Source: Xanthomonas campestris pv. campestris str. ATCC 33913 (GTDB lineage Bacteria; Pseudomonadota; Gammaproteobacteria; Xanthomonadales; Xanthomonadaceae). Taken from it: a stretch of DNA of 32,000 nucleotides. Location: assembly GCF_000007145.1 (NCBI RefSeq), contig NC_003902.1:1507436-1539435 (forward strand), read 5' to 3'. Positions 1 to 32,000 of this stretch are shown piece by piece. How positions within the stretch are numbered: position 1 is the first letter of the stretch; each line of letters begins with the position of its first letter. The notes under the pieces are model-generated. The model was not told the DNA's origin, did no database searches, and worked only from the letters and a program-made list of their open reading frames with translations. The position numbers and the translations under genes are program-made.

Positions 1-465
1 CAGCAGCAAGGCCAGCGATTCGGGCGTAGTGACCAGGACATCGAGCTTGCCGCTGCGGGCCAGGCGTTTGTCGCGCGCGCTGGCGTCGCCGGTGCGCAGG
101 CCCACCTGCCAATCCAGGCCCAAGGCCTCCACCGGTTCGCGCAGGGCACGCGCGGTATCGGCAGCGAGTGCGCGCAGCGGGGTGATCCACAGCACCTGCA
201 GGCTACGCTGCGGCTGCCGCCGGCCACGTGCCACCGCCGTGGCCGGCGGTGTGCGTCCGCGTGCGGCCAGCGCTTCCAGCAGCGGGCCGCCAAATGCCGC
301 CAGGGTCTTGCCGCTGCCGGTTGGGGTGTGCAGCAGGCCGGATTCGCCATCCAGATAGCGCTTCCAGACATCGCGTTGAAACGGCAATGGCGCCCAGCCG
401 CGCTGCGCAAACCAGGCCCGCCATTGCTGCAACGGCGTGCCGCGCTGTGGCGGTGCCGGGCTCAC
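1..465 (-). CDS. lhr: Lhr-type ligase-associated DEAD/DEAH-box helicase, first 155 codons (gene runs off the left edge)
   Basis: Absent from the ORF track because it has no stop in the window. Hand translation from GTG at 465: VSPAPPQRGTPLQQWRAWFAQRGWAPLPFQRDVWKRYLDGESGLLHTPTGSGKTLAAF...KLDVLVTTPESLALLL. Walker A TPTGSGKT is present. A GTGA start/stop overlap links it to the upstream ligase. Confidence 0.85.
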   Translation of the reverse strand, partial: MSPAPPQRGTPLQQWRAWFAQRGWAPLPFQRDVWKRYLDGESGLLHTPTGSGKTLAAFGGPLLEALAARGRTPPATAVARGRRQPQRSLQVLWITPLRALAADTARALREPVEALGLDWQVGLRTGDASARDKRLARSGKLDVLVTTPESLALLL

Positions 466-2066
466 CGCGCCAGTGCCTGCAGGCTGCTCAGGTGGTCGGC
501 CTCGGCGAAGGGTTTGTCATGGCGCCAGCGCAGGATGCGCGGGAAGCGCACCGCAATGCCGGACTTGTGCCGCGTGCTGCGATTCACGCCTTCAAAGCCC
601 AGTTCGAACACATGGTGCGGCGTGACCGCGCGCACCGGCCCGAAGCGCTCGGTGGTGTTGGCGCGGATCCAGCGATCCAGTTGCAGGATCTCGGTATCGT
701 CCAGGCCCGAATACGCCTTGGCGATGGGCACCAGCGCGCCGTCGTGCCAGAGCCCGAAGGTGTAGTCGGTGTACAGCGTGCTGCGCCGGCCATGGCCGGC
801 CTGTGCGTACAGCAACACCGCATCGATGGTCAGTGGGTCGATCTTCCACTTCCACCAGTCGCCACGGCGGCGGCCGGATTGGTAGGGCGAACGCGCGCGC
901 TTGAGCATCAGCCCTTCAACGCCGCGCGCACGTGCATCCAATCGCACTTGCGCGGCGGCCTGCCAATCGGTGGAGTGCACCAGCGGCGAGGCGATGATGC
1001 GTGGGTCGGCGAGGGTGGCGAGCACGCGCTCCAGTAGTGCGCGGCGTGCGTGCAGCGGGCGCTCGCGCAGGTCTTCGCCGTCCAGTTCGAGCAGGTCGTA
1101 GGCGACCACGCGCGCTGGCGCCGCCGCCAGCGTCTTGGGCCCGGGCTTGAGCCGCTGGATACGCGTCTGCAGCGCGGTGAACGGCATCGGCAACAGTTGC
1201 TCTGGTTGCCAGGCCAGCAGCTCGCCGTCGATCACGGTGCCGTCTGGCAAGCCCATGGCAGCCTGCTCGATCTCTGGAAAGCGGCCATCCAGGCGTTCTT
1301 CGCCACGCGACCACAGCGCCGCTTCACCCGCACGACGCAACAGCTGCAGCCGGATGCCATCCCACTTCCATTCCAGCAGCCAGTCGTCGATGGCGCCCAG
1401 GCTCTCGACATCGGCCTCCAGCGGCGATGCCAGAAAAAACGGGTAGGGCTGCTGGCGGTCGCCGGGCAGCGCCTCATGCGTGAGCAGGTCGGCCACATAC
1501 GTGGCATGCGGGCGCCAGCTGCCGAGCATGCGCTGGGCAATGCGTGCGATATCCACGCCCGACAGTTCTGCCAGCGCCTGCTGCACCAACCGTTGCGACA
1601 CACCCACGCGCAGGGCGCCGGTCAGCAACTTGTTGAAGACCAGGCGTTCGTCGAAGGCCAGCGTGCGCCACGCCTGCACGATGCAGTGCTTGCGCACCGC
1701 CACGTCTTGATTGGCGATCGGCAGCAGGCGTTGTTCAATCCACTCGGCCAGTGACACATCCACCGCCTCGCTGGCTGGATCATCCAGCAGCAATGCCAGT
1801 GTTTCGGCCAGATCGCCCACGTGATCGTAGCTGTCGGCTACCAGCCAGTCGGCGATCCCGGCGGCCTCGGCGATCCACTCGCGCAACTCGCCGCTGGCGG
1901 CGATGCGCATGCGCGCACTGGCCACCTTGCCACCCGCCAACAGATACAGCGCCCAGGCCGCATCCAGCGGCGGCGCTGCGCGGAAATACGCCACCAAGGC
2001 GGCGCGCTTGTCGAGCGTGCCGGTGCTGCGGTCCAGGGTGCGGTACAGCGCCGCAAACCGCTTCAC
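462..2066 (-). CDS. ATP-dependent DNA ligase (Lhr-cluster type)
   Basis: ORF 462..2309. The adenylation motif EWKWDGIR (KxDG) is present. Family-typical N-terminus VKRFAALYRTLDRSTGTLDKRAALVAYF begins at GTG 2066. The 81 upstream in-frame codons are R/C/P-rich and do not look like protein. Confidence 0.88.
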   Translation of the reverse strand: MKRFAALYRTLDRSTGTLDKRAALVAYFRAAPPLDAAWALYLLAGGKVASARMRIAASGELREWIAEAAGIADWLVADSYDHVGDLAETLALLLDDPASEAVDVSLAEWIEQRLLPIANQDVAVRKHCIVQAWRTLAFDERLVFNKLLTGALRVGVSQRLVQQALAELSGVDIARIAQRMLGSWRPHATYVADLLTHEALPGDRQQPYPFFLASPLEADVESLGAIDDWLLEWKWDGIRLQLLRRAGEAALWSRGEERLDGRFPEIEQAAMGLPDGTVIDGELLAWQPEQLLPMPFTALQTRIQRLKPGPKTLAAAPARVVAYDLLELDGEDLRERPLHARRALLERVLATLADPRIIASPLVHSTDWQAAAQVRLDARARGVEGLMLKRARSPYQSGRRRGDWWKWKIDPLTIDAVLLYAQAGHGRRSTLYTDYTFGLWHDGALVPIAKAYSGLDDTEILQLDRWIRANTTERFGPVRAVTPHHVFELGFEGVNRSTRHKSGIAVRFPRILRWRHDKPFAEADHLSSLQALAR

Positions 2067-2292
2067 GGCGTTGTTTCCGCGCTGGCCAGCAGCGGTTTCG
2101 CGCGCAGACGCAAGGCAGCGCGGGTGAATGCACTCAACGCACGTGGGCGCCGTTGCGGGCGCGGTGGCCCCAGCGTGGCGGCGGGGGTGGCGCGATGCAC
2201 GCAGAAGGCCAGCGCATGCCGGCGAAACGCCAGTGCGCCACTCAGCCGGATCCGCGGCCGCGCGCGGACATAGCGGCGTGCAGGCAACGGAT

Positions 2293-3303
2293 TCATTCCT
2301 CGGCTCCAAAGTCGGTGCGGAAGGCTTCGGCGGCCACGCCGTGCTCGCGCAGGTGCTGGATCAACGCATCGGTGTTGCCATGCGTGGCGATGACCCGGCG
2401 CGCGCCGGTGTCGGCGATGGTGCGCAGCAGGTCGGGCCAGTCGGCATGATCGGACACCACAAAGCCACGGTCGTAGTTGCGTCGCCTCCGGTTGCCGCGG
2501 ATGCGCATCCAGCCCGAGGCAAAACCCTGCTGCGCATGCCGGAAGCGGCGAATCCACGGGCTGCCGGCCGCCGATGGCGGGGCCAGCACCAATTGCCCCG
2601 CGTAGTCGGCGCCGCGTGCGTGTTCGCTCACCGGTTGCGTCTCCAGCATGGCGATGCCGGCGTGCCGGTACACCTCCACGCCGGCGGCGATTGCGCCATG
2701 CAACAGCGCTGGCTGCGTGTCCCAGGCGCGCAATTCGGCAAGCACGCGCTGCGCCTTGCCCAGCGCATAGCAATACAGGATCGCCGCCTCGCCGCGCGCG
2801 GCGCACTCATGGCGCCAGGCCACGATATCGGCCGCCACCTGCGCGGTGTCAGGCCAGCGGTACACGGGCAGCCCGAAGGTTGCTTCGGTGATGAAGGTGT
2901 CGCACGGCACCACTTCGAACGGCGCGCAGGTGGGGTCGTGTTGGCGTTTGTAGTCGCCGGAGGCTACCCACACCTGGCCATCGACTTCGATGCGCACCTG
3001 CGCGGAGCCCAGCACATGACCCGCCGGATGCAAGGACACTCGCGCGCGTCCCAGGGTGAACGCCTCGCCATTGGCATGCGGGTGATAGACCTGCTCGCCC
3101 AGCCGCCATTGCAGGATCGGCAGGCTTTCGCGCGTGCAGTGGTACTCGCCCATGCCGCCGCGTGCGTGGTCGCCATGACCATGCGTGATCACCGCGCGCG
3201 GCACCGGCCGCCATGGATCGATATGGAAATCGCCTTGTGGGCAGTACAGCCCTTCGGGCCCAAGCACCACCAGATCGCCGCGTGTGTCATTGCCGTTGTG
3301 CAT
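2293..3303 (-). CDS. Ligase-associated DNA damage response exonuclease (metallo-beta-lactamase / beta-CASP fold)
   Basis: 336-aa ORF with the MBL motif ITHGHGDHARGG. It lies in the same strand cluster as the ligase and Lhr helicase. Confidence 0.88.
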   Translation of the reverse strand: MHNGNDTRGDLVVLGPEGLYCPQGDFHIDPWRPVPRAVITHGHGDHARGGMGEYHCTRESLPILQWRLGEQVYHPHANGEAFTLGRARVSLHPAGHVLGSAQVRIEVDGQVWVASGDYKRQHDPTCAPFEVVPCDTFITEATFGLPVYRWPDTAQVAADIVAWRHECAARGEAAILYCYALGKAQRVLAELRAWDTQPALLHGAIAAGVEVYRHAGIAMLETQPVSEHARGADYAGQLVLAPPSAAGSPWIRRFRHAQQGFASGWMRIRGNRRRRNYDRGFVVSDHADWPDLLRTIADTGARRVIATHGNTDALIQHLREHGVAAEAFRTDFGAEE

Positions 3304-3745
3304 TCGGCAACTCTGGCCAAGCCGATGTGCAGATCCTGAGAATGGGGGCGGTGCGTGCGAGATGCTGCCTGTGTTGCGCAGATGCGGCGTGCGCGGCGGT
3401 GTCAGGTGCCTGGGTGTGGAAGGCCGCGATGGGGAGCACAGAGCCCCGCGCGGTGGAGGTTGCGCTGGTCGCCAGTGGGCAACGATGCAGCCGCGTCACG
3501 AAGCTGCGCGCGGCGACTGCTCCACGAGCACGCACGCATTGGGCAGGTGCTGTAACAAGGCGCCATTGCTGCCAGCACGATCCAGGTGCACGTGGGACAG
3601 TATCAACCATTTCTTGCGCGCGATGGGCTACCAACGTTGTGTCCGGACTGATCGCCGGAAACCGCAACAGGCCGATGCAACTGCCGACCCAGGAGGCGCA
3701 CGGCGCCGACTGCGGGCCACGCCACACCGCAATTACGCAGCGCAG

Positions 3746-4111
3746 CTAATGCCGCGTACGCCGCCCAGTCGTTCGCACCGCAGTTGCTTCCACCGCCAGG
3801 GTGAAGCCGCGTTCCTCACCACCCTGCATGGCGCCCACGTCCACCACCTGGCGGCGGATTTCCTCGCCCTTGCCGTTGCGCACCACCACCACCACCGTGT
3901 ATTCCCAGGCATCGCCATCGGCCGGGTGGCGAATCGTGCCGTCGACCTTGAGCGGCACGATCGGCGCCGGCTGGGTGTGCTGCGCCGCCGCCGAATCGAA
4001 GCGCAGATGGTGCCGGCAGGCAGGGCAGACGACCGCGCTTTCCAGGATCGTCGCCTTGCAATGCGGGCAGCTGCGCGTGGCGCCGGGCGTGCCCGGGCGG
4101 GGTGCACTCAT
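3746..4111 (-). CDS. Zinc-ribbon protein of unknown function (CxxC...CxxC N-terminus, beta-rich C-terminus)
   Basis: 121-aa ORF with SCPHCKATILESAVVCPACRHH. Its ATG overlaps the bactofilin stop (ATGA at 4108-4111), suggesting translational coupling. Confidence 0.65.
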   Translation of the reverse strand: MSAPRPGTPGATRSCPHCKATILESAVVCPACRHHLRFDSAAAQHTQPAPIVPLKVDGTIRHPADGDAWEYTVVVVVRNGKGEEIRRQVVDVGAMQGGEERGFTLAVEATAVRTTGRRTRH

Positions 4112-4668
4112 GTGGCGTCGCTGTCTCCGGCCGCAACCACCGGTTTGGCCGGCGGCTTGCTGCCGGTGTCCTCGCCCCAGCCAAAGTCGGCCTGGCCACG
4201 CATGCGCGCGCCGGAGGCGACAGTGAGGCTACCGGCCTTGACGTCGCCGACCAGCACGCCGGAGGTCTGCAACTCCACCTGCGCAGCCGATTCGATATTG
4301 CCTTCCAGTTCCCCGGCAATGATCACCTTGTTGGCGCGCACGCCGCCGTTGAGCTTGGCGCCACGTTCGATGGTGAGATCGCCCTTGACGTTGACGTCGC
4401 CCTTGAACCGGCCGGCCAGGCGCACATGTCCGGCACCTTCGATCTTACCCTCGATGCTGATGTCGGCGGCGATCAGGGATTCCTTCGCCTCGCTCTGCCG
4501 GGTTGGCGCCGGCGTCGCCGCCACCGGCGGGCTTGGCGTCACCGCCGCTGCAGCGGCCGGGGCGGGGGTGGGTTCGGCATTGAACAAGCGGCCATCGGCC
4601 GGCGGAACCTCGGGCGCTGCGGGAACGCCGTCTTTCTTGTTGGGACCTTGATCGCGCCACATCGACAT
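4108..4668 (-). CDS. Bactofilin (polymer-forming cytoskeletal protein, DUF583)
   Basis: Beta-helical repeat core: ISIEGKIEGAGHVRLAGRFKGDVNVKGDLTIERGAKLNGGVRANKVIIAGELEGNIESAAQVELQTSGVLVGDVKAGSLTVASGARMRG. N-terminal tail is Pro/Ala-rich. Start set at ATG 4668, which has GAGG 8 nt upstream. The ORF-track start at 4695 is a GTG without an SD. Confidence 0.85.
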   Translation of the reverse strand: MSMWRDQGPNKKDGVPAAPEVPPADGRLFNAEPTPAPAAAAAVTPSPPVAATPAPTRQSEAKESLIAADISIEGKIEGAGHVRLAGRFKGDVNVKGDLTIERGAKLNGGVRANKVIIAGELEGNIESAAQVELQTSGVLVGDVKAGSLTVASGARMRGQADFGWGEDTGSKPPAKPVVAAGDSDAT

Positions 4669-4737
4669 CGGGACTGCCTCGCTTGGATGGGTCACGCCGA
4701 CTATCGCTGCGCTAGAGCATCTTTTGTGTGACGAATC

Positions 4738-6474
4738 TCAAACAATTGCGCCGTTTGTGCCAACCGGTTCGGCATTCACCGCCACCGCCCCGTGCCGTTC
4801 CACCCGGTTGCGGCCCTGGCGCTTGGCCACGTACAGCGCGGCATCGGCCTTCTGGATCAAGGCCGATCCCAGCTCGCCATCGGCCGGGAAGCTGGCCACG
4901 CCGATCGACGCGGTGACCCGTGGCAGCGCGCGCTGGCCGTCGCTGACCGCCAGCGCAGCAATGTGGCCGCGGATCTGTTCGGCCACGCGCATCGCTTCCT
5001 CGCCGTCGGTTTCCGGCAGGATCACGGTGAATTCCTCGCCACCGTAGCGGCAGGCCACGTCTTCGGCGCGCAGGCGGGTGAGCAGCAATTCACCGACTGC
5101 GGCCAGCAATAGATCGCCGCCGGCATGGCCCTGGCCGTCGTTGAACTGCTTGAAGTGGTCCACATCCAGCATCAGTACCGACAGCGGCAGATCACGGCGT
5201 GCGCAGCGCGCCAGTTCATGGCTGAGCGCTTCTTCCAGGTAACGGCGGTTGTACAACCCCGTCAGCGCATCGCGGATGGACTGACGGCGCAGCGATTCGC
5301 GCAGACGCAAATTGCTCAAGGCCAGCGACAACTGCTCGGCGGCCGCTTCAGCGATCTCCAGGCGGGGCATCGGCGCCGGGCCGGGCGCGGACAGGAACAG
5401 AAAACCCAGCTGCGTGCCCTGTGCCGACATCGGCAGGCACGCGGTGGTGATTGCCACGCTCGCATCGGGCAGGTCGATGTGCGCGCACGGCGCATCGCGC
5501 GCCAGGTCTTCGATCAGGTGGGGCTGGCCGCGGCGCAGTGCCCAGCACTCTTCGGGCAGCAGGTGCGAGGCGCTGTGCACCAACGGCGTGCCCCAGTGGC
5601 TGATCACCTCGGCGCGGTCCTGCGAGGCGCGCAGCAGATACACGCTGCCGGCAATGCCGGGCAGCAAATGCGCGAGCGTGCGGCTGGTGACATCCAGTGC
5701 TTCTTCGGCACTGACGCAACTCTGCAGCAGGCCGGTGTAGCGGCTGAGCAAATTGAGATCGGCCGCGCTGCGCTGCAGGGCGCCGATGCTCTCGCCCAGT
5801 TCCTGGTTGGCACGTGCGGCATGCCGCTCGGCCTGCGCGCGATGCCGCAGTTCGCGCATCAGCAGGCCGTACACCGTGCCGACCACGGCCAGCCCTAACG
5901 GGATGCCGGCCAGCGCCAGGATCAGCAACAACAACGCACTTTGGCGGCTGCTTTCCGCACGCAATGCCAGCAGCTCCTGCTCGCGCTGCACCATGGTCAG
6001 TGCCTGTTCGCGGATGACGCTGGTGGTGCGAAACGCGGTCTGGCGAATGCTTGTACGCGCCGGCTCCAGGCCGCTGTCGGCGTAGACGTCGAGCACGTGC
6101 TGAATCTGTTTGAGCCGCGTGTCGACCAGATGATGCAGTTGATCCAGATGCGCCACCTGCGAAGGGTTGTCGGCGATCTTGCGGCGCAAGTTGCCGATCA
6201 GGATCGGCAGCCGCTCCACGCTGGTCTGATAGTCCAGCAGGTACGCGTCATTGCCGGTGAGCAGGTAGCCGCGCTCGGCCGATTCGGCATCGAGCACGCG
6301 CGCCTGGATCTCATCGACGCGGCCAATGACTTCATGCGTATGCGAGACGAGCGCGGCATCGGCGAGGGAGCGGCGCGCACCGATGAAGATGCCGATCCCG
6401 ATCGCAATAAAGATGAGCGCAGAGAAGACCAGCGCCAGCTGATTGCGGCGCCGCGAGGTAAAGGAAGAAGGCAT
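4738..6474 (-). CDS. Diguanylate cyclase with TM-CHASE3-TM, GAF and GGDEF domains
   Basis: 578-aa ORF. CHASE3 signature VSHTHEVIGRVDEIQARVLDAESAERGYLLTGNDAYLLDY lies between two TM segments. A GAF-like middle region is present. The C-terminal GGDEF domain has the active site RYGGEEF. Confidence 0.9.
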   Translation of the reverse strand: MPSSFTSRRRNQLALVFSALIFIAIGIGIFIGARRSLADAALVSHTHEVIGRVDEIQARVLDAESAERGYLLTGNDAYLLDYQTSVERLPILIGNLRRKIADNPSQVAHLDQLHHLVDTRLKQIQHVLDVYADSGLEPARTSIRQTAFRTTSVIREQALTMVQREQELLALRAESSRQSALLLLILALAGIPLGLAVVGTVYGLLMRELRHRAQAERHAARANQELGESIGALQRSAADLNLLSRYTGLLQSCVSAEEALDVTSRTLAHLLPGIAGSVYLLRASQDRAEVISHWGTPLVHSASHLLPEECWALRRGQPHLIEDLARDAPCAHIDLPDASVAITTACLPMSAQGTQLGFLFLSAPGPAPMPRLEIAEAAAEQLSLALSNLRLRESLRRQSIRDALTGLYNRRYLEEALSHELARCARRDLPLSVLMLDVDHFKQFNDGQGHAGGDLLLAAVGELLLTRLRAEDVACRYGGEEFTVILPETDGEEAMRVAEQIRGHIAALAVSDGQRALPRVTASIGVASFPADGELGSALIQKADAALYVAKRQGRNRVERHGAVAVNAEPVGTNGAIV

Positions 6475-6528
6475 CCGCAGATCCTAGCGTGCCAGGCTCG
6501 ACAACACGAGCCGGCTGCTTGTCCGGGG

Positions 6529-6564
6529 CTGCATGCACCGGACAGATATCACCGGTGCATGCAG
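6529..6564. repeat. Perfect 13-bp inverted repeat CTGCATGCACCGG-N10-CCGGTGCATGCAG
   Basis: Read directly from the sequence. It lies between the lipoprotein gene stop (6618) and the cyclase start (6474). No T-tract follows on either strand. Confidence 0.6.
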
Positions 6565-6617
6565 GAGTTGCGAAGCACGTCGCGGATTGCGTGCGTGCTC
6601 AGGCGTTGCGGTTGCAC

Positions 6618-6953
6618 TCAATGCTGCGCGTCGTGCTCGGCATTCTTTTCGGCCGCATTCTGCTCGGCCTTGTTGGCCATCTCGCGGGTCTTGTCGGCAG
6701 TGGCATCGGCGGCGTTGGCGGTAGCGCGGCTGGCGTCGGCGGCCAGGTCGCGTGCGGCGACGCGTGCATCGGCAGTGGCTTCCTTGGCCTGCACGGCAGC
6801 GCGGTCGGCGGCCTGCTCGGTCGCGGCGGCAGCGTGCTTTGCGGCAGAGGCGGCATCGCGGCGTGCCTGTTCGGCATCCGGGCCCTGGCAGGCGGCGAGG
6901 GTTACCACAGCAACAGCAACGGCGCTCAGCGACAGCATGCGGATCTTGTTCAT
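6618..6953 (-). CDS. Ala-rich low-complexity lipoprotein
   Basis: Within ORF 6618..7037. Start set at ATG 6953, giving MNKIRMLSLSAVAVAVVTLAAC (lipobox LAAC), with AGGA 5 nt upstream. The mature part is almost entirely A/D/E/K/Q/R/T. Confidence 0.75.
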   Translation of the reverse strand: MNKIRMLSLSAVAVAVVTLAACQGPDAEQARRDAASAAKHAAAATEQAADRAAVQAKEATADARVAARDLAADASRATANAADATADKTREMANKAEQNAAEKNAEHDAQH

Positions 6954-7142
6954 GGGTGGGTCCTGTTCCGGTTCCGATTGGAAAGCGGAGCTTATGCAGA
7001 CCCGGATGCAGCCGGTGTCAATGCCGCGAGGCCGCACTCAGCTGCGCGAACAGAAGCGGTGGAGCCGCAGTGCGGTTACGCGCGCATAGATACGCGTTGG
7101 GCAGTACGCGTGGACGTGAGGTGGGCAACACTCAACACCCAG

Positions 7143-7175
7143 GCAAAGAAAAAGCCGCTGGAAACCAGCGGCTTT
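7143..7175 (-). terminator. Rho-independent terminator after the 7205..7546 lipoprotein gene
   Basis: 8-bp GC stem GCCGCTGG/CCAGCGGC (7154-7161 / 7165-7172) with a 3-nt loop. On the minus strand it is followed by TTTTTCTTTG. Confidence 0.8.
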
Positions 7176-7204
7176 CTCCGAACGCGCTTGGAGCTAAGAA
7201 GTGA

Positions 7205-7546
7205 TTACTTCTTGGCTTCTTCAGCGGTGTCCTTAGCAGCTTCGGCGGTGTCTTCAGCCGTCTTGGCAGCGTCAGCAGCCTGGTCAGCAGCAGCGTCGGT
7301 GGCGGCGCCGGAAGCAGCCTGGGCAGCGTCAGCAGCGGTGTCAGCCGAAGCAGCGGCAGTGTTGGCAGCAGCCTGAGCGGCGTCAGCCGACTGCGAGCCC
7401 GAGGCAGCAGCCTGGTCAGCAGCGGTCTGAGCGTCGGTTGCAGCTTCGTTAGCCGAAGCAGCAGCGTCCTGAGCCTGTTCCGGCTTCGAGCAAGCGGTCA
7501 GGGCCAGGCCCAGAGCCATTGCGATCAGCAGCTTGTTGATGGTCAT
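7205..7546 (-). CDS. Ala/Asp/Thr-rich low-complexity lipoprotein
   Basis: 113-aa ORF starting MTINKLLIAMALGLALTAC (lipobox LTAC), with GAGGA upstream and its own terminator. The mature region has no hydrophobic core and is internally repetitive at the DNA level. Confidence 0.8.
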   Translation of the reverse strand: MTINKLLIAMALGLALTACSKPEQAQDAAASANEAATDAQTAADQAAASGSQSADAAQAAANTAAASADTAADAAQAASGAATDAAADQAADAAKTAEDTAEAAKDTAEEAKK

Positions 7547-7669
7547 TGTTTCAATCCTCGTCGATTAGATTAGGCAACGCGCTATTGCGCGCCCCCGACA
7601 TGATGACGGCCCGAAGACTAGTGTCAAGCGCGCGCGCATTCAGCTTTGCAAATTCGCTGTTAATGCCAA

Positions 7670-8845
7670 TCAAATCAATTCGATAGCAATGGCAGTTGCT
7701 TCGCCGCCGCCGATGCATAGCGTCGCGATTCCGCGCTTGCCGCCGCGGCTGCGCAACGCATTCACCAATGTCACCACCAAGCGTGCACCGGATGCACCGA
7801 TCGGGTGGCCGAGCGCGCAGGCACCGCCGTGCACGTTGACCTTCTCGTGTGCAATTCCCAATTCCTTGATCGGTGTCATCGCCACCACGGCGAACGCTTC
7901 ATTGATTTCAAACAGGTCCACGTCGTCCAGCGTCCAGCCGATCTTGCCGACCAGCGACTGGATCGCGGCCACTGGCGCGGTGGTGAACCATTCCGGTGCC
8001 TGCGAATGGGTGACATGGCCCACGATGCGCGCCAGCGGTGTGATACCGCGGCGCTGCGCCTCATCGGCCGCCATCAGCACGGTGATTGCGGCGCCATCGG
8101 AAATGCTCGACGAGCTAGCGGCGGTGACAGTGCCGTCCTTCTTGAACGCCGCCTTCAAGGTGGGGATCTTGGCCATGTCGGATTTGCCGGGCTGCTCGTC
8201 GCTATCCACGACGATCTCGCCTTTGCGGGTGGCGACTTTCACCGGCACGATTTCATCGGCAAATGAGCCGTTGCGTTGCGCAGCCTGTGCACGTTCTACC
8301 GAGGCGATGGCATAGGCATCCTGATCGGCGCGCGAGAAGCCGAACTTCTCGGCAGTGGCTTCGCCGAACACGCCCATCGCCTGGCCATCGTAGGGATTGG
8401 TCAGACCGTCCCACGCCATGTGGTCCACCGCCTGAAAATTGCCGTAGCGGTTGCCGGTGCGCGAGTTCGGCAGCAGATGCGGCGCGTTGCTCATCGACTC
8501 CATGCCGCCGGCCACCACGATGCTGGCCGAACCGGCCTTGATCAGGTCGTGGCCGAACATGATTGCCTTCATGCCCGAACCGCACACCTTGTTGATGGTG
8601 GTGGCGCCGGTCGAGGTCGGGATGCCGGCCGCAATGGCGGCCTGGCGCGCAGGCGCCTGGCCCAGGTTGGCGGGCAACACGCAGCCGACGATCACTTCGG
8701 AGACATCGGCCGCGGCAACGCCCGACTGCGCCAGCGCGCCTTCAATGGCGGCAGCAGCAAGCGTGGGGGCGGGGACGCCATTGAACTGGCCAAGGAACGA
8801 TCCGATGGCAGTGCGTTTTGCAGCAACGATGACGATGTCGGACAT
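7670..8845 (-). CDS. Acetyl-CoA C-acetyltransferase (thiolase II)
   Basis: 391 aa, MSDIVIVAAKRTAIGSFLGQF... The active-site context VCGSGMKA and the C-terminal GGACALGHPIGASGARLV / CIGGGEA thiolase signatures are present. Confidence 0.95.
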   Translation of the reverse strand: MSDIVIVAAKRTAIGSFLGQFNGVPAPTLAAAAIEGALAQSGVAAADVSEVIVGCVLPANLGQAPARQAAIAAGIPTSTGATTINKVCGSGMKAIMFGHDLIKAGSASIVVAGGMESMSNAPHLLPNSRTGNRYGNFQAVDHMAWDGLTNPYDGQAMGVFGEATAEKFGFSRADQDAYAIASVERAQAAQRNGSFADEIVPVKVATRKGEIVVDSDEQPGKSDMAKIPTLKAAFKKDGTVTAASSSSISDGAAITVLMAADEAQRRGITPLARIVGHVTHSQAPEWFTTAPVAAIQSLVGKIGWTLDDVDLFEINEAFAVVAMTPIKELGIAHEKVNVHGGACALGHPIGASGARLVVTLVNALRSRGGKRGIATLCIGGGEATAIAIELI

Positions 8846-9001
8846 GAGTGGATACCGTTTAAAGTGAAACGATTATCTGCCTCGTGGCCGATTCGCGCCA
8901 GCGCGCACCGCGCTGGAGTGGTGGCTTAACGTGACGTATAAAAGCGATATTCGGGCCCGGGGTTGGGCCCGATCCATGGATTGGTTAGGGGAAAACTCAA
9001 G

Positions 9002-11863
9002 ATGAAGAAGACAGACGTCGCCAGGACTGTCCTGGCCTCGGCGCTGGCCGTGGCATTGACCGCGTGTGGCGGTGGTGGGGGTGGGGGCGGTATTCGTCCG
9101 AGCACGCCGACTGCGCCGCCACCGACCTCGCCACCACCTCCGCCACCGCCCACCTCACCGCCGCCGCCCACGACCGCCCCTACGCCGCCGCCCCCCACGA
9201 CCGTACCGACCCCGCAGCCCGCGTTCGATGCGCACTTGGCGCTGACCAATACGCGTACCGCGCAGGCGCTTGGCTTCACCGGCGCCGGTTACCGCATCGG
9301 CGTGGTCGACAGCGGCATCAATGGCAATCATCCCGCGTTGCAGGGGCGGTTATCCGACAGCTTCATCTATGTGGATCCGCGCGACAACAATATCGCGGTG
9401 GGTGACGTGGTCGGACATGGCACAGTCGTGGCTGAGTTGGCGGCTGGAGGCGCGGTGGGGCAATGGCCGGGCGGCATTGCGCCCGGTGCGACGCTGGTCT
9501 CGGCGCGCATCATTGCCGACAAGGCGCCTACGGATGACGGCAGCGGGCAGGGCAATGAGATCGACGGGCCGCTTGGATTGGAGGCCGTGCATGCGGACCT
9601 GATCCGCGCAGGCACGCGCATCATGAATAACTCCTGGGGCGGGCTGTACTGGACCGACCCCAACGTGACCAACCCGGTCGCACAGGAATACCGTGCGTTC
9701 GTGATCGGCAACGATGGTTTGGTGGTATTCGCCTCCGGCAATGAATCGCGCACCGAGCCATCCGATACTGCTGCATTGCCCAGCCAGCCCGGCCCCAATG
9801 GCACGCGGCCGGCTGCCGATCTAGAGCGCGGCTGGCTAGTCGTTGGTGCAGTGGATACCGCCAATCCGACCCAGCTGGCGTCGTATTCGAATGCCTGCGG
9901 TGTAACGATGCGGTATTGCCTGGTGGCACCGGGCACGTCGGTGTATGTCGGCCCCGACAGTACCGCCGGTAACCTGAGCTACTTCTATGGCAGCGGCACT
10001 TCGTTTGCCGTGCCATTGGTGTCCGGCGCCGCCGCGCTGGTGTGGCAGGCGTACCCGTATTTCAACAACGACCTGGTGCGCCAGACCTTGTTGGGCACGG
10101 CGACCGACCTCGGCGCCGCAGGCGTCGATCCAACGTTCGGATATGGCCTGCTCAACGTGGGCAAGGCGGTGCTGGGGCCGGCGCGTTTCGACTGGGGCAC
10201 GGTGGATGTCGAGGTCATGACCTTACGTTCGACCTGGGCCAACGACATCAGTGGCAACGGTGGGTTGACCAAGCGCGGTAGCGGCACGTTGGTGTTGAGC
10301 AGCACCGCCAATACCTTTATTGGCGACACCCAGGTGCTGGGCGGTACCTTGCAGACCGCCAGTCTGCAAAGTGCGCGCGTCGGCGTGGCCAGCGGCGCCA
10401 GCTTGATTGGCAGTGGCCGGATCGCCGGAACGCTCAACAATGCGGGCACCGTGCAGGTCAACGGCGCAACGCTGGCGGTCGCGGGTAATTACATCCAGGA
10501 CAGCACCGGCCGTTTGGCCTTGAACGTGGGCGACCGCTTGAACGTCACCGGCACGGCGAGCATCGCCGGCGAGCTGCAATTGCTGGGGCGCCGCGATTAC
10601 GTGGTCGACAACGCCAGTTACACCTTGTTGCAGGCAGCCGGTGGCTTGCAGGGCACGTTCGGGACGGTTACGCGCGGCCCGGCGGTGACCTTTCTCGATG
10701 CAAGCCTGACCTACGACAGCAACAATGCGTACCTGGCGCTGCGCGGTCTGACAGCCACTGCCGTTGCCAGCACGCTCGGCTTGTCCGGCACGACGGCAAT
10801 GGACTCTGCCGTGCGCGTTGAACAGGCATTTCAGCAAGTGGACGTGCAGCTGTTGCAGGGCAGCGGCGCGATCAGTAGCGGGTTTGTCCAGGCTGCGGCC
10901 GCGCTGCAGCAGTCGCCAACCGGTGAGACGGCTGCGGATTCGCTGCGCAGCCTTTCCGGCCGCGCGCATGCCGAATCGGCGGCGATGACCTTCGACACGA
11001 TTGATCTGAGTCGACGCGCACTGGCCACGCATTTCGATGGCGTCTCGCAACAACCGCGCCTGCTTGGTGTCTGGCAGCGTGCACTGGGCGGGCCGGGCGA
11101 GGGTGGTGCGACCAGCAATGGCTTCGCCACCTCGGGCTGGATGATGGGCAACGATCTGCGCATGGCATCCGGTGCGGTGGCCGGGTTTGCCTTCGGCGAA
11201 ACGCGCTCCAACAGCCTGGGCGATCTGGATGGCGCGCGTGGGCGCGACCGCCAGGTGCATGCCCAACTGTATTGGGGCACCACGCGCGGGCCGGGGTATG
11301 CGCTGGGCCAGATGGGCTTTGGCAATGTGCGTCGGCAGATCGAGCGCAGCCTGCAGTTTGGCCTGGACCGCAGTGCCGCCTTTAGCGATTACAGCGGCAG
11401 CTATCTCAGCGGCAACCTGGAAACCGGGTATCGCTTCGGTGATGTCGCTGCTTCGCTGACGCCATACCTGGGCGTGGACTACGTGCGCCTGGCCAGCGAA
11501 GGCTTCCGCGAACAGGGGGGTGAAGGGTTCGGTCTGCGTGCCGCTGCCAGCACCTCTGCACGGACGCAGCTGTTGGCTGGTTTGCGTTCGGCGTACCGCT
11601 GGCGCGGCCTGCAGCTGGGCGGTTATGCCGAGTGGCAGCAAGCGCTCAGCAGCGAGGGCCTGAGCCTGGATGCCAGCTTCATCGGCGTGGATGCGTGGGC
11701 GCCGTTACGCGGCATGCAGCCGGCGCGGTCTGGCGGGCTGCTCGGGGTTGCGGCGTCCGCGCCGCTCGGTGAGCGCGGCGCGCTGCGTTTCGGCTACGAA
11801 CAGCGGGTGGGCGAGCGTGGCGATGACCGCGCGTTGAGCCTGAAGTACAGCGCCGATTTCTGA
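9002..11863 (+). CDS. Subtilisin-family (S8) autotransporter serine protease with lipoprotein signal (SphB1/NalP-like)
   Basis: Start set at ATG 9002: MKKTDVARTVLASALAVALTAC (lipobox), then a G8 run and a Pro-rich linker. S8 triad contexts are GVVDSGI, HGTVVAE and GTSFAVP. The C-terminal beta-barrel domain ends ...LSLKYSADF. Confidence 0.88.
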   Translation: MKKTDVARTVLASALAVALTACGGGGGGGGIRPSTPTAPPPTSPPPPPPPTSPPPPTTAPTPPPPTTVPTPQPAFDAHLALTNTRTAQALGFTGAGYRIGVVDSGINGNHPALQGRLSDSFIYVDPRDNNIAVGDVVGHGTVVAELAAGGAVGQWPGGIAPGATLVSARIIADKAPTDDGSGQGNEIDGPLGLEAVHADLIRAGTRIMNNSWGGLYWTDPNVTNPVAQEYRAFVIGNDGLVVFASGNESRTEPSDTAALPSQPGPNGTRPAADLERGWLVVGAVDTANPTQLASYSNACGVTMRYCLVAPGTSVYVGPDSTAGNLSYFYGSGTSFAVPLVSGAAALVWQAYPYFNNDLVRQTLLGTATDLGAAGVDPTFGYGLLNVGKAVLGPARFDWGTVDVEVMTLRSTWANDISGNGGLTKRGSGTLVLSSTANTFIGDTQVLGGTLQTASLQSARVGVASGASLIGSGRIAGTLNNAGTVQVNGATLAVAGNYIQDSTGRLALNVGDRLNVTGTASIAGELQLLGRRDYVVDNASYTLLQAAGGLQGTFGTVTRGPAVTFLDASLTYDSNNAYLALRGLTATAVASTLGLSGTTAMDSAVRVEQAFQQVDVQLLQGSGAISSGFVQAAAALQQSPTGETAADSLRSLSGRAHAESAAMTFDTIDLSRRALATHFDGVSQQPRLLGVWQRALGGPGEGGATSNGFATSGWMMGNDLRMASGAVAGFAFGETRSNSLGDLDGARGRDRQVHAQLYWGTTRGPGYALGQMGFGNVRRQIERSLQFGLDRSAAFSDYSGSYLSGNLETGYRFGDVAASLTPYLGVDYVRLASEGFREQGGEGFGLRAAASTSARTQLLAGLRSAYRWRGLQLGGYAEWQQALSSEGLSLDASFIGVDAWAPLRGMQPARSGGLLGVAASAPLGERGALRFGYEQRVGERGDDRALSLKYSADF

Positions 11864-11871
11864 TCGGTGTG

Positions 11872-11904
11872 CCTGACGCCCGGGTGCAATGCCCGGGCGT
11901 CAGG
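11872..11904. terminator. 13-bp GC-rich hairpin between convergent genes
   Basis: CCTGACGCCCGGG / CCCGGGCGTCAGG with a 7-nt loop, between the autotransporter stop and the ldh stop. It has no clear T-tract. Confidence 0.55.
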
Positions 11905-11964
11905 TGTGCGGTGGACATTGTGTCATCGCCCGAGTCGTCAACCGCGGCCCGCCCGTTTGCGCGC

Positions 11965-13065
11965 TTACTCGCCGCGCAACTTGTGCAGGAAGCGCGGTGC
12001 GGTGCGGCCCAGCGGCAGCTTGAGCTTGCTGATCGCTTCGATCCGCGTTTCGGCAATCTGGTCGGCCGCCTGCTGCGGCGGGATGCCGAGCTGGGTGGAC
12101 AGGTCGAACACCTTTTCCAGGTTGTGGTAGATGCTGCGGATCAGGCGCATCGCACGTTCGCGGTTGTAGCCGTCGATCTCCAGCGACACATTCATGACGC
12201 CGCCGGCATTCACCACATAGTCGGGCGCATACAGAATGCCGCGCTTGTGCAGCTCTTCGCCGATCGCTGCGCTGGACAACTGATTGTTGGCCGTGCCGCA
12301 GATGATCTTGGCCTTGAGCCGCGGCAGCGTGTCTTCGTTGATGGCACCTTCGAGTGCGCAGGGCGCAAACACATCGGCGGGCACTTCATGAATCTCTTCG
12401 GGGCGCACGGCCTCGGCGCCGTATTCGGACACTGCGCGATCCACCAGCGCCGGATTGAGATCGGCCACATAGAGCTTGGCGCCGCGTTCCTTGAGCAACT
12501 TCACCAGTTCCATGCCGATATGGCCCAGGCCCTGGATCGCGATGCTGGCCTTGCCCACTTCTTCATGGCCGAGCTTGCGATTGAGCGAGGCCATCAGCGC
12601 CTGCAGCGCGCCGTAGGCGGTGAACGGAGCGGGATCGCCGGAGCCGCGATGCACCTGATGCACGCCGGTGACGTACTCGCTCTCCAGGTAGATCTGCTCC
12701 ATGTCGTTGACATCGGTACCCACATCCTCGGAGGTGATGTAGCGGCCTCCCAGGGTGTCGACAAAGCGGCCAAAGGCGCGGAATAGCGCCTCGCTCTTGT
12801 CGGTCTTCGGGTCGCCGATGATCACGGCCTTGCCGCCACCGACATTGAGGCCGGCCAGCGCGTTCTTGTAGGTCATGGTGCGGCTGAGCCGTAGCGCGTC
12901 GTTGAGCGCGGCTTCGCTGTTGGCATACGGCCGCATGCGCACCCCACCCAGTGCCGGCCCCAGACGGGTGCTGTGCAACGCGATGATGGCCTTGAGGCCG
13001 GCGTCGCGGTTGTGGCAGAAAATCACCTGCTCATGGCCGGTGGTATCGAGGGTTTCGAAAAGCAT
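11965..13065 (-). CDS. ldh: Leucine dehydrogenase (Glu/Leu/Phe/Val dehydrogenase family)
   Basis: 366 aa: MLFETLDTTGHEQVIFCHNRDAGLKAIIALHSTRLGPALGGVRM...GGGKAVIIG, with the Rossmann motif IQGLGHIG. Confidence 0.92.
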   Translation of the reverse strand: MLFETLDTTGHEQVIFCHNRDAGLKAIIALHSTRLGPALGGVRMRPYANSEAALNDALRLSRTMTYKNALAGLNVGGGKAVIIGDPKTDKSEALFRAFGRFVDTLGGRYITSEDVGTDVNDMEQIYLESEYVTGVHQVHRGSGDPAPFTAYGALQALMASLNRKLGHEEVGKASIAIQGLGHIGMELVKLLKERGAKLYVADLNPALVDRAVSEYGAEAVRPEEIHEVPADVFAPCALEGAINEDTLPRLKAKIICGTANNQLSSAAIGEELHKRGILYAPDYVVNAGGVMNVSLEIDGYNRERAMRLIRSIYHNLEKVFDLSTQLGIPPQQAADQIAETRIEAISKLKLPLGRTAPRFLHKLRGE

Positions 13066-13130
13066 CGAAGGCTCCGCGGGGCTGCGTGATGTGCCTTCCC
13101 TGACGCCCGGCCTGCAGCCGGCGCAATGGG

Positions 13131-13175
13131 AAACAAAAAACGCGACGTCTCCAGACCCTGTCCGATCACGTCGCG
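13131..13175 (-). terminator. Candidate rho-independent terminator
   Basis: 8-bp stem CGCGACGT/ACGTCGCG (13141-13148 / 13168-13175), followed on the minus strand by TTTTTTGTTT. The 19-nt loop is long. Confidence 0.5.
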
Positions 13176-13222
13176 CCGCAACATTTTAAACCACGCTGGC
13201 CGGTGGATGTGTATGAACCCGT

Positions 13223-13470
13223 TCACCAATCCCGGTAGCGGCGCTGCCGAAACCACAGCGTGCCCAGCCATTTGCTGCCCGCATCCACCGGCAGACCCGC
13301 GTGCAACGAATCCGGATCAGGCGTGCCGTCGGCCAGCAGATTGTCGAAGCACACCACCGCACCTGCGCGTGGTATCGCAAATCCGCACCACCGGCCTGAA
13401 GGTACTGAACTAGACGCGGATCGTGCTGAGCCGGTGCCACGTTGGGAAGCAGGCGGGAGCGGCAGCGGGA
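13223..13470 (-). pseudogene. Remnant of a 2OG-Fe(II) oxygenase (prolyl 4-hydroxylase-like), C-terminal part only, frameshifted
   Basis: The end of ORF 13223..13585 reads FAIPRAGAVVCFDNLLADGTPDPDSLHAGLPVDAGSKWLGTLWFRQRRY, which is typical of a P4H C-terminus. The preceding segment (RLVQYLQAGGADL) is in another frame. The N-terminal half is absent, and the upstream space is occupied by the 13498 gene. Confidence 0.55.
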
Positions 13471-13497
13471 CGATCAGGGTTCCGGCCAAGCTTGCAA

Positions 13498-13998
13498 TCA
13501 GTCGCGCGGGCTCAGCGCGAGCTGGGTCAGATACAGGCGCAGGTCGAATTCGAGCTGGTGGTAATCCGGGGCCATGTGGTGGCACAGCTGGTAGAAGGCC
13601 TTGTCGTGCTCGGGCTCTTTGAGGTGCGCCAGTTCGTGCGCCACGATCATCTGCAGGAAGGGCGCGGGTGCGTCGCGGAAGATCGCGGCGATGCGGATCT
13701 CGCGGCTGGCTTTCAGGCGGCTGCCATGCACGCGCGAGATGGCGGTGTGCGTGCCGAGCGCATGCTTCACCACCTGCAGATGATTGTCGTAGATGGCTTT
13801 GTGCAGCGTGGGCGAAGAGCGCATGTAGCGCTCCTTCATTTCTTTGACGTAGTCGTACAACTGCCGGTCGGTGCGCACGGTGTGGCGCTCGGGATACCGC
13901 TGCGCCAGGACGGCGCCGAGCTTGTCCTGCGCAATCAATGCGCGCACCTGCTCCAGCACTGCAGGTGGGTAACCGGTGAGATAGCGAAGCGTGTCCAT
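13498..13998 (-). CDS. YgjP-like metal-dependent hydrolase (DUF45 / M48-type HExxH)
   Basis: Start set at ATG 13998 (MDTLRYLTGYPP...). The motif VAHELAHLKEPEHDKAFYQL is present. Confidence 0.8.
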   Translation of the reverse strand: MDTLRYLTGYPPAVLEQVRALIAQDKLGAVLAQRYPERHTVRTDRQLYDYVKEMKERYMRSSPTLHKAIYDNHLQVVKHALGTHTAISRVHGSRLKASREIRIAAIFRDAPAPFLQMIVAHELAHLKEPEHDKAFYQLCHHMAPDYHQLEFDLRLYLTQLALSPRD

Positions 13999-14224
13999 GT
14001 GATCCAAACGTTGCCCAGGCCGCATGATCGCCGATGCGCGGTGTGTCTGCGAGCGATGTGAAGAGGTGTTCGCACAGCTAAACGGCCGGGCAACTGTGTC
14101 GTCGTGTGTCACGCTTATTCACGAGTGCGGCACAGGGTGGTGGGTAGCGTGCACGGCATGTTTTCCGGCACTGCGCCGCTGAAAGCACTCGACTGACGCA
14201 ACGGCTTTGCCGATAGGAGACATC

Positions 14225-14398
14225 ATGATCAAGTGGGCCATTATTTTCGCCATCATCGGCCTGATTGCCGGTGCATTGGGCTTCGGTGGCATGGCAGGTG
14301 CGGCGATGGGAATCGCCAAGTTCCTGTTCTGGGCCGGCATCATCATCGCCATTGTGCTGTTCGTGCTGGGCATGACGATTGCCAAAAAGGTGACCTGA
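14225..14398 (+). CDS. DUF1328 (UPF0391) small membrane protein
   Basis: [49 protein letters not shown]... AGGAGA lies 4 nt upstream of ATG 14225. Confidence 0.85.
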
Positions 14399-14452
14399 TT
14401 GCCATCGCCTGCAGTAGCGCTTTCGAGCGCTGCTAGCAGGCGTTAGAGATAC

Positions 14453-14482
14453 AAAAGGAGCGGCAATGCCGCTCCTTTTTTT
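14453..14482 (+). terminator. Rho-independent terminator
   Basis: AAAAGGAGCGGC-AAT-GCCGCTCCTTTTTTT. Confidence 0.85.
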
Positions 14483-14561
14483 GTGCGTGCTGTTTTGTGC
14501 GCCTTGCAAGCCATCGCCAGGCAAGTGCGCAAACGAGCTCTAGCTTTACTGGAGCCGTACT

Positions 14562-14825
14562 TCAGCCTGCCGACACGCCGGTGTCTTCTGCTTCGGTATG
14601 CAGGGCGATATTGAGCTGGTCGATGGTGACGATCCAGTCGGCATCGTCGATGCGCTCTTCGCGCAGCAGCTGCGCCTGGGCCGGTGTCCAGAACGGTGCT
14701 TCTTCCAGTCGCACATCGCCCGGAAGCGGGGAATGTTCGGCGATGAAACGGCGAATGCTGGCTTCGTCGGAGGGCAGGCCGAGCTGTGCAAACAGTTCGG
14801 AGAACGGGTGGACGGGTTGTTCCAT
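14562..14825 (-). CDS. DUF2789 family protein
   Basis: 87 aa: MEQPVHPFSELFAQLGLPSDEASIRRFIAEHSPLPGDVRLEEAPFWTPAQAQLL... matches my recollection of the DUF2789 pattern. Confidence 0.7.
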   Translation of the reverse strand: MEQPVHPFSELFAQLGLPSDEASIRRFIAEHSPLPGDVRLEEAPFWTPAQAQLLREERIDDADWIVTIDQLNIALHTEAEDTGVSAG

Positions 14826-14954
14826 GGTGGGGTTCCTGTGGGCGGCGAATCGGTGAATGCTAGAGCACCCGGTTTGAGGGCGCTGTGCAGAGCCGGCTTG
14901 GATTTTGCGCTGTGCGTGCCCATTTCAGAAACAGACCAACAAGGTGATGCAGAC

Positions 14955-15221
14955 ATGGCGACCGGATGGGCGGGTGATGGGGCGGTGCAGGACCAGATCG
15001 ATGCCACGGTGGACGAGGCGATCCAGCGGGCGCGCAGCCAGCTGCACCAGGGCCCGAGCCTGACGCACTGCGAAGACTGTGATGCACGTATTCCCGAGGC
15101 GCGGCGCAACGCTGTGCCGGGTGTGCATCTATGCGTCACCTGCCAGGAGGCGCATGACCATGCGCAAGCCGCGCAAGGCGGCTACAACCGGCGCGGCAGC
15201 AAGGACAGCCAGCTGCGCTGA
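14955..15221 (+). CDS. TraR/DksA family C4-type zinc-finger protein
   Basis: C-terminal part of ORF 14598..15221, with start set at ATG 14955 (MATGWAGDG...). The zinc finger is CEDCDARIPEARRNAVPGVHLCVTCQ. Confidence 0.75.
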   Translation: MATGWAGDGAVQDQIDATVDEAIQRARSQLHQGPSLTHCEDCDARIPEARRNAVPGVHLCVTCQEAHDHAQAAQGGYNRRGSKDSQLR

Positions 15222-15234
15222 CAGGCGCCGCTGT

Positions 15235-15828
15235 TTAAGGCGAATGGAACCCGCTGGTCTCGCGCCACCGCCGGGTGGTGCGCTGGAAGAACAGGCTGTT
15301 GGGCACCTGCAGGACGCTGCCAGCGTGGTCGCCGGTTTCTTCCAGTGTGGTGTAGATCACATTGATGTCGATGACGCGGCCCTTGAGGCCCGGCTTGTCG
15401 CCGCCTTCGAGCAATTCGATGTGGTCGTGCAGCCGGAACGGCCGCGTGGTGATGATGAGGAACGTGCAGAAGATGTTGGACAGCACGCTCCACGCAGCGA
15501 AGAACGCCACCGCACCCACCGCCGCAAATCCTGTGAACGCCGTCCACAACGTGCCGGCGGAGACGCCAATCACGTGCAGCACCATCAATAGCGCGCTTAC
15601 CGAAATGATGAAGCCGCCCGTTCGCCGAATGCCAATCATCATTTCGGCCGGCACGCTGTAGCGCGTGCACAGGCGTTTGAGCAGTTGGCGCAAGAGCAGC
15701 CGGATCAGGCCCGCGACGGCGAGGATCACGACGATCTTGACGGCGGGCACTGCGACATCCAGCCACTGCGGGTTCCAGTGCGGCAACAGACTACGGATCA
15801 TCGCGGGAAGGGGGTCGGGTGCAGCCAT
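15235..15828 (-). CDS. Small mechanosensitive channel (MscS family)
   Basis: 197 aa with three TM helices followed by IITTRPFRLHDHIELLEGGDKPGLKGRVIDINVIYTTLE (MscS beta domain). Confidence 0.8.
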   Translation of the reverse strand: MAAPDPLPAMIRSLLPHWNPQWLDVAVPAVKIVVILAVAGLIRLLLRQLLKRLCTRYSVPAEMMIGIRRTGGFIISVSALLMVLHVIGVSAGTLWTAFTGFAAVGAVAFFAAWSVLSNIFCTFLIITTRPFRLHDHIELLEGGDKPGLKGRVIDINVIYTTLEETGDHAGSVLQVPNSLFFQRTTRRWRETSGFHSP

Positions 15829-15895
15829 CAGCTCAAGCGGATACGTGGGGGAGCCTAGTGTAACGGGCTACTCCCTGCGCAATGGGTGCGTGGGC

Positions 15896-16041
15896 TAAGA
15901 GCAGCTATCAAAACTACTGCGCAGCCGCCAGGCGGGCGCGGCCGGTGCTCGGAATCCTCATGTACCCACGTACATTCCGGTTCCTCCGCGCCGTCCGCAC
16001 CCACCTGACGACTGCTCGCTACGTTTTGTCAGCCGCTCTAA
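15896..16041 (+). mobile_element. MITE copy 1 (140 bp, 15899-16038) with TAA/TAA target duplication
   Basis: GAGCAGCTATCAAAAC...GTTTTGTCAGCCGCTC. The whole element is an imperfect palindrome centred on ATGTACCCACGTACAT. It is flanked by TAA on both sides. Confidence 0.85.
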
Positions 16042-16189
16042 ATGCGCGCTCATCTGCGTGTGCTGTGTGGTGCAGTGATCCATGGTCAAACGCGTGAAGC
16101 GCTGCGGTCGTGGGCCTGGGATGGCCGCTGCAATCGCTGTCATGCGGCAGGAGTGCCCTTCGTTATGGGTGTCGGGTCTTGGCAGTGCA

Positions 16190-16447
16190 TTACCGTCGCT
16201 GTAGATGCATCGCCTGATATTCCCGGAGATCGAACACGGCCTGCCAACTGTCGCGCAGGGTACGCACGGCGCCCCAGTGACTGGGCGACGGCACGTGCAC
16301 ACAGCGCGGTGTCGCAGCGCTGCTTGCGGGCAGCACGCAGGCTTCCACGCGCTGTGGGCTGAGCGATAGGCGTAAGGCGGCCGTGGGCAGCGGGCCAGGG
16401 CAGTGGGTCGGGCACAGGCTCAGCAGCAAGCCAACGATGAGGGTCAT
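16190..16447 (-). CDS. Hypothetical 85-aa protein with hydrophobic N-terminus (weak call)
   Basis: Internal ATG of ORF 16190..16726. This frame has the highest third-position GC of those I checked by eye. N-terminus is MTLIVGLLLSLC. There is no SD and I recognise no homology. Confidence 0.25.
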   Translation of the reverse strand: MTLIVGLLLSLCPTHCPGPLPTAALRLSLSPQRVEACVLPASSAATPRCVHVPSPSHWGAVRTLRDSWQAVFDLREYQAMHLQRR

Positions 16448-16570
16448 GCGGATAACGCCAGGGCGGGGCCGCCCAGGACAGCGGCGCGACGCTGTGCAAT
16501 CGAAGCCTTCGATGCGCCCTGCGCCAGAAAGGTTTAGAACTCCGGTAGAAAAATGGCTGCGTCGGGCGTA

Positions 16571-16710
16571 GAGCGGTGAACCAACGTAGTGAGCAATCGC
16601 CAGGCGGTTGGGGGCGGTGCGGAGGAACTGGCGTGTACGGGCAGATATGCCGATTTCGGGCGTCTGCCGCGCTTGTCTGGCGATTGCGCAGTCGCGTTGA
16701 TGCCTGCGCT
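16571..16710 (-). mobile_element. Divergent MITE copy (same subfamily as the copy at 31383)
   Basis: Aligns by eye along its whole length to the adjacent copy, with many substitutions. Its right flank is the TAA at 16711-16713; its left flank is GTA. Confidence 0.6.
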
Positions 16711-16855
16711 TAAGAGCGGCTAACAAAACTTAGCGAGCAGCCGTCAGGTGGGTGCGGACGGCGCGGAGGAACCGGAGTGTACGTGGGTACATGCCGATTC
16801 CGAGCACCGGCCGCGCCCGCCTTGCGGCTGCGCAGTAGTTTGATAGCTGCTCTAA
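16711..16855 (-). mobile_element. MITE copy 2 (139 bp, 16714-16852, inverted) with TAA/TAA duplication
   Basis: Reverse complement of copy 1 with about 8 differences counted by eye. It ends 32 nt upstream of the ECF sigma ATG. Confidence 0.85.
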
Positions 16856-16887
16856 ACCTTTTTGCTGCCCGGCGCATCGAACTGGCT

Positions 16888-17475
16888 ATGCTCGATACCA
16901 CCGTGCCCCCCGATGCCCCCGCTTGCGACAGCCCCGCCGACCGCGACGATGCGGCATTGGCGCGTGCAGCCGCGGCAGGCAGCCGTTCGGCGTACGAGAC
17001 GATCTACCGCCGCCATGCGCCACGCCTGTATGCGGTGGTGTGGCGGTTGTGCGGCGGCAACGCCGCCCGTGCCGACGATGCCTTGCAGGAGACCTTCATC
17101 GCCGCCTGGAAGGCCTTGCCGCAGTTTCGCTTTCAAAGTGCCCTGGGCACCTGGCTGCATCGGCTGGCGGTCAATACCGCCTTGATGGAGCTGCGTCGCC
17201 GCGCACATTCGCGCGATCACGAGCTCGACGATGCCGATGGCGAATTGCTCGCGGCAATTCCTGGTGCTTCGTCCTGCCAGGCCACTCAAATGGATCTGGA
17301 ACGCGCGCTGGAGACCCTGCCGCCACGCGCGCGTGCGGTGCTGGTGCTGCACGACATCGAGGGCTGGAAACATCATGAAATCGCCGAAGAACTGCAGATG
17401 GCGGTCGGCAGTTCCAAGGCGCAACTGCATCGCGCACGCGGCCTGTTGCGTGCGCGGTTGGGAGAACCCGTATGA
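16888..17475 (+). CDS. ECF-type RNA polymerase sigma-70 factor
   Basis: Region 2 (YETIYRRHAPRLYAVVWRLCG...DALQETFIAAWKAL) and region 4 (LPPRARAVLVLHDIEGWKHHEIAEELQMAVGSSKAQLHRAR) are present. The start at ATG 16888 is chosen by family length. The upstream part of ORF 16777..17475 is MITE sequence. Confidence 0.85.
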   Translation: MLDTTVPPDAPACDSPADRDDAALARAAAAGSRSAYETIYRRHAPRLYAVVWRLCGGNAARADDALQETFIAAWKALPQFRFQSALGTWLHRLAVNTALMELRRRAHSRDHELDDADGELLAAIPGASSCQATQMDLERALETLPPRARAVLVLHDIEGWKHHEIAEELQMAVGSSKAQLHRARGLLRARLGEPV

Positions 17476-18005
17476 CCCAATCCCTTCCTCCATCCGGCAC
17501 CGACGATGCGGCCTTGGTCGCGCGCCTGCAGGCCTTGCCCACGCAGCGCCAGCCAGCACCGCAGCTGTGGGAAAACATTGCCGCCGCACTGCCGCCGCGC
17601 GACACGGTCGCGGCGCTGGCACCACGCCGGCAGCGCCGCGCATGGCAGTGGCCAGCGGCCGGCCTTGCGCTCGCGGCTGCGCTGGGAGTGATCGCCATCG
17701 CGCCTGGGCTTAAGCCTCTGCCGACCGCGCCAGCCCATGCAGCTGCGCCGCCAGCGCTGGTGATGCAGGCGCAGGCCCTGGCCGGGCAATACCAGCAGGC
17801 CATCGCGGCGGTTCCCGTGGAGCAGGCGCCGGCTGCATTGTTGCCGGCACTGAACGAGCTGGACCGCAGCGCGCAGTCGATCCACACCGCCATCGTGCAG
17901 AGCCCGCGCTCTGCGTTTTTGTTGTCGCAGTTGCAGCGCACCTATGCGAAGCGCCTGCAATTGACCCGTCTCGCCGCACAGGGCGAGGCCTACGTCCCCA
18001 GCTGA
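17472..18005 (+). CDS. Anti-sigma factor (single-pass membrane protein)
   Basis: ATGA overlap with the sigma stop. One TM segment (WQWPAAGLALAAALGVIAIAPG). N-terminal segment ...QLWENIAAAL. No HxxxCxxC zinc motif. Confidence 0.7.
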   Translation: MTQSLPPSGTDDAALVARLQALPTQRQPAPQLWENIAAALPPRDTVAALAPRRQRRAWQWPAAGLALAAALGVIAIAPGLKPLPTAPAHAAAPPALVMQAQALAGQYQQAIAAVPVEQAPAALLPALNELDRSAQSIHTAIVQSPRSAFLLSQLQRTYAKRLQLTRLAAQGEAYVPS

Positions 18006-18016
18006 GGAAGCCACCC

Positions 18017-18901
18017 ATGCGCTACGCCACCTTATCCCTGTTGTTGTTGAGCGCCGTCTGCGCACTGCCCGCCGCGGCCCAGACTGCGGTGAAGCAGACC
18101 CATCCACTGGCGCGCGGTGGGCGCGTGGAGATTGAAAACATCGCCGGGCAGGTACGCGTGCGTGGCTGGGACCGCGACGAGGTGTCGTTGACCGGCACGC
18201 TTGGGCCGGGCCAGCGGCTGGATGTCAATGAAAGTGCCGACCGGCTGCAGTTCGAGGTGATCTATCCGCGCAGCAGCCGTAACGGCAACGGGGCGCAGCT
18301 CGAACTGCGGGTGCCGCGCGGCGCGGTGTTGCAGGCAGAGGTGGTCAGCGCCGGTCTGGATGTGGATCAGATCGATCTGGCGCGGCTGCAGCTCAAGTCG
18401 GTCAGCGGCGAGGTGGTGGCCGCCGGGCGCGCCAAGGAAGCGCGTCTGGAGTCGGTCAGCGGCGATGTGCGCAGCACCGTGGCCACCACGCGTTTGAACC
18501 TGAGCACTGTCAGCGGCGAGATCGCGGCGCCAAGCGGTGCCAGTGGCCAGGTGAGTGCCGAGTCGGTGTCCGGCGATATCAACCTCAGCACCGGGCAGGT
18601 GGCGCAGCTGCGTGCGCAGAGCGTATCTGGCACAACCGAGCTCAAGGTGGCAGGCCTGGCGCCGGGCGGCAGTATCGCGGCGGAAAGTGTGAGCGGAGAG
18701 ATCGCGCTGGGCGTGCCGCGCACGGTATCGGCGGCGTTGAACATAGAGGTCTTCAGCGGCGACATCCGCGCGGTGGCCGGGCGGGTCGAGCGGCCGGAGT
18801 ACGGCCCAGGCAAGAGCCTGAAAACGACACTGGGCGCGGGCAATGGCGACATCAAACTGGAGTCGCATTCCGGCTCGGTGCGGGTCGATTACGGCAACTG
18901 A
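18017..18901 (+). CDS. DUF4097 beta-strand-repeat protein (putative adhesin-like), secreted
   Basis: Signal peptide MRYATLSLLLLSAVCALPAAAQ. Repeated SVSGEV/SVSGDV/TVSGEI/SVSGDI/SVSGTT/SVSGEI/VFSGDI/HSGSV strands. GAGGA lies upstream. Confidence 0.82.
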   Translation: MRYATLSLLLLSAVCALPAAAQTAVKQTHPLARGGRVEIENIAGQVRVRGWDRDEVSLTGTLGPGQRLDVNESADRLQFEVIYPRSSRNGNGAQLELRVPRGAVLQAEVVSAGLDVDQIDLARLQLKSVSGEVVAAGRAKEARLESVSGDVRSTVATTRLNLSTVSGEIAAPSGASGQVSAESVSGDINLSTGQVAQLRAQSVSGTTELKVAGLAPGGSIAAESVSGEIALGVPRTVSAALNIEVFSGDIRAVAGRVERPEYGPGKSLKTTLGAGNGDIKLESHSGSVRVDYGN

Positions 18902-18965
18902 GGTGTTGCAGATCCGCTGAGGGCAGCTGCCTGTGGCACCGGCAACCTCGCATGACAGTGCAGCA

Positions 18966-18995
18966 CGACGTGCCGCCCCGCAGGGCAGCACGTCG
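18966..18995. terminator. Hairpin between convergent genes
   Basis: CGACGTGCCGCCC/GGGCAGCACGTCG, a 13-bp stem with one mismatch. No strong T-tract. Confidence 0.45.
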
Positions 18996-19002
18996 GTCGA
19001 AC

Positions 19003-19188
19003 TCAGGCGCTCTTGTCGCCGTCGTTACGGGCGGGGCCGAAGTTGGTGGTGAGCACTTCGATCCGGCCTCCGGTCTTTCGAAACGCGGCGATGTCGGCAG
19101 CGATACGCTCACGGCTGAGCGGCTGCGACTTACCTTCGCTGCGAGCGATGCTGGGCTGGGATTTCTGCTTGGTCGCGGGACGTGCCAT
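19003..19188 (-). CDS. Small basic hypothetical protein (61 aa)
   Basis: Start set at ATG 19188, with AGGAGG 6 nt upstream. Sequence: MARPATKQKSQPSIARSEGKSQPLSRERIAADIAAFRKTGGRIEVLTTNFGPARNDGDKSA. Confidence 0.65.
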   Translation of the reverse strand: MARPATKQKSQPSIARSEGKSQPLSRERIAADIAAFRKTGGRIEVLTTNFGPARNDGDKSA

Positions 19189-19377
19189 GTGGCCTCCTGT
19201 AGCGGGGAAGTGCAAGGACACCGCGTGCGGCTAGGGTACGCGCGCGGAAGCGGTGTCGAAGAGTGCGATCACGTTCGGTGCGTGGTCACGGCGGCACGGC
19301 GGAGCGTGCCTTGCAGGCAAGACGGCGGGGCGTCCGGCAGCAACCGCGCAGTCTAGTCGGGGTGACGTAGAGTTTCG

Positions 19378-20760
19378 TTAAACGACCGCGGGCTGGGCTT
19401 CGCCGGCACCCGCGGTGGCCCAGGCCAAGCCTTGCACCACGCCGAACGATGGGTCGCCATGGACCAGGCGCGAGGCCGGGAACGCCGCTGCCACGGTGTC
19501 GCGGATATAGCCGGCGCGCGACATGCCGCCGGTCAGGAACACCGTTTCCGGCGCGGCGCTCAGGTCTGCGTTGACCTGGGCCAACAGGCCTTCCAGTTCA
19601 CGCAGGTAATTAGAAGCGGCCCCGACCAGGGCGGCCGCGTCGACGTCCACCGTCAGGTCGCGCTCGATGAACCCCAGCACTGCGCTGTGCCGGTCGTGCT
19701 CGCTCAACGCAATCTTGCAGGCTTCCACCCCGCGGTACAGGCGTGCGGTATTGCCGGTCTCCTGCAGGGCCTGCAGGCGACGATCGAACGGTGCCGGCAC
19801 GTCCTGATACTTGTGCAGCCGGAATTCGCGCTGGCGCGTCATGTCCTGCACCATCGCCGCCTCGACGTAGTGGTGCGCCGGGACACGCGTGATGCCACGC
19901 CCGAACAACGGCATGTAGGCGGCCAGGCTCAAGGCCAGGTCGATGTCGGTACCGCCGCGCGCAATGCCCCACGCGCGGTGCACCTGTGGGGGCGCGCTGC
20001 CGCCCACGCTGGCATGCGCGACATCCGTAGTGCCGCCGCCAATATCCACCACCACCGTGTCGTGCCGGGTGGCATGGCTGACGTGGTAATGCATTGCTGC
20101 GGCCGCAGGTTCTTCGAGGAAATCCACCTGGTCGAAGCCGGCGGCGATCGCTGCGGTCTGCAGGATCTCCAGCGCCTGTGCGTTGCCAGCCTCGCCGATG
20201 GAGCTGCGGAACTGCACCGGGCGGCCCAGCGTGGCGCTGCGGATGTTGTGATCGAATTGCTGCGAGGCGGTCAGCCGGATGTGTTCCAGCACATGCGTGG
20301 CAATGCCGGTAATGGTCTGGCGCGCGCGCGGATGCAGGTTGTAGCCCAGCATCGACTTGGGGCTCTGCACCAGGTTGCCTTCGCCTTCCAGGAAATACGC
20401 ATCCAGCGCCTCGTCGCCGTAGACCGCGTTCTGCAGCAATGCCGCGGAACTGCGCGGCGCACGTACTTGTTCTTCCATCCATTGCCGGCGCACCACCCGC
20501 AGGGCGTCGCGGCGCAGGCTGTCCTGGCTGGGGCTGCGCCCGGCGGCGGCCGCGTCGCGGCGTCCGGCATCGATCAGGCGTTCGAGTTCGTATTCCAGCG
20601 CCGGCGTCAGGCTGAAATCGTCCGGGTCACGCATGATTTCCGGGAAATACACGGTGGTGCGGAACTGCAATGCCTCGCCAAAGCGCACCGGGACCACCTT
20701 GCCGTCGACGATGGCCGCCGCGGCGGAGTTGCTGGTACCGAAGTCGATGCCGAGTTTCAT
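19378..20760 (-). CDS. yegD: YegD-like Hsp70 family ATPase
   Basis: 460 aa with MKLGIDFGTSNSAAA, VVDIGGGTTDV and LTGGMSRAGYI actin-fold motifs. It is colinear with my recollection of E. coli YegD. Confidence 0.85.
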   Translation of the reverse strand: MKLGIDFGTSNSAAAAIVDGKVVPVRFGEALQFRTTVYFPEIMRDPDDFSLTPALEYELERLIDAGRRDAAAAGRSPSQDSLRRDALRVVRRQWMEEQVRAPRSSAALLQNAVYGDEALDAYFLEGEGNLVQSPKSMLGYNLHPRARQTITGIATHVLEHIRLTASQQFDHNIRSATLGRPVQFRSSIGEAGNAQALEILQTAAIAAGFDQVDFLEEPAAAAMHYHVSHATRHDTVVVDIGGGTTDVAHASVGGSAPPQVHRAWGIARGGTDIDLALSLAAYMPLFGRGITRVPAHHYVEAAMVQDMTRQREFRLHKYQDVPAPFDRRLQALQETGNTARLYRGVEACKIALSEHDRHSAVLGFIERDLTVDVDAAALVGAASNYLRELEGLLAQVNADLSAAPETVFLTGGMSRAGYIRDTVAAAFPASRLVHGDPSFGVVQGLAWATAGAGEAQPAVV

Positions 20761-20890
20761 GCGGGCGCGCCTGTGAGCGGGCCGCGCACTTTACTACGGC
20801 TGCCTGCCTGCCGTTGCGGCAGGCCTTACGGCCGGTCTGCGGCCTGCGCTGGCGGGAGCGCCGCGCACCACTGGCGCGCGGCGCAACGCC

Positions 20891-21364
20891 TCAGGCGGCG
20901 ATGTCGGTGACGTGGCCCTGGTCGAGTTCTTCGGTGGTGGCCTCGCGCACCGCGGTCACTTCGACGGCGAAATGCAGGGTTTGCCCGGCCAGCGGGTGAT
21001 TGCCGTCCACGGTGACCTGCTCGGGGCCGACCTCGGTGACAGTGACCATCACCGGCCCCTGCTGGGTGCGCGCTTCGAACTGCGCGCCCGGAACCACGTC
21101 CACGTCGCTGGGGAAAGCTTCGCGCGGCACGTGCTGGATCAATTGCGCATGGCGCGGGCCGTAGCCCTGTTCCGGCGCGACATCGGCGGTGAGTGTGTCG
21201 CCGGTGCGCTTGCCGTCCAGTGCCTGTTCCAGGCCCGGCACGATGTTGCCGGCGCCGTGCAGATAGCTCAGCGGGGTGTCGGGCGTGGAGCGATCGAGCA
21301 CCTGGCCGCTGTCGTCGGAGAGGGTGTAGTGAATGGTCGCAACGCGACCCTGGGTGATTTCCAT
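20891..21364 (-). CDS. slyD: FKBP-type peptidyl-prolyl isomerase, SlyD-like (no His-rich tail)
   Basis: 157 aa: MEITQGRVATIHYTLSDDSGQVLDRS...NHPLAGQTLHFAVEVTAVREAT. GGAGG lies upstream. Confidence 0.88.
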   Translation of the reverse strand: MEITQGRVATIHYTLSDDSGQVLDRSTPDTPLSYLHGAGNIVPGLEQALDGKRTGDTLTADVAPEQGYGPRHAQLIQHVPREAFPSDVDVVPGAQFEARTQQGPVMVTVTEVGPEQVTVDGNHPLAGQTLHFAVEVTAVREATTEELDQGHVTDIAA

Positions 21365-21521
21365 GGGAAACCTCCATTGATTGAGTACAAGGGGAGTGCA
21401 TCGGTCAGATCACGATGCGAGACGATGGCGCACCACAACGGTAGGCAATCGATACAGCCGATGCAACCGCGACCGCGCGTGCGGGTTACGGCAGGATCAG
21501 CTTGGTGCACAAGCGTCTGCG

Positions 21522-22490
21522 CTACTCGGCCTGCGCGCCGCGCTCGATCTGCGCACGCCGTGCACACCAGGTTTCCGGCGTCTGCGGCTTGACGAACAGG
21601 GCGGTGACTTCGGGATGTTTCTGTTTGGCCGCCGCTTCGATGCGGCCGATGCAGGCTTCGATCTGCGGCGTGGTGCGGCTGTCTTCGAATTCGGCGCTGA
21701 GCGCTGCAACCACCTGGTTGGGGCCCATCTGCATGGTGAGAACGCCATTGGCCGCGCGCACGTCTGGATCGGCTGCGGCGATGGCCAGCAATGAGTCGGT
21801 CACGTGCGCATGCGCGGGTTCGCCAATCAACAGGCCCTTGGTCTCACGTGCGAGCAGAAATGCCGTGAACGCCAGCACGAAGGCGATGCCGATGGAGGCG
21901 ATGCCATCGAGCTGGGGCATATTGAACAGCTGCGCGCCGGCAACGCCCAGCAGCGCCATGAACAGACCGACCAGCGCGGCGCTGTCTTCCAGCAGCACGG
22001 TGAAGGTGCTGGGATCCTTGCTCTGCCGAAACGCCTGGAAATAGCCCATGCGCCCCTTCTTGGCGCGGAATTCGCGAAACGCCACCACCCACGAGATGCC
22101 CTCGAACACGATCGACACACCCAGCACGCTATACGCCAGCCAATGGCTGCTGGCCGGTTCGGGATTGCGCAGATGCACGATGCCTTCGTACAGCGAAACG
22201 CCGGCACCCATCGCGAACACCAGCAGCGCCACCATGAAACTCCAGAAATACAGCTCACGCCCGTAGCCGAACGGATGCGTGGGCGTGGGCGCACGTGCCG
22301 CGCGGCGCAGGCCGTACAGCAACAGCACTTCATTGATGGTGTCCACCAGCGAGTGCACGCCTTCGCTGAGCATGGCCGAGCTGCCGGAGATGCCGGCGGC
22401 GATGAATTTGGCCACGGCGATGGCCAGATTGCCTGCCAACGCCACGTAGACGACCAGATGCGAACCACTGGGCTTATTGGACACGGGCAA
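21522..22490 (-). CDS. Cation diffusion facilitator (CDF) family transporter
   Basis: 322 aa with six TM segments, motifs SEGVHSLVDT and FVLAFTAFLLARE, and a C-terminal cytoplasmic domain. Confidence 0.88.
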   Translation of the reverse strand: MPVSNKPSGSHLVVYVALAGNLAIAVAKFIAAGISGSSAMLSEGVHSLVDTINEVLLLYGLRRAARAPTPTHPFGYGRELYFWSFMVALLVFAMGAGVSLYEGIVHLRNPEPASSHWLAYSVLGVSIVFEGISWVVAFREFRAKKGRMGYFQAFRQSKDPSTFTVLLEDSAALVGLFMALLGVAGAQLFNMPQLDGIASIGIAFVLAFTAFLLARETKGLLIGEPAHAHVTDSLLAIAAADPDVRAANGVLTMQMGPNQVVAALSAEFEDSRTTPQIEACIGRIEAAAKQKHPEVTALFVKPQTPETWCARRAQIERGAQAE

Positions 22491-22602
22491 CCTGCGACTA
22501 CCGGGGGAGGCGACGCACTATCGCGCCGCTGCCGTGGCCGATACGTGATCGCGGCAGGCTGCGGCTACAATCCACGCCCTCTTTGTGTTCGTAAGGAAGC
22601 CC

Positions 22603-22938
22603 ATGTCCACCGCGCCCGCCTGTCCGCAATGCAGTCTGGACAACACCTATGCCGATGGCGCGCTGTGGATCTGCGCCGATTGCGGTTTCGAGTGGAGCGC
22701 CGCCGAGGCGCCGGCTAACGCGGTGGTCGTGCGCGACAGCAACGGCAATGTGCTCGACGCCGGCGACACCGTCACGGTGATCAAGGACCTCAAGGTCAAG
22801 GGCTCGTCGATTCCGCTCAAGCAGGGCACGGTGATCCGCAATATTCGCCTGGTCGAGGACGATGCCGAGCACATCGAAGGCAACTCCGACAAGATCAAGG
22901 GCCTGGTGCTGAAGACCTGCTTCCTGCGCAAGGCCTGA
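22603..22938 (+). CDS. phnA: PhnA/YjdM zinc-ribbon protein
   Basis: MSTAPACPQCSLDNTYADGALWICADCGFEW...VRDSNGNVLDAGDTVTVIKDLKVKGSS...LKTCFLRKA. Start set at the internal ATG 22603. Confidence 0.88.
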   Translation: MSTAPACPQCSLDNTYADGALWICADCGFEWSAAEAPANAVVVRDSNGNVLDAGDTVTVIKDLKVKGSSIPLKQGTVIRNIRLVEDDAEHIEGNSDKIKGLVLKTCFLRKA

Positions 22939-22979
22939 GCCGCGATCTAGAGCGCTTGTTGGATCTGGAACGCGTTGTA

Positions 22980-23041
22980 GGAGCGCGCTTGCGCGCGATG
23001 GGGTGTTACCGGTGACGCCCCATCGCGCGCAAGCGCGCTCC
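22980..23041. repeat. REP-type extragenic palindrome, 24-bp perfect stem
   Basis: GGAGCGCGCTTGCGCGCGATGGGG - 14 nt - CCCCATCGCGCGCAAGCGCGCTCC, between convergent genes. Confidence 0.85.
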
Positions 23042-23080
23042 GACGTCACCGGGTCTATATCGCGACGTCGGACAATCCGC

Positions 23081-23869
23081 TCAATCGCGCGGATACACCG
23101 CTGCGATGGTGCAGCTCTGGCGCAGGCGGGCGAGCATCCCGCCGCGGCTGGTGGCGAACTCGCCTTGCTGTCCGGAGCCGGCCGCCGCGCCGGCCAGGCT
23201 GAGCTCGTCGAGCACGGTCACCTTGTCGCCTGGATTGCCGCAGATGGCATTGATGCCCATGCCGGAAACAAACTGGATGGGCGGCGCGCCGCTGAGCTCA
23301 CGGCAACTGTCCAGGAGCTCCACACGGTAGTACCGGTGTGTGCCGGGATGGCGCGCGGAGACTTCGACCAGCAGGCCATCGGGGTCCTCCGACCACGAGC
23401 GCAGCATGCTGGGATTGAAACAATAGCTGGAAGAACCGGCGAAGTTGCGGCGGCGGCTCTGCCGGACGGTCACCGGATCCAGCGTGGCGGTGCCATCGGT
23501 TGCGCGGTAACGCGCGATGCTGGCGTATATCCGTGCATTGATCGGCTCCACCTGGGTAATGGCGCAGCGCTGCGTGCCGGTGCCCACAAACGCGGCCGCG
23601 CCGTTGCAGACCCAGCCATGCGCAGCCAGCAACGACGCGCCGGTTTGGTTGGCAATGTCGGGGCAGTCCTCGGCCAGGCGCAGGCGGAACAGGCGGCCTT
23701 GCTGGCCGGTCACCGCCAACGTGCGGGCATCGGCCTGCTGTAGTTCGGCCACCTGGCGTGCATCCAGGCAGGACGCGTCGGGCGCAGCCGGGCGCATCTC
23801 ATCGGCGCGCGATAGCGACGCGGCCGCGTACAACGCGGCACACAACAGGGCGAGCAATCGTTGGCGCAT
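23081..23869 (-). CDS. Secreted Cys-rich protein with two tandem related domains (possibly DUF6491-like)
   Basis: Start set at ATG 23869 (MRQRLLALLCAALYAAASLSRA signal peptide), with AAGGA upstream. The two halves share the pattern C...LxV...RxxRxxL..C......C......C. Confidence 0.7.
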   Translation of the reverse strand: MRQRLLALLCAALYAAASLSRADEMRPAAPDASCLDARQVAELQQADARTLAVTGQQGRLFRLRLAEDCPDIANQTGASLLAAHGWVCNGAAAFVGTGTQRCAITQVEPINARIYASIARYRATDGTATLDPVTVRQSRRRNFAGSSSYCFNPSMLRSWSEDPDGLLVEVSARHPGTHRYYRVELLDSCRELSGAPPIQFVSGMGINAICGNPGDKVTVLDELSLAGAAAGSGQQGEFATSRGGMLARLRQSCTIAAVYPRD

Positions 23870-24175
23870 CACGCACATCCTTGGCAATGAAGTGACTGCA
23901 TCATCACCGCGCTGCGCCGGTGTGGCAATCGCGACTGCAGCGTTGGTTGGGAAGGAGAACGGTGGCGTATTTAGCGGTCTGGAGGCACGGCGAAGCGTGC
24001 GTGCGCCGCTGCGCATCCGCTGCCTGACCACCACGTGGGAGCGTGCTGCTTGGCGCATGCGGTGGCGCGCTGTGCAGAGTCAGGTTGGATCGTTCGCGGC
24101 GGCCAAGCCGGCGTTGAGCGCGGCGACCGTGGCAGTGATGGCGGCCTTGAGCTGCAGGGTGGCACGCGCAACGAC

Positions 24176-24321
24176 TTAGAGCAGCTATCAAAACGACTGC
24201 GCAGCCGCCAGGCGGGCGCGGCCAGTGCTCGGAATCGGCATGTACCCACGTACATTCCGGTTCCTCCGCGCGGTCCGCACCCACCTGACGACTGCTCGCT
24301 ACGTTTTGTTAGCCGCTCTTA
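24176..24321 (+). mobile_element. MITE copy 3 (140 bp, 24179-24318) with TTA/TTA duplication
   Basis: About 6 differences from copy 1 counted by eye, in the same orientation. Confidence 0.85.
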
Positions 24322-24562
24322 CTGAAGTTCCAACCATTCGGTTGGTCGGACGCCACGCCGCTTGCGCGTCATCGGGGCAGTCGATAAGCCGCTGACTGCC
24401 GTAGGCGAGGTCACCGCCACGCCGCTCGGTGTGCTCTGCTGCAACTTCGTCGAAGGCGACTGCGTGCGCACCCCGACCGATGTCGCTTCGGTCATGCCGT
24501 GCGTCATTCCGGTACGCCGTAGGTCGAGGTATCCCGGCGATTCTCACCGGCCATTGCCGGCG

Positions 24563-25618
24563 CTAGGGTGCTTCCGGCGGATCCGAATCCAGCACCTGCA
24601 GTTTGCCGCCAGTGGTCTCCGGCAGGATGTGTTGATCGGTGGCCACCAGCACCACGCCCGGCGTCAGCAGCGGCAGCAGGTTGGCGAGAAAGGCCGGCGG
24701 CACCTGCAGCCGCGCGATGGTGTTCGCATCCAGCGCCTGCCCAGCGGCCGCCGCGCTGCCGGGAATGCCGATGCGCATCCAGTTGGGCATGCGCACGCCG
24801 GGCAGCCCAGGCACCTCGCCGGGCAAGAAGCCCTGGCCAACGATGAAGGCCTGCGTGCCCAGGGGCGCGGCATCGGCAGGTGCGTGCAGCACCGCGCGGG
24901 CGCGGCCGATTTCCACCCCGTTGCGATACACCGCCAGTTGCTGGTCGCTGCTGCTGACCAGCATCGAGATCGGCCCGGTGGGCGCAAGCTCGGGCTGCCA
25001 GGCATAGGTCTGCCCGCTGGGCAGCGGCAACAGCGGGCGCTGTGCACCGGTGGAGGGGTCGATCGGGCTGAGCGCGCGCGGGTGCACCACCGCATCGGCA
25101 TCCACCCCGGCCTGCGCCACAACTACCACCATGCCCATGTTGGAGTTGTCGAACAGCAGGCGGGCGAACTCGGACGGCAGATGCACGCAGCCATGCGATT
25201 CCGGATAGCCGGGCAGTCCGCCGGCATGCAGCGCCACGCCATCCCAGGTGAGCCGCTGCTGGTAGGGCATGGGCGCGGCGTTGTAGATGCTGGAACGGTG
25301 GTCCTTGTCTTTTTGCAGGATGGTGAACACGCCGGTAGGCGTCTCGTGCCCAGGCTTGCCGGAGCTGATGGTGGACACGCCGATCAGGATGCCGTTGCGA
25401 TACGCATAGGCGCGTTGCTCGGTGAGGCTGACGATCACCGCCATCGGCCCCCATCCCTTGCTCACGCCACCCCAGATCCATTCACCGGGCTTGAGCTGGT
25501 CCGGCGGGGTTTCGGCAGGGCTGGATTGGCGCGCGCCCCAGAACGGCACCGCAGCTGCCTGGTCGCAGAACAGCAGTGCACACAACAGCAGGGCAGGGAG
25601 CAGGCGGCGCATGGGCAT
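24563..25618 (-). CDS. L,D-transpeptidase (YkuD domain) family protein
   Basis: 351 aa with a signal peptide and the catalytic context GYPESHGCVHLP. Confidence 0.85.
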   Translation of the reverse strand: MPMRRLLPALLLCALLFCDQAAAVPFWGARQSSPAETPPDQLKPGEWIWGGVSKGWGPMAVIVSLTEQRAYAYRNGILIGVSTISSGKPGHETPTGVFTILQKDKDHRSSIYNAAPMPYQQRLTWDGVALHAGGLPGYPESHGCVHLPSEFARLLFDNSNMGMVVVVAQAGVDADAVVHPRALSPIDPSTGAQRPLLPLPSGQTYAWQPELAPTGPISMLVSSSDQQLAVYRNGVEIGRARAVLHAPADAAPLGTQAFIVGQGFLPGEVPGLPGVRMPNWMRIGIPGSAAAAGQALDANTIARLQVPPAFLANLLPLLTPGVVLVATDQHILPETTGGKLQVLDSDPPEAP

Positions 25619-25825
25619 TCCCGAAAATCATGTCGCACGATCCTAGCCGGGCTGCGCGTGTGCGTCATGTGCGCGCAGGTTGTGGTGGCGCTGTAGGCGA
25701 TGCGCTGTTTGTTGCTGATGCCGGTGCGAAGACGACGGTTGAAGGGCGCGGGAGCCAGGTGCGGTCTGCCATGCGCTGTCGGTGTCCACTGTGCGCGTTG
25801 CGACGCAGCGTGTGCAGGTTGGGCG

Positions 25826-25840
25826 TGGCACCGGCGTTGC
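25826..25840 (+). promoter_or_regulatory. Sigma54-type -24/-12 element candidate (TGGCAC-N5-TTGC)
   Basis: TGGCACcggcgTTGC has the canonical GG-N10-GC spacing and lies in an intergenic region. The flanking consensus positions do not match. There is no downstream gene on this strand. Confidence 0.3.
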
Positions 25841-25983
25841 CACTCGGTGTTGTCGTGCATGTGCAACGGCGTCTGCGCGCGATCAGCGCTATCGCAGTCA
25901 TCTGTGTCGATGAGCCACGCGCGCGCGTGCTTGTGACTTGCTGCGTTTGTTTGCAGCGGCAACGCTCGGCTGCGGCTGCTCAA

Positions 25984-26029
25984 GAAAAATGCCGCTGCCC
26001 GATCACCACGCATGGCGACCGGGCAGCGG
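25984..26029 (-). terminator. Rho-independent terminator after the OYE reductase gene
   Basis: 10-bp stem CCGCTGCCCG/CGGGCAGCGG with an 18-nt loop, followed on the minus strand by CATTTTTCTTG. Confidence 0.65.
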
Positions 26030-26034
26030 TGCGG

Positions 26035-27129
26035 TTACGCCGGCAGTGCCGGGTAGTCGGTGTAGCCTTCGGCGCCGCCGCCGTACAGCGTGGCCTGGTT
26101 CGGTTCCGCCAGCGGCGCGTCCTCGCGCAGGCGGCGTACCAGGTCCGGGTTGGCAATGTAGGCACGGCCGAAGGAGACCGCATCGGTGTCGCCACGGCTG
26201 ATCGCCTGTTCGGCCATCGCCTTGTCATAGCCGTTGTTGCTGATCCATGCGCCATCGAACTTGGCCCGCAGCGCGGTGTAGTCGAAAGCGATGTTGTCGC
26301 GCGGGCCGCCGGTGGCGCCCTCGATCACGTGCACGAAAGCCAGCCCGCCGATCAGGTTCAGCCGCTCCACCGCGCGCTCGAACAAGGCCTGCGGGTCGGA
26401 GTCGTGCATGTCATACACCGGCGTCACCGGCGAGAGCCGCACACCGGTGCGCTCGGCGCCGATCTCGTCGGCAATGGCCTGCACCACTTCGGCGAGCAGG
26501 CGCGTGCGGTTTTCGATATCGCCGCCGTAGGCATCGGTGCGCTGGTTGGAGCCGTCGCGCAGGAACTGGTCGATCAGGTAGCCGTTGGCCGCGTGCACTT
26601 CCACGCCGTCGAAGCCAGCATCGATGGCGTTACGCGCAGCTGCGCGGTAGTCCTCGATCAGCGCGGGAATTTCCTCCAGCGCCAGTGCACGCGGCTCGGA
26701 GACATCAGAAAAGCCCTGCGCGGTGAAGGTCTTGCCGGTGGAGCGGATGGCGCTAGGGGCCACCGGCACTTCGCCCGGCGGCAACAGGCTGGTGTGCGAG
26801 ACGCGGCCCACGTGCCACAGCTGCAGCGCGATCTTGCCGCCCTGCCGGTGCACAGCATCGGTGACCGCGCGCCAGCCTTCGACCTGCGCGGGCGTGTGGA
26901 TGCCGGGGGTATCCAGGTAGCCCTGGCCGAGCGGGCTGATCTGGGTGCCTTCGGCGATGATCAGGCCGGCAGTGGCGCGCTGGGCGTAGTACTCCACCGC
27001 CAGCGGCGACGGCACTGCGCCAGCAACGGCGCGGTTGCGCGTCAGCGGCGCCATGATCACGCGGTTGGACAGATCCAGCGCGCCCAGGCGCACCGGCGAA
27101 AACAACGGAGAAGGAGTGGAAGTGGACAT
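26035..27129 (-). CDS. NADH:flavin oxidoreductase / alkene reductase (Old Yellow Enzyme family, NemA/XenB-like)
   Basis: Start set at ATG 27129: MSTSTPSPLFSPVRLGALDLSNRVIMAPLTRNRA... Motifs HAANGYLIDQFL and RTDAYGG are present. Confidence 0.9.
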   Translation of the reverse strand: MSTSTPSPLFSPVRLGALDLSNRVIMAPLTRNRAVAGAVPSPLAVEYYAQRATAGLIIAEGTQISPLGQGYLDTPGIHTPAQVEGWRAVTDAVHRQGGKIALQLWHVGRVSHTSLLPPGEVPVAPSAIRSTGKTFTAQGFSDVSEPRALALEEIPALIEDYRAAARNAIDAGFDGVEVHAANGYLIDQFLRDGSNQRTDAYGGDIENRTRLLAEVVQAIADEIGAERTGVRLSPVTPVYDMHDSDPQALFERAVERLNLIGGLAFVHVIEGATGGPRDNIAFDYTALRAKFDGAWISNNGYDKAMAEQAISRGDTDAVSFGRAYIANPDLVRRLREDAPLAEPNQATLYGGGAEGYTDYPALPA

Positions 27130-27375
27130 CGGTCGCCAAGTTGAAAAGGAGAAAATGCGTACGTCGCGATCTTGCCGATGACGTAGGCCTCCCAGCGATG
27201 GTGGCGGACTGATCTGTATTCGAGGCTGCACCGATGGGACAGTGCGTCTTTTGTAACGTGTTTCAGCGCATTCTGTGAAGTGTCACGAGGCATGTGCTGA
27301 ACCAAGGCGATGGCGCGCCTTTCGCCAGATGCTGCATTGCACAATAATGGGCGGCTCGCCATTGTGGACCCGGGC

Positions 27376-28584
27376 ATGTCTTCCAACGATGCTTCAACGC
27401 CGCGCGTGCCTCGCCGCGACTACGTGCTGATCTTGCTGGCACTGGCGATGGGCGGGTTTGCCATCGGCATCAGCGAGTTCTCCACGATGGGCCTGATGAC
27501 GCAGATTGCGCACGGGCTGCACATCAGCGAGCCGCAGGTGGGGCATGTGATCAGCGCGTACGCCCTGGGTGTGGTGGTGGGTGCGCCGCTGCTGGCGATC
27601 CTGGGTGCGCGCTGGCCGCGACGCACCTTGTTGCTGCTGCTGATGGTGTTCTATGCGCTGGGCAACCTCGCCAGCGCATTGGCGCCGAGCTACCACACCA
27701 TGTTGCTGTGCCGCTTCATTGCCGGCCTTCCGCATGGGGCGTATTTCGGTGTGGCCTCGTTGGTGGCGGCGTCGATCAGCCCGCCCAACCAGCGCGCCAC
27801 TGCGGTGGGGCGCGTGTTGCTGGGCCTGAGCGTGGCGCTGCTGGTCGGCAACCCGTTGGCCACCTGGCTTGGCCAGAGCCTGAGCTGGCGTTGGGCGTAT
27901 GCGGCGGTGTCGGTGATTGCGTTGGGCACGGTCGCGGCAGTTGCGGTGTTGCTGCCACCGGCACCGGACGAACCGCGCCAGCAACCCCTGCGCGAGATGC
28001 GCGCGTTCAATCAGCCGCAGGTGTGGTTTGCGCTGGCAATTGGCGCGGTAGGTTTTTCCGGCATGTTCTGCGTCTTCAGTTATCTGGCGCCCACGCTCAC
28101 CGCCGTGACCGGTGTGGCGCCTGCGCGCATTCCGCTGGCCATGGCGGCCTTCGGCGTAGGCGGCGTGCTCGGCAGCATTCTTGGCGGGTGGTTGTTCGAC
28201 CGCATGCAGTTCCGCGCGGTGCCGGTGTTGCTGGTGTGGTCGATCGTGGTGATGTTGACCTTCCCGTTGGCGGCGTTGTCGAGCAGCTGGGTGTTCGTGT
28301 CGATCGTGGCGGTCGGCACCATGGGCGCACTGGCACCGGCCCTGCAGACCCGGTTGATGGACGTGGCCGCAGAAGCGCAAACCCTGGCCGCCGCGTCCAA
28401 CCATGCCGCGTTCAACACCGCCAACGCGTTGGGGCCGTGGCTGGGGGGCATGGCGATCACGGCGGGGTGGGGCTGGACCTCCACCGGCTATGTCGGTGCG
28501 GCCACCGCACTGGGCGGCTTGTTGGTCTACAGCTGCGCGGTGTGGCAGGAACGTCGCCAGCGCGCGCTGGCAGCCAGCTACTAA
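27376..28584 (+). CDS. MFS transporter (DHA1, AraJ/YdhP-like)
   Basis: 12-TM profile with LALAMGGFAIGISEFSTMGLM...YALGVVVGAPLL. The start at ATG 27376 is chosen by family length; 27310 is also possible. Confidence 0.85.
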   Translation: MSSNDASTPRVPRRDYVLILLALAMGGFAIGISEFSTMGLMTQIAHGLHISEPQVGHVISAYALGVVVGAPLLAILGARWPRRTLLLLLMVFYALGNLASALAPSYHTMLLCRFIAGLPHGAYFGVASLVAASISPPNQRATAVGRVLLGLSVALLVGNPLATWLGQSLSWRWAYAAVSVIALGTVAAVAVLLPPAPDEPRQQPLREMRAFNQPQVWFALAIGAVGFSGMFCVFSYLAPTLTAVTGVAPARIPLAMAAFGVGGVLGSILGGWLFDRMQFRAVPVLLVWSIVVMLTFPLAALSSSWVFVSIVAVGTMGALAPALQTRLMDVAAEAQTLAAASNHAAFNTANALGPWLGGMAITAGWGWTSTGYVGAATALGGLLVYSCAVWQERRQRALAASY

Positions 28585-28636
28585 GAGCGTCTAACAAAAC
28601 CTGGCGGCTGCGCAGTAGTTTTGATAGCTGCTCTAA
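28582..28636 (-). mobile_element. 49-bp internally deleted MITE derivative (28585-28633) with TAA/TAA duplication
   Basis: Both terminal repeats are retained (GAGCGTCTAACAAAAC ... GTTTTGATAGCTGCTC) and about 90 internal bp are missing. The left TAA is the MFS stop codon. Confidence 0.75.
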
Positions 28637-28759
28637 GTCGCAGCGGCGCTGCATGCGATATGGCGCCGCTCAGTTGCAAACGCGCACATGTAGCGCTGCA
28701 CGGCTAGCTCACGGCGCGCTGCCGAGACTGCTGGTTTCCAACACAGTGAGCGTGCCGCG

Positions 28760-28936
28760 GTGACCACTCCGACTCCACCACCCTGGACGCGTGCAGCGCC
28801 CAAGCGCCGTACTGGCAGCACGCCGTTGAGCGATGCACAGAAGGCTGCAGCCAAGGCGCGCGCCGATGCGGCGGGGCGGCGCTATCCCAATCTGGTCGAC
28901 AACATGTGGGCCAGCAAATTGCCCAAGGACGGCTGA
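28760..28936 (+). CDS. Small conserved hypothetical protein (58 aa, GTG start)
   Basis: Below the ORF-track length cutoff. Hand translation: VTTPTPPPWTRAAPKRRTGSTPLSDAQKAAAKARADAAGRRYPNLVDNMWASKLPKDG. The GRxYPNLVDNMW motif recalls a widespread small-protein family (from memory only). Confidence 0.5.
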   Translation: MTTPTPPPWTRAAPKRRTGSTPLSDAQKAAAKARADAAGRRYPNLVDNMWASKLPKDG

Positions 28937-29175
28937 TGCATGTCACTTCAGTCCAGGCCGCTTGCATTGAATGAATCGATGTTCATGGCAGGCACGGCCG
29001 CGTGAGGACAGCGGGGCAATCACTCACACACGGCTTATGGCGGCAAGACCAGGATGAGGCCGTACACAGCGACACCGCAGTGACACGGAACGATTGAAAC
29101 CCCTTTCTTCCGCCGCAGCGCATGACAGTAACGAGCGTGCGCAGCGCTGGACCACCTGCAACACAGGAGTGACAT

Positions 29176-29631
29176 ATGAGCATCCAGAGCAAGACCGAGC
29201 ATAGCCTCAACGACCTGATCGCCATTTCCCGCGACGGCAAGGACTTCTACGAAGAAGCCGCAAGCAAGGTGGGCGATGCCGAACTGGCAACGCTGTTCCG
29301 CCGCATTGCAGGCGTGAAGTCCGACATTGTCAGCAACCTGAGCAGCGTGGTTGCGTCGGTTGGCGGCAAGCCGGAAACCCACGGCACCATGGTCGGCAGC
29401 ATGCAGCAGTTCTACGGCAAGGTGCGCGCCACGCTGGGCGACACCAAGTACGGCTACGTGGCCGAGCTGGAAGAGTCCGAAGACCGCCTGCTGAAGGCGT
29501 TTGACGAAACCATCGCCGACCAGGACACCCCGGCTGCCGCACGTGATGCCGCGCTGCGCCTGCTGCCGGAAGTGCGCGCTTGCCATGACGTCATGCGCAA
29601 CCGCAAGCACGCGATGAAGAGCGCTGCGTAA
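29176..29631 (+). CDS. PA2169-family four-helix-bundle protein (DUF2383, ferritin-like)
   Basis: 151 aa with LNDLIAISRDGKDFYEEAASKV...ELEESEDRLLKAFDE. AGGAG lies upstream and a terminator downstream. Confidence 0.82.
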   Translation: MSIQSKTEHSLNDLIAISRDGKDFYEEAASKVGDAELATLFRRIAGVKSDIVSNLSSVVASVGGKPETHGTMVGSMQQFYGKVRATLGDTKYGYVAELEESEDRLLKAFDETIADQDTPAAARDAALRLLPEVRACHDVMRNRKHAMKSAA

Positions 29632-29691
29632 TACGACAGCGTGACCGGATGCACCGCATGGTGCAGCTTCGGGAAGTAAACGATAGAGGCG

Positions 29692-29726
29692 GAAACGGGT
29701 AGCGCGAGCTGCCCGTTTCTTTTTGT
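29692..29726 (+). terminator. Rho-independent terminator
   Basis: 12-bp stem GAAACGGGTAGC/GCTGCCCGTTTC (one G-U pair) with a GCGA loop, then TTTTTG. Confidence 0.85.
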
Positions 29727-29731
29727 GTGGT

Positions 29732-29878
29732 GTTGTTGAGTTGTATGGAGTTATTACGTGGCACGAGCGCACCTTCATCGCCGAGTGCACCGCAATTACC
29801 GAGTACCTGGACGCGCTGGACCAACGCACCACACTCAGCGGGCAAACGGCTGTGGAGCAGGGGCGCATCCATATGCAG
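29732..29878 (+). pseudogene. Glutathione S-transferase fragment (end of the N-terminal thioredoxin-like domain only)
   Basis: VVELYGVITWHERTFIAECTAITEYLDALDQRTTLSGQTAVEQGRIHMQ resembles the GST segment ...PvLEL-dG..i.Es.AI.eYLd......L.G.t..E.a.i.MW. There is no upstream start or N-terminus, and the downstream sequence degenerates. Confidence 0.4.
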
Positions 29879-30141
29879 TGCTACGGGCAATGTGTGGCAT
29901 ATGGCCCGCATCACTTTGTCGATGCACGGTGCGTAGGCGCTCGACTTGGGTGACGCAGGCGATGTAGCACGTCGCATCGTCTACATTGCGCGTGTCGATG
30001 CAACGACGACCGCAGTCACCCAGCATCAGCGCTGTCATTAGCAAGCACCAACACGCCCTGTGTTCTGCAGCGTGAGCGGTTCTGCTAGTATCCGCCGCCC
30101 TTGTTCAGGCAGGCCGGCGTCCGCGGTCGTGGATTGATCCC

Positions 30142-30744
30142 ATGCAGCAGCAGTTCCTGTACCTGTCCTCCGCCGAAGCGCAGCTGTCGCTGGGCCTGGG
30201 CGAAGAGAAGACCACCGAGCGCCTGTTTTTTGCGGTGATGGCCGATGCCGCCACTGCCACGCATGCCGCACAGATCGGCAGTGCGCTGCTTCAGGCCGGG
30301 CTGGTCGAAGGCAAGCCGCTGGCGCCGGAGCGCTTGCATGTCACCTTGCATCATCTGGGCGATTACGCCGGCGGCCTGCCACCATCGCTGGTGGCGCGTG
30401 CCAGCCAGGCGGCCGAACGCGTGGCGCAGCAACCGTTCGAGGTGGAGTTCGACCGCGTGGGCACATTCGGTGGGCGCCGCTCGCAACTGCCGTGCGTGTT
30501 GCGTGGCGAAGAGCAGGTACGCGGGCTGTACGACCTGCAAGGCGCGCTGGGCCGGCAACTGGCGCACGTGGGCATTGCCGGCGATGCGCAATACACCCCG
30601 CACATGACCTTGCTCTACTGCAATCAGTCCCTGCCGCAACGCCGCTGCGACCCGTTGCTCTGGACCGTCACCAACTTCGCCCTGGTGCGCAGCTTTCTTG
30701 GCCAGTCGCGTTATCAGATCGAAGGGCGCTGGTTACTGCGCTGA
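30142..30744 (+). CDS. 2H phosphoesterase / 2'-5' RNA ligase family protein (LigT/ThpR-like)
   Basis: 200 aa with two HxTx motifs (LHVTLHHLG and TPHMTLLY) and an RLFFAV N-terminal strand. Confidence 0.82.
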   Translation: MQQQFLYLSSAEAQLSLGLGEEKTTERLFFAVMADAATATHAAQIGSALLQAGLVEGKPLAPERLHVTLHHLGDYAGGLPPSLVARASQAAERVAQQPFEVEFDRVGTFGGRRSQLPCVLRGEEQVRGLYDLQGALGRQLAHVGIAGDAQYTPHMTLLYCNQSLPQRRCDPLLWTVTNFALVRSFLGQSRYQIEGRWLLR

Positions 30745-30779
30745 TGTGCACGCCGGCATCAACGCGTTAGCCTGCGCGC

Positions 30780-31382
30780 ATGGACTCCACACCGCTTCCG
30801 TTATCGCCTGACCATCTGGCCGCGCTGGAACAGGCCTATGCCACGCCGCCGCGCGCCTACCACCACTTCGGCCACGTGAGGGCCGTGCTGCAGCATTACG
30901 CCGAGGTTGCGGCGGGGCCAGGCTGGCAGCAGCCGGTGGAAGTCTGGCTGGCGGTGCTGTTCCACGATGCGGTGTACGTGCCCGGCCGCCGCGACAACGA
31001 AGCCCGCTCGGCCGACTGGGCGGTGGCCTGTATTCCGCAATGGTGGCCGCAGGCGCCGGTGGACCTGGCCCGGGTCCAGGCGCTGATCCTGCTCACCGCC
31101 CGGCATGGCCAGCTGCAGCCGCAGGACGTGGATGCCGACGCGGCGCTGTTCCTGGATTGCGATATGGCCATTCTTGCTGCGCCGGCCGAGGTTTTCGACG
31201 CCTACGACCGCGGAATTGCCGAGGAATACCGTGGGGTGGTGCCCAGCCTGCTGTTCCGGCTCAACCGCGGCCGTTTCCTGGTCGGGCTGCTCAAGCGCCC
31301 GCGCATCTTCCTCAGCGATGACTTTCACGCGCGCTGCGATGCCGCCGCGCGGGCCAACCTGCGCCGACGGCTGGGCCGCTAG
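30780..31382 (+). CDS. HD-superfamily predicted metal-dependent phosphohydrolase (COG4339-like)
   Basis: 200 aa with YHHFGHVRAVL ... LFHDAVYVPGRRDNEARSA. Confidence 0.72.
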   Translation: MDSTPLPLSPDHLAALEQAYATPPRAYHHFGHVRAVLQHYAEVAAGPGWQQPVEVWLAVLFHDAVYVPGRRDNEARSADWAVACIPQWWPQAPVDLARVQALILLTARHGQLQPQDVDADAALFLDCDMAILAAPAEVFDAYDRGIAEEYRGVVPSLLFRLNRGRFLVGLLKRPRIFLSDDFHARCDAAARANLRRRLGR

Positions 31383-31523
31383 GCCACGCGCAGCGATCAA
31401 CACGATTGCGCAGCCCCCGGGCGGGCGCGGCCTGCGTTCGAAATCCTCACTCATCCCCACACGCTTGGCTTCCGCCGCGCTGTCCGCACCCGCCTGACGA
31501 TTGCTCGCTCCATTGAGTGAGCG
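31383..31523 (+). mobile_element. Divergent MITE-family copy abutting the HD gene stop codon
   Basis: It shares the blocks TGCGCAGCCCCCGGGCGGGCGCGGCC, GAAATCCTCA and GTCCGCACCCGCCTGACGATTGCTCGCT with the 140-bp element. Its termini are degenerate. Confidence 0.55.
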
Positions 31524-31561
31524 TTCCAAGGCCCAGTCAGCCTGCGCGGTACACTTGCCAC

Positions 31562-31744
31562 ATGCACGACGGCGCTTCTTCTCACCACGATCCACGCCCG
31601 CAGCCGCCGCAACCGCCGGGCCCCAACGAGTGCTGCGAGAGCGGTTGCCCCTTATGCGTGCATGACCTGTACGCCGAGGAGCTGGCGCGTTACCGCGCCG
31701 CGTTGGCCGCCTGGCAAGCACGCCAGCCTGCGGCTGCGCCGTGA
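31562..31744 (+). CDS. Oxidoreductase-like domain protein (CCxSGCxxCV motif)
   Basis: PPGPNECCESGCPLCVHDLYAEELARYRAAL. The start is set at ATG 31562 because the first 15 codons of ORF 31517..31744 are mostly MITE or MITE-flanking sequence. Confidence 0.65.
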   Translation: MHDGASSHHDPRPQPPQPPGPNECCESGCPLCVHDLYAEELARYRAALAAWQARQPAAAP

Positions 31745-31813
31745 GCGAAGCAATGCGCTTCGCGGCAGCACGTGGAACGATTATCTTTGGCCCACTCTTC
31801 CCGATGGTGCGAC

Positions 31814-32000
31814 ATGCGACGACTTGAGATGTGGAGCGCGCTTTGCGGCGCGGCGGCAGTGGCGCTCTCCGGCATGGCCGCTGCACAGGCGCCGCAGGCG
31901 GTCAGCCACGGGCGTTTCGAGCAGATTCCGGTGCTGATGCCCAAGGGCGAGCCACAACGCGTGGTGATCTGGCTGGCCGGCGACGGCAATACGGCCACCC
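31814..32000 (+). CDS. VirJ/AcvB-family protein, N-terminal 62 codons (continues past the window end)
   Basis: Not in the ORF track because the end is open. Hand translation: MRRLEMWSALCGAAAVALSGMAAAQAPQAVSHGRFEQIPVLMPKGEPQRVVIWLAGDGNTAT. This is a signal peptide plus the family-like G-x-F...P.g.p...V.-.SGDGG segment. Confidence 0.55.
   Translation, partial: MRRLEMWSALCGAAAVALSGMAAAQAPQAVSHGRFEQIPVLMPKGEPQRVVIWLAGDGNTAT

Follow-up and report, generated by a model that had tools for sequence, protein, structure and literature searches.

The window considered here is a 32,000-nucleotide stretch of the genome of Xanthomonas campestris pv. campestris ATCC 33913. It has a G+C content of 66%, and the proteins that it encodes are exact matches to X. 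campestris pv. campestris proteins. Within its 32 kb are found six copies of a palindromic, non-coding repeat (Table 1). Three of these, referred to as A, B, and C, are full-length elements of 139-140 bp with GAGC...GCTC ends that are 94-96% alike. Copies A and C are 95.7% identical (6 differences) and copies A and B are 94.3% identical (8 differences), with copy B also missing one base in its left end. The copies are located between called genes and are covered by no gene or Pfam match. An initial annotation of this DNA, made from its letters alone, had recognized the three full-length copies. Its coordinates, its estimate by eye of about 6-8 differences, and the identical trinucleotides that it read on either side of A, B, and C all agree with our measurements. 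That tally was incomplete, however, as it missed the degenerate copies B' and D and a 49-bp internally deleted copy.

Table 1. Positions of the repeat copies in the window, of insertion sequences with matching ends, and of examples of other element families
Feature	Sequence	Position	Strand	Length	Flanking trinucleotides	Further details
Copy A	Window	15899-16038	+	140 bp	TAA at 15896-15898 and 16039-16041	sX9 half at 15960-16034
Copy B	Window	16714-16852	- (inverted)	139 bp	TAA at 16711-16713 and 16853-16855	sX9 half at 16718-16792 (-)
Copy C	Window	24179-24318	+	140 bp	TTA at 24176-24178 and 24319-24321	sX9 half at 24240-24314
Copy B'	Window	16571-16710	-			Degenerate, older; about 73% identity to A; in tandem, head-to-tail, with B
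Copy D	Window	31388-31526	+			Degenerate; about 77% identity over 133 nt; terminal repeats and duplications decayed
Internally deleted copy	Window	28585-28633	-	49 bp	TAA at 28582-28584 and 28634-28636	Both terminal repeats kept
IS	Cupriavidus taiwanensis plasmid (L007)	2504-3368		865 bp	TAA/TAA	Ends GAGCGGCTAACAAAAC and GAGTCGCTAACAAAAC
IS	X. citri pv. phaseoli var. fuscans plasmid pF (L020)	2004-2867		864 bp	TAA/TAA	Ends GAGCCGCTAACAAAAC and GAGTCGCTAACAAAAC
IS	X. campestris (L213)	146-1013		868 bp	TTA/TTA	Ends GAGCGTCTAACAAAAC and GAGCGGCTAACAAAAC
IS	X. populi (L214)	1946-2813		868 bp	TAA/TTA	Ends GAGCGGCTAACAAAAC and GAGCGGCTAACAAAAC
Other-family element	L093	444-574
Other-family element	L110	5951-6081
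Other-family element	L182	1985-2115

The family consensus carries the 16-bp sequence GAGCGGCTAACAAAAC at both of its ends, and a variant of the left end, GAGCAGCTATCAAAAC, is common to the three full-length copies and the 49-bp copy. When up to three mismatches are permitted, the 16-nt terminal motif occurs seven times in the window, in comparison to the 0.14 occurrences expected from shuffled sequence. All four intact copies (A, B, C, and the 49-bp copy) are flanked by 3-bp duplications, and the single TAA that separates B' from B is common to both of these copies. Each copy is predicted to fold as one long hairpin centered on ATGTACCCACGTACAT, which had also been proposed initially. For copy A, the predicted folding energy is -72 kcal/mol on the plus strand (z = -8.6) and -92.6 kcal/mol on the minus strand (z = -9.9), where the z-scores are relative to shuffled controls and both values lie far below those of the shuffles. 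The 32-kb window encodes no transposase gene, as was noted at the outset.

The surroundings of the individual copies vary. The left TAA of the 49-bp copy forms the stop codon of an MFS transporter gene (27310-28584), whereas copy D does not abut a stop codon, there being a TAG stop 5 nt upstream of it. Three short-read Logan assemblies from this same organism (L002, L003, and L006) end about 45 bp past the MFS gene, inside the 49-bp copy, which is consistent with a break at a multi-copy repeat. The B' and B pair is bracketed by a 31-nt inverted repeat (84% complementary, 16508-16538 and 16851-16881), and so these two copies sit in the loop of an older palindrome. This palindromic region is found in a divergent arrangement, between a gene for an 85-amino acid protein (16190-16447, minus strand) and an ECF sigma-factor gene (16888-17475, plus strand).

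Members of the family were sought in other bacteria, using one genome per species, with a two-ended pattern that consists of GAGCNNCTNNCAAAAC, a spacer of 93-123 nt, and GTTTTGNNAGNNGCTC, and in which the flanking bases were left free. An earlier, one-ended pattern, TNAGAGCNGCTAWCAAAAC, had matched 71 stretches on viral contigs, but in nearly all of these no second end was present, and they have the appearance of conserved but unrelated sequence, which is why the two-ended form was chosen for the genome scan. The scan listed at least 120 stretches with 121 elements, and the counts for individual species are lower bounds. Among the matches listed there are at least 61 intact copies of the family, drawn from 19 species genomes and 83-95% identical to copy A. 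The largest numbers were found in X. populi (at least 20), X. vasicola (at least 7), X. dyei and X. codiaei (at least 5 each), X. prunicola (at least 4), and X. hortorum (at least 3), with fewer copies in X. axonopodis, X. phaseoli, X. bromi, X. maliensis, X. cissicola, X. arboricola, and other Xanthomonas. Again among the matches listed, the family extends beyond this genus to Dyella lipolytica, a Rhodanobacter MAG, Pseudomonas sp. EpS/L25, and P. oryzihabitans.

The initial annotation had anticipated that the target duplications would recur elsewhere, and they do. Identical trinucleotides flank 50 of the 61 family members among the matches listed, 28 of them as TAA/TAA and 22 as TTA/TTA, and in most of the other 11 the two flanks differ at one base. 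Since the duplications are always TAA or TTA, the target can be described as T-W-A. The search pattern demands two intact ends, and the sample is therefore skewed towards young copies.

A BLAST search of plasmids with the terminal 38 nt of the repeat returned exact 19-nt matches, TAAGAGCGGCTAACAAAAC, that adjoin annotated IS5-family transposase genes. Insertion sequences with matching ends, of 864-868 bp, are present in X. campestris, in X. populi, on an X. citri plasmid, and in the Burkholderiales (Table 1). In X. populi and X. campestris, the end of the repeat and the end of the IS are identical at 16 of 16 positions. TAA or TTA is found on both sides of all four IS copies that were read, and in three of these the two flanks are the same. 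The transposase is encoded in two open reading frames with a -1 frame offset, indicative of a frameshift. Its match to NCBIfam NF033580 scores 254 bits (cut-off 110), and it also matches the Pfam families DUF4096 and DDE_Tnp_1. Close relatives that share 81-99% identity are found in X. fragariae, X. axonopodis pv. vasculorum, X. translucens, X. oryzae, X. vasicola, X. hortorum, X. populi, X. albilineans, and X. citri. The IS5-family element with the same ends that the initial annotation had suggested does exist, therefore, including within Xanthomonas itself. The proposed assignment to an IS1031/IS427-like subgroup came close: the IS5 family is upheld, but the sequence sources name these transposases IS1421, tis1421, or IS402-like, a type that we take to belong to the IS427 group of the IS5 family in ISfinder.

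The relationship between the repeat and the IS is confined to these features. The IS is 864-868 bp long and encodes a frameshifted DDE transposase, whereas the repeat is 140 bp long and non-coding; what they have in common is the 16-bp GAGCGGCTAACAAAAC repeat with its GAG ends and the 3-bp TAA/TTA target that is duplicated. Beyond the 16 terminal bases they share nothing, the 108-bp interior of the repeat being unrelated to the IS. It follows that the repeat did not arise simply by deletion from the present IS, and the partnership is drawn solely from the ends and the target. X. populi possesses the IS and also the most copies of the repeat in the sample (at least 20 of the 61 among the matches listed). 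Within the X. campestris data, the IS was found on one short contig only (GCA_035011585.1), and most strains of this species may currently be without the mobilizing transposase. A tblastn search for the IS in the fetched loci that carry the repeat gave a weak (28%) IS5-like match in one X. populi sequence (L097) and a fragment in another sequence (L099). The former is a distant IS5-like coding region (4930-5667), with 28% identity to the Cupriavidus transposase, and adjoins a copy of the repeat at 5705-5846.

Direct evidence for movement comes from a comparison of strains. The region equivalent to window positions 5235-25828 (about 20 kb) was compared in ten X. campestris pv. campestris assemblies from NCBI, nine of which are chromosome-scale, at about 5 Mb, and the tenth a 222-kb contig. 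Every one of these genomes carries copies A, B', and C. Copy B, which the window contains, is also found in four of the assemblies (L011, L012, L017, and L018) and is absent from the other six (L010, L013, L014, L015, L016, and L019). The filled allele reads AAAAAGGT-TTA-[139 bp]-TTA-AGCGCAGG and the empty allele reads AAAAAGGT-TTA-AGCGCAGG, with a single TTA, after which both alleles continue into the same right flank (also given as AGCGCAGGCATCAA). The difference in length between them is exactly 142 bp, which equates to the 139 bp of the element and the 3 bp of the duplication. The locus of copy B is thus a classical empty site with one copy of the target, and this target is a TTA that adjoined the old copy B' before the insertion. 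The presence/absence polymorphism among relatives that would be expected of a mobile element is accordingly seen.

Two other origins for this arrangement were considered. Generation of the empty allele through recombination between B and B' is unlikely, as the copy that remains is B'-like from its first base, and the origin of B and B' as a tandem duplication is excluded, since the two are only about 75% alike. In one of the filled assemblies (L011, 9039-9258; GCA_000589995.1, CM002558.1) B and B' seem to be fused: about 80 bp are absent, and the junction contains an N. Such a structure resembles an assembly gap or a collapse at the tandem repeat rather than a biological allele.

The age of the insertion is less clear-cut than its structure. 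Over the 20 kb, the presence of copy B and the local SNP distance do not go together: 72 SNPs separate the empty L015 from L012, which is filled, whereas the filled L018 is about 360 SNPs away from the window. With such a patchy distribution, a single recent insertion is not the sole possible history, and an old insertion that was spread by recombination, a precise loss, or the repeated use of the same site are all possible. The description of the family as recently active, which was made initially, is therefore upheld with respect to mobility, on account of the empty site, but weakened with respect to recency. A softer statement, that the element was active within the diversification of the species, is more appropriate.

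A palindromic, intergenic, multi-copy sequence with a strong potential to form hairpins also brings to mind the REP and BIME repeats, structural sequences that would not be mobile as a unit but would be spread by recombination or by a RAYT-type enzyme. REP/BIME repeats, however, are palindromes of 20-40 bp without target duplications, whereas the repeat described here is 140 bp long and has 16-bp terminal repeats identical to the ends of a DDE-type IS. This difference, together with the duplications that surround most of the copies listed, the precise empty site of copy B, and the absence of a RAYT-like gene anywhere in the sequences at hand, makes such an origin extremely improbable.

The right half of the repeat turns out to be a sequence that is already catalogued; the initial annotation had not recognized the element as a described family. 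Positions 62-136 of each full-length copy match the entire 76-nt Rfam model RF02228, "Xanthomonas sRNA sX9". The gathering score of this model is 44; the three full-length copies reach 95.8, 94.0, and 90.9 bits, and copy B' gives a weak match of 30 bits. The Rfam consensus for sX9 is the same as the family consensus that was built in this analysis, and the RNA extends from the center of the palindrome to 4 nt short of the end of the element. Rfam thus models the right half only, as an sRNA gene, whereas the complete element is mobile and possesses both terminal repeats and target duplications. The identity of the sX9 family as the right half of such an element is what is new here, the sequence family itself being known. 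Our literature search found no paper that treats sX9 or the 140-bp sequence as a transposable element, nor one that describes a similar MITE in Xanthomonas.

As sX9, this sequence has acquired a literature of its own. Work on X. campestris pv. vesicatoria that combined dRNA-seq with a northern blot detected an RNA of about 75 nt (Schmidtke et al. 2012, PMC3300014), and sX9 is among the twenty most often annotated bacterial sRNAs (PMC9029176). Several "sX9 sRNA genes" are reported to be induced by copper in X. campestris pv. campestris (PMC10924375), and one sX9 is listed as an essential, non-disruptable ncRNA in a Tn-seq study of X. citri (bioRxiv 10.1101/2023.08.03.551896). These observations, along with a match to RF02228 that is far over the threshold, could be taken to mean that the functional unit is the sX9 gene, with the copies representing paralogues that are kept for regulation and with the palindrome and its ends being incidental. 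We consider this to be quite unlikely. The unit with the terminal repeats, duplications, and empty site is 140 bp long, of which the sX9 RNA covers only the 3' half, and this RNA lies on the strand that folds less well. Its original dRNA-seq support amounts to 2 and 1 reads (PMC3300014). No promoter-like or terminator-like consensus was detected in or beside A, B', and B in the region scanned (15700-17000), and for copies A and B this takes in the sequence that precedes the start of sX9. The orientation of the copies to the neighboring genes looks random, and the apparent essentiality of a multi-copy repeat in Tn-seq is an outcome that multi-mapping reads would be expected to yield.

The 140-bp repeat is, in our view, very probably a non-coding, non-autonomous MITE of X. 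campestris that borrows the transposase of an IS5-family (IS1421/IS402-type) element, and sX9 is the 3' half of its hairpin. This is the reading to which the empty site of copy B, the duplications in other genomes, and the IS with the same ends all point, in agreement with the MITE proposed by the initial annotation. A transposase supplied in trans by the IS would bind the 16-bp ends of the MITE and insert it at a T-W-A sequence (TAA or TTA), duplicating 3 bp in the process; the choice of this particular IS as the mobilizing partner is deduced from sequence comparison. As the 108-bp interior is palindromic, any transcript that passes through a copy would form a long hairpin. From its extent, running from the center to near the end of the element, and from the lack of a promoter or terminator consensus in the region scanned, we infer that the 75-nt sX9 RNA is most likely a stable 3'-arm fragment of these read-through hairpin transcripts rather than the product of a dedicated gene. 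The label sX9 for one half of a MITE is probably misleading.

There is one property of the family that a purely selfish element leaves unexplained, and this is the better fold of the strand antisense to sX9. In 63 of 64 copies this is the more stable strand, the mean advantage being 12 kcal/mol. The differences between the two arms are found mainly at positions where they give rise to G:U pairs on the antisense strand, and one-sided changes that keep the pairing exceed A:C breaks, although this is by counts of cells that are not independent events. An alignment of the 64 copies indicates that the hairpin has been kept, with compensatory changes at six pairs. Furthermore, for 9 of 65 copies the site coincides exactly with the TAA stop codon that ends a long, high-GC3 open reading frame, in comparison to 5.9% of all the TAA sites in the same loci.

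These observations would fit with a co-opted MITE, in which selection keeps a G:U-tolerant hairpin RNA, antisense to sX9, as a structured module that could act, for instance, as a stabilizer of mRNA 3' ends or as an RNase target. However, all of the copies descend from one master ancestor, and so the strand asymmetry can be inherited rather than selected. The copies that abut a stop codon are oriented without bias with respect to the upstream gene (4 sense and 5 antisense), and no terminator-like tail was seen in the scanned region. Moreover, since the duplicated TAA retains the stop codon of the gene, such sites are probably tolerated rather than sought. Co-option is thus an unlikely explanation. 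If it were true, insertions at TAA stops would provide genes with a ready-made 3'-end hairpin, and the sX9 annotations would mark a genus-wide, transposon-delivered layer of post-transcriptional control.

As a MITE that depends on an IS, the element has a number of counterparts. Bacterial MITEs that are mobilized in trans include Nezha in cyanobacteria, MITEPsy in Pseudomonas syringae, and the Correia elements in Neisseria. These are small, non-coding, intergenic, and hairpin-forming sequences with terminal repeats and short duplications, and MITEs of this type have often been detected as "small RNAs". The Xanthomonas MITE differs from them in its sequence, in its partner IS, and in its hosts, which are Xanthomonas, Dyella, Rhodanobacter, and some Pseudomonas. 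A further comparison is offered by a 113-bp MITE from an Eleftheria terrae plasmid (L009 2504-2616, NZ_CP106952.1), which has the same 16-bp ends and TAA/TAA flanks but an unrelated interior; on the two plasmids of this organism, the terminal query found 7 and 6 matches. A clear MITE/IS pair with a T-W-A target adds to the short list of well-supported bacterial MITEs. It brings no new mechanism to light.

The main value of these findings is as a correction to annotation, given that sX9 is called as an sRNA gene across Xanthomonas genomes and has been interpreted biologically. If sX9 is half of a multi-copy MITE, then the sX9 annotations need to be relabelled, and the expression and Tn-seq results at these loci need to be re-analyzed in a way that takes account of multi-mapping reads. 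The MITE is probably also a cause of breaks in short-read assemblies, and can be used as an insertion-polymorphic typing marker for X. campestris strains.

About half of the matches listed in the genome scan (within L093-L212) have GAGC..CT..CAAAAC termini but belong to other families, with lengths of 125-154 bp (Table 1). Among the matches listed, their hosts include Verrucomicrobia, delta-proteobacteria, Methylococcales, Acidobacteria, and a MAG labelled Bathyarchaeota. Many of these elements have a 2-bp duplication of arbitrary sequence, one base outside the GAGC, rather than T-W-A, and this points to a different IS subgroup. Within the window itself, two further repetitive features are present. 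One is a 68-bp near-perfect palindrome (22977-23044), with 34-nt arms that are 91% complementary and no spacer, which occurs once in the window. The other is a set of GCAGC-rich imperfect repeats (6798-7464), with spacings of 18, 21, 33, and 39 nt, in a region where long open reading frames overlap on both strands and which probably encodes a low-complexity, Ala-rich protein.
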